DNA from: an uncultured Actinomycetes bacterium
Lineage (GTDB): Bacteria > Actinomycetota > Thermoleophilia > UBA2241
Reading direction: 5' to 3'
NCBI GenBank assembly: GCA_963725665.1
Contig: CAVRZA010000002.1
Location: forward strand, 64,001-128,000
DNA length: 64,000 bases
Both the position numbers and the translations under genes were made by a program. Positions 1 through 64,000 of this stretch are shown one piece after another; the first letter of the stretch is position 1, and every line of letters starts with the position of its first letter. The notes beneath the pieces were generated by a model. That model ran no database searches. It had not been told where the DNA came from and saw only the letters and a list, made by a program, of their open reading frames with translations.

Positions 1-1
1 G

Positions 2-34
2 ACGACGCGCAAGGCCCTCTCGCGCGTCTCGTAA
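2..34 (+). CDS. 3' end of an upstream gene (TTRKALSRVS*), product unknown
   Basis: Frame-2 codons all end in G/C up to TAA at 32-34; too short to identify. Confidence 0.35.
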   Translation, partial: TTRKALSRVS

Positions 35-148
35 GGCTCGCTCCAAGGCTATCACCTGGAGTCCGCGCTCGTCAGTCGGCACCGGGATCGACCGCTGCTC
101 GCCGGGGTCTGGCGCGGCCGACCCGCGGGCGGCCTGAAGTGGGAGACA

Positions 149-186
149 GCTGCGGGCGGCAGGCCGTTCGGCCTGCCGCCCGCAGC
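149..186. terminator. 17-bp perfect GC-rich hairpin just past the MFS stop codon
   Basis: GCTGCGGGCGGCAGGCC-GTTC-GGCCTGCCGCCCGCAGC; no U-tract (actinobacterial I-shaped type). Confidence 0.7.
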
Positions 187-191
187 CGCGC

Positions 192-1424
192 TCAGATCTC
201 GCGCACCCGCGCCGTTGCGAGCCCGATGAGGCCGGGCAGGCCGACGATGAGCCCAGCGACGACGAACAGGCCTTGCACGCTGTAGATGCCGGCGAGCGCG
301 CCGCCGACGAGGATCGAGAGGGCGTAGAAGCCCTGCGTGAGAGCGAAGCGGACACCCCAGACGCGGCCGCGCAGGTGCTCGGGCACCGTCTCCTGGAAGA
401 ACGTGTCGATCGAGATAAGCGCGGCCGCGTTGGCCACTCCCAGCGCGAGGAACGCGACCAGGATCGTCGTCAGGTTGTGAAGCAAGCCCACGAAGACGAG
501 CGAAGCGCCCATGACGCCCAGGCCGACCGTCATGGCGTAGCCCTTGCGGACGCGTGACCCCAGGCCGGCGAGCAGGGCGGATCCGCCGAGGTACCCGACT
601 CCGATGGCGGCCTCCATGAGGCCGAAGGCCTTGGTGCCCTGCCCCAAGACGTCCACGGCGAGCAGGAACGTGAGCGGGTAGGCGGCGCCGAGCCCGAGCA
701 CGGCCGCGACGACCAGCACGGTGTTCGCCGCGAGCTGGCTGTGACCGAACAGGAATCGGATGCCCTCCATGATCTCGGCGCCCACGTGGCGAGCATGGCG
801 AAGGGCGGCCTCGCGCACCGGGGGCACGTAGACCATAAGCGCGAGGGCCGCGGCTGAGACGAGGAAGGTGCCGCTGTCGGCCGCGAAGGCGATCCGTGTC
901 GAGAAGTAGTAGGCGACGAGACCGGCCACCGAATAGCCGATGATCTCGCTCAGGTTCTCGCCCATCGTCAGCAGCGAGTTGGCGCGCACGAGCTGCCGTC
1001 GCTGCACGATGTCGGGCAGGAGAGAGAGCTTACAGGGATCAAAGAAGACGGCGACGCTCGCCATGGCGAAGCTGATGGCGAACACGAAGGGCAGCCCCGG
1101 ATGCGCGACAAGGGCCACGGTCAGGACAAGCCCTGCGCGCACCAGATCGGCGACGATCATCAGGCGGCGCTTGTTGAAGCGATCGATGACAACGCCGGCG
1201 AACGGCCCAAACAGGACATACGGCAGCGTGTACAGCGCCAGGACCACGCCTGTGGAGAAGGCCGAGCCGGTCTTCTGGTAGACGAGCCAAGGGAAGGCGA
1301 CCATGGCGAGCCGGTCGCCGAGCTGCGAGACGACCTGACCCGTCCAGAGCAGCAGGAAGTTGCGGTTGGCGGAAAGCCTCTGGGTCGGGAGTGCCGCGAT
1401 GGTGTCCGACGTCGCCACGCGCAA
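192..1424 (-). CDS. MFS transporter (DHA3/macrolide-efflux-like)
   Basis: NRNFLLLWTGQVVSQLGD start, GVVIDRFNKRRLM motif A, VPEHLRGRV C-terminal motif, ~12 TM; exact start uncertain. Confidence 0.9.
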   Translation of the reverse strand: MRVATSDTIAALPTQRLSANRNFLLLWTGQVVSQLGDRLAMVAFPWLVYQKTGSAFSTGVVLALYTLPYVLFGPFAGVVIDRFNKRRLMIVADLVRAGLVLTVALVAHPGLPFVFAISFAMASVAVFFDPCKLSLLPDIVQRRQLVRANSLLTMGENLSEIIGYSVAGLVAYYFSTRIAFAADSGTFLVSAAALALMVYVPPVREAALRHARHVGAEIMEGIRFLFGHSQLAANTVLVVAAVLGLGAAYPLTFLLAVDVLGQGTKAFGLMEAAIGVGYLGGSALLAGLGSRVRKGYAMTVGLGVMGASLVFVGLLHNLTTILVAFLALGVANAAALISIDTFFQETVPEHLRGRVWGVRFALTQGFYALSILVGGALAGIYSVQGLFVVAGLIVGLPGLIGLATARVREI

Positions 1425-1595
1425 GTTGTACCGGTTCGACTCTCGGTTGACAAACGCGAGCCCCAGTTTGCAGGGAGAGTGTTGTCAGCGCGCCAGAAGT
1501 GTTGTCAATGTTGGCGATAGGGAGGGTTGACATTCATCGTATTGGCCAGTAGCGGATTCGTGGCCGGCGTAGTCACGGCTGGATACGATGCTCCC

Positions 1596-1617
1596 ACGCT
1601 GATCGTTGTATCAGCGT
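1596..1617. promoter_or_regulatory. Palindrome upstream of the small-peptide ORFs (operator or short hairpin)
   Basis: ACGCTGAT-N6-ATCAGCGT, just downstream of a candidate -10 TACGAT (1584-1589). Confidence 0.4.
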
Positions 1618-1649
1618 TTGGTGCTCACACTGCAACGGAGGGGCCACTC

Positions 1650-1679
1650 ATGCGTCGTGAGAACGTCAGACTGCACTAG
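1650..1679 (+). CDS. 9-aa small ORF MRRENVRLH (putative signal or leader peptide)
   Basis: Strong SD GGAGGGG at 1637-1643, 6 nt before ATG; shares its C-terminal RLH with the next ORF. Confidence 0.55.
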   Translation: MRRENVRLH

Positions 1680-1700
1680 CTTCGCCGCAGGCAACGAACT

Positions 1701-1778
1701 ATGAGGAAGATCGAGACAGTACTGGCGTCAATCCTCATGGCGCTAGTGTCTTCGGGGGGGAGCGCCAGGCTCCACTGA
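1701..1778 (+). CDS. 25-aa small ORF MRKIETVLASILMALVSSGGSARLH (putative exported signalling-peptide precursor)
   Basis: Basic N-terminus, hydrophobic core, small-residue linker, polar tail; directly upstream of the membrane HD-GYP gene; weak SD. Confidence 0.65.
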   Translation: MRKIETVLASILMALVSSGGSARLH

Positions 1779-1789
1779 TTTCCCAGCCT

Positions 1790-1816
1790 TAAGAGTCGCA
1801 GGTATCATGCCGATAG
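1790..1816 (+). promoter_or_regulatory. sigma28 (FliA/WhiG)-type promoter of the HD-GYP gene
   Basis: TAAG-N15-GCCGATAG versus consensus TAAA-N15-GCCGATAA, 19 nt before the GTG. Confidence 0.65.
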
Positions 1817-1835
1817 GCTTACTATCTGCGGCGGG

Positions 1836-3272
1836 GTGATTTTGGCTGGGCAAAACCGATTGTTCACCGCGTACGCCGGCGCGATGCTCACGGCATCAAT
1901 CGTCGGCTTCCTTGTCGCATCTTGGCATGCGCACCTGCTTGACTTGCCCCTATCGGGCTTCGCCACCGTTGGGCTGTTCACTCTCCTCGCGATAATCGCA
2001 GAAGAGCTCTCCGTTGTTGTTTCTGACCGCGTTACGATCACGGCTAGCAACCTCCCCCTTCTGCTCGGAATCATGTTTCTCGGCACCCCGCGCGCTGTTC
2101 TCACGGCGGCTCTCGTCGGGCTGTGGGGGAGTTGGCGCGAGGAGTCCGCTCCACTGGCCGTGTTCAATGTGTCCAACTTCATGCTCACCACGTTGCTCGC
2201 GTCGCTGGCGTTCGAGGGGCTCCGTTCAACAACGGGGTTCAGCCTATCCGAGGTCTCGGTCGAGCTGCTTCTTGCGGGCGCTGTCGCTGGGCTCATCTAT
2301 CAGGTTGGTGCTCTTGCTTTTCTCAGCGTGGGAGCTCGGCTCAGATATGGCCGATCGCTGCGCCGGTTCTGGCGAAGCGAACTCGCCCCGCTAGGCCAGT
2401 CTCTTGCCATCCTCACGGGCCTCGGGTTGGCCGTCGCAGCGGTCTACGCGCAAGCGGGGGTGATCGCCGTTGCTCTGCTCTTCATCCCCCTCTTTGCCGC
2501 CCAGTACATGTTCAAACTGCTCGTGGAGCAGAGGCGTCTCCTGGCCGAACAGAGGCAGCTGTCCGACCAGTACCTCGAGATGAACATCGGGCTCGCTGCG
2601 GCGATGGTGGTGCTCCTCGACAGCAAGGATGAGTACACCGCCAGTCACTCGGCAGCAGTCGCCATGTACTGCAGGGACATGGCCCTGTCCATGGGGATGT
2701 CCGAGGACGAGGCTGAAGCCCTGCACCTGGCCGGTCTGCTGCACGATCTCGGAAAGGTCGGGACGCCGGACGCCATCCTCAGGAAGGACGGCAAGCTCGA
2801 CCCCGACGAATGGGCGTTCATCCACGAGCATCCGGCCAAGGGTGCCGAGGTGCTCTCTCACCTTGCCGCCTACAAGGACGTAGCCGACATCGTGCGCTAT
2901 CACCACGAACGTCTCGACGGCAGTGGCTACCCCTACGGGATCCGCGATGGGCAGATCCCCGAGCTCAGCAAGATGCTGGCGGTCGCGGACGCCTACCACG
3001 CCATGACCTCGGACAGGCCCTACCGGCCGGCGCGGAGCTCGTTTGACGCGCTGAAGGAGTTGCGGCGCATGTCCGGTGTGAGCCTGGACGGCAAATACGT
3101 CGAGCTCCTGGCCTCCATTTTGCGGGACAAGGATCTCGCCTACCGGGAGGGCACCTCGACCGACTTCATGGGCGAGTACGAGCGCGGGCGGATCAACCTC
3201 CGCCTCAGGGCGGACGCGATCGCTCAGATCAGCGAGACGATGCGGGCACGCCGAGACCCAGCCGTAGGCTGA
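1836..3272 (+). CDS. Membrane-anchored HD-GYP cyclic-dinucleotide phosphodiesterase
   Basis: ~7-8 TM N-terminal region, coiled-coil linker, LLHDLGK, HHERLDGSGYP, VADAYHAMTSDRPY motifs intact. Confidence 0.92.
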   Translation: MILAGQNRLFTAYAGAMLTASIVGFLVASWHAHLLDLPLSGFATVGLFTLLAIIAEELSVVVSDRVTITASNLPLLLGIMFLGTPRAVLTAALVGLWGSWREESAPLAVFNVSNFMLTTLLASLAFEGLRSTTGFSLSEVSVELLLAGAVAGLIYQVGALAFLSVGARLRYGRSLRRFWRSELAPLGQSLAILTGLGLAVAAVYAQAGVIAVALLFIPLFAAQYMFKLLVEQRRLLAEQRQLSDQYLEMNIGLAAAMVVLLDSKDEYTASHSAAVAMYCRDMALSMGMSEDEAEALHLAGLLHDLGKVGTPDAILRKDGKLDPDEWAFIHEHPAKGAEVLSHLAAYKDVADIVRYHHERLDGSGYPYGIRDGQIPELSKMLAVADAYHAMTSDRPYRPARSSFDALKELRRMSGVSLDGKYVELLASILRDKDLAYREGTSTDFMGEYERGRINLRLRADAIAQISETMRARRDPAVG

Positions 3273-3783
3273 CCAGAGCAGAGGCGACGAAGCTCGCAGC
3301 CAACGCCTTCACCAGATCCACGGGCACGAAGGGGACCACCCCTTCGAGGAGAACGGTGCGCACGTCTCCAATGTGAAGCTGCCACGCCAGCCACGTCGCG
3401 CCGAGGGCGTAGATGGGCACGAGTGCGACCACGGTGGCGAGTAGCAGACGCAGACGAGTCCCTCCACGCCCCGCCAGCCATCCGGCAAGGGCAGCAGCCG
3501 CGACGAAGCCGAACAGATAGCCCCCCGTAGGCCCGAGGAGCACGCCGAGGCCGGAAGTCGCCTGCGCGTACACCGGAGCCACAAGACCCAGCAGCAAGTA
3601 CAGCGCAACGGCAAGAGCCCCGAGGCGGGGGCCGAGAACGACGCCCGCGAGCAGCACGAAGAACACCTGCAGCGTGAACGGGACGGGGCCCCAGAACGGC
3701 AGCGCAAAGAGGCCGCCGACCGCGACGAGCGCGGCGAAGAGGGCGGCCATGACGAGAGCGCGTGTCGAACCTGAAGCAGGCAA
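3229..3783 (-). CDS. bioY: Biotin transporter BioY (ECF S-component)
   Basis: PVPFTLQ and GPTGGYLFGF motifs; adjacent to birA; start may be ATG 3750. Confidence 0.93.
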   Translation of the reverse strand: MPASGSTRALVMAALFAALVAVGGLFALPFWGPVPFTLQVFFVLLAGVVLGPRLGALAVALYLLLGLVAPVYAQATSGLGVLLGPTGGYLFGFVAAAALAGWLAGRGGTRLRLLLATVVALVPIYALGATWLAWQLHIGDVRTVLLEGVVPFVPVDLVKALAASFVASALVSLRLGLGVPASSR

Positions 3784-3819
3784 TTGTCAACGCGGCCTGT
3801 GGCAGACCGCGTTGACAAT
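3783..3819. promoter_or_regulatory. BirA-type operator palindrome upstream of bioY
   Basis: ATTGTCAACGCGG-N11-CCGCGTTGACAAT; TGTCAAC/GTTGACA half-sites; overlaps the bioY -10. Confidence 0.7.
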
Positions 3820-3845
3820 GTAAGAGGAGACACGCCCTCAGTCAA
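3817..3845 (-). promoter_or_regulatory. sigma70-type promoter of bioY
   Basis: Minus strand TTGACT-N17-TACATT. Confidence 0.6.
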
Positions 3846-3850
3846 CGACC

Positions 3851-4867
3851 CTAGTGGAGGGTGACCTCCCCCGCGTGGAATCGACGAATATGCCGGTGCG
3901 GAAGCTCCACCAGCAAAGCGCCGCGGTCGTCGATGCCGGCGGCCTCACCGATGACGGGCCCCTCGCGCGTGAGGACGCTCACGCTGCGATGCAACAGATA
4001 GTCACGTGCACGGAAGCCTCGCAGGGGCTTCTCGAAGCCGTTGGCCGCCGCATCTAGGTAGCATTTCTCCAGGGCGAGCAGGATGCGCGCGAGAAGGACG
4101 CTCCTATCCACAGGCCTCCCCGTCGCGGTCTTCAAGGAGGTAGCCGAGCGGCGGAGGGTGACGGGGAGCTCGGCGTACTCCGTGTTCACGTTGATGCCGA
4201 CGCCCACAACGACCCAGTTGACCTCGTCGAACTCGCCCGACACCTCGAGCAGGATCCCCCCGACCTTGCGGTCGTTCACTATGAGGTCGTTGGGCCACTT
4301 GACCTGGACGGGGGTCTTTGTCTGCCCCTCGATGCCCTCGGCCGTGGCGGTCGCGGCGACGAGAGTGAGGAGATGGGCCTCTGTCATCGGCAGCCGCGGC
4401 CGCAGGACGACCGAGAAGAGCAATCCCTTGCCGGCCGGCGATGTCCACTGACGGCCCAGTCGACCACGACCGGCCGACTGGTGCTCGGCGATCACCACGG
4501 TGCCTTCCGGAGCACCGCCGCTTGCCAGCCTCTTGGCCTCGCTGTTTGTCGACTCGATCTCGTCGTAGTACCTGAAAGAATGCCCGAACAACGTGTTCTG
4601 CATGAGTTTGGCGACGACCGGCATGACCAGCCGGCAGGGCTCCTCCTCGAGTCTGTAGCCGCGCCTCGACACACCAAGGATCCGGTAGCCGCGGCGCCGC
4701 AGCGAGTTGATGTGCTTGTGTACTGCGTTCCGGGAGATGCCGAGGCTGCCGCTTATCGCTTGGCCGGAGACAAAGCCGGGACTGTCACGAAGAATGTCGA
4801 TCACTGTCTTCTTGCGATGGCTCATCGTTCCCGATTCGACGTGTACCACTGACGCTGACGACTCCAT
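3851..4867 (-). CDS. birA: Bifunctional biotin-protein ligase/repressor (group II, N-terminal HTH)
   Basis: VSGQAISGSLGISRNAVHKHI HTH, QSAGRGRLGRQW, KWPND, KVGGIL; SD GAGGAGG before ATG 4867. Confidence 0.95.
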   Translation of the reverse strand: MESSASVVHVESGTMSHRKKTVIDILRDSPGFVSGQAISGSLGISRNAVHKHINSLRRRGYRILGVSRRGYRLEEEPCRLVMPVVAKLMQNTLFGHSFRYYDEIESTNSEAKRLASGGAPEGTVVIAEHQSAGRGRLGRQWTSPAGKGLLFSVVLRPRLPMTEAHLLTLVAATATAEGIEGQTKTPVQVKWPNDLIVNDRKVGGILLEVSGEFDEVNWVVVGVGINVNTEYAELPVTLRRSATSLKTATGRPVDRSVLLARILLALEKCYLDAAANGFEKPLRGFRARDYLLHRSVSVLTREGPVIGEAAGIDDRGALLVELPHRHIRRFHAGEVTLH

Positions 4868-4922
4868 CTCTCCTCCTCGCTCGCAATTGAGGCCATGGTA
4901 GGAAGATGGAGATCGACCGTAA

Positions 4923-7850
4923 TCAAACCTCGGTTGTATCTGCGGTGGCCTGCGGTTGTGGAGTCTGGCGCGGTTCGTCCCGACAGTCGTTCCGCGCCTC
5001 GCTCGCGGATTCCCTATACAGCAGCACAGCATGAACCCTGTCCGTGACGCCCACCTTGCCGAAGATACGATTGACGTGCGTCTTGACAGTTCCCGGAGCT
5101 AGGAAGAGCCTCTTGGCAATCTCGTCGTTGCGCATTCCCTCTGCCATCATCGACAGAATCTCACGCTCCCTCTTCGTCAGCTGGGTCAAGAACCCAGCAG
5201 GGGAATTCGCACGATCTGACTTCGACGCCATTTGTCCTGCTAGACGTCGTACGGAGGCAAAGCGACTTCTTGTCGCCTTGTGCAGAAGCACGTCCAAAGA
5301 CTGCGTTGGCATCCTGCTCCCGGCACTCTCCAGTGCAGCTGACGCGACCTCTGGGTTCACTGCGAGCGCTTTCATCATGAGTGGCAGCCCGTTGGGATGG
5401 ATTGCCACTGTGTCAAGAAGCGACCGACCCACTGAGTGGGGCAGCTTCTGGAGCAAATCGAGACAGAGGACGGGCTCGCCGCAAAGCTCCTGGCTCAGGA
5501 AGTGAACGTGGCCTCGTTCGAGTTGGCTCTCAACCACTTCTTCGAGCGATTGGATAGCCGCTTCTCGGTTTCCTCGACGCCAACTCAAAACCCCTGTGAA
5601 GAAGTCGCATTTCAGCTGTACGAATTCAAGGTTGCTTGCGCGACTCCGTGCCGCGACTGCGTGAAGATCGCGGAAGGGACGATTCGAATCCCCTTGGAGT
5701 CCACGAGTGAAATGGAGATTCGCGAGGCAAGTGAAGTGGGGATACGGAAAGCGTTCCGACACCAATTCGGATCCCCGCTTGTAGCAGGCGTGTGCTTCGT
5801 CGAGATTACCGGTGCGGCGGCAAGCCGTGCCCATGTGGGAGAGGGTTAGAGCGCGAACTAGACCGTCGTCCGCTGCTTGTGGGGCCTCGGACGCTGTCTT
5901 GACCAGCTGGTAGCCACTTTCGAAATCACCCCTACTGACCAGAACCTGGCCCAGAGAATCCAGCGTCATGTGCTCCAGATGGTGGAAGCCGCACCGAGTC
6001 AAGAGCCCAAGAGACTCGCGGATCAACTCCTCCGCCTCGCGATAGCGACCCAAATGCATCTCCATGTTGCCGAGCACGTTGAGGAATGACGCTTCCAAGA
6101 TGCGAGGGCCGTGTTCACGCAGTCGAGTAAGTGCGGAGCGTCCCTCCTCCGCGGCGCGCAGGAAGTAGCCCCGGAAGTAGTCGCAGTACGCTCGCATGCA
6201 GGCTATTCGAAGCTCTTCAGGTGCGGTCGCGTCTACCAGGGCTTCCTCCGCTTGTGACCACAGTGATTCGCACTCCGCCCACTGCGCCTCGAGCATAAGA
6301 GCTGCACCGAGGCTAATGAGGGAGTGAGCTTTCTTGGTCCCATCCGGTGCGTACTTGATGGCCCGGCGACACTCAGCGGCGGCGGCTACAGTGTCGCCTT
6401 TCCAGAACAGAGCTGATTCAATCGCAGACGCGGCGTGGTATCGGCCCCACCTGTCCCTCCTTTGGGCGAAGGAGGCTTCTGCTGAGCGGAAGATGGCGAT
6501 GGCTTCGTCGAACCTCCCGTCGCGCAGGTCGATCTGGCCGGCGAGAAGCAGTGCCCAGACGCTCCCTCGCCTCATGTCATTGGGCAGTCGAGCAAGCCAC
6601 GATCGCATGCTGTCGAGGGTCGAGTTCTCGAGGGCTAGCTCACCCGCCTTGGCAAGACAATCGAGGGCGAGCGTCGGCTCATTTGCGGACAAGTAGATCT
6701 CGACGGCGACTCCAGTGTCGCCCGCTCGTTCCATGACGCTGGCGGTCTTCAGCTGCAGGTCGTGGAACTCGCGCGCGCCGTCCTCTTGGGCGCACTTCTG
6801 GCGCAAGTAGTCGCGAAAGAGAGGATGGTAGCGGTAGGTGAGGCGCGCGGCATCCGCGAAGGTGAAGACCTGGTTCTTCTCGAGGTAGTCGAGGATGCGC
6901 TCGGCGTGGTCGCCCCCTGTGATCTCGTTGGCGAGGGCTGCCGTCACGTAGTCGAGACAGCTTGTGCGTTTCAGGAAGCCCCGCGTCTCATCACTTTCTC
7001 GCTGATAGACCTGTTCTGCGAGATACGAGAAGACGTCGCTCTTCAGTCGCGGATCTCCCAGCGCCACCTCGATGGCGGGCAGTCCGTCCCACTGCAGGGC
7101 TTTGCAGGCGAGCACCACGCTGGCTGGCCAGCCCTCCGTGAGCTCCTCGAGACGTGTCGCAGCAGCCACAGGTATCTCGACGTCTGCGCGCAACTTGAAC
7201 ACCGTCCTGATCTGTCCGGCATCGAGCCGCAGGTCTTCGTAGCGGAGCTCGGCGATGTCGTCGTCTAGCCGCAGTTTCGCGGTCGAGAACGAAGGCTCGA
7301 ACCGCGTGAGAAGGACAACGTGAACGTGGCCAGGCAGGTTGGCGAGTAGGAAATCGAGGGCTTTGTTGAGTTCACGTGAGGCCGAGGCTTCGTGGTAGTC
7401 ATCGAGGACGAGGTGAAGCGTCAGCTTCACCTCGTCCTCGAGCTCGTGGACGAACAAGGCAAGCAGTTCAGGGACGGTGATCGGCACCTCGCGCGAGTTG
7501 GAGAGGCGTTCGATGACCACCTCGCCGAAGCTTGCGACCTGTCGGCGAATCGCTTCAGTGAGCGAGGCCACTAGTACGATCGGGTCGTGATCGAGGACGT
7601 CGAGCTTGTACCAGGCCGTCGTCCAATGGAGTCGCCCGGCGGCTTCAGCGATCAGCGTACTCTTGCCGTAGCCCGCGGGCGCCGAGACGAGCAGCAACCT
7701 CCGCTGTGCTCCCTCGGCGACCTTCTCGAGTAGGCCGGCTTTGATGCTTGCCTGGCCGACGGAGGGCGGTGAGAGCTTGGAGGCGACAAGCGTGGGGCTG
7801 CCGGAGGCCGGCGAAGCGGGGGGACGCGCAGCATCTCGGGTGCCGGGCAT
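4923..7850 (-). CDS. MalT-like STAND ATPase / TPR-like repeat / LuxR-HTH transcriptional regulator
   Basis: APAGYGKST Walker A, LVLDDYH Walker B, TEGWPA, YRYHPLFRDYL, helical repeats, LTKREREIL...TVKTHVNRIFGKVGV. Confidence 0.92.
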   Translation of the reverse strand: MPGTRDAARPPASPASGSPTLVASKLSPPSVGQASIKAGLLEKVAEGAQRRLLLVSAPAGYGKSTLIAEAAGRLHWTTAWYKLDVLDHDPIVLVASLTEAIRRQVASFGEVVIERLSNSREVPITVPELLALFVHELEDEVKLTLHLVLDDYHEASASRELNKALDFLLANLPGHVHVVLLTRFEPSFSTAKLRLDDDIAELRYEDLRLDAGQIRTVFKLRADVEIPVAAATRLEELTEGWPASVVLACKALQWDGLPAIEVALGDPRLKSDVFSYLAEQVYQRESDETRGFLKRTSCLDYVTAALANEITGGDHAERILDYLEKNQVFTFADAARLTYRYHPLFRDYLRQKCAQEDGAREFHDLQLKTASVMERAGDTGVAVEIYLSANEPTLALDCLAKAGELALENSTLDSMRSWLARLPNDMRRGSVWALLLAGQIDLRDGRFDEAIAIFRSAEASFAQRRDRWGRYHAASAIESALFWKGDTVAAAAECRRAIKYAPDGTKKAHSLISLGAALMLEAQWAECESLWSQAEEALVDATAPEELRIACMRAYCDYFRGYFLRAAEEGRSALTRLREHGPRILEASFLNVLGNMEMHLGRYREAEELIRESLGLLTRCGFHHLEHMTLDSLGQVLVSRGDFESGYQLVKTASEAPQAADDGLVRALTLSHMGTACRRTGNLDEAHACYKRGSELVSERFPYPHFTCLANLHFTRGLQGDSNRPFRDLHAVAARSRASNLEFVQLKCDFFTGVLSWRRGNREAAIQSLEEVVESQLERGHVHFLSQELCGEPVLCLDLLQKLPHSVGRSLLDTVAIHPNGLPLMMKALAVNPEVASAALESAGSRMPTQSLDVLLHKATRSRFASVRRLAGQMASKSDRANSPAGFLTQLTKREREILSMMAEGMRNDEIAKRLFLAPGTVKTHVNRIFGKVGVTDRVHAVLLYRESASEARNDCRDEPRQTPQPQATADTTEV

Positions 7851-7861
7851 AAGAGGAAGCC

Positions 7862-7870
7862 AGTATAGCA
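7862..7870 (-). promoter_or_regulatory. Extended -10 promoter of the MalT-like gene
   Basis: Minus strand TGcTATACT, 11 nt before ATG. Confidence 0.55.
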
Positions 7871-8033
7871 GCGGACCGTTGGCTGGCTTGCCGGTTCGGC
7901 GATCCCGCGGTTGACAATAGAACCTGGGTGGGAGTCACGATTCAACGCGGGCGGTCCTAGGCGGTGGAGTCGGGGCTGCGCCTGCGATCGCGTCTCCGCG
8001 CTGGCGCCGTTGTGAAGTCGGAGTAGCGTTGTC

Positions 8034-8042
8034 TGCTATACT
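8034..8042 (+). promoter_or_regulatory. Extended -10 promoter of the VanW-family gene
   Basis: TGcTATACT. Confidence 0.55.
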
Positions 8043-8078
8043 CCTCGTCGTAGAAACGCCCACTACATCCGCACGACA

Positions 8079-9956
8079 GTGAGCTCCGAGGACTCTTCCG
8101 CTTCATCTCACGCCTCGTATACGCGCTACGGCACACCTCGACAGCGGGGTGGCCGCGCGTCGTCCAGGGCGCTTGTCATCGCCCTGGTCGCGATCGCTGC
8201 CGTGGTGGTCTTGTTCGTCGCGCTCGCGGGCGCCGACTACGCCCTATCGCGGGGCAAGATCCACCGCGGCGTCGCCGTCTACGGCATCGAGCTCGGAGGG
8301 CTGACGGCGCGGCAGGCGGCGGCGAAGCTGGCGACTGCCACGCCCGACGGCGCACGCGTCGTGCTGACCGACGGGGGCAAGAGCTGGACCATCGCGACGG
8401 CGGCGGTCGGCGCGCGCCTCGACGGCACGACGGCGGCGCGCGCCGCGTACGTCTACACGCGCCAGAGCGGCCTCGTGGTCGATGCTTGGCGGCGGCTGTC
8501 GTTGTGGTTCTCGGCCACCGACCTGGAGCCGGTGGTGGTCTTTGACCGCGGGAAGCTGCGCGGCGAGCTCGACAAGATCGCCGCGGCGGTCGAGGCCAAG
8601 CCGGTGGCCGCCACGGTCAAGATCAAGAAGGGCCAGCCGGTCGTGAAGGCGTCGCGCGAGGGGCTGGCGCTCGACCGCGGCGCGGTCGAGCGCCAGCTCG
8701 CAGCCGCCTTCGTCGCGGGCGGCACCCTGACCGGCAAGCTGCCCGTCTCGATCGCCAGTCCGGCCGTCTCCACCGCCGACGCGCGCGCCGCCGCCGATCA
8801 GGCCGCCGCGTTCCTCACCGGCCCGCTCACCCTCACCTACAAAGCCCGCTCCTGGGTCATCCCGGCCGATAAGCTCGCGGGCTATCTCGCCTTCGTGCCC
8901 GGCGACTCGCCCAAGCTCAGAGCGACCTTCGCCTCGCCGACGATGGAGGGGTACTTCCGCTTCATCACGGCGCAGATCGGCATACCGGCCAAGGATGCCT
9001 CCTTCAAGATCGTCGGCAACCGGGTGAGGGTCGTGCGCGGCAAGCCGGGTGTCGGCGTGGCCGAGAAGCTCACGGTACGCAACATCGAGGCCGCGGCGCA
9101 GCAGAGCGGCAGTGCTCGCACGGCGGCCCTCGTCATCGGCAAGGCCAGGCCCGAGCTCACCTACGAGAAGGCCAAGGCGCTCAAGATCACGCGCCGCATC
9201 GGCACCTACACGACGTCGGTCTCGGGGTCGTCGGGCAGGCTGCACAACGTAGGCCTCGGCGCCGCGATGCTCAGCAACGTGCTGGTCGCGCCGGGCAAGG
9301 TCTTCTCAGTCAACGCGACGACCGGCGAGCGCACGGCCGCCAAGGGCTACCAGGTGGCGCCGGTGATCATCAACGGTCAGCTCGAGGACTCGATCGGCGG
9401 CGGCATGTGCCAGGTCTCGACGACCCTCTTCAACGCCGCCTTCGAGGCCGGCCTGCAGATCGTCGAGCGCACCAACCACAGCCTCTACATCTCGCACTAC
9501 CCGCTGGGGCGCGACGCCACGGTGAGCTACGGCTCCTACGACCTGAAGTTCCGCAACGACAGCAAGAACTGGATCCTCGTGAAGTCGTTCTATACCGGCT
9601 GGTCGCTGACGTTCTCGCTTTACGGCACGCCGCTGCATCGGCGGGTGACCTCATCGGTGAGCGGCTGGTACGGCTTCCGGCCCTTCCCCACGGTCGAGAA
9701 GAAGGATCCCACGCTGGCGAAGGGCAAGAAGAAGGTCGAGACGCCGGGCGTCTCGGGGCAGAGCATCACCTGCTACCGCAAGGTCTACGACGCCAGTGGC
9801 AAGCTGCTCTGGAGCGACACCTTCGTGAGTCACTACCAGGTGGTTCCGCAGGTCGTGCTCGTGGGGACCAAGGAGAAGGCGTCGCCGTCACCCAGCGGCT
9901 CGGGCACGGCGAGCCCGAAACCGTCGCCGACGGTGACCAAGAGCCCTAAGCCCTAG
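8079..9956 (+). CDS. VanW-family protein (TM anchor, PG-binding repeats, VanW domain, G5 domain)
   Basis: GGGMCQVSTTLFNA, ERTNHS, YPLGRDATV, DLKFRND; C-terminal G5-like segment and Ser/Pro tail. Confidence 0.9.
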   Translation: MSSEDSSASSHASYTRYGTPRQRGGRASSRALVIALVAIAAVVVLFVALAGADYALSRGKIHRGVAVYGIELGGLTARQAAAKLATATPDGARVVLTDGGKSWTIATAAVGARLDGTTAARAAYVYTRQSGLVVDAWRRLSLWFSATDLEPVVVFDRGKLRGELDKIAAAVEAKPVAATVKIKKGQPVVKASREGLALDRGAVERQLAAAFVAGGTLTGKLPVSIASPAVSTADARAAADQAAAFLTGPLTLTYKARSWVIPADKLAGYLAFVPGDSPKLRATFASPTMEGYFRFITAQIGIPAKDASFKIVGNRVRVVRGKPGVGVAEKLTVRNIEAAAQQSGSARTAALVIGKARPELTYEKAKALKITRRIGTYTTSVSGSSGRLHNVGLGAAMLSNVLVAPGKVFSVNATTGERTAAKGYQVAPVIINGQLEDSIGGGMCQVSTTLFNAAFEAGLQIVERTNHSLYISHYPLGRDATVSYGSYDLKFRNDSKNWILVKSFYTGWSLTFSLYGTPLHRRVTSSVSGWYGFRPFPTVEKKDPTLAKGKKKVETPGVSGQSITCYRKVYDASGKLLWSDTFVSHYQVVPQVVLVGTKEKASPSPSGSGTASPKPSPTVTKSPKP

Positions 9957-10175
9957 CCGAGCGCCACGCACTGAGGCCCGGCCTCGTCGTGTTTCCGCTG
10001 ACGGCCGTCCGCGCCACCGGTGCGAGTGTCGGAGTCTCTTGCGGCGACGTCCTGCCGGTGCGCAATACCGCCTGGGAGTCTTCCTGACTATTGTTGTCAT
10101 ATTAGGTTGCTATCTAGCGGCGCGGGAATAGTAGGTCACCTTGAACCCCCGACTGGGGCCACACAGGAGGTCACG

Positions 10176-10511
10176 ATGACCACGATGCAGGAATCGGTCG
10201 AGATGGGCTGTGCCCCGGGTGCCGTTCACGAAGACCTCATCACGTACTTCTTTCGCCGGTCGATCGGGCAATACCAGGCTCCCGACACGGGTCTCCGCTG
10301 GAGTCCGGGCGACGACCTTCTACGGGACGGCGAGTTCCGCTACGACTCCATCGAAGGGGGCGGGACGAGATTGACCGCCAGCGTCGAGTTCGACGAAGGG
10401 AGGCTGCGGGCCGACGGTGGCAGCGAGGCGATGCTGCGCACGGTGCTGCGCACACACCTGTGGCACATCTCGCAGTATTGTGGGCTGCCGCCGAGGACGC
10501 CGCCTGCCTGA
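10176..10511 (+). CDS. Hypothetical protein, possibly SRPBCC/START-like
   Basis: SD AGGAGG before ATG 10176; MTTMQESVEM start and GGGTRLTASVEF resemble cyclase/SRPBCC proteins. Confidence 0.6.
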   Translation: MTTMQESVEMGCAPGAVHEDLITYFFRRSIGQYQAPDTGLRWSPGDDLLRDGEFRYDSIEGGGTRLTASVEFDEGRLRADGGSEAMLRTVLRTHLWHISQYCGLPPRTPPA

Positions 10512-10653
10512 CGGTTGCACACGCCGTTGAGCGGGCGCTATGGGCAGGGGTCAGCGGCATGCAAGGGGGGGCAGCGCCGAGGCTCGTGAGAGGCGCGGCG
10601 CTGCCCACCTGCCTGTATCTGTCGAAACGTCCCTGCGCGGCTGGGTGGCTCAG

Positions 10654-11130
10654 CTAGGCCAGCAGCGAGAGGGCCAGCTCGACGGCTTCCCGGGGGCTCG
10701 CGGCGCGATGAACGCCCTCCGCCGGGCCCGAGGCCGGCCGTATATCCCAGCTCGCGAGCAACACCACATGACGGCCGGCGGCGCGTGCCAGGGCGATCTC
10801 GGAGAGCGTGCCCCACTCGCCGCCCACGGCGATGACCACGTCGCCGCTGGCCGCCACGGCCAGGTTGCGGGCGTGACCGATGCCGGTGCAGAGCGCGAAG
10901 GTGAGGTCGGGCGAGGCGCGGCGGCGGTCGAGGTCGGGCAGCAGCCCGAGGCAGCGACCGCTGCCGCGCCTCGCCCCGCGCGCGACCGCCGCCATGACGC
11001 CGCCGTCCATGCCGCCACACACGACGACGCAACCCCGCTCGGCGAGCAGACGGCCGACCTCCTCCGCCTGGGCGGCCAGCTCCTCGCCGCAACTGGCGGC
11101 GCCGATGACGCTGACGTACGTCTCAGCCAT
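10654..11130 (-). CDS. TIGR00725-family SLOG (LOG/DprA-like) protein
   Basis: VVCGGMDGGVMAAV, GHARNLAV, GGEWGTLSEIALA. Confidence 0.88.
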   Translation of the reverse strand: MAETYVSVIGAASCGEELAAQAEEVGRLLAERGCVVVCGGMDGGVMAAVARGARRGSGRCLGLLPDLDRRRASPDLTFALCTGIGHARNLAVAASGDVVIAVGGEWGTLSEIALARAAGRHVVLLASWDIRPASGPAEGVHRAASPREAVELALSLLA

Positions 11131-11674
11131 CGCCGTCCTCCTCCGTCTCACGCGGTCCGCGATCGCGGTGCAGCACCGAGGTGTACAGCCTGTAGCCGCG
11201 TCCTTCGTAGAAGCGCATCGCCTCCTCGTTGTCCGCCATGATCTCGACCAGCACGTGCTTCACACCGAGGCGCGCCAGCTCGCGGTCGACGGCGTCCATG
11301 AGCGCGCCGCCGAGGCCCCGCCGGCGCTCGCTCGGCGCCACGATCAGGGTCTGGAGCGCCGCGGCCCGCTCGCCCATGTCCCACATCGGGCTGCCCTCGC
11401 AGAGCTCGACCATCGCGTAGCCGAGCAGCCCGTCGCCGCGGCGCGCGACGACGAAAAAGGAGGCCTCCTGGGCGAGCCAGCGCACGTACTCGGCCCGTCG
11501 GCGCCGCCAGGACTCTTCGGGTGAGCGTTGGGGCAGGTCGGCGTAGACCTGCTTATGGTGTTCGAGCAGGCTCTTCCAGAGGGGTTCGAGCCGGTCGATC
11601 TCGGCGGGATCGCCTCGCGCGACGAGCCACTCCCCCGGCTGGTCGTGGGTCGGGCTGCCGTCGGCGGCGGTCAC
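11123..11674 (-). CDS. GNAT acetyltransferase
   Basis: VAPSERRRGLGGALM acetyl-CoA motif, NEEAMRFYEGRGY. Confidence 0.88.
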   Translation of the reverse strand: MTAADGSPTHDQPGEWLVARGDPAEIDRLEPLWKSLLEHHKQVYADLPQRSPEESWRRRRAEYVRWLAQEASFFVVARRGDGLLGYAMVELCEGSPMWDMGERAAALQTLIVAPSERRRGLGGALMDAVDRELARLGVKHVLVEIMADNEEAMRFYEGRGYRLYTSVLHRDRGPRETEEDGDG

Positions 11675-12294
11675 TAGGCCTCCCCGTGCGAGGCCGTCTC
11701 GGGAGCCTCGTCGTCGGCGGGCTCCGCGCCAGCGGCGGGGGCGCTCAGGCGCCCATAGAGGAGGTGGTAGCCGACGCGGAATCCGCGCCGCTCGTAGAAA
11801 CGCAGCGCCTCACCGTTGACCGCGTCGACACCGATGACGAGCCCCTCGACACCCAGCCTCGCGAGCCGGCGCTCGGCCTCGGCGAGAAGCTGTGTGCCCA
11901 CGCCTCGGCCACGTTCGGCCGCTGCGACGCTCAGCGAGGTGAGCTCGACGTAGCGTCTGCCGGTCGCCCAGACGGGGTCCGGTCCGTCTTCGACGCGGAC
12001 CACGGCGTAGCCGATGGGCTCGTCGCCCCTGAGGGCGACGAGCCCGAACGAGTCTCCGCCGGAGAGCAGCTCCGCGTATTCCTTGCGGCGCATAGGCCAC
12101 GACTGCTCATGGGCGACGATCGGGACGATGTTCTCGGGTACGCGGATACGGTCCACGAGCTCACGCCAGAGCGGCTCGAGCAGGTCGAGCTGGTCCGTGG
12201 TGAGCGAGTGCAGGTGCACCCCATCAGCTGCGTGTGTTCTGCCAGGGCCCATCGTCGGCATCCTCTTCCCTTGTCTTGTGCCTTCTCCGTTCAT
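11674..12294 (-). CDS. GNAT acetyltransferase (paralog of the adjacent gene)
   Basis: VAAAERGRGVGTQLL, NGEALRFYERRGF; start ATG 12294 (TGATG overlap with the helicase stop) or 12261. Confidence 0.85.
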   Translation of the reverse strand: MNGEGTRQGKRMPTMGPGRTHAADGVHLHSLTTDQLDLLEPLWRELVDRIRVPENIVPIVAHEQSWPMRRKEYAELLSGGDSFGLVALRGDEPIGYAVVRVEDGPDPVWATGRRYVELTSLSVAAAERGRGVGTQLLAEAERRLARLGVEGLVIGVDAVNGEALRFYERRGFRVGYHLLYGRLSAPAAGAEPADDEAPETASHGEA

Positions 12295-14640
12295 CACGCC
12301 GGCCCCGGGGGGTCTGCTCCGCGATGCGGGCCGCTCTCCGGTCCGGTCAGGAGCTCGAGCACGCGCAGCGCCCCGCTCTTGCTCAGCGGCTCGTTCAGGT
12401 TGCCGCACTTGGGGCTCTGCACGCACGAGGGGCAACCGCTCTCGCAGGGGCACTCGGCGATCAGGAGCCGGGCGTCCGCGGCGAGCGACCCGAAGGCGTC
12501 GTACGCTCGTCGCACAAGCCCTACCCCCCCCGGGTAACCGTCGTAGATGAAGATCGTCGCCATGTCGGTCTGCCAGTGCCAGGGGGTGGAGAGGCCGCCG
12601 ATGTCCCAGCGGTCGCACATGGCGTAGAGAGGCAGGACGGCGATGGAGGCGTGCTCCGCGCCGTGGAGAGCACCGGCGACTTCGCGCTCGTCGAGATGCT
12701 CGGCGAGAAGGTCGGCCGGCAGTGCGAACCAGATCGCCTCGGTGGCGAAGACGTCCTCGGGAAGGTCGAGCGGCAGCGTCTCGAGGACCTCGTTCTCGGT
12801 CAGGGTGCGCCTCTGGTAGGCGACCACCTGCTCGGTGACCTCGAGCTGGCCGAAGATGAGGTTCACCCCTGCGGCGATGGGACGCACCAGGGCCTGGCCG
12901 GCGACGAAGACGTGCTTCTCGGTCTTCGGCTGCGTGTAGTAGGTGCCGTCGAAATCGTCGACGAGGACGGTATGCGTGTCGAGGTCGAGCTCGCGCACGA
13001 GATAGCTCTGGCCGAGGTGCAGGTAGACCGCGCCGGGGTGGGCGAAGCGAAAGACGCGCTCGCGCTCGACGGTGCCCAGAACCGTGCCCGAGCGCGTCTC
13101 GACGATGACGAACGTCTCGCTCGAGGCGCTGCGCAGCGACACACCCGCGGCCGGGAAGTGCGGCCGGCCCCAGACGATGGCGCCGCCGCGCGCGCGGCGC
13201 AGCTTGCCGCTCGCGGCAAGCTGCGCCGCGCGCGCCATACCCACCTCGCCGAAGTATTCGCTGTCGACCTCGGTCATGGGCTTCTCGTAGGCGGCCGCCT
13301 CGAGGTGGGGGTCGAGGATGTGTGGGTTGGCGAGGTCGATGATGGCCTCCTCGACCGAGCGTGAGAGGAGCCGCTCGGGCTCGCGCATGAAGTACTGGTC
13401 GAGGGCGTCCTGACCGGCCACGAGCACGTTAACGCCGTTGCCCCTGCCGTCCGGCGCGTCCCCACCGCTGGCGCAGCGAGGTGACCGTGCCGGGAAAGCC
13501 CATCACCAGCGAGAGGTCGAGGCTGCCGACGTCGATGCCGAGCTCGAGGGCGTTGGTGGCGACGACGGCGTCGAGCTCGTGGTCGAAGAGGCGGCGCTCG
13601 ATGTCGCGCCGCTGCTGCGGCGTGTAGCCGGCGCGGTAGGGCGAGACGCGCTCGGCTGCGTCGCCGTCGCGGTCTTCGAGGCGCCGGCGGGTGTAGGTGT
13701 AGATGAGCTCCGCGGCCTTGCGCGTCGGGGCGAAGCCGATGACGCGTAGGCCGCGCAGGACCGCCTCGGCGATCACGTAGCTCGACTCGGCCAGCGCGCT
13801 CGCGCGCTGGCCGAGGGCGGCGTCGAGCAGCGGCGGGTTCCAGAAGACGATCGCCTTCTCGGGCTGCGGAGAGCCGTCGTCGGTGACCTCCGTGAAGGGC
13901 AGTCCGACAAGCTTCTCGGCGAACGGTCCGGGGTTGGCGATGGTCGCCGAGGTCAGGATGAAGCGTGGGTCGGCGCCGTAGTGACGGCACAGCCGGCGCA
14001 GGCGACGCAACACCTGTGCGACGTGCGAGCCGAAGACGCCGCGGTACACGTGCGCCTCGTCGAGCACGACGAAACGCAGGTTGTGCAGGAACTCGGCCCA
14101 ACGATCATGGGCGGGGAGGATCCCGACGTGCAGCATGTCGGGGTTCGACAGGACGATCGTCGCTCGCGCGCGTATGCCCGGACGCTGCGACTGTGGTGTG
14201 TCGCCGTCGTAGATGGCCGCGACCACGCCGCGAAGCTTCAGGCTCGACAGGTGGCGAGCCTGGTCCTGGGCGAGCGCCTTGGTGGGGTAGAGGTAGAGGG
14301 CGCGGCTCGACGCGTCGTGGGCGAACGCGTCGAGGGTCGGGACCGAGAAGCAGAGCGACTTGCCGCTCGCCGTGCCAGTGGCGACAACGACGTGCTGGTC
14401 TTCGGTGAGGAGGTCGTACGCGCTGCGCTGGTGGCTGTAGAGGCGCTCCGCGCCTTGCGCCACCAGCGCAGCGCGCAACTCCTGCGCAAGTGCGTCGGGC
14501 AAAGGCGTCGTGCGAGCTCGACGAGCGGCCTGGTGGGTCACGTAGACGACCTGCTCGTGCGAGCCGTCGAAGAACAGGCTGGAGACCGCGGCGTGCGCCT
14601 CCGTCACGCCGCCGTCGGGTTCGATGGTTTCCCCGCCCAT
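12294..14640 (-). pseudogene. DEAD/DEAH helicase with DUF1998 (MrfA/YprA/SftH/Hrq1 family), split by a 1-nt frameshift
   Basis: TGTASGKS, PTKALAQDQ, DEAH, SAT, QRWGRAGR in 13429-14640; MCDRWDIGG and CPCESGCPSC in 12294-13427; deleting one base of the 4-nt run at 13441-13444 fuses both frames. Confidence 0.85.
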
Positions 14641-14773
14641 GACGGCATCCTACCCGATGATCCGACTGCGCCGGCGGGGCTGTTGGAGGAGCTGCCTCGA
14701 TCCCGCGCCGCGCGCGTGAGGAGGGGCGATCAGCGACGAGTGACGCTTGGCATGAGGAATCGCGGATGGCAGC

Positions 14774-14797
14774 AAAAGGGGCGCCCTGCGGCGCCCC
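14774..14797 (-). terminator. Intrinsic terminator of the CAP gene
   Basis: Minus strand GGGGCGCC-GCAG-GGCGCCCC-TTTT. Confidence 0.75.
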
Positions 14798-14821
14798 GGT
14801 CACGCTCCCTCGGCCTGCGGC

Positions 14822-15409
14822 CTATTTGCTGCGCCTGCCGAAGTCGAGCGTGAAGAAGAAAGCTCCACCCATGAGTGCTCCGGAGTGCACTCCCACGCCG
14901 ACGTCACGGAACCTCGACGTCAGGATGATGGCCCGGTGCGGCGGACTGTGCATCCACGCGTTGACGATAGCCTGCGGGGTCCCGAGCAGGCCCTGACCCC
15001 AAGCGATGCACTCGCCCACCGTCCACGAGCTGCAGCCCGCTCTCTTGTAGCCGTAGTTGATCAGGCGAGCCGAGAAGGCCGTGCCGTTGCGGGAATTGTG
15101 GCTGAAATAGCGCCGGTGGACCATCTCTACGGAGTGGCCGCGAGCCGCCCTGACCAGGGCCACATTGGCGCGAACGGGGGCGAGGCCGCGAGATGTACGC
15201 GCCTTGTTCACGAGCCGGATGACCAGCTTCTCCTTGGCGGTCAGCGTGAACGTAGAGGTGGAGGTCGAGAGGGCGCGGTATTGGACTTCGGTACCCGTCG
15301 GCGTCTGGGCGGCGCCGATCTGGGCCAAGGCTGCCGACGGAAGTCCGGCAAAGGTCACCAGGAGGAGCGGCAGCAGCAGCGCGGGACTCCAGAAACGGCC
15401 TCTTCTCAC
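14822..15409 (-). CDS. Secreted CAP/SCP-domain protein
   Basis: Signal peptide, AARGHSVEM...YFSH, GECIAWG, WMHSPPHRAIIL. Confidence 0.9.
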   Translation of the reverse strand: MRRGRFWSPALLLPLLLVTFAGLPSAALAQIGAAQTPTGTEVQYRALSTSTSTFTLTAKEKLVIRLVNKARTSRGLAPVRANVALVRAARGHSVEMVHRRYFSHNSRNGTAFSARLINYGYKRAGCSSWTVGECIAWGQGLLGTPQAIVNAWMHSPPHRAIILTSRFRDVGVGVHSGALMGGAFFFTLDFGRRSK

Positions 15410-15478
15410 GACACCCTCCCGGGCGGGCCGCGAAGAACCATGAATGAGGCCCGCTCAACTGATCTCTCTCATGGCTTT

Positions 15479-15505
15479 GTATCGGCGCTGCTCCCTCCGG
15501 AATGA
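15479..15505 (-). promoter_or_regulatory. Possible sigma28-type promoter of the CAP gene
   Basis: Minus strand TCAT-N15-GCCGATAC. Confidence 0.4.
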
Positions 15506-15842
15506 GGTCGGGACCGCAGAAGGTCTCGTCTGGACAGACAACGTGCAGGCGTTTTGCGCGCGGTGAGTGCCGTTGACTGGATGGCATGATCGGCGAGCGT
15601 GGTCGTGCGCGTCGTCAGCGTCGCCTGGCGGCCAGGACATGCCGCCCTGGGGGCGATCAGCTCCGTCTGCTCGTGGCGAAGGTCTCTTGACGACTGGCAA
15701 CGGCGCGGTTCGGCTTCCCACTTGCAGGGCCGCGCTGCTTGCTGCTGGCGGCCTTCACGGACTTGGCGTCGTTGCGACTGCGGCGGCTGGCGCGTGTCGT
15801 CGGGGGTTGCCCCGGCCCCGGTCAACCTATACCCTACCGTCC

Positions 15843-16619
15843 ATGCAGAGCCTGACGAGTGAACGGCGGCGTGCTCGCCGCCGGAGGCAGATCAGGCGTC
15901 GGCGGGTGGCCGCTGTCTCGCTTGTCATCACCCTCGTCGTCCTCGCTATCGCGATCGCCTACGCTTGGCCCTCGCGGATCCCGGCCCGCGTTCCCAAGGT
16001 CGTCGCCGGCTCACCCTTCCTGACCGCCGAGGGTGTGAAGCATCGCATCGTGGTGGCCCGCGTCGAAGCCATCGACATGCTGCTGCCCGTTGCCCAACAG
16101 CAGACGACGGCGATCGCTTTCCACCCAGTTGACAACGGCAACACCGTGCCGTTCTCGCCGTTGGGGGAGCGAGTCGGCAGCCCGACGCTGGCGAGCAAGG
16201 TGGCCGACATCTTCACGGGCGGGGGCGGCCCGCGCTACTACCTGATGTCGGGCGACGGCAGCGACGGCTCGTCTGCGACCTCGGGTCTCGACATCGGTGC
16301 CGTGCCGGGTGTGTTCGTCTGTGCTCCCGTCGACGGACGCGTAACCGCGGTCAAGCCCTACGAGCTCCTGGGGCGCTACGCCGACTGTGAGGTTGACATC
16401 CAGCTCTCCGACGATCCCAGCTTGCTGCTCGTTGTCACGCACCTCAAGAAGCCCCGCGTGAAGATCGGCGACGACGTGCGCGCGGGGCAGACGGTGCTCG
16501 GCCGCCTGCGCGGCTTTCCCACGGTCGTGCAGCAGGACCTGCGGCAGTACACGGCCGACGCCGGCGACCACCTACAGCTCGTGATGCTGCGCATCACGCC
16601 CAACCTCGCCGGCTTCTAG
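15843..16619 (+). CDS. Membrane-anchored M23 (LytM)-like protein with degenerate metal ligands
   Basis: Arg-rich N-terminus plus TM; GLDIGA..APVDGRV..THL..VKIGDDVRAGQ; TTGCCC-N17-TACCCT 7 nt before ATG. Confidence 0.8.
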   Translation: MQSLTSERRRARRRRQIRRRRVAAVSLVITLVVLAIAIAYAWPSRIPARVPKVVAGSPFLTAEGVKHRIVVARVEAIDMLLPVAQQQTTAIAFHPVDNGNTVPFSPLGERVGSPTLASKVADIFTGGGGPRYYLMSGDGSDGSSATSGLDIGAVPGVFVCAPVDGRVTAVKPYELLGRYADCEVDIQLSDDPSLLLVVTHLKKPRVKIGDDVRAGQTVLGRLRGFPTVVQQDLRQYTADAGDHLQLVMLRITPNLAGF

Positions 16620-16622
16620 ACA

Positions 16623-17441
16623 ATGGCCGTCGCGGTCCCCAAGGCGGGCTTCGCCGTCATCGGCGGCACGGGCTCGCGGGCCGCTTCGTTTCCCGCCGAT
16701 TCGCAGCGCGCTGTGCGCGTGGTTGAGGAGGCAGTGGTCGTCGACACGCCCTACGGCGAGAGCCCGCCGTTCACGCTCTTCGAGCTCGACGGACGGCGGG
16801 TCTTTCACGTGCCGCTGCACGGCTGGCGCCGAGGAGTGCCTCGCGGCGTCGCTTCGCGCCAGGTGTTCAGCGTGCTCCACCGCGCCGGTGTGCGACGCAT
16901 CCTCGGCGACGCCGGCGTTGGTAGTCTCAACCACCTGCTCGATCCCGGCGACCTGGTCGTGCCCGACGACTTCGTCGATATGACGTCGCAGCGCGCCGGC
17001 GAGGGCGTGGCAGGCGACCACCTGTTGATCATGCGCGAGCCCGTATGTCCCGAGGGGCGCGAGGCGCTGCGCGGCGCCGCGCAGCGCCTCGCGCCCGACC
17101 GCCGCCTCTTCGCGCGCGGCGTCTATGTGGTGACCGAGGGGCCGCGCTTCGAATCGTCCGCCGAGGTGCGCTTCCTACGCACCCTGGGTGACATCGTGGG
17201 GCAGAGCTTCTCTCCCGAGGTCTGGCTGGCGCGCGACATCGGAGCCTGCTACGCGGGCGTCTACGTCGTGGTGAACTACGCCGAGGGGGTCGTCGAGGAC
17301 TGGAGCCACGACGAGCTCGGGCGCATCTTCCACGACGACGCTCCCCTTATCGGCGAGATCCTGCTGGCCGCGCTGACCGCGCTTCCCGACGAGCCCGGTT
17401 GCTCCTGCCGCGCGCTCCGCAAGCCGACCCTCCTGAGCTAG
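16623..17441 (+). CDS. MTAP-family purine nucleoside phosphorylase
   Basis: IGGTG, DTPYG, GVGSL, EGPRFESSAE, VVNYAEG. Confidence 0.88.
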   Translation: MAVAVPKAGFAVIGGTGSRAASFPADSQRAVRVVEEAVVVDTPYGESPPFTLFELDGRRVFHVPLHGWRRGVPRGVASRQVFSVLHRAGVRRILGDAGVGSLNHLLDPGDLVVPDDFVDMTSQRAGEGVAGDHLLIMREPVCPEGREALRGAAQRLAPDRRLFARGVYVVTEGPRFESSAEVRFLRTLGDIVGQSFSPEVWLARDIGACYAGVYVVVNYAEGVVEDWSHDELGRIFHDDAPLIGEILLAALTALPDEPGCSCRALRKPTLLS

Positions 17442-17482
17442 GGAGACCTCTGCTCAAAGAGCGGAGCCGGGACGCTGTCGCA

Positions 17483-18280
17483 CTAGACCATCGGCAGCCG
17501 GACCAGGGGGACGGCGCCGAACGCAGCCCAGGCCAGGACGCTGATGCCGTTGAAGGAAGCATGAACGGCGATGTTGGTCCACAGCGACCCGCTGCGATAG
17601 AAGACCCAGGCGAGGACAAGGCCCAGCGCGAAGAACGGCACGAAGACCGAAAGCTGCTGGTGCGCGAGGGCGAAGAGGCTCGCCGAGGCGAGCGCTCCGA
17701 ACACGGGCCCCCATGAGCGCGAGAAGCCCTGGAAGAGGAAGCCGCGGAAGAGCGTTTCCTCGAAGATCGGTGCGACGACGATCGCCGTGAGGGCAAAGAG
17801 TGCGATGCCGGAGCTTGTGTGCGGGAAGTCCTTGATGATGTTTTGCTCGGGCGGCGGGCCGAATAGTCTGCTGTACACCGACATCGAGATCACAAGGGCG
17901 ATGTACGAGAGCGCGAGGCCCACCGGCACGAGGAGCAGGGAACGGCGCTCGAGGCGCTGGAACCCCCAGCTCGTCGCCGAGAGCGCGAAGCGCCTCAGGG
18001 AGTGCCACCAGGCGACGCCGACGAACCAGCTGTCGACGATGACGGTCGAGACGAGCGCCGAGAGGGCGCCCGGCGACGTCGCGGTTCCGGCGCCCTGTGC
18101 CGAACCAGTGCCCAACAGTCCCAACGCCAGCACGAGAAGAAGGAGCCCGGCGACTGCGACGGCGAGGGCGAGGAGCGCCGCCGCCGCGTTCCACGGTACA
18201 TCTCCGGGTCGCGCCTCGTGGGAGAGGCCGAAGACCGGGCCGGTCGTCTCCAGGGAGATCACGTGCTCCTTTGCGTCCAC
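17483..18280 (-). CDS. CPBP (CAAX/Abi)-family intramembrane protease
   Basis: EETLFRG, FALAH, HASFN motifs; start uncertain. Confidence 0.9.
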   Translation of the reverse strand: MDAKEHVISLETTGPVFGLSHEARPGDVPWNAAAALLALAVAVAGLLLLVLALGLLGTGSAQGAGTATSPGALSALVSTVIVDSWFVGVAWWHSLRRFALSATSWGFQRLERRSLLLVPVGLALSYIALVISMSVYSRLFGPPPEQNIIKDFPHTSSGIALFALTAIVVAPIFEETLFRGFLFQGFSRSWGPVFGALASASLFALAHQQLSVFVPFFALGLVLAWVFYRSGSLWTNIAVHASFNGISVLAWAAFGAVPLVRLPMV

Positions 18281-18348
18281 AGGACCGCTTTGCTATACTG
18301 CGCCGCCCGGGAGGGTCGGCCCGCACGACTACGGCGGCGGGAGGTTCG

Positions 18349-18377
18349 TTGACCCTCCTACCGCCTCTTGCTATCCT
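18349..18377 (+). promoter_or_regulatory. sigma70 promoter of rpmG-tRNA-secE-nusG
   Basis: TTGACC-N17-TATCCT with extended TG; a second TGcTATACT at 18291-18299. Confidence 0.65.
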
Positions 18378-18406
18378 AACTTGCTTCTCTAGAGAGGGGT
18401 GCAAAC

Positions 18407-18556
18407 GTGCGCCAGCTGGTCACGCTCGCTTGCCAGGAGTGCAAGCGGCGCAACTACCACACGAACAAGAACAAGAAGAACGATCCGGACCGCATCGAGC
18501 TCAAGAAGTACTGTCCTTGGTGCGGTCATCACACCGTCCACAAGGAAACGAGATAG
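18407..18556 (+). CDS. rpmG: 50S ribosomal protein bL33 (Zn-binding form)
   Basis: Manual translation [49 protein letters not shown]. Confidence 0.97.
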
Positions 18557-18602
18557 GGGACACGCGGGGGAGGTAGCCCTCCTTCGGGCCCCAGACACTC
18601 GT

Positions 18603-18678
18603 AGGGCTGTAGCTCAATTGGTAGAGCACCGGTCTCCAAAACCGGGGGTCGGGGGTTCGAGTCCCTCCAGCCCTGCCA
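18603..18678 (+). tRNA. tRNA-Trp (CCA)
   Basis: 76-nt cloverleaf, anticodon CCA at 18636-18638, GTTCGA T-loop, encoded CCA end; canonical rpmG-trnW-secE context. Confidence 0.98.
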
Positions 18679-18699
18679 GTCACGTGAGGGTCGAGAGTC

Positions 18700-19017
18700 G
18701 TGGCCAAGGCCGTTAGGAACAGCAAACAGAAGTCCGCCTCCAAGCAGGCCAAGCAGAGCGCGCGCAAGGCGGCGCGCACGGCGCGGCCACCTGAGCGCGC
18801 GCGTCAGCAGGCCAAGACGCCGGCGAAGGCCGAGCGCCGTGGGCTGCGCAAGTTCTTGCACGACGTACGCATCGAGCTGTCGAAGGTCACCTGGCCGACG
18901 CGCAAGGACCTCACGCAGTCGACGATCGTCGTGATCGTGGCTGTCGCCATCGCGGGCGTCTACATCGCCGCCCTCGACGGCGTCTTCTCGAACCTCATGA
19001 AGTACATCACGCCCTAG
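18700..19017 (+). CDS. secE: Preprotein translocase SecE with basic N-terminal extension
   Basis: ELSKVTWPTRKDL followed by a single TM. Confidence 0.95.
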   Translation: MAKAVRNSKQKSASKQAKQSARKAARTARPPERARQQAKTPAKAERRGLRKFLHDVRIELSKVTWPTRKDLTQSTIVVIVAVAIAGVYIAALDGVFSNLMKYITP

Positions 19018-19043
19018 AACGGGCAGAAGGAGTCCGCGCACAC

Positions 19044-19568
19044 GTGTTCCACTGGTATGTCGTCAACACGTACTCTGGCCATGAGAACAAGGTCAAGGCC
19101 AACCTTGAGCACCGCATCCACTCGATGAGCCAGGAGGACTCGATCCTCAAGGTCGTGGTGCCGACCGAGCAAGTGGTCGAGACCAAAGAGGGCCAGAAGG
19201 TGGCGACCGAGAAGCGCGTGTTCCCGGGATACGTGCTCGTGCAGATGGAGCTCACCGACGACTCCTGGTCGCTCGTGAAGAACACCCCCGGCGTCACAGG
19301 GTTCGTCGGCGCCCAGAACAAGCCCGTCGCGCTCTCGCGCACCGAGGTCGACCGCATCATGCACACGGCGTCGGTGGAGCGACCCAAGCAGAAGGCCGAG
19401 TTCTCGGTGGGCGAGATCGTGCGCGTGACCTCGGGACCGCTGTCAGATTTCTCTGGCGAGGTCGTCGAGGTCAACGCCGACCAGAACCGTCTCAAGGTCA
19501 TGGTCTCGATCTTCGGGCGCGAGACCCCCGTGGAGCTCGGGTTCGACCAGGTAAAGAAGACCACGTAA
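19044..19568 (+). CDS. nusG: Transcription termination/antitermination factor NusG
   Basis: [31 protein letters not shown]. Confidence 0.98.
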
Positions 19569-19593
19569 CCCCCAGGGAGCGAAGCGAGGCAAG

Positions 19594-20019
19594 ATGGCCA
19601 AGAAGGTCATGACGGTGATCAAGCTGCAGATACCCGCCGGAGCCGCGAACCCGGCGCCGCCGGTGGGTCCCGCGCTGGGCCAGCACGGCGTGAACATCAT
19701 GGAGTTCTGCAAGGCCTTCAACGCCCAGACGCAGGCGCAGAGCGGCACCATCATCCCGGTCGAGATCACGGTCTTCGAGGACCGTTCCTTCACCTTCATC
19801 ACCAAGACCCCTCCGGCCGCGGTGCTGCTCCGTGAGGCGGCCGGGGTCGACAAGGGTTCGGGCGAGCCGAACCGGAGCAAGGTGGCGAGCATCTCGCGCG
19901 ACAAGGTGCGCGAGATCGCCGAGCTCAAGCTGCCCGACCTGAACGCGAACGATGTCGATGCCGCGATGAGGATCATCGAGGGTACGGCGCGGAGCATGGG
20001 CATAGAGATCCAGCAGTAG
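19594..20019 (+). CDS. rplK: 50S ribosomal protein uL11
   Basis: [25 protein letters not shown]. Confidence 0.98.
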
Positions 20020-20089
20020 TCGATCGAGGGCGGGCGGGTGCCGACACCCTCTCGCCGCACCGCGGGCTCCGCGTGGGGCCGGCGACGAA

Positions 20090-20129
20090 GTGGGAGGCGG
20101 TCGCCCTGAGCGACCGCCGCTCGGACCAC
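20090..20129 (+). promoter_or_regulatory. L1-binding autoregulatory mRNA site upstream of rplA
   Basis: GTGGGAG-[GCGGTCGC...GCGACCGC hairpin]-GACCAC abutting the rplA SD. Confidence 0.7.
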
Positions 20130-20143
20130 AGGAGGTATGCGAC

Positions 20144-20857
20144 ATGGCCAAGCACGGCCGCAAGTACGAGACCGCCCGCGGTGTGATCGAGCCAGGCCGG
20201 CTCTACGCCCCCCTCGAGGCCATACGGCTTCTCAAGATGCTTGACACGGCGAAGTTCGACGAGACCGTCGAGGTGCACTTCAGGCTGGGCGTCGATGTGC
20301 GCCACGCCGACCAGATCGTGCGCGGCACGACCATCCTGCCGCACGGCATCGGCAAGGCCGTTCGGGTCGCCGTCTTCGCTGAAGGCGACAAGGCGCGCGA
20401 GGCGCAGGATGCGGGCGCCGACATCATCGGCTCTGCCGACCTGGCCAAGCAGGTCGAGGAGGGCATGCTCGACTTCGACGTGGCGATCGCCACGCCAGAC
20501 ATGATGGGCACCGTCGGCAAGCTCGGGCGCATCCTCGGTCCGCGGGGCCTGATGCCCAACCCCAAGTCCGGCACGGTCACCTTCGACGTGGGCAAGGCCG
20601 TGAGCGACGCCAAGGCGGGCAAGGTCGAGTACCGTACCGACCGCAGTGGCATCGTGCACCTCGTCATCGGCAAGAAATCGTTCGGCGAGCGCGAGCTGGT
20701 CGAGAACTACGGCATGCTGCTCGACGAGATCATCCGCGCCAAGCCGGCGGCGGCGAAGGGCCGCTATATGAGGAGCGTGACCTTCGCCTCGACTATGGGC
20801 CCGGGCATCGAGGTCGATCCCGCGCGCACGCGCGACCTGCTCGAGGAGCGCGTCTAG
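20144..20857 (+). CDS. rplA: 50S ribosomal protein uL1
   Basis: [23 protein letters not shown]; SD AGGAGG. Confidence 0.98.
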
Positions 20858-20871
20858 CTACGGCACTTCTG

Positions 20872-20908
20872 TGTGGGCGGGGCGTGCCGTTGGCACGCCC
20901 CGCCCACA
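20872..20908 (+). terminator. 17-bp perfect hairpin after rplA, overlapping the rplJ promoter
   Basis: TGTGGGCGGGGCGTGCC-GTT-GGCACGCCCCGCCCACA; TTGGCA-N18-TATACT at 20890-20919. Confidence 0.65.
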
Positions 20909-20950
20909 TGGTCTATACTGCACGTCCGCGACGCTGCTTGATGCGTCGCT

Positions 20951-21087
20951 GCCGGAGACGGCCGGTGCTCCCGAGAGGGGAGCCGAAGGGGTCCTCGTAG
21001 GGCCCGCCCGCCCGAGGCGACGAGCGCGACACCGGCCCGCACGCAGCCGACCGAGTCGACCCGCTCCCGCCCGGGGGTGGGTTTTTT
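20951..21087 (+). ncRNA. L10 leader with attenuator
   Basis: CCGGAGACGGCCGG...CCGCCCGAGG core upstream of rplJ, then a hairpin plus T6 at 21059-21087. Confidence 0.75.
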
Positions 21088-21107
21088 CATGCGACAGTGA
21101 GGTCGGG

Positions 21108-21638
21108 ATGCTACGCAGAGAGAAGGAAGCCATCATCGAGGAGACGGCGCGTCTCCTGAGCGACAGCGAGGCCCTCTACGTGAGCGACTACCGTGGCCTC
21201 ACGGTCGCCCAGTTGACGCAACTGCGTGCCGCGTTGCGCGAGCGCGGGGCGGCGCTGCACGTGCTCAAGAACACGCTCACCTCTATCGCCGCCGAGCGGG
21301 CGGGCCGCGAGAACATCAAGGAGCTACTCAGCGGCCCCACGGCCGTGGCCTTCTGTGGCGAGGACCTACTGGGTCCGGCCAAGGCGCTCAGCGACTACGC
21401 GCGCGCCAATCAGGCCCTCGTGCTGCGTGGCGGTGTGCTGCAGGGAAGCGTCCTCGACGCCGACGGTGTGCGCAGGCTGGCGTCGCTGCCGCCGCGCGAG
21501 GTCCTCGTGGGACAGGTGGTGGGCACCATGGCAGCGCCGCTCACGGGCCTCGTGACAGTGCTCCAAGGCACGATCTCGGGCTTCGTGCGCGCGCTGAACC
21601 AGGTCGCCGAGCAGCGGGCAGCTGCGGGCGAGGCCTAG
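21108..21638 (+). CDS. rplJ: 50S ribosomal protein uL10
   Basis: [27 protein letters not shown]. Confidence 0.97.
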
Positions 21639-21753
21639 TGAGAGCCGGGCGCCCGCGGCCGCCTCGACGAGGCGACACGGGCACCGAGACAGACGATCGA
21701 CCGACCAAGACAGCGGGACGAAGCGTTCAAGCCGAAGGGCAAGGTGGACAAGC

Positions 21754-22149
21754 ATGGCAAGCAAGACACTCAGCAAGGACGATCTCATCGAGGCCATCAA
21801 GGGCATGACCGTCCTCGAGCTCTCCGAGCTCGTCAAGGCGCTCGAAGAGGAGTTCGGCGTCAGCGCCGCGGCCCCTATGGCCGTGGCCGCGGCGCCTGCC
21901 GCGGGAGGCGCTCCCGAAGCGGCGGCCGAGGAAGAGAAGACGAGCTTTGACGTGATCCTCAGTGGGGCCGGCGACAAGAAGATCCAGGTGATCAAGGTCG
22001 TGCGTTCGCTGACCGGGCTCGGGCTCAAGGAGGCCAAGGCGCTCGTCGACGAGGCCCCCAAGCCCGTCAAGGAAGGCGTCAACAAGGACGAGGCCGAGGA
22101 CGCCATAAAGCAGCTCGAGGAGGCCGGCGCGGCCGTCGAGCTCAAGTAA
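21754..22149 (+). CDS. rplL: 50S ribosomal protein bL12
   Basis: [30 protein letters not shown]. Confidence 0.98.
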
Positions 22150-22342
22150 CGCGCCGTTGGGCTAGAGGCGGCAGCGCGCCCACACAGCCTGCGTCCGGCG
22201 AGGCGCGCTCGTGGGCGCGGCGGGCGCTCCCCGGCCCCCTGGGGCTGCGGAGCGCCCGCCGCGGCTGGTTTCACCGCCTCGCCGGCGGGGTATGAGCGTC
22301 AGGCACGGGCGAGAGGCCGGTCCTCTTGGCGTCCCGGAGCTC

Positions 22343-22371
22343 TTGTGATTAGCACCCGGCTCTGCTACTGT
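22343..22371 (+). promoter_or_regulatory. Promoter of rpoBC
   Basis: TTGTGA-N17-TACTGT with extended TG. Confidence 0.55.
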
Positions 22372-22459
22372 AACGGATTGTGCCGTCGCCCGTCTTCGCC
22401 GATATTCCTACCGGTCCACGCACCCACCCCTGTCTCACGCTACCTAGAGGAGCAGTCGC

Positions 22460-26179
<3,720 letters not shown>

Positions 26180-26207
26180 CGCCGTCGCGTACGGTAAGGG
26201 GGATTCG

Positions 26208-30422
<4,215 letters not shown>

Positions 30423-30517
30423 CGCCGCAGGACGCCTCGTCGAGGCCTCACAGGGCCCGCCCAGAAACGGGCGGCCGGGTTGACTCGGGCACCCGACGGG
30501 CACGAACGACGAGGCGA

Positions 30518-30565
30518 GCGGGAGCGGCCGCAAGGCTACATGGGTCGCCTTGCGGCCGCTCCCGC
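30518..30565 (+). terminator. 19-bp hairpin after rpoC, overlapping the rpsL promoter
   Basis: GCGGGAGCGGCCGCAAGGC-N10-GCCTTGCGGCCGCTCCCGC; TTGCGG-N17-TAGACT at 30550-30578. Confidence 0.65.
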
Positions 30566-30620
30566 CCCTTGCTAGACTACCGCACTGCTGTCTCTACAGG
30601 CTGAACCTTAAAGAGGGTAG

Positions 30621-30995
30621 ATGACTACGATCAACCAGCTGGTGCGCAAGGGACGCGCGAGCGTCGCCAAGCGCAACACCACCCCGGCGCTGAAGGGCGC
30701 GCCTCAGAAGCGCGGCGTCTGCACGCGCGTCTACACGACAACGCCCAAGAAGCCCAACTCCGCCCTCCGCAAGGTGGCCCGCGTGCGGCTCACGAACGGG
30801 ACCGAGGTCACGACCTACATCCCGGGCATCGGCCACAACCTGCAGGAGCACTCCGTGGTGCTCATCCGCGGCGGTCGTGTCAGGGACCTGCCGGGCGTGC
30901 GGTACAAGGTCATCCGCGGCTCGCTCGACGCCTCCGGCGTCGGCGATCGCAAGAAGGCACGCTCGCGCTACGGCGCCAAGTCCTCGAGGAGCTGA
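30621..30995 (+). CDS. rpsL: 30S ribosomal protein uS12
   Basis: [17 protein letters not shown]. Confidence 0.99.
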
Positions 30996-30997
30996 CG

Positions 30998-31468
30998 ATG
31001 CCGCGGCGCGGAACGGTCACGAGGCGCGAGATCATGCCCGACCCGGTTTTCGGGAGCCGCTTGGTCACCCAGGTGATCAACAAGGTGCTCCTCGACGGCA
31101 AGAAGTCGGTCGCTGAGGGCATCGTGTACGACGCCCTGGAGCGGGTGCGGCAGAAGACGGGCCGCGATCCCGTGGAGGTGCTGCAGGAGGCCATCCAGGC
31201 CGTCACGCCGCACCTCGAGGTGCGCAGCCGTCGCGTCGGCGGCGCCACCTACCAGGTGCCGGTCGAGGTACCTGGGCGTCGCGCGCGCACGCTGGCCATC
31301 CGCTGGCTGGTGGGATACTCCCGCGACCGGCGCGAGAAGGTCATGTCCGAGCGGCTCGCGGCGGAGATACTCGATGCCCTGGCCGGCCAGGGCGGCGCTT
31401 TCAAGAAGAAGGACGACCTCTTCAGGATGGCGCAGGCGAACAAGGCGTTCGCGCACTACCGCTGGTAG
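30998..31468 (+). CDS. rpsG: 30S ribosomal protein uS7
   Basis: [24 protein letters not shown]. Confidence 0.99.
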
Positions 31469-31553
31469 CCGTCGCCGCGCCCTCGTCAGGTGCGTCTCCA
31501 AGGGGGATGCATATCCGAGGGCTCCGCGAGCGGCGAAGCGACCGAAGAGAAGC

Positions 31554-33629
31554 ATGAGACAGTACTCGCTCGAACAGACGCGCAATATCGGCATCATGGC
31601 GCATATCGACGCCGGCAAGACCACGACCACCGAGCGCATCCTGTACTACACGGGCAAGACGCACAAGATGGGCGAGGTCCACGAAGGCGCTGCGGTGATG
31701 GACTGGATGGCCCAAGAGCAGGAACGGGGCATCACCATCACCTCGGCGGCCACTACCTGCCACTGGCGTGACACACGCATCAACATTATAGACACGCCCG
31801 GACACGTGGACTTCACTGTCGAGGTCGAGCGCAGCCTGCGTGTGCTCGACGGCGCGATCGCCCTCTTCTGTTCGGTCGGCGGCGTCGAACCGCAGTCCGA
31901 GACTGTATGGCGCCAGGCCGACAAGTATCGCATCCCGCGCATCGCCTACATCAACAAGATGGACCGCATCGGCGCCGACTTCTTCCGTGGCATCGAGATG
32001 ATGGTCGACCGGCTGGGCGCTCGGCCGCTCCCCTTGCAGCTCCCCATCGGCCGCGAGGCGGAGTTCAAGGGGGTCGTCGATCTCGTCGAGATGAAGGCCC
32101 TTGTGTGGCTCGACGAGCTCGGCACGAGCTGGGAGGAACGGGAGACGCCGGAGGAGTTGCGCGAGATGGCCGACGAGTACCGCCAGCGCCTGGTCGAGGC
32201 CGTCGCCGATCACGATGAGGAGATCATGGTCGCGTACCTCGAAGGCGAGGAGATCGCGCCCGATCGCCTGCGCGCCGCTATCCGCGCGGCGACCCTGGAC
32301 ATCGCCGTCACGCCCGTGCTCTGCGGCTCGAGCTTCAAGAACAAGGGCGTCCAGCCTCTGCTCGACGCCGTGGTCGACTACCTCCCTTCGCCGCTCGACG
32401 TGCCGCCCGTCAGCGGCCTCGCGCCGGGCAACGGCGAAGTCGTCCGCGACACGGCCGACGATGAACCCTTCGCCGCCCTCGCCTTCAAGGTGGCCGTCGA
32501 CCCCTACGTGGGCAAGCTGACCTACTTCCGCGTCTACTCCGGCGTGTTGAAAGCCGGTTCCTACGTGCTCAACGTCAACAAGGAAAGGCGCGAGCGCGTC
32601 AGTCGCATCCTCCAGATGCACGCCAACCATCGCGAAGACCGCAGCGAGATCTACGCCGGCGAGCTGGCCGCCGCCGTCGGCCTCAAGTTCACCGCCACCG
32701 GAGACACGCTGAGCACGCCCGACAAGCCCATCGTGCTCGAGTCGATGGTGTTCCCCGAGCCGGTCATCGCGGTCGCCATCGAGCCCAAGACGAAGGCCGA
32801 CGAGGAGAAGCTCTCGGCGTCGCTGCAGAAGCTCGCCGAGGAGGACCCGACGTTCCGCGTCCACTCCGACGAGGAGACCGGCCAGACGATCATCGAGGGG
32901 ATGGGCGAGCTGCACCTCGAGATCATCGTCGACAGGCTCTTGCGCGAGTTCAAGGTCGACGCCAACGTCGGCCGTCCCCAGGTCGCCTACCGCGAGACGG
33001 TGACGCGCCCGGTGCAGAACGTCGAGGGGCGCTTCGTCCGCCAGACCGGAGGTCGGGGGCAATACGGGCACGTGGTCATCGACCTCGAGCCCAACGAGCC
33101 CGGCGAGGGCTACGTCTTCGAGAACAAGATCGTGGGGGGGACCATACCGCGCGACTACATCCCCGCGGTCGACCAGGGCGCGCAAGAGGCCATGAGCACC
33201 GGCATACTGGCCGGCTACCCCATGGTCGACGTCAGAGTGAGGCTGACGGACGGCTCCTATCACGAGGTGGACTCGAGCGAGCTCGCCTTCAAGATCGCCG
33301 GCTCGCTCGCCCTCAAGAACGCGGCCCAGAAGGCGAAGCCGGTGCTGCTCGAGCCGATGATGGCCGTCGAGGTGGTGAGCCCGCAGGAGTTCATGGGCGA
33401 CGTCATGGGTGACCTGAACTCGCGGCGCGGTCATATCGAAGGGATCGAGCCGCGTGGCAACGGCCAGGTGATCGGCGCGACTGTGCCTCTGTCGGCCATG
33501 TTCGGGTACGCGACCGACCTGCGCTCGATGACGCAGGGGCGCGCCACCTTCACCATGCAGTTCAAGCACTACGCGGAGGTCCCCGGGTCGATCGCCGACG
33601 AGATCGTGGCCAAGGTACGAGGGGTGTAG
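31554..33629 (+). CDS. fusA: Elongation factor G
   Basis: [21 protein letters not shown]; start placed at MRQYSLE. Confidence 0.99.
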
Positions 33630-33661
33630 GGATGAACGTCTGTCGCGGCGGGGATAAGAGA

Positions 33662-33691
33662 TTGCCCTTGTCTGGCAGCGTCGTGTATACT
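33662..33691 (+). promoter_or_regulatory. Internal promoter upstream of tuf
   Basis: TTGCCC-N18-TATACT. Confidence 0.55.
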
Positions 33692-33786
33692 GCTCACCTT
33701 TGGTGTGAGCGGCAGTCCTTCCCCCGTTGCGACACAAGGCTTTAGTGTCCACAGCAGACGGGTGTCAACAAAGGAGTAAATGAGAC

Positions 33787-34995
33787 ATGGCCAAGCAGAA
33801 GTTTGACCGCAGCAAGCCCCACATGAACGTGGGCACGATCGGCCATATCGACCACGGCAAGACGACGCTCACCGCTGCGATCACGCTGGTGCTTCACAAC
33901 CGCGGCGTCGGCAATACGGAGTACACGGCCTTCGACCAGATCGACAAGGCGCCTGAAGAGCGCGAGCGCGGTATCACAATCGCCACCGCGCACGTCGAGT
34001 ACGAGACCGACAAGCGGCACTACGCGCACGTCGACTGCCCGGGCCACGCCGACTACATCAAGAACATGATCACCGGCGCGGCTCAGATGGACGCGGCCAT
34101 CCTCGTCGTGGGCTCTGACGACGGCCCCATGCCGCAGACGCGCGAGCATATCCTTCTCGCGCACCAGGTGAACGTGCCGTACATCATCGTCTACATGAAC
34201 AAGGTCGACCTCGTCGACGACCCCGAGCTGCTCGAGCTGGTCGAGATCGAGGTACGCGAGCTCCTTAGCAAGAACGACTTCCCGGGAGACGAGATCCCGG
34301 TCATCAGGGGTTCGGCGCTGAAGGCGCTCGAGTGCGGCTGCGGCAAGCCCGAGTGTGAGTGGTGCTCGTCGATCCTCGAGCTGACCGAGGCCCTCGACAC
34401 CTACCTGCCCGAGCCGCAGCGCGACGTCGACAAGCCGTTCCTCATGCCGGTCGAGGACGTCTTCACCATCACCGGCCGCGGAACCGTCGCCACCGGCCGT
34501 GTGGAGCGCGGCAAGATCAAGGTGGGCGAGGAGGTCGAGATCGTCGGCATGCGCGACAAGGCGCAGAAGACCGTCGTGACCGGCGTCGAGATGTTCCGCA
34601 AGCTGCTCGACGAGGGCGTCGCCGGCGACAACATCGGCATCCTCCTGCGCGGCACCAAGCGCGAAGAGGTCGAGCGCGGCATGGTCGCCTCGAAGCCGGG
34701 CAGCATCACGCCGCACACCAACTTCATGGCGCAGGTCTACGTGCTGTCGAAGGACGAGGGCGGGCGTCACACGCCGTTCTTCAACGGGTATCGCCCGCAG
34801 TTCTACTTCCGCACCACGGACGTGACGGGCGTCATCACGTTGGCCGAGGGCGTCGAGATGGTCATGCCGGGTGACAACACTGTGATGGAAGTCCAGCTGA
34901 TCACGCCGATCGCCATGGAAGAGGGCCTGCGCTTCGCTATCCGCGAGGGCGGCCGCACCGTGGGCGCCGGCGCCGTGACGGAGATCAAGAAGTAG
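33787..34995 (+). CDS. tuf: Elongation factor Tu
   Basis: [34 protein letters not shown]. Confidence 0.99.
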
Positions 34996-35024
34996 CGTAG
35001 CAAGCGTCCAGCACAGTCATCGAG

Positions 35025-35053
35025 GGCCGGGCGTGCCATAGACACGCCCGGCC
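35025..35053 (+). terminator. 11-bp hairpin between tuf and rpsJ
   Basis: GGCCGGGCGTG-N7-CACGCCCGGCC. Confidence 0.5.
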
Positions 35054-35079
35054 GCGTGAACAGACTTGAAGAGGCGAGA

Positions 35080-35388
35080 GTGGCCCAGCAGAAGATCCGC
35101 ATCAGACTGAAGAGTTACGACCATGAGCAGCTCGAGCGGAGTGCGCAATCGATCGTCGAGACGGCCCAGCGGACCGGTGCGACCATCTCGGGGCCGGTGC
35201 CGCTGCCGACCGAGAAGAACGTCTACTGCGTGATCAAGAGCCCCTTCAAGGACAAGGACTCGCGCGAGCACTTCGAGATCCGCACGCACAAGCGTCTGAT
35301 CGACATCCACCAACCGACCCCCAAGACGGTCGACTCGCTCATGCGCCTCGATTTGCCTGCCGGCGTACACATCGAGATCAAGCTGTAA
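35080..35388 (+). CDS. rpsJ: 30S ribosomal protein uS10
   Basis: [32 protein letters not shown]. Confidence 0.98.
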
Positions 35389-35394
35389 GCGGAG

Positions 35395-36009
35395 ATGGCG
35401 GGCATCATCGGCAAGAAGGTCGGCATGACCCAGCTGTTCGACGACGACGGTAACGTCGTCGCCGTGACGGTCGTCGAGGCCGGGCCTTGTCCGGTGACGC
35501 ACGTGCGCACCCCCGAAAGAGACGGTTACGCGGCCGTGCAACTCGCGTTCGAAGACTGCAAGGACAAGCACCTCACGAAGGCCGAGCTGGGTCACCTCAA
35601 GAAGGCCGGTCTCAAGCACGGGATGCGTCATCTGGTGGAGTTTCGCGACATGGGCGACTTGAGCGTTGGTGACACCGTCACCGTCGCGGCGTTCGAGGAC
35701 GGCCAGAAGATCAGCGTCGTTGGCGTGTCGAAGGGCAAGGGTTTCCAGGGGACGATCAAGCGGCACAACTTCGGCCGCGGCCCAGAGACCCACGGCTCGC
35801 ACAACGTCCGCCAGCCAGGCTCGATCGGCGCCAGCGCCTATCCGAGCCGCGTCTTCAAGGGCATGCGGATGTCCGGTCACATGGGCTCGCGTCGCGTCAC
35901 GCAGCCCGGGTTGCACATCGTGCGCCGTGACGTCGAGAACAACCTCTTGCTCATCAAGGGCTCGGTCCCCGGTCCGAGGAACTCCGTCGTCATCGTCAAG
36001 GGCAGGTAG
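35395..36009 (+). CDS. rplC: 50S ribosomal protein uL3
   Basis: GKKVGMTQLF, SKGKGFQGTIKRH. Confidence 0.98.
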   Translation: MAGIIGKKVGMTQLFDDDGNVVAVTVVEAGPCPVTHVRTPERDGYAAVQLAFEDCKDKHLTKAELGHLKKAGLKHGMRHLVEFRDMGDLSVGDTVTVAAFEDGQKISVVGVSKGKGFQGTIKRHNFGRGPETHGSHNVRQPGSIGASAYPSRVFKGMRMSGHMGSRRVTQPGLHIVRRDVENNLLLIKGSVPGPRNSVVIVKGR

Positions 36010-36011
36010 TC

Positions 36012-37127
36012 GTGAGCCCCGAGAAGAAGCGACCGGACAAGGACGCCGAGGCGAGGGCGGCTGATCAGGCGGCCGGCGAGCCGGCCGCCGGCGAGGACTC
36101 AGCCGAGTCGTCGGCGCCCCAAGCCGAGGTGGACGAGACTGCCGCCCCCGCAACCGAGGAGGCCGCAGCCGACAAGCCGAAGCGTGCGCGCGCCAAGGCG
36201 GCCAAGGCCGGGGCAGGCGCGGCCGATGATGTCGCGCCGGCTCCGGCGCCTGAGGCCGCGAAGCCCAAGGCGCGCAAGCCGCGCGCGGCTGCACGGAAGC
36301 CGGCTCAGGCGCCCGAGGCCGCCGCGGCCGCAGCCGAGCCGGTCATCGAAGAGGCGCCCTCGCCCGTCGCAGAAGAGGCGCCCGAGCCGGTCGCAGAAGA
36401 GGTGACCGAGGCCGTCGCGCCGCCCGAGCCGCCGAAGGTGACGAGGGCGAAGGCTGCCAAAGCGAAGGCGAAGAAACCGCATGTCGAGCACCACGCGGTC
36501 GAGAAACCGGCGCCGGGCCGAGCCGCGATCATCGACGGCGACGGCAACGAGGTCGAGGCGGTGGAGCTCGGCGAGAGACTGTTCGGGGTCAGTGCGTCAG
36601 TCGATGTGCTGCACCTCGTCGTGCGCGCCGAGCAAGCCGCGCGTCGCCGTGGCACCGCCTCGACGAAGACACGCGGCGAGGTCTCGGGCTCGACCGCAAA
36701 GCTGTACCGGCAGAAGGGCACGGGCCGGGCGCGCGTCGGGTCGGCCAAGTCGCCGACGCGTACCCACGGCGGTACCGCCTTCGGCCCCAAGCCGCGCGAC
36801 TACGACATCAAGGTGAATCGCAAGGTGCGCCGCAAGGCGCTGGCCATGGCGCTCTCCGACCGCGCAGCCGGCGGCGACATCTACGTCGCGCGCGACCTTG
36901 CCCTCGATGCGCCAAGCACGGGCCGGGCGAACGACTTCCTCGCGGGGCTCGACATCCCGGTGCCCGTGCTTGTGGTGACAGACGATGAGCCGGTCGTGAC
37001 GAAGTCGGTGCGCAACCTGCACTACGCGGAGCCAGCCGACGTGCGCACCCTGTCCACCGAGCAGGTGCTGCGCGCCCGCTCGCTCGTGCTGACCGCGAAG
37101 GCGTTCGCCGTCCTCAACGAGGCGTGA
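36012..37127 (+). CDS. rplD: 50S ribosomal protein uL4 with ~165-aa N-terminal low-complexity extension
   Basis: RGTASTKTRGEVSG..KLYRQKGTGRARVGS core in the C-terminal ~200 aa. Confidence 0.95.
   Translation: MSPEKKRPDKDAEARAADQAAGEPAAGEDSAESSAPQAEVDETAAPATEEAAADKPKRARAKAAKAGAGAADDVAPAPAPEAAKPKARKPRAAARKPAQAPEAAAAAAEPVIEEAPSPVAEEAPEPVAEEVTEAVAPPEPPKVTRAKAAKAKAKKPHVEHHAVEKPAPGRAAIIDGDGNEVEAVELGERLFGVSASVDVLHLVVRAEQAARRRGTASTKTRGEVSGSTAKLYRQKGTGRARVGSAKSPTRTHGGTAFGPKPRDYDIKVNRKVRRKALAMALSDRAAGGDIYVARDLALDAPSTGRANDFLAGLDIPVPVLVVTDDEPVVTKSVRNLHYAEPADVRTLSTEQVLRARSLVLTAKAFAVLNEA
36348..36419 (+). repeat. 3 x 24-bp in-frame tandem repeat in the uL4 extension
   Basis: GAAGAGGCGCCC...GTCGCA units encoding EEAPSPVA, EEAPEPVA, EEVTEAVA. 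Confidence 0.8.
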
Positions 37128-37417
37128 CCATGATCGAAGCAGAGAAGATCATCATCCGGCCGATCATCTCCGAGAAGAGCTACGCTCAGATCGACCAGGG
37201 CCGCTACACCTTCGAGGTGCACCCGAAGGCGCACAAGACGATGATCGCCCAGGCGGTCGAGCAGCTCTTCGACGTCAAGGTGACCGACGTCTCCACGGCT
37301 CACGTGCCACCGAAGCCGAAGCGCCGCGGTTGGTCGGCGGGGCGCACGGCGGCGTGGAAGAAGGCCGTCGTGACGCTGCGCAGCGGCGACAAGATCGAGT
37401 TCTTCGAGGGCAGGTAA
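37124..37417 (+). CDS. rplW: 50S ribosomal protein uL23
   Basis: IIRPIISEKS, WKKAVVTL. Confidence 0.97.
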   Translation: MTMIEAEKIIIRPIISEKSYAQIDQGRYTFEVHPKAHKTMIAQAVEQLFDVKVTDVSTAHVPPKPKRRGWSAGRTAAWKKAVVTLRSGDKIEFFEGR

Positions 37418-38251
37418 GTGGGCATCAAGAAGTTCAAGCCTACGTCGCCGGGTCGCCGTTTCATGACGGTGGATACGTTCGACGAGATAACGCGACAAGC
37501 GCCCGAGAGGTCGCTGGTAGCGCCGTTGAAGCGCACCGGCGGGCGCAACAGCTACGGGCGCATAACCACGCGTCACCAGGGCGGAGGCCACAAACGCCGC
37601 TACCGGGTCATCGATTTCAAGCGCGACAAGGACGGCGTGCCCGCCAAGGTGGCGCACATCGAGTACGATCCCAACAGATCGGCGCGTATCGCTCTCCTGC
37701 ACTACCTCGATGGAGAGAAGCGCTACATACTCGCCCCGCAGGGGCTGGTCGTCGGTGACCTCGTCGAGTCGGGGCCGACGGCGGACATCAAGCCGGGCAA
37801 CGCGTTGCCGCTCGAGAACATCCCGACCGGCACGACGATCCACAACGTCGAACTGTACCCCGGGCGTGGCGCCCAGCTAGTGCGCAGCGCCGGCACGAGC
37901 GCCCAGTTGCAGGCGAAGGAGCGTGGCTTCGGTGTGCTGCGGCTGCCCTCGGGCGAGCTGCGCCGCGTCCATCTCACCTGCCGGGCGACCGTCGGAGAGC
38001 TGGGCAACGCGGACCACTCGAACCTCGACGGCGGCAAGGCGGGGCGGACGCGGTGGCGGGGCGTGCGCCCGACGGTGCGCGGCACCGCGATGAACCCGGT
38101 GGATCATCCGCACGGCGGTGGCGAGGGCAAGACGACCGCGGGTCGTCACCCGGTGACGCCGTGGGGTGTGCCGACGCTCGGCTATCGCACGCGGACCAAG
38201 AACAAGCCGTCCGACAAGTACATCATCCGCGGCCGCAAGCGCGGCAAGTGA
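37418..38251 (+). CDS. rplB: 50S ribosomal protein uL2
   Basis: [21 protein letters not shown]. Confidence 0.99.
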
Positions 38252-38276
38252 CGGGGACAGGCAGTAAGGAGACTGT

Positions 38277-38555
38277 GTGAGCCGGTCAACGAAGAAAGGC
38301 CCGTTCGTCGACGAGCGCCTCATGGCGCGTGTGCTGGAGATGAACGCTTCGGGTCAGAAGAGGATGCTCAAGACCTGGTCGCGCGCCTCGACGATCTTCC
38401 CCGAGATGGTCGGGCACACCATCGCCGTCCACGACGGGCGCAAGCACGTGCCCATCTTCATCACCGAGTCGATGGTGGGCCACAAGCTGGGAGAGTTCGC
38501 CCTCACGCGCACCTTCCGCGGGCACATCAAGTCGGACAGGTCGGCGAGAAGGTAA
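38277..38555 (+). CDS. rpsS: 30S ribosomal protein uS19
   Basis: [20 protein letters not shown]. Confidence 0.98.
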
Positions 38556-38558
38556 GCC

Positions 38559-38903
38559 GTGGCGGTCAGGGCACAGGCCAAGTACGTGCGCATCGCGCCG
38601 CGCAAGGCGCGGGAGGTCGTCGACCTCATTCGCGGCAAGACGGTCGCCGACGCCCGTGCGCAGCTTCTCGTGACGAAGCGCGGGGCTGCTCGGGCAGTGT
38701 CGAGGGTGCTCGACTCCGCCGTGGCCAACGCGGAGAACAACGACGGCCTGGCCGCGGCCGACCTCTTCGTCAAGGAGGCGTACGTCGACGAGGGCCCGAC
38801 GCTCAAGCGCTGGCGGTTCCGCGCCATGGGCCGCGTCAATCGCATACGCAAGAGGATGAGCCACATCACGATCGCAGTCGATCAGAGGGAGGGCCGGCGC
38901 TAG
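38559..38903 (+). CDS. rplV: 50S ribosomal protein uL22
   Basis: [24 protein letters not shown]. Confidence 0.98.
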
Positions 38904-39655
38904 TGGGCCAGAAGGTGCATCCCGGCGGCTTCCGCGTCGGCGTCATCCACGACTGGAAGTCGCATTGGTACACGGAGAAGGAGTTCAAGAACTACCTCTC
39001 CGAGGACGAGCGCATCCGCAGCCACATCCTGCGCAAGCTGTCGCACGCGGGGCTGTCGCGCATCATCCTGCGCAAGGATCAGAACAACGTGACCGTCGAC
39101 ATCTATACCGCCAGGCCGGGCATCGTCATCGGCAAGAGCGGTTCGGAGGTCGACGCGTTGCGCAAGGAGATCCACGCGATGACGCGCAAGAACGCGCAGG
39201 TGAACATCATCGAAGTCAAGCGTCCGGAGCTCGACGCAGTGTTGGTGGCGCAGTCTATCGCCGAGCAGCTCGAGAACCGCGTCAGCTTCAGGCGGGCCAT
39301 GAAACGCGCCCTCACGAGCGCGATCCGCTCGGGCGCCGCTGGGATGCGCGTGCGGTGCAGCGGGCGCTTGGGCGGGGCCGAGATGGCCCGCAGCGAGAGC
39401 TACAGTGAGGGACGAGTGCCTCTCCACACGCTGCGCGCGGACATCGACTACGGCTTCAAGGAAGCGAAGACCACCTTCGGCCGGATCGGCGTGAAGGTGT
39501 GGATCAACAAGGGCGAGATCATGCCCGAGGGCTACCCCAAGGACGAGGAGCGCGAGCGCCAGGAGCGCGAGCGCGACGAGCGCCGTGACGGCGGTCGCGA
39601 CCGTCGCCGGCCGCCGCGCCAGGGTGACTCGAGAGGGCCCAGGACGCAGAGGTAG
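38903..39655 (+). CDS. rpsC: 30S ribosomal protein uS3
   Basis: [21 protein letters not shown]; Arg/Glu-rich C-terminal tail. Confidence 0.98.
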
Positions 39656-39667
39656 GGTCGAGGACAG

Positions 39668-40093
39668 ATGCTCCTGCCGAAACGAGTCAAGCACAGAAAA
39701 GAGCAGCGCGGACGCATGAGCGGCGTCGCCAAGGGCGGCACCGAGGTGCAGTTCGGCGAGTACGGGCTGAAGGCCCTCGAGGCGGGCTGGGTGACCAACC
39801 GCCAGATCGAGGCCGCCCGTATCGCCATGACCCGCTACATGAAGCGCGGCGGCAAGGTGTGGATCAATATCTTCCCGCACAAGCCGGTGACGGCGAAGCC
39901 GGCCGAGACGCGTATGGGCGGCGGCAAGGGTTCGCCCGACAAGTGGGTGGCCGTGGTCAAGCCGGGCAAGGTGATGTTCGAGCTGGCCGGCGTGACCGAG
40001 CCGGTGGCCCGCGAGGCCATGCGTCTGGCGATGCACAAGCTCCCCATCAGGAGCAAGTTCGTGACCAGGGAGGGTGACCTCTTTGAAAGCTAG
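39668..40093 (+). CDS. rplP: 50S ribosomal protein uL16
   Basis: [18 protein letters not shown]. Confidence 0.98.
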
Positions 40094-40298
40094 GCAGCTA
40101 CGAGAGCTCTCCGACGACGAGCTGGCCCTGCGGCTGCGTGACACCCGCAAGGAACTCTTCAACCTGCGTTTCCAGCATGCCACGGGGCAGCTCGACAATC
40201 CCCACAAACTGGCGCTGACGCGGCGCGAGATCGCCCGCCTGCTCACGATGCAGAGCGAGCGTGAGAGCGAGCGTCGGGCCGCTGGCGGTGAGGTCTGA
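40083..40298 (+). CDS. rpmC: 50S ribosomal protein uL29
   Basis: [15 protein letters not shown]; TTG start after SD GGAGGG. Confidence 0.96.
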
Positions 40299-40777
40299 TG
40301 GCCGAGAAGAAGACGACGACGACTACGAGCAAGTCTTCGCGGCCGGCGAAGACCGCGGCCGCGGCGGCGAAGAAGTCGGCGGCGGCGAAGAAGCCAGCGG
40401 CCGCGAAGAAGCCGGCCGCGAAGCGGACGACCAAGAAGGCCGACGCCCCCGCGGTGGCGGCCAAGACGACGAAGAAGATGACGGCGGCACGGGCGAAGAC
40501 GAAGTCCGAGCGTCCGGTGCCGGTGCGGGTGCCGGGTCGCAAGGAACGCCGCGGGGTCGTGGTGAGCAGCGCCATGGATAAGACCGTCGTCGTGCGTATC
40601 GACACCATCAGGGTGCACGACCGCTACGGCAAGGTGGTACGGCGTTCGCGCAAGCTGCACGTGCACGACGAGCACAACGCGGCGGGCGTGGGCGATCTGG
40701 TGCGCGTGGTCGAGTCGCGTCCGCTGTCGGCGACGAAGCGCTGGCGACTGCTGGAGATCCTCGAGAAAGCGAAGTGA
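40298..40777 (+). CDS. rpsQ: 30S ribosomal protein uS17 with ~75-aa Lys/Ala-rich N-terminal extension
   Basis: [25 protein letters not shown] core. Confidence 0.96.
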
Positions 40778-40799
40778 GCACGGCGGGCGAGGGACGAGG

Positions 40800-41168
40800 A
40801 TGATCCAGGTCGAATCGAGACTCCGGGTAGCGGACAACACGGGTGCCCGTGAGATCCTCTGCATCCGCATCCGCGGCGGCTCGCGGCGTCGCTACGCTCA
40901 CGTCGGCGACGTGATCGTCGCCGCCGTGAAGTCGGCGACGCCGGGCGGCAGCGTGAAGAAAGGCGACGTGGTGAACGCCGTGGTGGTGCGCACGAAGAAG
41001 GAGTTCGGGCGCAAGGACGGCACCTACATCGCCTTTGACGAGAATGCCGCCGTGCTGATCGACAACCAGAACAACCCGCGCGGCACGCGCATCTTCGGGC
41101 CGGTCGCCCGAGAGCTGCGCGAAAAGAACTTCATGAAGATCGTGTCGCTCGCCCCCGAAGTCCTTTAG
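40800..41168 (+). CDS. rplN: 50S ribosomal protein uL14
   Basis: [26 protein letters not shown]. Confidence 0.99.
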
Positions 41169-41209
41169 TCGGGCGAGCGAAGAGAGGCGAGGGAAAGACC
41201 CGAAGCGAC

Positions 41210-41545
41210 ATGGCGAAGGCGAAGATCCACAAGGGCGACCAGGTGATGGTCATCAGCGGCAAGGAGGCCGGCAAGACCGGCAAGGTGCTGCGTATCGACC
41301 CCGACAAGGGACGGCTGGTCGTCGAGCGGCTCAACATGATGCGCCGGCACACGCGCCCCGACCCGAAGAAGAACCCGCAGGGCGGCGTGATCGAGCGTGA
41401 GGGCACGATGGACGTCTCGAATGTCATGCTCATCTGCCCGGCGTGCAACCAGCCCACCCGCGTGGGGTTCAGGGTGACCGGCGGCGGCGACAAGGTGCGC
41501 GTGTGCCGCCGCGGCAACTGCAGCTCCGACATCGACAAGGCGTGA
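41210..41545 (+). CDS. rplX: 50S ribosomal protein uL24
   Basis: [20 protein letters not shown] motif. Confidence 0.97.
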
Positions 41546-41555
41546 GGGCGACGTG

Positions 41556-42098
41556 ATGGCGCGCTTGAAGGAGAGATACCGAGATGAGGTGGTCTCGCAG
41601 CTGCGGGAGCAGTTCGGCTACGGCAACCCGATGCAGGTGCCCAAGGTGACCAAGGTGACGCTGAACATGGGCGTCGGCGAGGCCAAGACCAACGCCAAGC
41701 TTCTCGATACCGCGGTCACCGAGCTAGCCCAGATCTCGGGACAGAAGCCCGTCATCACGCGGGCGCGCAAGTCGATCGCGGGCTTCAAAGTGCGCGAAGG
41801 CATGTCGATCGGCGCCAAGGTGACCCTGCGCGGTGACCGCATGTACGAGATGATCGATCGTCTCGTCTCGATCGCCTTGCCGCGCATCCGTGACTTCCGC
41901 GGAATCGGACCTGGTCAGTTTGACGGCCGCGGCAATTTCGCCATGGGCATCCGCGAGCAGACGATCTTCCCGGAGATCGACTACGACAAGGTCGAGCATA
42001 CACAGGGACTGAACGTGGTCATCACGACCACAGCGAAGACCGACGAGGAGGGCCGCGCCCTGCTGGCCAAAATGGGCATGCCTTTTCGTGAGAGCTAG
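41556..42098 (+). CDS. rplE: 50S ribosomal protein uL5
   Basis: [23 protein letters not shown]. Confidence 0.98.
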
Positions 42099-42108
42099 GA
42101 GCAACTGA

Positions 42109-42294
42109 ATGGCTAAGACATCTTTGCTGGTGAAGGCGCAACGCAAGCAGCGCCACGCGACGCGCGAGTACAGCCGCTGCGTCAGGTGCGGCCGGCCGCG
42201 AGCCTACTACCGCAAGTTCGGCCTCTGCCGGATCTGCCTGCGCGAGCTCGCCCATCAGGGCGTGATTCCCGGCATGACGAAGTCGAGCTGGTAA
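42109..42294 (+). CDS. rpsN: 30S ribosomal protein uS14, type Z
   Basis: 61 aa, CVRC...CRIC. Confidence 0.98.
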
Positions 42295-42308
42295 GGGGGA
42301 GTGACGAG

Positions 42309-42707
42309 ATGTCGATGACCGACCCCATCGCCGACATGCTGACGCGCATCCGCAATGCTAACCAGGCGATGCATTCGCAGGTCGAGATACCAGCGTCGAA
42401 GATGAAGAGCGAGATCGCACGCCTGCTCAAGGACCAGGGGTACATCGCTGGTTTCGAGGTCAAGAGCGCGGAGCACGGCGACGTCATAGTGATCGACCTG
42501 AAGTACGGCAAGAACCGCGAACGCGTCATCTCGGGCATCAAGCGCGTTTCGAAGCCGGGACGCCGCATCTATGCTCGCAAGGAGACGCTGCCCAGGGTGC
42601 TGGGCGGCTTGGGAACCGCTATCATCTCGACCTCCCGCGGCCTGCTGACGAGCGCCGAAGCGCAGCGTCAGGGCCTCGGCGGCGAGGTCGTCTGCTTCAT
42701 CTGGTAA
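42309..42707 (+). CDS. rpsH: 30S ribosomal protein uS8
   Basis: [23 protein letters not shown]. Confidence 0.98.
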
Positions 42708-42717
42708 AGGGACGTAG

Positions 42718-43251
42718 ATGTCGAGGATCGGTAGAGCGCCCATAGAGGTTCCCGCGGGGGTCGAGTTCGCCCAGCGAGACGACGTCGTGACCGTGAAAGG
42801 GCCGCGGGGCGAGCTCAGTCAGCGGGTGCCGAGCGAGATGCACATCGAGCTGAACGACGGGCTCATCGTCGTTACACGCCCGAGCGACTCGGGACAGCAC
42901 CGTTCGCTGCACGGACTGACCCGCTCGCTCGTGGCGAACATGGTCGAGGGCGTGACGAAGGGCTTCGAGAAACGTCTCGAGATCGTCGGCGTCGGCTACC
43001 GTGCGAGCGTCAAGGGCAACAACCTCGAGCTCCTTGTGGGTTACAGCCACCCGGTGGTCATGGAGCCGCCGGAGCACGTCGAGTTTGAGACCCCTCAGCC
43101 CCAGGTGGTCCTCGTTAGGGGCATCGACAAGCAAGTCGTCGGGCAGGTGGCGGCCGAGGTGCGCGCCGTGCGCCGGCCGGAGCCCTACAAGGGCAAGGGC
43201 ATCCGCCACGCGGGCGAGTACGTGGCGAAGAAGGTCGGCAAGCGCGCCTAG
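42718..43251 (+). CDS. rplF: 50S ribosomal protein uL6
   Basis: [14 protein letters not shown]. Confidence 0.98.
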
Positions 43252-43282
43252 CGCGCCGCCAGCAAGAGGAGCGACGCGAACG

Positions 43283-43633
43283 ATGAGCGGGAAGACGGTA
43301 GAGCAGGCGCGCAGCAGGCGACACAAGCGCATCAGGGGCCGCCTGGCCGGCACGGCGGAGCGGCCGCGCATCTCGGTGTACCGCTCCAACCGGGCGATCT
43401 ATGCGCAGGCCATCGACGATGTCACCGGCACAACCGTCGTCGCGGCGCGCTCTTTCGAGGTAGACGCGACGGGAGGCAAGACCGCCGTCGCCGGGCGCGT
43501 GGGGCTGCTACTCGCGGAGCGCGCGAAAGCGAAAGGCATCGCGGCGGTCGTCTTCGACCGCTCGGGCTACCTGTACCACGGGCGCGTCAAGGCGCTTGCC
43601 GAAGGCGCCCGCGAGGGCGGCCTGCAGTTCTAG
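43283..43633 (+). CDS. rplR: 50S ribosomal protein uL18
   Basis: [16 protein letters not shown]. Confidence 0.98.
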
Positions 43634-43654
43634 AGTGAGGAGAGAGAAAGCCTG

Positions 43655-44212
43655 ATGGCGAGAGTGAGCAGCACAGAGGCCGTAGAGCTCAAAGAACGCG
43701 TCGTCGATATCAACCGCGTCGCTAAGGTCGTCAAGGGTGGCCGCCGTTTCTCCTTCACCGCCCTCGTGGTGGTCGGTGACGAGAACGGCAACGTGGGCGC
43801 CGGCTATGGCAAGGCGCGCGAGGTGCCGCTGGCGATCCAGAAGGCCATCCTCGACGCTAAGAAGAACATGTTCCGCGTGGCTCGGTACAAGAAGACGATC
43901 ACCCACGAGGTGATCGGCCGCTATGGGGCGGCACGGGTGCTCCTCAAGCCGGCGGCGCCCGGCACCGGCGTCATCGCCGCCGGCGGTGTACGCGCCGTAC
44001 TCGAGCTGGCCGGCGTGCGTGACATCCTGACAAAGAGCCTCGGCACCACGAATCCCATCAACCTGGTGCGCGCCACCGTCGCGGGGCTGCAGCAGTTGCG
44101 CACGCCTCAGGACGTGGCACGACGGCGCGGAATCACCGTGGCCGAGGTGTTCGGCAAGACGGTCGAGCCCGCCGGCGAGGCGTCCGCCGAGCAGACGGCG
44201 CAGGAGGCGTAA
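43655..44212 (+). CDS. rpsE: 30S ribosomal protein uS5
   Basis: [22 protein letters not shown]. Confidence 0.99.
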
Positions 44213-44215
44213 GCC

Positions 44216-44410
44216 GTGCCGACCCGTCTTGAGATCAAGCAGGTCAAGAGCGAGATCGGCACGCCGCGCGACCACCGCGGCACGCTGCGTGCGCTCGGCC
44301 TCAAGCGCATGAACCACACGGTCGTGCACGACGACACGCCGGTGGTGAGGGGGATGGTGCGCAAGGTGGCGTACCTCCTCGAAGTCCGTGAAGTGACGAC
44401 GAAGACGTAA
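44216..44410 (+). CDS. rpmD: 50S ribosomal protein uL30
   Basis: TLRALGLKR, RGMVRKV. Confidence 0.96.
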   Translation: MPTRLEIKQVKSEIGTPRDHRGTLRALGLKRMNHTVVHDDTPVVRGMVRKVAYLLEVREVTTKT

Positions 44411-44412
44411 TC

Positions 44413-44889
44413 ATGGCAGAGCTTGGACTCCATAACCTGCGCCCCAACCCTGGATCCACGGGGCAGACGAAACGACTCGGGCGCGGCAAGGGCAGCGGAC
44501 AGGGCAAGACCGCCGGCCGCGGCCACAAGGGCTACAACGCCCGGTCGGGTGGCGGTGTGCGGCCCGGCTACGAGGGCGGACAGATGCCGATCTACATGCG
44601 CCTGGGCAAGCTCCGCGGGCCGCACATGAAGAAGAGCATGCCGATAGGCCCCTTCCGCACCTATATGGTACCGGTGAACGTCGGTCGTCTGGCGAAGGCC
44701 TTCGCCGCTGGCGCCGAGGTCACGCCGGAGGCACTCGTCGAGAAACGCATCGTGAAGAACACGCGCACGCCGATCAAGATCCTTGGCGGCGGCGACATCG
44801 ATGTCGCCCTGACAGTGAAGATGCACAGGTTCTCGCAGGCGGCGGCGGACAAGATCGCGGCCGCCGGCGGCACCGTCGAGCTGCTCTGA
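44413..44889 (+). CDS. rplO: 50S ribosomal protein uL15
   Basis: GRGKGSGQGKTAGRGHKG, EGGQMP. Confidence 0.98.
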   Translation: MAELGLHNLRPNPGSTGQTKRLGRGKGSGQGKTAGRGHKGYNARSGGGVRPGYEGGQMPIYMRLGKLRGPHMKKSMPIGPFRTYMVPVNVGRLAKAFAAGAEVTPEALVEKRIVKNTRTPIKILGGGDIDVALTVKMHRFSQAAADKIAAAGGTVELL

Positions 44890-44950
44890 CGCGAGCGGTA
44901 TCGGCGGCCGCGAGCGGGGCTGGTAGCACGAGAGCGAGGTTCGAAGTCAC

Positions 44951-46210
44951 GTGAACAACAAGCTGTGGCAGTCGCTCGCAAACTCCTGGAAGATCCCCGA
45001 CCTGCGCAAGAAGGTCCTCTTCACCGCGGGCATTCTGGCCATCTATCGTTTCGGCTGCTACGTGCCTGTGCCGGGCGTCGATGTGCAGGCGTTGACCGAC
45101 TTCTTCAAGAGCGGGGCGGGGGGCGTGCTGGGCTTCCTCGACCTCTTCTCGGGAGGCGCCCTCGGCAAGGTCGCGGTGTTCGCTCTGGGCATCATGCCCT
45201 ACATCACGGCCTCGATCATCATGCAGCTCCTGACCGTCGTCATCCCCAAGCTCGAGGCGCTGGCCAAGGAGGGCGAGCAGGGGCAGAAGCAGATCACGAA
45301 GTACACCCGCTACCTCACCGTGATCCTTTCGCTCGTGCAGTCGATGGGGTACATCGCGCTCTTCCGCAACTACGGCGCCTTGCCGAACCTCGACGTGGTG
45401 CACGCGGCGCTCATCGTCGTCGCGCTGACTGCGGGCGCCACCGGCGTGATGTGGCTCGGTGAGCTGATCACGGCGCGCGGCATCGGCAACGGCATGTCGA
45501 TCCTGATCTTCATCAGCATTGTCTCGCGCCTGCCCTCGGGCCTTGTGAAGCTGAGCTCCATGAGCCCGGTCTCCATCGTCGCTATCACGATTATCGCTCT
45601 CGCCGTCGTGGTCGGCGTGATCTTCATCACGACCGGCGAGCGCCGCGTGCCGGTGCAGTACGCCAAACGCGTCGTGGGCCGACGCATGATGGGCGGCACG
45701 AGCACGTTCATCCCGCTCAAGGTCAATATGGCCGGCGTGATCCCGGTCATCTTCGCCTCGTCGATGATGATGATCCCGCCCACCATAGCGCAGTTCCTCT
45801 CGGGCTCGACGACGAGCTGGTTCGCACGCTTCTTCGGGCCCAGCTCGTGGCCGTACATCATCGGTGAAGCGCTCCTCATCATCCTCTTCACGTACTTCTA
45901 CACGGCGGTGACCTTCAACCCGATCGACCAGGCCGACAACCTCAAGAAGTACGGCGGCTTCGTGCCCGGCGTGCGTCCCGGGCGACCGACTGCCGAGTAT
46001 CTCGACCGCATCCTCACGCGGCTCACCTTCCCGGGCGCTCTCTTCCTCGCGGCGGTCGCGGTGCTGCCGTACATCCTGTTCAAGTACATGAACGTGAGCT
46101 TCTACTTCGGCGGCACGTCGCTTCTGATCGTGGTCGGCGTCGCCCTCGACACGATGCGCCAGATGGAAGCGCAGCTGCTGATGCGTCACTACGAGGGTTT
46201 CCTCAAGTGA
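44951..46210 (+). CDS. secY: Preprotein translocase SecY
   Basis: FALGIMPYITASII, GIGNGMS, PGVRPG, FGGTSLLIVVGV. Confidence 0.99.
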   Translation: MNNKLWQSLANSWKIPDLRKKVLFTAGILAIYRFGCYVPVPGVDVQALTDFFKSGAGGVLGFLDLFSGGALGKVAVFALGIMPYITASIIMQLLTVVIPKLEALAKEGEQGQKQITKYTRYLTVILSLVQSMGYIALFRNYGALPNLDVVHAALIVVALTAGATGVMWLGELITARGIGNGMSILIFISIVSRLPSGLVKLSSMSPVSIVAITIIALAVVVGVIFITTGERRVPVQYAKRVVGRRMMGGTSTFIPLKVNMAGVIPVIFASSMMMIPPTIAQFLSGSTTSWFARFFGPSSWPYIIGEALLIILFTYFYTAVTFNPIDQADNLKKYGGFVPGVRPGRPTAEYLDRILTRLTFPGALFLAAVAVLPYILFKYMNVSFYFGGTSLLIVVGVALDTMRQMEAQLLMRHYEGFLK

Positions 46211-46250
46211 GGCGCGCGCCATCCGAGGCGAGCCTGGTTTCGGTCGCGAG

Positions 46251-46931
46251 ATGAGCGAGCAGAACGGACAGCTCAACCTCGTCCTGCTGGGCGCTCCGGG
46301 CTCCGGCAAGGGGACGCAAGCCGAGCGCATCATCAAGCAGCACGAGATCCCACATATCTCGACGGGGGACATCCTGCGCGATGCCGTCGCCAAGGGCACC
46401 GAGTTGGGCGCGACGGCGAAGCGCTATATGGACGCCGGCGACCTCGTCCCCGACGACGTCATCATCGGCATCATGCGCGCGCGTATCGGCGAGCCGGACG
46501 CGCGGAGCGGCTTCCTACTCGACGGCTTCCCACGGACGATCGAGCAGGCGGTGGCGCTCGACGGCATGCTCGCCGACGCCGCGCGCGCGCTTACCTACGT
46601 AGTGCTGCTCGATGTCCCCGAAGAGGAGCTCGTGCAGCGCCTCTCGGGGCGGCGCATGTGCCGGGGCTGCGGCGCGAACTACAACGTGATCTTCAGCCCT
46701 TCCCGGGAGGCTGGCGTCTGCGACGTCTGCGGCGGAGAGCTCTACCAGCGCAGCGACGACAACGAGGACACGGTGCGCAACCGCCTCACCGTGTACCGTC
46801 GTCAGACAGAGCCGCTCATCGGCTACTACGAGGAGCGCGGCCTCGTGCGGCGCTTCTACGGTGGCGGCCGCGGACCCGACGATGTGTTCGCCGAGGTCGA
46901 CGCCCTGCTATCGGCCGCCGAGGCGGTCTGA
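46251..46931 (+). CDS. adk: Adenylate kinase (Zn-lid form)
   Basis: GAPGSGKGTQ, DGFPRT, CRGC...CDVC lid. Confidence 0.98.
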   Translation: MSEQNGQLNLVLLGAPGSGKGTQAERIIKQHEIPHISTGDILRDAVAKGTELGATAKRYMDAGDLVPDDVIIGIMRARIGEPDARSGFLLDGFPRTIEQAVALDGMLADAARALTYVVLLDVPEEELVQRLSGRRMCRGCGANYNVIFSPSREAGVCDVCGGELYQRSDDNEDTVRNRLTVYRRQTEPLIGYYEERGLVRRFYGGGRGPDDVFAEVDALLSAAEAV

Positions 46932-46938
46932 TCGCCCC

Positions 46939-47730
46939 TTGATCGTCAGCAAGTCAAGCGCCGAGATCGCCAAGATCGCCGCCGCCGGTGCGGTCGTTGC
47001 CGAGTGCCTCGAGCTTCTGGCGGCGGCTGCGCGTCCGGGCGTCACTACGGCGGAGCTTGACCGCCGCGCCGAGAGGTTCATCGTCGAGCGCGGCGGCATT
47101 CCCACGTTCAAGGGATACCGCGGGTTCCCGAGATCGATCTGCACTTCCCCCAACGAGATGGTGGTGCACGGCATCCCCGGCGCGTACACGGTGCGCGACG
47201 GCGACGTGCTGAGCATCGATGTCGGCGTGACGCTGGGCGGTTACGTGGCCGACTCGGCGCTCACTTTGGCCATCGGCCAGGTCGGCGGAGAGGCTCTTCG
47301 CCTTCTCTCGGTGACGCAGGAGTCTCTCGAGGCGGCCATCGAGCAGTGTCGTGCCGGCAACAGGCTCGGCGACGTCTCGCACGCCGTGCAGGAGGTCGTC
47401 GAGGCGGCCGGCTTCAGCGTCGTGCGCTCGCTCGTGGGCCACGGGGTGGGGCGCGTGATGCACGAGGAGCCGCAGATCCCGAACTACGGTGAGCCGGGGC
47501 GCGGTCCGAGGCTCGAGGCCGGCATGGTGTTCGCCATCGAGCCGATGGTCAACGTCGGCACCTACGACGTCTACCTCGGTGAGGACGCGTGGAGCATCTA
47601 CAGTGCCGACCACTCGCTCTCCGCCCACTTCGAGCACACCGTGGCGATCACGGAGCGCGGGCCGCGCGTCTTGACGCGGCGCCGGTCAGAGCGGGTCGGC
47701 GAGGTGCGGGTCGCCGGGGTCGGGAGGTAG
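46939..47730 (+). CDS. map: Methionine aminopeptidase type I
   Basis: [27 protein letters not shown]. Confidence 0.97.
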
Positions 47731-47842
47731 GTCGCGTGAGGATGGTTGGAACAACGGACTGGGTCGAGTGCACGATGCCTCGACTGGTCGTGCGGGCTGT
47801 GGTATCGTCTACGGTCGCGCTTGCCAAAGGGCGAATCTAGGC

Positions 47843-48064
47843 GTGGCCGGAAAAGAAGAAGCCATAGAGATGGAAGGCGAGGTCGTGGAGGCTCTGCCCA
47901 ACACGATGTTCCGCGTTCGTCTCGACAACAACCACGAGGTGCTCGCCCACATCTCGGGCAAGATGCGCATGAACTACATCCGGATCCTTCCGGGCGACAG
48001 GGTGAAGGTCGAGCTTTCGCCCTACGACCTGCGGCGGGGCCGGATCATGTACCGGTTTAAGTAG
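47843..48064 (+). CDS. infA: Translation initiation factor IF-1
   Basis: [25 protein letters not shown]. Confidence 0.98.
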
Positions 48065-48133
48065 GCGCCGGGCGGGTAACGCGACATCGGCCCGGCTTCT
48101 TGCTGCCGGGTGCGACGCCAAGAGCGAGGACTG

Positions 48134-48247
48134 ATGAAGGTTAGGGCATCGGTAAAAGCGATCTGTGAGAAGTGCAAGGTCATTCGCCGGCACGGGACCG
48201 TGCAGGTGATATGCACCAACCCCCGGCACCGGCAGAGGCAGGGCTAG
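48134..48247 (+). CDS. rpmJ: 50S ribosomal protein bL36
   Basis: Manual translation [37 protein letters not shown]. Confidence 0.98.
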
Positions 48248-48248
48248 C

Positions 48249-48620
48249 ATGGCACGTATCGCGGGCGTCAACATCCCGCCTCAGAAGCGGGTCGAGATCG
48301 GCCTCACCTACATCTACGGTGTGGGGCGTTCGACGTCGAACAAGGTCCTCTCTCAGCTCAGCATCGACCCCGACACCAAGGTCCGCGACCTGACCGAAGA
48401 AGAGGTCGTGCGCCTGCGCGAGGCGATCGACCGCGAGGCCACCGTCGAGGGCGACCTGAGGCGCGAGCGTTCGCAGAACGTCAAGCGGCTCATGGACATC
48501 GGCTGCTACCGCGGCATCCGGCATCGCCGCGGCATGCCGGTGAACGGGCAGCGCACCAAGACCAACGCCCGCACGCGCAAGGGTCCCAAGAAGACCGTCG
48601 GCGCGCGGCGCAAGAAGTGA
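48249..48620 (+). CDS. rpsM: 30S ribosomal protein uS13
   Basis: [20 protein letters not shown]. Confidence 0.99.
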
Positions 48621-48659
48621 TACCGATCGCCCCGGCGAGACTCGGAGGTACGACGAAGC

Positions 48660-49058
48660 GTGGCTAAGCCGCAAAGAGCGAAGGGACGTCAGCGCCGTAA
48701 GGTGCGCAAGAACATTGCCATAGGCCAGGCGCACATCAAGACGTCGTTCAACAACACCCTCGTCACGCTGACCGACAAAGAGGGCAACGTGATCGCCTGG
48801 GAGAGCGCCGGAGCCGTCGGGTTCAAGGGTTCGCGCAAGAGCACTCCCTTCGCTGCGCAAGTCACGGCCGAGTCAGCAGCCAAGAAAGGCATGGAGCACG
48901 GCCTCCAGAAGGTCGAGGTCTTCGTGCGCGGTCCGGGTTCGGGGCGCGAGACGGCCGTCCGCTCGCTGCAGGCCGCCGGGCTCGAGATTCTGGGAGTCAA
49001 AGACGTGACCCCGGTGCCTCACAACGGCTGTCGGCCGCGCAAGCGGCGCCGGGTCTAG
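48660..49058 (+). CDS. rpsK: 30S ribosomal protein uS11
   Basis: [24 protein letters not shown]. Confidence 0.99.
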
Positions 49059-49071
49059 GAAGGTTCGAGCA

Positions 49072-49692
49072 GTGGCTAGAGACACCTCCCCCCAGTGCAA
49101 GCAGTGCCGTCGCGAGGGCATCAAGCTGTTCCTCAAGGGTGAGCGCTGCCTTACCGACAAGTGCGCCGTCGAGCGTCGTTCTTACCCACCCGGCGAACAT
49201 GGGCGCGGGCGCATCAAGCAGTCCGAGTACCTGCTGCAGCTGCGCGAGAAGCAGAAGGCGCGCCGTTTCTATCAGGTGCTGGAGAAGCAGTTCCACTCCT
49301 ACTACGTTGAGGCTAGCCGTCAGTCGGGGATCACCGGCGAGAACCTGCTGCGCATCCTCGAGAGACGCCTCGACAACGCGGTTTACCGACTCGGGTTCGC
49401 AACGTCCCGCCGGCAAGCGCGACAGCTGGTGCGCCACGCCCACTTCCTCGTCAACGGCAGGAAGATCGACATCCCGTCGTATCAGGTGAGACCCAACGAC
49501 GTGATCAGCCTCAGGTCGAACAGCAAGGCGATGGAGCTGGTGCGCGCGGCGACCGACCTGACGTCATCGGTCTCGCCCTGGTTGCAGGCCGACCACGACA
49601 ACCTGACGGGGAAGATCCTGCGCCTCCCGGAGCGCGACGAGATCGACGCGCCGGTGCAAGAGTCCCTTATCGTCGAGCTGTACTCGAAGTAA
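49072..49692 (+). CDS. rpsD: 30S ribosomal protein uS4
   Basis: [22 protein letters not shown]. Confidence 0.99.
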
Positions 49693-49742
49693 GCCCGCCT
49701 CGGCGCCTGGCACGGCGTGCGAGGACCGAAACGGGAGGTCAA

Positions 49743-50684
49743 GTGCTCCAATTCCAGATGCCCAACATCACGCGCGAGCAGCTCTCAGGCAACCGCGCCC
49801 GCTTCGAGGTCGAACCGCTCGATCGCGGCTTCGGGCACACATTCGGCAACGCGCTGCGGCGCGTGCTGCTTTCATCTCTCGAGGGCGCAGCCGTCAGCTC
49901 GGTGAAGATCGAGGGCGTGGCGCACGAGTTCTCGACCGTCCCTGGGGTCAAGGAGGACGTCACCGACATCATCCTCAACCTCAAAGAGCTCGTCTGTCGT
50001 CTGCACGGCGAGATTGACGAGGTGCAGGTACGGCTGGTCAAAGACAAGCCGGGCAAGGTCGTGGCAGCCGACATCGACATCCCCGCCGAGCTCGAGATCC
50101 TCAACCCCGACCACCACGTCGCGACGCTCGCCGACAGCGGCTCGCTCGAGATGACGCTCGTGATCCGCCGCGGCACCGGCTACGTGCCCGCCGAGGGGAA
50201 CAAGACGCCCGAGACGACCATCGGCGTGATCCCCATCGACTCTATCTTCAGCCCCATCAAGCGGGTGGCGTACAACGTCGACAGCGCCCGCGTAGGGCAG
50301 CGCACGGACTACGACAAGCTGGTCCTCGACGTGACGACTAACGGCGCCATCACGCCGCAGGAGGCGTTGCGCCACGCCGCGGAGATCCTCGTCGACCGCC
50401 TGCAGATCTTCACCGACCCCGACCGCACGCGCTCGACCGAGATGCTCGAGGGCGAGTTCGAGCCGGTGGTGACGGGCGGTATGGACGATGTGCTCATCGA
50501 AGAGCTCGAGCTTGGCGTGCGCTCGTACAACTGCCTGAAGCGTGAGGGCATCCAGACCGTCGGCGACCTCGTCTCGAAGACCGAAGCGGAGCTGCTCAAC
50601 ATCCCCAACTTCGGCAAGAAGAGCATAGATGAGGTCAAAGAGAAGCTCGCCAGCCGCGGTCTCGGTCTGAGGAGCGAAGAGTAG
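49743..50684 (+). CDS. rpoA: RNA polymerase alpha subunit
   Basis: [26 protein letters not shown]. Confidence 0.99.
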
Positions 50685-51035
50685 ATGCGCCACCAGAACT
50701 CGGGCCGCAAGCTCAACATGGCCTCCGACCAGCGCAAGGCCTTGCTCAGCGGCCTCGCGGTGGCCCTGCTCGAGCACGAGAAGATCAAGTGCGGGCAGGA
50801 GCGCGCCAAGGAGGTCCGGCCGCTGGTCGAGCAGGTGATAACGCTGGGCAAGCGCGGCGATCTTGCCGCGCGCCGGCAGGCCATAGCCAAGTTGCGCAAC
50901 AAGAAGGTCACCTACAAGCTGTTCAACGACATCGCGCCGCGCTACGCCGACCGCAACGGCGGTTACACGCGCATCGTGAAGCTGGGGCCGCGTCCCGGCG
51001 ACGCGGCCGAGATGGTCTACCTGGAGCTCGTGTAG
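50685..51035 (+). CDS. rplQ: 50S ribosomal protein bL17
   Basis: [18 protein letters not shown]. Confidence 0.98.
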
Positions 51036-51064
51036 GCTGTCGGTCGCGCCGTCTCCGTTGTGGG

Positions 51065-51108
51065 GCGCGAGGGGCGGGCGGCCCGGGAGGGCCGCCCGCC
51101 CCTCGCGC
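51065..51108 (+). terminator. Terminator of the alpha operon
   Basis: 20-bp perfect stem GCGCGAGGGGCGGGCGGCCC-GGGA-GGGCCGCCCGCCCCTCGCGC then GTTT. Confidence 0.75.
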
Positions 51109-51221
51109 GTTTCGGGGTAAGCTCAGGCGTGTGCGGCGCGCCCGGGACAGCGGCGGCGATAGGCCGGGGTCCCGCGGCTCGGGTGATCGCTGCTCGGCCT
51201 GGTGTCATCGGACGGGGTGAG

Positions 51222-52055
51222 GTGGCAGCGCGCGTCATCGAGATCGAGGGGCTGACCTACCGCTACCCGGCGAGCGCCGCCGAGGCCCTCGGCGGGGTCG
51301 ACCTCGCCGTCGAGCAGGGTGAGTTCGTGGCCATCGTGGGCCCCAACGGCTCCGGTAAGTCGACGCTGGCGCGCATTCTCGGTGGTCTGGAGCGCCCCAG
51401 CTCGGCGCGCCGGGCCACTGCCTGCGGTCACGATCTGCTGACCGACGAGGGCCGTTGGGACGCCCGCCGCGCCGTCGGCGTCCTCTTCCAGAACCCGGAG
51501 AACCAGATCGTGGGCGAGAACGTCGAGGAGGACCTCGCCTTCGGACTCGAGAACCTCGCTCTGCCGTCCGAGGAGATCCGCGCCCGGGTCGACCGCATGG
51601 TGGCCGACTTCGATCTTGAGGAGCTGCGGCACCGCGAGCCACACCTACTCTCCAGCGGGCAGAAGCAGCGCACGGCGCTTGCGGGGGTGCTGGCCATCCC
51701 GCGGCGGGTGCTGGTGCTCGACGAGCCCACGGCGATGCTCGATCCCGCCGGACGAGAAGAGGTCCTTGCGGCCGTGCGCCGCGAGCACGCCGCCGGCCTC
51801 ACCGTGGTGTACGTCACCCAGGAGATGGACGAGGTGCTCGAGGCCGACCGCGTCGTCGTCCTCGAAAGCGGACACGTGGGGTTCGTCGGCAGCCCGCGCG
51901 AGCTCTTCGGCCGCCCCGACCTGGGCGGGGCCCTCGGTCTCGGCCTGCCCCCGGCCGGGGCGGTGGCAGTGGCCCTGGCGGCGCGCGGACGAGTGCTGCA
52001 CCCGGTCCCGCTCACGCTCGACGAGCTCGTCTCAGGGTTGTCCGATGGAGGGTAG
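51222..52055 (+). CDS. ecfA1: ECF transporter ATPase A1
   Basis: GPNGSGKST, FQNPENQ, AFGLEN, LSSGQKQR, LDEPTAMLDP; start approximate. Confidence 0.92.
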   Translation: MAARVIEIEGLTYRYPASAAEALGGVDLAVEQGEFVAIVGPNGSGKSTLARILGGLERPSSARRATACGHDLLTDEGRWDARRAVGVLFQNPENQIVGENVEEDLAFGLENLALPSEEIRARVDRMVADFDLEELRHREPHLLSSGQKQRTALAGVLAIPRRVLVLDEPTAMLDPAGREEVLAAVRREHAAGLTVVYVTQEMDEVLEADRVVVLESGHVGFVGSPRELFGRPDLGGALGLGLPPAGAVAVALAARGRVLHPVPLTLDELVSGLSDGG

Positions 52056-52893
52056 CACCCGGGTGGCGGTGGGGCTCGACGTCGTCTGCGAAGGGCTCTC
52101 GTTCGCCTACGACGAAGGAGGGCGACGGGTGCCGGCCGTGCGCGATGTCGGCCTCACCATCGCCGCCGGCGCGTCGGTCGCCCTGCTCGGGCCTACGGGC
52201 TCCGGAAAGTCGACCCTGCTGCAGCTCATCCGCGGGCTGCTCACTCCCGACGCCGGCCGCGTGACGCTCAGTGGCGCTGCTCCGTCCGACCAGGACTACG
52301 GCGCGCGCCAGCGTGAGGTCGGCCTCGTCTTCCAGACCCCGGAGCTGCAGCTTTTCGCGGCCACGGCCGCCGACGACGTCGCCTTCGGGCCGCGCCAGCT
52401 CGGCTGGCCGCCGGGCGAGGTCGACGCGGCCGTCGCGCGCGCTCTCGAGCTGGTCGGGCTGCCCGAGCCGTCCTTCGGTCGGCGGCATCCCTACTCTCTC
52501 TCCGGAGGGGAGCAGCGCCGTCTAGCGCTCGCCGGCGTGCTGGCCATGCGCCCGCGCCTGCTCCTGCTCGACGAGCCCTTCGTGAGCCTCGACCCCGCCG
52601 GCCGGCGCGATCTCGCCGCCGTGCTGGAGCGGCTGAAGGGGGAGGGCAGCGGCATCGTCCTGGCGACTCACGACGTCGACCAAGCGTGGGCGCTCTGCGA
52701 CGAACGGCTCGTGCTGGCCGACGGCGAGCTCGTGGCGGCCGGTCCGTGGGGCTTCGAAGGCGATGCCGGTGCGACGGTCCTGCGCGAGCACCGGCTAGAG
52801 GTGCCCTTCTTGGTGCAGCTCTGGCAGCGGCTGGGGAGGCCGGCGGGGGCGGCGCCGAGGACGGCCGCCGCAGCGGCGGAGGCGTTGACGTGA
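52045..52893 (+). CDS. ecfA2: ECF transporter ATPase A2
   Basis: GPTGSGKST, FQTPELQLF, LSGGEQRR. Confidence 0.92.
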   Translation: MEGSTRVAVGLDVVCEGLSFAYDEGGRRVPAVRDVGLTIAAGASVALLGPTGSGKSTLLQLIRGLLTPDAGRVTLSGAAPSDQDYGARQREVGLVFQTPELQLFAATAADDVAFGPRQLGWPPGEVDAAVARALELVGLPEPSFGRRHPYSLSGGEQRRLALAGVLAMRPRLLLLDEPFVSLDPAGRRDLAAVLERLKGEGSGIVLATHDVDQAWALCDERLVLADGELVAAGPWGFEGDAGATVLREHRLEVPFLVQLWQRLGRPAGAAPRTAAAAAEALT

Positions 52894-53672
52894 AGAGCGC
52901 AATCGCCCAGTACTACCCCGCCGACTCGGCCCTACACCGCCTTGACCCGCGCGCCAAGGTCGTCGCCGTCACCGCGCTGGCGATCGCGCTCTTCACGCGT
53001 GACTCCTTCGCCGCCCTGGCCGTCTACGCCGCCGCCGCCCTGGCCGGCCTCCTGCTCAGCCGCGTGCCGCCGGCCTGGTTCTGGCGCGGCCTGCGGCCGA
53101 TCCTCTGGCTGGTGGCGCTGACCTTCGTGGCGCAGCTCCTGTTCGTCCCCGGGCCGGCGTTCTTCAGCCTGGGACCGCTACATCTGACGTGGCACGGGCT
53201 GGAGGTGGCCGCCTTCCTGACCCTGCGTCTGGTGGTGCTCGTCGTCGTGGGCTCGCTGCTCACTCTGACGACGTCGCCGATCGCGCTCACCGACGGGCTC
53301 GCCTGGCTCGCCCGCCCGCTGCGCCGCCTGCGCGTGCCCACCGAGGAGCTCGCTCTGATGATGACCATCGCCCTGCGCTTCATCCCGACGCTGCTCGTCG
53401 AAGTCGAGACCATCATGCGCGCCCAGCGCGCGCGCGGCGCCGAGTTCGGCCGCGGCGGCCTGGTGCGCCGCGCGCGCGCCCTCGTGCCGCTGCTCGTGCC
53501 GCTCTTCGTCGTGAGCTTCAGGCGCGCCGATGAGCTGGCCTTGGCGATGGAGGCGCGCTGCTACCGTCCCGGCATCGTGCGCACGCGACTGCACCCGATG
53601 CGCGCCCGGTTCGACGACTGGGTCGTGCTCGCCCTGGTGGCGGGCGTCATCGTCCTTGCGAGCCTGGTGTGA
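52890..53672 (+). CDS. ecfT: ECF transporter transmembrane component T
   Basis: HRLDPRAK, ALRFIPTL, AQRARG and AMEARCY motifs. Confidence 0.94.
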   Translation: MKSAIAQYYPADSALHRLDPRAKVVAVTALAIALFTRDSFAALAVYAAAALAGLLLSRVPPAWFWRGLRPILWLVALTFVAQLLFVPGPAFFSLGPLHLTWHGLEVAAFLTLRLVVLVVVGSLLTLTTSPIALTDGLAWLARPLRRLRVPTEELALMMTIALRFIPTLLVEVETIMRAQRARGAEFGRGGLVRRARALVPLLVPLFVVSFRRADELALAMEARCYRPGIVRTRLHPMRARFDDWVVLALVAGVIVLASLV

Positions 53673-54445
53673 GGAGCGGGGATCGAGTGGGGCGTCGCGA
53701 GGAAGGCAAGGCATGGTACCGGCTCGACCTCGCCTACGACGGCACGGAGTTCGGGGGATGGGCCAAGCAGCCGGGACGGCGAACGGTCGAGGGCGTGCTC
53801 GAGGAGGCGCTGGCCGTCGCGCTGCTCGAGCGCGTGCGTCTCAGCGTCGCGGGACGCACCGACGCCGGCGTGCACGCGCTCGCTCAAGTCGCGTCGTTCG
53901 CCACCGGCGCGGCCGCCGAGCCTGAGCGGTTGCTCCTGACGCTGAACGCCCTACTGCCGCCCGACGTCGCCGTGCGGCGGGTGGCGCGGGCGGCGGACGG
54001 CTTCGCCGCCCGCGCCGCCCGCGCGCGCACCTACCGCTACCGCCTCTGGCTGCCGAACGCCCGTCCCGTCTTCGAGGCGCGCTACGTGTGGGATGTGCGC
54101 GGCTCCGTCGATCACGGTCTACTGGAGGAGTGCGCGTGCCTGCTGGTCGGGCGCCGCGACTTCGCGGCGCTCTCGCCCTCGGCGCGCCTCTACCACACGT
54201 GCGTCCGGGACGTGACCTCCGCCGCATGGTCTCTCTCGAGCGACGGCTGCGAGGCCGTGTTCGAGATCACTGCGAACAGCTTCCTGCACATGATGGTGCG
54301 CGTGGCGGTGGGGAGCATGGTCGATGTGGCCCAGGGGCGCCTGTCGCCGAAGCAGTTCGCCGAGGGGTTGGCAGGGGGCGAGCGCTCGGCGTTGGGGCGC
54401 ACCGCCCCGGCGCGCGGTCTCGCGCTCGTCGCGGTGGACTACTGA
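53669..54445 (+). CDS. truA: tRNA pseudouridine(38-40) synthase
   Basis: YDGTEFGGW, AGRTDAGVHA, FLHMMVR. Confidence 0.96.
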   Translation: MRSGDRVGRREEGKAWYRLDLAYDGTEFGGWAKQPGRRTVEGVLEEALAVALLERVRLSVAGRTDAGVHALAQVASFATGAAAEPERLLLTLNALLPPDVAVRRVARAADGFAARAARARTYRYRLWLPNARPVFEARYVWDVRGSVDHGLLEECACLLVGRRDFAALSPSARLYHTCVRDVTSAAWSLSSDGCEAVFEITANSFLHMMVRVAVGSMVDVAQGRLSPKQFAEGLAGGERSALGRTAPARGLALVAVDY

Positions 54446-54547
54446 ACAGTGCGGGTGCCTCGCCACAACCGGAGTGACGGCGCAGAGCTGAAGGCGCGGA
54501 GGTGAAGGCACGGGGCGACGCCGCAGGGGCGCAGCCGCGGGGGCGCC

Positions 54548-55750
54548 CTACTTGCTGAGGAAGCGCTTGATCATGCGCAGGTTCGCCGCCCTGTCGGACA
54601 CGACGTAGTCGACGCCGCCGATGTAGGTCGACGCGCCCTGCATCACGAGCTTGAAGTTGTGGTTCTGGGGCGTGCGCCACTTCAGGTAGGCCAGCTCGAT
54701 GAGTTGCCGCGCCGAGAGATCGGTACCTATCCTTCTCACCATGTCCTTGCCGATCCAGGGCAGGCGGGGGAGGTTGCCGCGCGCCGCGACCTTCTTCTGT
54801 AGCGCCTGCACGACCTGCTGCTGGCGGGCCATGCGGAAGAAGTCGCTGTCGACCTTGCGCACGCGCACATACTGTTCGGCGCGCACGCCGTCCATGTGGT
54901 TCCAGCCGCGCTTGAAGGTCAGCGTGCGTCCGCCGGTGTACCACGAGCTGATGGTCCTGGGGACGTAGACGTCGACGCCGCCGACGGCGTCGATCATGGC
55001 CGGGAACCCCCGCATGCTGACGATCATGACGTGGTTGACGGGAATGCCGGTGAACTGGCGCACGGTCCTCACGCTCAACGCGGCACCGCCCCAGGCGTAG
55101 GCGGCGTTGATCTTCGACTGACCGTTGCCGGGGATGCTCACCAGCATGTCGCGTGGGATCGAGAGCTGGGCGATGCTGTGCGTCTTCGGATTGAAGCGCA
55201 TCAGCATGATGGTATCGGAGCGGGCCGGCTCGCCGCCCCGCTGGTCGACGCCGAGGACGAGTATCGTGGTCGGGTGCGTGAGGATGCTGCCGGCGGCGGG
55301 GGAGAGGACGGCGCGAGTGTGCGCGTCGACTTTCTTGTTGCTGACGGCGACGCCCGAGGCGAAGGCGCGGTAGCCGACGATGCCGTACACGAGTGCCGCG
55401 ACGAGGATGACGACAACTACGGCGAGGGGGATCGTCCACCAGCGCACGCGGCGGCGGGCGCGCGGTTCGGCCGCGCTGTGCGCAGCCGCGCTCGCCGCCT
55501 CGCCCGAGTAGACGCGCGGCTCTGCGTAGCCGCCGTTGCCGTTACCGTCGCCGCGCTGGCCGGGACGCGTGACGACGGCTCCGCCGCGCGAGCCGGCGGC
55601 TCGGGCGTCGCGCTCGCGCGGCGGCGTCTGCTCGGACGCGAGCTCCCCGGAGAGGGCGAGCTGGCCGGCGGTCGGTCTGGGGACGGACCGCCGGCCGCGG
55701 GCCTTGTAGATCCTGTACGGCTTGTCGCTCACGTTGTCGGTCTGTCGCAC
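54548..55750 (-). CDS. LCP (LytR-CpsA-Psr) family phosphotransferase
   Basis: TM followed by RSDTIML, SIPRD, KINAAY, DFFRMARQQ. Confidence 0.93.
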   Translation of the reverse strand: MRQTDNVSDKPYRIYKARGRRSVPRPTAGQLALSGELASEQTPPRERDARAAGSRGGAVVTRPGQRGDGNGNGGYAEPRVYSGEAASAAAHSAAEPRARRRVRWWTIPLAVVVVILVAALVYGIVGYRAFASGVAVSNKKVDAHTRAVLSPAAGSILTHPTTILVLGVDQRGGEPARSDTIMLMRFNPKTHSIAQLSIPRDMLVSIPGNGQSKINAAYAWGGAALSVRTVRQFTGIPVNHVMIVSMRGFPAMIDAVGGVDVYVPRTISSWYTGGRTLTFKRGWNHMDGVRAEQYVRVRKVDSDFFRMARQQQVVQALQKKVAARGNLPRLPWIGKDMVRRIGTDLSARQLIELAYLKWRTPQNHNFKLVMQGASTYIGGVDYVVSDRAANLRMIKRFLSK

Positions 55751-56049
55751 CTTCCCCGCTCGCGCGGCGGCATAACGCGTCCGGCCGGAGTCAAGGGCTT
55801 CCCGGGGGACCCGGTGGCGTCTGGTAGCGTTCTACTACGACCCGTTGCGGCGGGTTTCCTGCCAGACGGGATTCTGTCAGCCTCGATTGTACTACGTGAT
55901 AGGGTAGCCCGCGCGCGGGAGGACCGCGCGGGACGACCTGCCGGGCGCTCTTCGGCGACGCGCTGGCGTCGCCGCCGCCGGCCGTCGGAGTTGTTATGGT
56001 GCGAGACTCCGATCTCGCGCCGGGAGCGGAGGCAGCATCGTGAGAGGCG

Positions 56050-57355
<1,306 letters not shown>

Positions 57356-57385
57356 TCATCCTCTCGGGGGATAGTCCGAAGTGGT

Positions 57386-57425
57386 GCGAGGGGGCCGCGG
57401 CTCTACAGAGCCGCGGCCCCCTCGC
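57386..57425 (+). terminator. Long perfect hairpin after the ferredoxin gene
   Basis: GCGAGGGGGCCGCGGCTCT-AC-AGAGCCGCGGCCCCCTCGC. Confidence 0.65.
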
Positions 57426-57441
57426 GCACGTCCTAACCTTG

Positions 57442-57545
57442 CCACGCGCGTCTTCCTGCGCCACGCGCTGTGAGACCACGCGCGTCTTCCTGCGCCACGC
57501 GCGCTGTGAGACCACGCGCGCTGTGAGGCCACGCTCGCTGTGAGA
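57442..57545 (+). repeat. Six contiguous 15-19-bp units starting CCACGC (order A-B-A-B-B-B)
   Basis: A=CCACGCGCGTCTTCCTGCG x2; B~CCACGCGCGCTGTGAGA x4. Confidence 0.85.
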
Positions 57546-57556
57546 CAATCGCGCTC

Positions 57557-58312
57557 GTGAACGAGTGGCGCGAGTTCTTCGACGGCTACGCCGCGCAGTA
57601 CATGGACGAACCCTTCGTCACGGGTACCCACGGCGAGGTCGACTTCATCGCGCGCGAGCTCGGCCTGCCGGCCGGCGCCCGCGTCCTCGACGTCGGCTGC
57701 GGCACGGGCCGGCACGCCGTCGAGCTCGCGCGCCGCGGCTACCGGGTCACGGGGGTCGACCTGTCGCAGGGCATGCTGGATGAGGCCGTCCACGCCGCGG
57801 CTGCCGCAGGGGTCGAGGCTGCGGTCGAGTGGCATCGCGCCGACGCCGTCGATCTACGCTGGGAGGGGGAGCCTTTCGACGCCGCCATCTGTCTCTGTGA
57901 GGGAGCCTTCACGCTCCTCGGTGACGACGACCCCATCGAGCACGACGTGCGAATCCTGCGCTCGATCCACGCCGCCCTCAAGCCCGGCGCCCGCCTGGTG
58001 CTCACCGCGCTCAGTGCGGTGCGCAGGCTGCGCGAGCTCGTGGCGGAGGACCTCGCGGTAGGGGCCTTCGACCTCGAGACGATGGTCGAGGCGGAGCCGT
58101 TCACGTGGACCGGGCCGGACGGCGAGCACGTATTCGTGGGGAGGCAGCGCATGTACGTCCCCACTGAGCTCGTCATCCTCTTCCGCCAGGCCGGCTTCGC
58201 GGTCGAGCACGTCGGCGGCGGGACCGCCGGCGCGTTCGCCAAGCGACCCCTCGACCTGAACGAGATGGAGATCATGGTGATCGCGCGCAAGCTGGGCACC
58301 GTGGGGGTGTGA
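57557..58312 (+). CDS. Class I SAM-dependent methyltransferase
   Basis: VLDVGCGTGRH, GVDLS, LKPGARL. Confidence 0.92.
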   Translation: MNEWREFFDGYAAQYMDEPFVTGTHGEVDFIARELGLPAGARVLDVGCGTGRHAVELARRGYRVTGVDLSQGMLDEAVHAAAAAGVEAAVEWHRADAVDLRWEGEPFDAAICLCEGAFTLLGDDDPIEHDVRILRSIHAALKPGARLVLTALSAVRRLRELVAEDLAVGAFDLETMVEAEPFTWTGPDGEHVFVGRQRMYVPTELVILFRQAGFAVEHVGGGTAGAFAKRPLDLNEMEIMVIARKLGTVGV

Positions 58313-58830
58313 GGGTGCGCGACGCTCTTCAAGGCCTGCAGATCCGGCCCGTCACGGTCGACGACGCTGAAGGTGTCGCACGCGTCCTGAACGAAGCCAT
58401 CGTCGATGGCCGCTTCAGCCTCCTCGACACGCCGTTCTCGGTGGCTGCGGAGCGGCAGTACATCGCCGCCTTTCCCGCACGGGGCGTCTTCAACGTGGCG
58501 GAGCTCGACGGCGAGGGCATCATCGCCGTGCAGAGCCTCGAGCCGTTTTCGCAGTACGCGACGCACGAGCACGACCACGTGCTTACCATGGGGACCTGGG
58601 TGGGCGAACCTTTCCGCCGCCGCGGCGTCGCCGGCCGGCTCGCGGAGACGTCCTTCGCGGCTGCCCGCGAGCGGGGCTTCGAGAAGGTGTTCACCGATAT
58701 GCGGGCCGACAACCTGCCGTCGCTCGCCTTTCACCTGGCTCTGGGGTTCACGGTCGTCGGTACGGCCCGCCGGCAGGCGCGCGTCGGCGACCGCTACGTC
58801 GACGTCGTGTTCGTCGAGCGGTTCCTGTAG
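58309..58830 (+). CDS. GNAT acetyltransferase (PAT/YncA-like)
   Basis: FRRRGVAGRL, NLPSLAFHLALGF. Confidence 0.88.
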   Translation: MRVRDALQGLQIRPVTVDDAEGVARVLNEAIVDGRFSLLDTPFSVAAERQYIAAFPARGVFNVAELDGEGIIAVQSLEPFSQYATHEHDHVLTMGTWVGEPFRRRGVAGRLAETSFAAARERGFEKVFTDMRADNLPSLAFHLALGFTVVGTARRQARVGDRYVDVVFVERFL

Positions 58831-58835
58831 GCGGC

Positions 58836-59678
58836 ATGCTCTACGTCTGCGCCACGCCGATCGGCAACCTCGGGGATGTCACCCTGCGCGTGCTCGACAC
58901 GCTGCGCGCCGTCGAGCTCATCGCCGCCGAGGACACGAGGCACACGCGCAAGCTCCTCGCACGCTACGACATCCACACTCCGCTGACGAGCCTCTTCGAG
59001 CACAACGAGGCGCGCAAGACCACCTATGTGCTCGGACTTCTGCGCGACGGGAAGGACGTGGCCCTCGTCACCGACGCCGGCACGCCCGGCGTCTCAGACC
59101 CCGGCTCGCGGCTCGTTGCGGCTGCGCTGCGGGAGGGTCTGCCGCTCACGGTTGTCCCGGGTGCTTCGGCTGTCGCCACGGCGGTCGCGGCGTCTGGCCT
59201 CGTGAGGGAAGACGGCTTCCGCTTCGTCGGCTACCTGCCGCGGCGCGCGACGGAGTTGCGCGCCGCGGCAGGTAGCTGGGTCGCCGACGGGGGCGTCGTC
59301 GTGGCTTTCGAGACGCCGCGGCGTCTGGCGCGCAGCTTGGCCGAGCTCGCGGCGGTCGCCCCCGATGTCGCGGGGGCGGTGTGCCGCGAGCTTACGAAGC
59401 TGCACGAGGAGGTCGTGCTGGGCACGCTCGTGGAGCTCGCCGAGCGCTTTGCCGCCGGTGCGCGGGGCGAGATAACGCTGGTGCTCGACCTCGGGCCGGG
59501 TGCGCGCCGGGCGCGGGGTGCCGTGCGGCTCGAGAGCGGCGAGGCGAGCGCCGCAGCCGCGTCGCTTCTCGCCAAAGGGCTTTCGCCGCGCGATGCGGCC
59601 ACGGCGCTCGCCGTCTGTCTCGGGCTCTCGCGTAACGAGGCCCACCGTCTGGTCGGGGAGTCGTCGCGGCCGAGATGA
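58836..59678 (+). CDS. rsmI: 16S rRNA (C1402) 2'-O-methyltransferase
   Basis: LYVCATPIGNLGD, AEDTR, DAGTPGVSDPG, RELTKLHEE. Confidence 0.95.
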   Translation: MLYVCATPIGNLGDVTLRVLDTLRAVELIAAEDTRHTRKLLARYDIHTPLTSLFEHNEARKTTYVLGLLRDGKDVALVTDAGTPGVSDPGSRLVAAALREGLPLTVVPGASAVATAVAASGLVREDGFRFVGYLPRRATELRAAAGSWVADGGVVVAFETPRRLARSLAELAAVAPDVAGAVCRELTKLHEEVVLGTLVELAERFAAGARGEITLVLDLGPGARRARGAVRLESGEASAAAASLLAKGLSPRDAATALAVCLGLSRNEAHRLVGESSRPR

Positions 59679-60349
59679 GCGGGTACGACCCAGCCGGAGC
59701 AGACAGGTCACCCGAAGGCGCGGGAGTGGACAGGGGCGCGGGAGCAGACACGCCAACGAGAGCGGGCGGGCTACCCACGGGCGAGGTAGACGGCCCACCC
59801 GCGGGCCCCGCGGTCACGCCGCCTGTGGGGGCTGCGAGCGGCCGCGCGCGAGGTCGTATCGCGCGGCCACTCCTCGTCGTCTGCCTGCTGGCGCTCGCCG
59901 TGGTCGCCAGCGGTGCGGCGTTGTTCCGGTCGGCCCCGGATGCGCGCTGGTACTACGCTGCGAACACGGGAGTCCTGCTGCGCCTGCAGCCGCTTCCCGA
60001 CGCGAGGCAGGTCGCGCTGAACTCGTTCCGCCACGCCGACCCTCGCAGCGACGCGCCGGTGTTCAAGGTCACCTGGTACACGACGCGAGTCGCATACGCG
60101 GTCCCACGCGGCACCTCTGCGGGAGCGATCGTGAGCTTCTATCGCTTCCAGCTCGAGCCCCTGTGGACGTGCCGGACTCTGAGCCAGGACGTCGTGCAGG
60201 GCGACAAGACTGTGGCCCAGATGCCGGGTCTGCAGGCGTCGCAGGGCGATATGTTCGTCACCGTCCTGACGTCGAGCATGATGGGCGCCAACGGGCAGCA
60301 ACGCGCGCACCCGCGCTACACGGTGCAGGTGGACTACCGCGTGGAGTGA
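59675..60349 (+). CDS. Hypothetical single-TM membrane protein
   Basis: ATGA overlap with the rsmI stop, host-like codons, disordered N-terminus then TM. Confidence 0.7.
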   Translation: MSGYDPAGADRSPEGAGVDRGAGADTPTRAGGLPTGEVDGPPAGPAVTPPVGAASGRARGRIARPLLVVCLLALAVVASGAALFRSAPDARWYYAANTGVLLRLQPLPDARQVALNSFRHADPRSDAPVFKVTWYTTRVAYAVPRGTSAGAIVSFYRFQLEPLWTCRTLSQDVVQGDKTVAQMPGLQASQGDMFVTVLTSSMMGANGQQRAHPRYTVQVDYRVE

Positions 60350-60410
60350 GAGACGGTGCCAGCGCCACCGGGTAGACTAGCGACGTGAGCGGCGTGCGAA
60401 GGGAGGCAGG

Positions 60411-61292
60411 ATGGACTTCCTGACGACTCTGCACGAGCGTACGCTCGTGCTCGACGGGGCCATGGGCAGCGAGCTGCTGACCCGCGGCTTCAGCACGCGC
60501 GAGTGTCCGGAGCTCTGGAACGTCTCGAACCCCGACGTCGTCGCCGACATCCATCGCGGCTACTTCGCCGCCGGCTCCGACGTCGTGCACACCAACACCT
60601 TCGGCGGCAGCCGGCCCAAGCTGGCGGCGTATCACTGCCAAGAGCGCACGCAGGAGCTCAACGAAGCCGGCGCCCGCCTAGCGGTCGCAGTACGCGACGA
60701 GGCGGCGCCGGGACGCTTCGTGGCCGGTGACGTCGGCTCCGCGGGAAGGCTCCTCAGACCGATGGGCGACATGGACCCGCGCGAGCTGGAGGAGGTCTTC
60801 GTCGAGCAGATCGAGGCGCTGGCGCGGGGCGGCGTCGATCTCGTGAGCATCGAGACCATGTTCGACCTCGAAGAGGCGCGCCTGGCCGTCAAGGCCGCCC
60901 GTGAGGTCAGCCGTCTGCCCGTCTCTGCCGCGATGACGTTCAACCGCACGCCCAAGGGCTACCGCACCATGATGGGTGTCACGACTCAGCAGGCCGTGGA
61001 GAGTCTGCTCTCCGAGGGCGCCGACGTCGTGGGCTGCAACTGCACGCTGACCGCCGATGACATGATCGAGCTGGTCGGCGACCTGCGCCGGGCGACGGAC
61101 GGCCCGCTGCTCGCTGAGCCCAACGCCGGGCAACCACGTCTGCAGAACGGCCACACGATCTATGAGGAGACGGCGGAGCACTTCGCCGAGGGAGCGGTCG
61201 AGATCGTCGCCCAGGGCGCCGACCTGATCGGGGGCTGCTGCGGCACGAACGCGACCTTCATCGCCACGCTCGTGGCGAGCCTGGGTCGCTAG
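60411..61292 (+). CDS. Stand-alone homocysteine S-methyltransferase-domain protein (MetH N-terminal module)
   Basis: LDGAMGS, TNTFG, IETMFD, GCNC, PNAG, GGCCGT. Confidence 0.92.
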   Translation: MDFLTTLHERTLVLDGAMGSELLTRGFSTRECPELWNVSNPDVVADIHRGYFAAGSDVVHTNTFGGSRPKLAAYHCQERTQELNEAGARLAVAVRDEAAPGRFVAGDVGSAGRLLRPMGDMDPRELEEVFVEQIEALARGGVDLVSIETMFDLEEARLAVKAAREVSRLPVSAAMTFNRTPKGYRTMMGVTTQQAVESLLSEGADVVGCNCTLTADDMIELVGDLRRATDGPLLAEPNAGQPRLQNGHTIYEETAEHFAEGAVEIVAQGADLIGGCCGTNATFIATLVASLGR

Positions 61293-62242
61293 GCGCTGTC
61301 CGAACGAGGTGCGAGCGCGGCGCCGAGCGTGTCGAGCGCGAGACGCACGGCATGCAGCGCCGTTAGCTGCGCCGGGTCGTAGAGCGGGTCCACTTCGACG
61401 ACGTCCATGCCGATCAACCGCCCTCGCCGCGCCACCGCGCGCAACAGCGCCTTGGCCTCGTAGTAGGTGAGACCACCCGGCTCGGGCGTGCCGGTGCCCG
61501 GCGCGATGGCCGGGTCGAGCGCGTCGATGTCGAGCGTGACGTACACCGGTTCTCCCGGCTCGATGTGCGCCACGAGCTCCTCGACGGGCGTCCTCTTGAC
61601 CTCCTCGGCCCAGCGGATCGTCACGCCGCGGCTGCGCGCCAGCTCGATGTTGTCGGCAGGCGTGTGCAGGCCGCGGATGCCGAACTGGGTCACGCCGGCC
61701 ACCAAAGCGGCCTCGTGGGAGCGGATGATGGGGCTGGCGTGCGTCGTCGTGACCCCGCCCTCTTCCTCCCAGTAGTCCATGTGCGTGTCGAGCTGCACCA
61801 GGTGGGGTCGACGGCCGGCGAAACCCTGCAGCACCGGGTAGGTGATGGAGTGGTCGCCGCCGAGGACGAGGGGGAGGAGGCCGGCCTCGAGCAGGGCGGC
61901 GACGCGCGCTGCAACGATCGGGTGGTTGCGCTCAGCCGGCGCCATGGTCGGCAGTCCTATGTCGCCGACATCGACGAAGCGAACGCCGCCTAGGACCTCG
62001 GTCTTGGCCTCGCCGTCGTAGTAGGGCTCGTCGCCGCTGCGGTAGGCGTAGAAGAGCGAGACCTCACGCATGGCGCGAGGGCCATAGCGAGCACCGGGAC
62101 GGTTCGTGACTCCCTCGTCGAAAGGGATGCCCAGCACGGCGACCTGGCCGTCGGCCGTTGTCGGCTCGGGCACATACGGAGCTCCCAAGAACGTCGGGAT
62201 GCCGCTGTAAGGAATGGCTGGGTGCTCCCGGCGCTCGCCCAT
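61289..62242 (-). CDS. Ureohydrolase (agmatinase-family) protein
   Basis: RPGARYGP, GGDHSIT, DTHMD, DIDALDP..APGTGTPEPGG; -10 TATGCT 6 nt before ATG 62242. Confidence 0.9.
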   Translation of the reverse strand: MGERREHPAIPYSGIPTFLGAPYVPEPTTADGQVAVLGIPFDEGVTNRPGARYGPRAMREVSLFYAYRSGDEPYYDGEAKTEVLGGVRFVDVGDIGLPTMAPAERNHPIVAARVAALLEAGLLPLVLGGDHSITYPVLQGFAGRRPHLVQLDTHMDYWEEEGGVTTTHASPIIRSHEAALVAGVTQFGIRGLHTPADNIELARSRGVTIRWAEEVKRTPVEELVAHIEPGEPVYVTLDIDALDPAIAPGTGTPEPGGLTYYEAKALLRAVARRGRLIGMDVVEVDPLYDPAQLTALHAVRLALDTLGAALAPRSDSA

Positions 62243-62308
62243 GGAGCGAGCATACACGAACGATGCCGGTGGTAGGATAGCCCCTCGACACCGCGCGAGG
62301 AGGCTCCC

Positions 62309-62881
62309 ATGAAGATCCAGCGTCGCCCGTCGACGTTCGTGCTGCCGGTGCCGGCTGCGCTCATCACGGTCGCGACGCCGGAAGGTCCGGGCAACATCAT
62401 CACGTTGGCCTGGGTCGGCGCGGTATGCTCGGCGCCGCCCATGCTGAGCATCTCGGTGCGCCCCTCGCGCTACTCCTACGAGCTGCTAAGACGCTCGAAC
62501 GAGTTCGTGGTCAACATTCCACGGGCCGATCAGGTGGAGCTGGTCGACCTGTGCGGGATCGTCTCGGGAATGGATACCGACAAGTTCGCGCTCACCGGCT
62601 TCCACCCCGCCAAGGCGGCGAACGTGGCGGCCCCGCTGATCGAGGAATGTCCCATCAACCTCGAGTGCGTCACGCGTCACAGGCTCTCGCTCGGCGTGCA
62701 CGACCTCTTCATCGGCGAGATCGTGGCGGCGCACTTCAACGAAGACGTCATCGACGGGCGCGGGCGGCTCGACAAGTCGCGCCTCGACCCGCTGGCGTAC
62801 GTGGACGGCGAGTACTGGAGCCTCAGGGAGAAAGTGGGGAGCTACGGGTTCGCCAAGAAGCGTCTCCAGGGCAAGAAGTAG
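62309..62881 (+). CDS. Flavin reductase-like (flavoredoxin/DIM6-NTAB) protein
   Basis: NIITLAW, EFVVNIP, APLIEECPINLEC, HDLFIGEI. Confidence 0.9.
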   Translation: MKIQRRPSTFVLPVPAALITVATPEGPGNIITLAWVGAVCSAPPMLSISVRPSRYSYELLRRSNEFVVNIPRADQVELVDLCGIVSGMDTDKFALTGFHPAKAANVAAPLIEECPINLECVTRHRLSLGVHDLFIGEIVAAHFNEDVIDGRGRLDKSRLDPLAYVDGEYWSLREKVGSYGFAKKRLQGKK

Positions 62882-62908
62882 GACGACCACCCGGACGCGA
62901 AGGGAACG

Positions 62909-64000
62909 ATGCGCTTCTACATCACGACGCCGATCTACTACGTCAACGCCGAGCCGCATCTTGGCCACGCCTACACGACGATAGCCACCGATGTGCTGGC
63001 CCGTTACCACCGGGCCAAAGGCGACGACGTCTTCTTCCTGACCGGTGTCGACGAGCACGGCTCGAAGATCGCCCAGGCGGCCCAGGAGCGCGGGCTCTCG
63101 CCGCGCGAGCACGTCGACCGCCTGGCGCCGCGCTTCCGCGAGCTCGTCGGCCAGCTCGACGCGACGGCCGATTTCTTCATGCGCACGACCGACCCCGAGC
63201 ACGAGGCCTTCGTGCAGCGCTTCGTCGAACGGATGCGCGACGCGGGCGACATCGAGAAACGCACCTACGGCGGCCTCTACTGCCAGGCGTGCGAGGGGTT
63301 CTACTACGAGCGCGACCTGGTCGACGGCAGGTGTCCGATCCACGGTACGGAGCCGGTGTGGCTGGAGGAGGAGAACTACTACTTCAAGCTGTCCTCCTAT
63401 CAGGACCGGCTCGCCGACTGGTATCGCACGCATCCGGGCTGGGTGCGGCCGCGGTCGCGCTATAACGAGGCGCTCTCGTTCATCGAGCAAGGGCTCGAGG
63501 ACATCTCGATCAGCCGCGAGTCGATCACCTGGGGCATCCCCGTGCCGTGGGACGAGAAGCAGGTCATCTACGTCTGGGTCGACGCCCTCATCAACTACCT
63601 TTCGGCACTCACCTACGCCGTGCCGGGAGAGGACCTGGCCGTCGTCTACTGGCCGGCGCAGGTGCACATGATGTCGAAGGACATCCTCAAGTTCCACGCC
63701 GTCATCTGGCCCGCGTTGCTCATGAGCGCAGGGTACGAGCTGCCCGAGGGGGAGTTCATCCACGGCTATCTCCTCTTCGGCGGCGAGAAGATGAGCAAGA
63801 CGCGCGGCAACGTTCTCGATCCGTTCGCCGTCATCGAGCAGTACGGCGTCGACCCGCTGCGCTACTACCTTCTGCGCGAGGTCACCTTCGGGCTCGATGG
63901 CGACATCAGCCTGAACGGGTTCGAGAGCCGCTACAACACGGAGCTCGCCAACGAGCTGGGCAACCTCGTCAGCCGCACGGTGTCGATGGTGGGCAAGTAC
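62909..64000 (+). CDS. metG: Methionyl-tRNA synthetase (runs off the window end)
   Basis: Manual translation MRFYITTPIYYVNAEPHLGHAYTT (HIGH), YVWVDALINY, KMSKT. Confidence 0.97.
   Translation, partial: MRFYITTPIYYVNAEPHLGHAYTTIATDVLARYHRAKGDDVFFLTGVDEHGSKIAQAAQERGLSPREHVDRLAPRFRELVGQLDATADFFMRTTDPEHEAFVQRFVERMRDAGDIEKRTYGGLYCQACEGFYYERDLVDGRCPIHGTEPVWLEEENYYFKLSSYQDRLADWYRTHPGWVRPRSRYNEALSFIEQGLEDISISRESITWGIPVPWDEKQVIYVWVDALINYLSALTYAVPGEDLAVVYWPAQVHMMSKDILKFHAVIWPALLMSAGYELPEGEFIHGYLLFGGEKMSKTRGNVLDPFAVIEQYGVDPLRYYLLREVTFGLDGDISLNGFESRYNTELANELGNLVSRTVSMVGKY

Follow-up and report, generated by a model that had tools for sequence, protein, structure and literature searches.

We found that the gene for a membrane-bound HD-GYP protein in the DNA of an uncultured Thermoleophilia bacterium is preceded by two very small open reading frames, of 9 and 25 codons, whose products end in the same tripeptide; the observation was confirmed and is far from chance. 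We give an even chance to the reading that the 25-codon frame (ORF-B) belongs to an undescribed family of membrane micropeptides of about 25 residues, which act on the MASE9 sensor and are encoded upstream of MASE9–HD-GYP genes across Actinomycetota.

Organisation of the locus

The window, that is the whole 64,000-nucleotide stretch of DNA that was analysed, carries the following features in the region concerned:

192–1424, minus strand: gene of a DHA3-type MFS transporter (Pfam MFS_1, MFS_3), divergent from the peptide cassette
1596–1617, no strand assigned: 8-bp inverted repeat, opposite the minus-strand WhiG-type promoter of relatives in the alignment
1637–1643, plus strand: purine-rich Shine-Dalgarno sequence of ORF-A, assigned from the sequence
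1650–1679, plus strand: ORF-A, a mini-ORF of 9 codons that ends in K/R-[ILMV]-H followed by a stop
1701–1778, plus strand: ORF-B, the micropeptide gene, 25 codons
1789–1816, plus strand: WhiG (sigma-28)-type promoter-like site of the receptor gene (−35-like element 1789–1794, 15-nt spacer, −10-like element 1809–1816)
1836–3272, plus strand: receptor ORF, 478 codons, a membrane HD-GYP protein
1836–2540, plus strand: divergent MASE9 sensor domain, receptor residues 1 to about 235
2604–3092, plus strand: HD-GYP catalytic domain, residues 257–419 (the gene ends at 3272)

The layout that an earlier note on this DNA had described was found in the sequence in all its parts: the two small ORFs, the 57-nt gap between ORF-B and the receptor ORF, and the end tripeptide common to ORF-A and ORF-B. 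The two ORFs encode this tripeptide with codons that show three synonymous differences, and their stop codons differ as well. Among public runs, no RNA data set containing the stretch was listed. The product of ORF-B runs from a basic N-terminus through a hydrophobic core (maximum 12-residue hydropathy 2.29) to Gly-Gly and a five-residue tail with the end tripeptide of ORF-A. The window's copy of ORF-B has no Shine-Dalgarno sequence. When positions 1300–2000 were searched against Rfam at E values up to 10, a chance snoRNA match was all that appeared, and over the whole window Rfam returned one tRNA and nothing else. No terminator-like site was present between ORF-B and the receptor gene in the window, so read-through into the receptor is possible.

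Conservation of the small ORFs within the family

We compared 29 orthologous loci from one uncultured Thermoleophilia family. ORF-B was intact in 25 of them, and ORF-A together with its Shine-Dalgarno sequence was likewise kept in 25 of the 29; a purine-rich run 5–8 nt upstream of the ORF-A start is preserved in the orthologous loci. Across the family K/R-[ILMV]-H is the invariable end of both ORFs. The interior of ORF-A varies and its last three residues are conserved, and eight loci carry either tandem tail units (2–3 copies) or two mini-ORFs. For 22 ORF-B sequences the entropies at the three codon positions were 0.78, 0.43 and 1.34, the third position being the highest, and pN/pS was 0.38. 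These patterns support the view that ORF-A and ORF-B are real, selected coding sequences, as the earlier note had supposed. Its further claim, that selection acts on the shared end at the level of the peptide, was also borne out: where Lys has changed to Arg in the tail tripeptide, more than one Arg codon is employed, several in all, and synonymous differences occur frequently.

The conservation of ORF-B spans all 25 residues and not the tail alone; conservation is as strong in its hydrophobic part as in the tail, which itself hardly varies across at least ten genera. A profile built from ORF-B produced 28 strong matches, all at E 5.3e-8 or below, which were spread over 27 of the 37 family genomes, one per genome except for a single genome with two (G030). 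The link between the small ORFs and the multi-TM HD-GYP gene extends far beyond the window, since 26 of the 28 matches lie on the same strand just upstream of a receptor gene and the other two are at contig ends. In 11 of 23 loci ORF-A and ORF-B shared the middle residue of the tail, where 6.0 such loci were expected (p 0.012 by shuffling, uncorrected for relatedness). The gaps between ORF-A and ORF-B measure 5–60 nt and ORF-B often has no Shine-Dalgarno sequence of its own, which makes translational coupling of the two likely.

Since the MFS gene, the cassette, the receptor gene, BioY and BirA form one syntenic region in the family, adjacency taken by itself counts for little there. No small ORF was seen in two of the family loci (L017 and L024) or in five of the seven family paralog loci, and L038, the second MASE9-like gene of the present genome, is also without one.

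The receptor is a divergent MASE9–HD-GYP protein

The C-terminal half of the receptor matched Pfam HD_5 (E 1.1e-39, residues 257–419) and HD (2.4e-21), and the HD and GYP-containing motifs were invariant in an alignment of 24 orthologs, so that on its motifs the protein is a predicted HD-GYP phosphodiesterase. The N-terminal part matched Pfam MASE9 (PF20972) at 21.6 bits (E 2.3e-4) over residues 30–223, and the alignment covered positions 6–197 of the 203 in the model; the gathering cut-off of 24.3 was not reached. When the TM profile of the family was aligned by hhalign with the TM domains of six Pfam-positive MASE9–HD-GYP proteins, the two agreed closely (probability 99.2%, E 3.7e-19, 225 columns). 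In addition, tblastn with the window's receptor extended into the TM region in 10 of 14 MASE9–HD-GYP loci of other families (query start 36–55), and a crude hydropathy scan placed hydrophobic stretches over residues 9–230, with six Lys/Arg residues in the loop 168–185. A MASE9 family search of the bacterium's own genome and of sampled Thermoleophilia gave no match at E 1e-6. Judged from the profile comparisons, the TM domain of the receptor is a divergent MASE9 domain.

According to the description of MASE9, the domain is predicted to have about eight TM segments, of which two are short, its outer loops are short too, and it is thought to bind a ligand within the membrane, no such ligand being known (10.1101/2021.11.05.467447). 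TM1467 of Thermotoga maritima and HdgA of Streptomyces venezuelae share the plan of an N-terminal multi-TM MASE9 domain followed by HD-GYP; the window's protein differs from the members of this group in falling below the Pfam MASE9 cut-off. The earlier note did not know the architecture that it proposed to be characterised. The multi-TM HD-GYP protein is already described in the same source, as MASE9–HD-GYP (10.1101/2021.11.05.467447); the peptide link is the new part.

Recurrence outside the family

We defined a MASE9-associated micropeptide as the product of a 20–32-aa ORF on the same strand, no more than about 400 nt upstream of a MASE9–HD-GYP gene, with a basic N-terminus, 12–20 hydrophobic residues, a small-residue motif and a short basic or aromatic end; ORF-B of the window has all these properties. 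A DNA pattern scan of one genome per species (185,579 species) found 24 stretches, 22 of which were true ORFs. All the stretches came from Thermoleophilia or Actinomycetota MAG records, and in 19 a receptor gene followed directly downstream within the piece examined.

We then sampled 20 loci with short Pfam-positive MASE9 proteins from eight other Actinomycetota families with 30–67% G+C, and 19 of them had a similar signal-peptide-like ORF of 23–30 aa just upstream. MASE9 was accompanied by HD_5 in all six of these short loci that were checked. Among longer MASE9 proteins with other outputs such an ORF was found upstream in 3 of 20, and on the opposite strand of the same short loci there were no matches. 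The strict ORF pattern matched twice in the bacterium's own genome of 3.73 Mb, both strands counted; the pattern misses the window's own ORF-B, which has no Shine-Dalgarno sequence. The earlier note had proposed to test for conserved ORFs of 20–30 aa before homologous receptors, and similar ORFs were present at all but one of the short MASE9 loci; no small ORF was seen in the loci of families f3 and f7, in most loci of f5 or in L133.

The family peptide and the 20 phylum-wide peptides were similar by profile comparison (probability 88.6%, E 2.7e-6), a value that may be inflated because the peptides are compositionally signal-peptide-like. The phylum-wide relatives resemble single-pass membrane micropeptides, with a small-residue motif and then a short basic or aromatic end; three loci carry two or three identical tandem copies of the ORF. 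The small-residue motif is conserved and the tails differ between receptor clades. In family f6 a homologous ORF of 25–31 aa was present in all 11 loci, with a different, Arg/Trp-rich tail. The loci of family f4 have a six-codon ORF only and no membrane micropeptide; these ORFs are all exactly six codons long and end in Trp in seven cases out of eight.

No Pfam or NCBIfam model matched the micropeptides above its cut-off, and we found no description of the peptide family in Pfam, NCBIfam or the literature searched. Their only family matches were sub-threshold, to Phr N-terminal and lipoprotein signal-peptide models, which agrees with the signal-peptide shape that the earlier note had seen in the 25-aa product.

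Promoters and the MFS transporter

The WhiG consensus given in the Rubrobacter work is TAAA-N15-GCCGATAA (PMC8325347). The site at 1789–1816, found with a relaxed motif scan, has two mismatches to it, and at the same position the strict motif was present in 16 of 30 orthologous loci; a conserved promoter motif separates the small ORFs from the receptor gene in three families. On the minus strand the strict motif also occurred in 16 of 30 loci and was degenerate in the window. The genome encodes a sigma factor of the WhiG/FliA family (TIGR02479, 280 bits, above cut-off) and an RsiG homolog that matches PDB RsiG chains (E 1.4e-10 to 4e-8). The exact WhiG motif occurs eight times in the genome, and a control motif not at all.

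Several other candidate elements were rejected. A consensus sigma-70 site at 1780–1808 differs from the conserved element. A conserved RNA hairpin upstream of ORF-A was discarded on two grounds: its 5′ arm stays constant also in sequences whose 3′ arm has changed, and its loop is the reverse complement of a WhiG −10 box. No BldD box could be matched by eye to the conserved element upstream of ORF-A.

The MFS protein matched Pfam MFS_1 (3.4e-44) and MFS_3 (2.5e-32), both above cut-off; the NCBIfam model of DHA3 MFS efflux proteins, TIGR00900, gave 230.8 bits, below its cut-off of 319.6, and the Mef, Tap and EntS models matched weakly. Homologs stand beside receptor homologs in other lineages in different arrangements. 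Those next to a receptor scored 98.6–168 bits against the window's protein, and the two paralogs from its own genome 85–94 bits. The MFS gene adjoins the receptor gene in nine of nine f4 loci, on the same strand, and in both paralog loci, and is divergent in the window's family. Mini-ORFs and MFS occur together in the window's family and in f4 and are both missing from f6; the paralog loci have the MFS gene and no mini-ORF. No MFS gene was found beside 14 sampled MASE9–HD-GYP loci of other families. The tail-only mini-ORF, the co-travelling MFS gene and the WhiG-type promoters of receptor and MFS are lineage-specific additions.

Two further ideas were rejected. Macrolide-type +x+ arrest controlling a Mef-like MFS was dismissed because in the window's family the MFS gene has a promoter of its own and lies on the opposite strand. 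A TPR-LuxR regulator as the peptide receptor was set aside too: a MalT-like gene is near the locus here and in f6, f4 has none there, and genes of this type are common.

How the micropeptide may act

In the reading that we favour, the micropeptide would form a single membrane-inserted helix, its basic N-terminus on the inside, and pack against the MASE9 domain of the neighbouring gene's product through the Gly-Gly or Ala-Gly small-residue motif. Its short basic or hydrophobic C-terminus would be offered to the sensor, so that the micropeptide may set the phosphodiesterase activity, in the manner of a regulatory subunit or of a tethered ligand. The mini-ORF probably originated when a micropeptide gene was duplicated and the copy lost the membrane segment. 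With its strong ribosome-binding site, 5–60 nt before ORF-B, it probably loads ribosomes onto ORF-B, and it may also yield a free tail peptide, which the DHA3-type MFS travelling with the receptor might export. A phosphodiesterase driven by WhiG would close a c-di-GMP feedback loop, as the genome has both WhiG and an RsiG homolog.

The membrane-subunit model alone does not explain the six-codon ORF of f4, which stands without a membrane micropeptide, and a free-ligand model would account at least equally well for a soluble mini-peptide that carries the shared tail. A bolder version, which we regard as possible but doubtful, would make the micropeptide the missing MASE9 ligand throughout Actinomycetota, tethered in the membrane, its short basic or aromatic C-terminus docking on the sensor and gating the HD-GYP domain; in two Thermoleophilia lineages diffusible tails of 6–9 residues, pumped out by the MFS, would reach the same sensor. 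Because receptor and pump appear to be driven by WhiG, and RsiG, together with c-di-GMP, holds WhiG, the circuit would then be a peptide-triggered, self-reinforcing switch.

The earlier note had inferred that a secreted tail peptide is read by the TM domain and tunes second-messenger levels. On the corresponding alternative, the 25-aa product would be a pre-peptide cut after the small-residue motif or in the membrane, MASE9 would read its 4–8 C-terminal residues from outside in an autocrine or quorum manner, and the mini-ORF would provide the same peptide without a signal sequence for export by the MFS. The arrangement of n-region, h-region and small-residue c-region has the form of a signal peptide, the sub-threshold matches are solely to signal-peptide or Phr N-terminal models, and the small-residue motif is kept while the tails vary between receptor clades. 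That activity resides in the tail is suggested by the mini-ORFs with one to three tail units and by the six-codon ORFs found in f4, and mini-ORFs and MFS are present together in the window's family and f4 and missing together in f6. However, the hydrophobic residues are as conserved as the tail, and the tail is near-invariant over at least ten genera, unlike diversifying pheromones. Nor were a processing protease, an ABC exporter or an Opp-type importer seen in the locus; the paralog loci have the MFS without a mini-ORF, and most Actinomycetota loci have no MFS. We consider a secreted signal unlikely. The earlier interpretation was partly supported, and it was the full-length conservation of ORF-B, the single-pass-like relatives, the intervening promoter and the near-invariant tail that shifted our reading of the sequences towards a membrane micropeptide.

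The small ORFs could instead encode leader or arrest peptides without a function of their own; their translation, with stalling at the end tripeptide before the stop, would then control read-through transcription or translation of downstream genes. Like arrest peptides, the mini-ORF combines a variable interior with conserved last residues, behind a very strong ribosome-binding site; the uniform length and mostly Trp ends of the f4 ORFs, and the probable coupling of ORF-A and ORF-B, point the same way. Against such control in cis stand the conserved promoter between small ORFs and receptor in three families, the identical tandem copies, the phylum-wide conservation in character of a hydrophobic 25-aa body that arrest would not need, and the results from the window, where no Rfam family or terminator-like structure was found; we hold it to be quite improbable. 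A monitoring substrate of the SecM/MifM type was ruled out, because a chain of 25 residues does not have the length needed to reach the membrane before it leaves the ribosome. It is very improbable, finally, that ORF-B encodes an unrelated small membrane protein that is merely a stable neighbour of the receptor. Pump accessories and type I toxins are among the hydrophobic peptides of such size, in the window's family the minus-strand promoter would yield a transcript antisense to the cassette's 5′ end, and the region is syntenic there; yet the pairing with MASE9–HD-GYP recurs in eight other families whose neighbours are otherwise different and include no MFS, and the ORF is rare upstream of MASE9 with other outputs (3/20).

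Relation to known systems

MgrB and SafA are small membrane proteins that regulate PhoQ. The proposed micropeptide is similar to them in that it would be some tens of residues long, cross the membrane once and act on the membrane-embedded or periplasmic part of a sensor. It has no sequence relation to them, its putative target is a c-di-GMP phosphodiesterase and not a histidine kinase, and binding is inferred here; unlike MgrB and SafA, its gene is fixed beside that of the target across a phylum.

Phr, PapR, AimP and SHP/PrgQ of Firmicutes are made as short signal-peptide-like precursors (about 22–25 residues in SHP and PrgQ) of which the C-terminal few residues are the signal; the signals must be imported to meet their receptors, which are RRNPP or Rgg proteins of the cytoplasm. 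Here, in contrast, the linked gene encodes a membrane HD-GYP enzyme, and genes for processing or import were not seen. The Phr model TIGR04429 gave 14.1 bits for the peptide of one relative, L013 (cut-off 25), and did not match the window's peptide; with scores below the cut-off and a membrane HD-GYP enzyme as the adjacent gene product, the peptides do not belong to the Phr/RRNPP group on sequence criteria. In the RpfC/RpfG system of Xanthomonas, a diffusible signal, DSF, activates an HD-GYP phosphodiesterase and c-di-GMP drops. This signal is a fatty acid, and a histidine kinase distinct from the phosphodiesterase senses it, whereas a peptide is proposed here to act on a sensor fused to the enzyme. 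On the bolder version given above, a quorum-type circuit would be wired directly into second-messenger breakdown, with neither a kinase nor a transcription factor as the receptor.

Actinomycetota's RsiG–(c-di-GMP)–WhiG switch has its counterparts in the WhiG and RsiG homologs of this genome and in the resemblance of the receptor promoter to the WhiG consensus, and the predicted WhiG regulon of Rubrobacter includes dgc/pde genes (PMC8325347). WhiG dependence is suggested here by motif matches, and a link to small peptides goes unmentioned in the available part of that report (PMC8325347). The tandem second, weaker HD paralog in other families recalls the hdgA–hdgB operon of Streptomyces, where the MASE9 member gave no phenotype and the authors suggest that its activating signals were missing under the conditions used (PMC6205966). 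In the parts of the MASE9 description and the Streptomyces papers available to us, no upstream small ORF or ligand is mentioned. MASE9 is a widespread membrane sensor, and a genetically fixed micropeptide partner is a concrete candidate for its missing input, which can be tested in cultivable actinomycetes. A peptide input would thereby be added to c-di-GMP phosphodiesterases, and possibly to the RsiG–WhiG developmental switch.

Three of five small peptides that we looked up were absent from a collection of 15 billion proteins and the other two were present without a name, a further case of genes of 6–25 codons, with a putative regulatory function, being skipped by annotation; the tail peptides of 6–9 residues, if they act as proposed, would come from some of the smallest free-standing genes known.

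Layout of the receptor locus

The locus is made up of the following features (window coordinates):

192-1424, minus strand: MFS transporter gene (gene and domain calls)
411 nt: intergenic region
1637-1643, plus strand: purine-rich Shine-Dalgarno sequence of ORF-A (sequence)
1650-1679, plus strand: ORF-A, a mini-ORF of 9 codons (sequence)
1701-1778, plus strand: ORF-B, a micropeptide gene of 25 codons (sequence)
1836-3272, plus strand: receptor, a 478-codon ORF starting 57 nt past ORF-B (Pfam)
beyond the receptor, minus strand: BioY and BirA genes (Pfam)

The 9-codon ORF with its Shine-Dalgarno sequence, the 25-codon ORF, the 57-nt gap and the multi-TM HD-GYP protein were thus all present as the earlier note had described them. 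The C-terminal tripeptide that it had reported as common to the two small ORFs was also found, with both its codons and the stop codon after it differing between the two. The receptor contains an HD_5/HD-GYP domain (Pfam, E 1.1e-39), and its N-terminal membrane region aligned with nearly the whole Pfam MASE9 model, at 21.6 bits, below the cut-off of 24.3. When the receptor TM profile was compared with the TM domains of six Pfam-positive MASE9-HD-GYP proteins, they matched over 225 columns (probability 99.2%, E 3.7e-19); by this profile comparison, the TM domain is a MASE9 domain.

The intergenic region between the MFS gene and the cassette carries exact 10-nt direct repeats (1478-1487 and 1498-1507, 20 nt apart) and exact 8-nt repeats (1445-1452 and 1525-1532, 80 nt apart). 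The 8-mer is one base off the reverse complement of an invariant element found upstream of the mini-ORF in the relatives. The direct repeats at 1445-1532 may be operator sites of some regulator.

Conservation of the small ORFs within the family

Sixty-one related genomes were searched with the receptor and the 30 best loci were taken: that of the window (L001), L002-L029 from the same family and L030 from another family. ORF-B was intact, in the same layout, in 25 of the 29 family loci; L003 has a frameshifted copy, L016 a decayed one, and L017 and L024 have none. ORF-A with a strong Shine-Dalgarno sequence was likewise seen in 25/29, and no ORF-A with a start codon was found in L016, L017 and L029; L005, with only 194 nt of upstream sequence, was kept out of this judgement. 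These related genomes are not independent observations, and several counts come from pattern scans of sampled loci. In L027, L028, L029 and L003, where the neighbouring genes are intact, a frameshift or in-frame stop breaks up the receptor or the 25-codon ORF, a pattern that assembly error and real decay would produce alike.

Every copy of ORF-A and ORF-B ended in K/R-[ILMV]-H, except the two mini-ORFs of L024, which ended in Arg, and in eight loci there were two or three tandem tail units within the mini-ORF, or two mini-ORFs. Among 22 aligned 25-codon ORFs the entropy at the three codon positions was 0.78, 0.43 and 1.34, and pN/pS was 0.38. Changes from Lys to Arg in the tail employ three different Arg codons across the family loci, so selection acts on the peptide. 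ORF-A and ORF-B shared their middle tail residue in 11 of 23 loci, where 6.0 would be expected (p 0.012 by shuffling, without correction for relatedness).

Searched with a 25-mer profile, 27 of the 37 family genomes gave strong matches, 28 in all, and no match in 24 genomes from the other families of the class fell below E 0.019. By coordinate comparison, two of the 28 are at contig ends and the remaining 26 immediately precede the receptor, on its strand. We also scanned one genome per species (185,579 species) with a back-translated pattern of the 25-mer, and obtained 24 stretches. Two from Bacteroidota were not ORFs and were dropped; the 22 true ORFs all came from records titled Thermoleophilia, Actinomycetes or Actinomycetota MAGs, with the receptor directly downstream in 19 and the edge of the fetched piece reached in three.

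No Pfam or NCBIfam model matched the peptides above cut-off, and of five family peptides looked up in a collection of 15 billion proteins, three were absent and two present without a name. Literature searches on MASE9, on HD-GYP with small ORFs, peptides or pheromones, and on HdgA with small membrane proteins, together with the accessible text of the papers found, gave no mention of such a peptide. Although each part is of a known kind, the combination of them appears to be undescribed.

Receptor relatives in other groups of the class

Since synteny within the family covers the entire block of MFS, cassette, receptor, BioY and BirA, more distant relatives of the receptor were examined. The TM-domain profile matched 83 of 301 genomes of the class, including 51/55 in the window's family and, among the other family-level groups, 14/24 in f6 and 9/55 in f4. 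In each of the 11 f6 loci fetched, an ORF of 25-31 codons, built in the same way and with an Arg- and Trp-rich tail, has a strong Shine-Dalgarno sequence and is succeeded by a sigma-70-like promoter and the receptor; no mini-ORF and no MFS gene were seen in them. Eight of ten f4 loci have a six-codon ORF with a very strong Shine-Dalgarno sequence, ending in Trp in 7/8, then a WhiG-like motif, recognised by eye in the aligned sequences, and the receptor; of the remainder, one could not be judged and L050 shows no such ORF. Two paralog loci of the window's family carry two tandem signal-peptide-like ORFs, then the receptor and an MFS gene. In five other paralog loci of that family no small ORF was seen, and none was clear in the f3 loci, the f7 loci or most f5 loci.

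All nine f4 loci examined downstream have an MFS homolog after the receptor, in the same orientation. Receptor-linked MFS proteins scored 98.6-168 bits against the window's MFS, compared with 85-94 bits for the two paralogs of the window's own genome, so by these scores a particular MFS subfamily accompanies the receptor, and does so in two gene orders. The window-type MFS adjoins 0 of 14 MASE9-HD-GYP loci of other Actinomycetota families.

The gene ahead of the f6 micropeptide encodes a V4R-GGDEF-receiver-LuxR protein (L094:2044-3975, L095:2157-4025), which would place a putative diguanylate cyclase/regulator beside the phosphodiesterase. In the window's genome, the start of a second MASE9-like gene (581-codon frame; G000:C3 ~61990-62150, L038) spans some ten tandem repeats of 15 nt, which translate as a repeat of five residues, acidic and hydrophobic.

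MASE9-HD-GYP loci in other Actinomycetota

Pfam MASE9 matched 72 of 301 sampled Actinomycetota genomes, a tally that takes in three genomes flagged as unpublished, which contributed no loci to later counts. From eight families we sampled 20 loci with short MASE9 proteins (417-518 codons, 30-67% G+C); all six of the proteins checked had MASE9 above cut-off and HD_5. Upstream of 19, on the same strand, lies a 23-30-codon ORF whose product is basic at the N-terminus and hydrophobic in the core, with a small-residue motif and a short end that is basic/aromatic. These were found in rounds (15, then 3, then 1 without a Shine-Dalgarno sequence), and none was seen in L133. Four loci carry two or three tandem micropeptide genes, each with its own Shine-Dalgarno sequence, the copies being identical in L129, L130 and L132 and one residue apart in L152. 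A strict pattern with Shine-Dalgarno matched 13 of the 20 loci in 19.3 kb, whereas the opposite strand gave 0 matches and the whole of the window's genome 2. Of 20 MASE9 proteins of greater length (512-775 codons), three have such an ORF upstream, one of the three being doubtful; two long proteins checked were a histidine kinase and a GGDEF-EAL protein. The family 25-mer profile matched a profile of 20 other-family peptides with probability 88.6% (E 2.7e-6), a figure that common signal-peptide composition may inflate.

In several other-family loci (L173, L174, L175, L179) a second HD-domain paralog, with weaker HD_5 scores, overlaps directly downstream of the MASE9-HD-GYP gene. This tandem resembles the hdgA-hdgB operon of Streptomyces venezuelae, as presented in the accessible part of PMC6205966. 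A conserved gene of ~216 codons without a Pfam match precedes the MASE9-HD-GYP gene in these loci.

Promoter motifs, WhiG and RsiG

Alignment of the upstream regions revealed two copies of one motif, which matches the flagellar/WhiG promoter consensus (-35 TAAA, -10 GCCGATAA; PMC8325347, accessible part). The plus-strand copy lies between ORF-B and the receptor; the minus-strand copy lies just upstream of the mini-ORF, overlaps its Shine-Dalgarno sequence and points at the MFS gene. The strict motif occurs in 16 of 30 loci on each strand. In the window, the plus-strand site (1789-1816) has two mismatches to consensus, and the minus-strand site is only a degenerate remnant.

The window's genome (97.5% complete) encodes a FliA/WhiG-family sigma factor (280 bits, cut-off 189.6), and a search of it for flagellin found none. 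The exact WhiG motif occurs 8 times against 0 for the reversed control and the relaxed motif 15 times against 2, with an NlpC/P60 hydrolase and a DUF4388 protein among the genes downstream. With these features, the genome fits a WhiG regulon. A six-frame search with the RsiG c-di-GMP-binding motif as in PMC8325347 gave a single match, in a 107-codon frame (G000:C8:219626-219946, minus strand, L184) that matches solved RsiG chains (E 1.4e-10 to 4e-8) and is a candidate single-motif RsiG. According to the part of PMC8325347 available, Thermoleophilia carry single-motif RsiG together with WhiG, and the predicted Rubrobacter WhiG regulon includes dgc/pde genes. Given these statements, the FliA/WhiG-family sigma factor and the RsiG candidate of the genome and the motif counts, a WhiG-driven phosphodiesterase at the window locus is plausible.

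Possible roles of the micropeptide, the mini-ORF and the MFS transporter

We observed small ORFs under purifying selection, in a fixed place before MASE9-HD-GYP genes and accompanied by promoter motifs. That the peptides are secreted signals, as the earlier note proposed, accounts well for the tail-only ORFs but less readily for the conserved hydrophobic body and for a tail that is invariant, and we consider it rather unlikely. It is quite improbable that the small ORFs are purely leader peptides, a model weakened by the motif-inferred promoter that separates them from the receptor in three families.

The reading that we favour is a membrane micropeptide that would bind MASE9, either as a regulatory subunit or as a tethered ligand. 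In size and hydropathy the 25-mer resembles a single membrane helix (maximum over 12 residues 2.29), its alignment is conserved along the whole length, and its small-residue motif suits helix-helix packing. This reading also agrees with the view of those who described MASE9: in the accessible part of their paper (10.1101/2021.11.05.467447) they think that ligand binding takes place within the membrane, and they know of no ligand.

The mini-ORF lies 5-60 nt ahead of ORF-B, which often lacks its own Shine-Dalgarno sequence, so translational coupling of the two is likely. The mini-ORF tail is kept the same in kind as the ORF-B tail, and the tail unit is amplified in some loci, which suggests a separate function for the free tail peptide. 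A candidate exporter of this peptide would be the co-travelling MFS.

Other features near the receptor

The longest BirA frame (window 3851-5032, minus strand, 393 codons) starts about 70 codons ahead of its HTH domain (HTH_11 from residue 73), and the actual start probably lies downstream of this. A MalT-like STAND ATPase-TPR-LuxR regulator (4923-7850, minus strand), three genes away from the receptor, overlaps this long frame with its end. A TPR-HEAT-LuxR gene convergent to the receptor in f6 (L094:6278-7999, minus strand) shares 24% identity over 376 residues with it (E 5e-15); no such regulator was present in the f4 loci. The sole RNA gene found in the window is a tRNA-Trp (anticodon CCA) at 18603-18678 on the plus strand.
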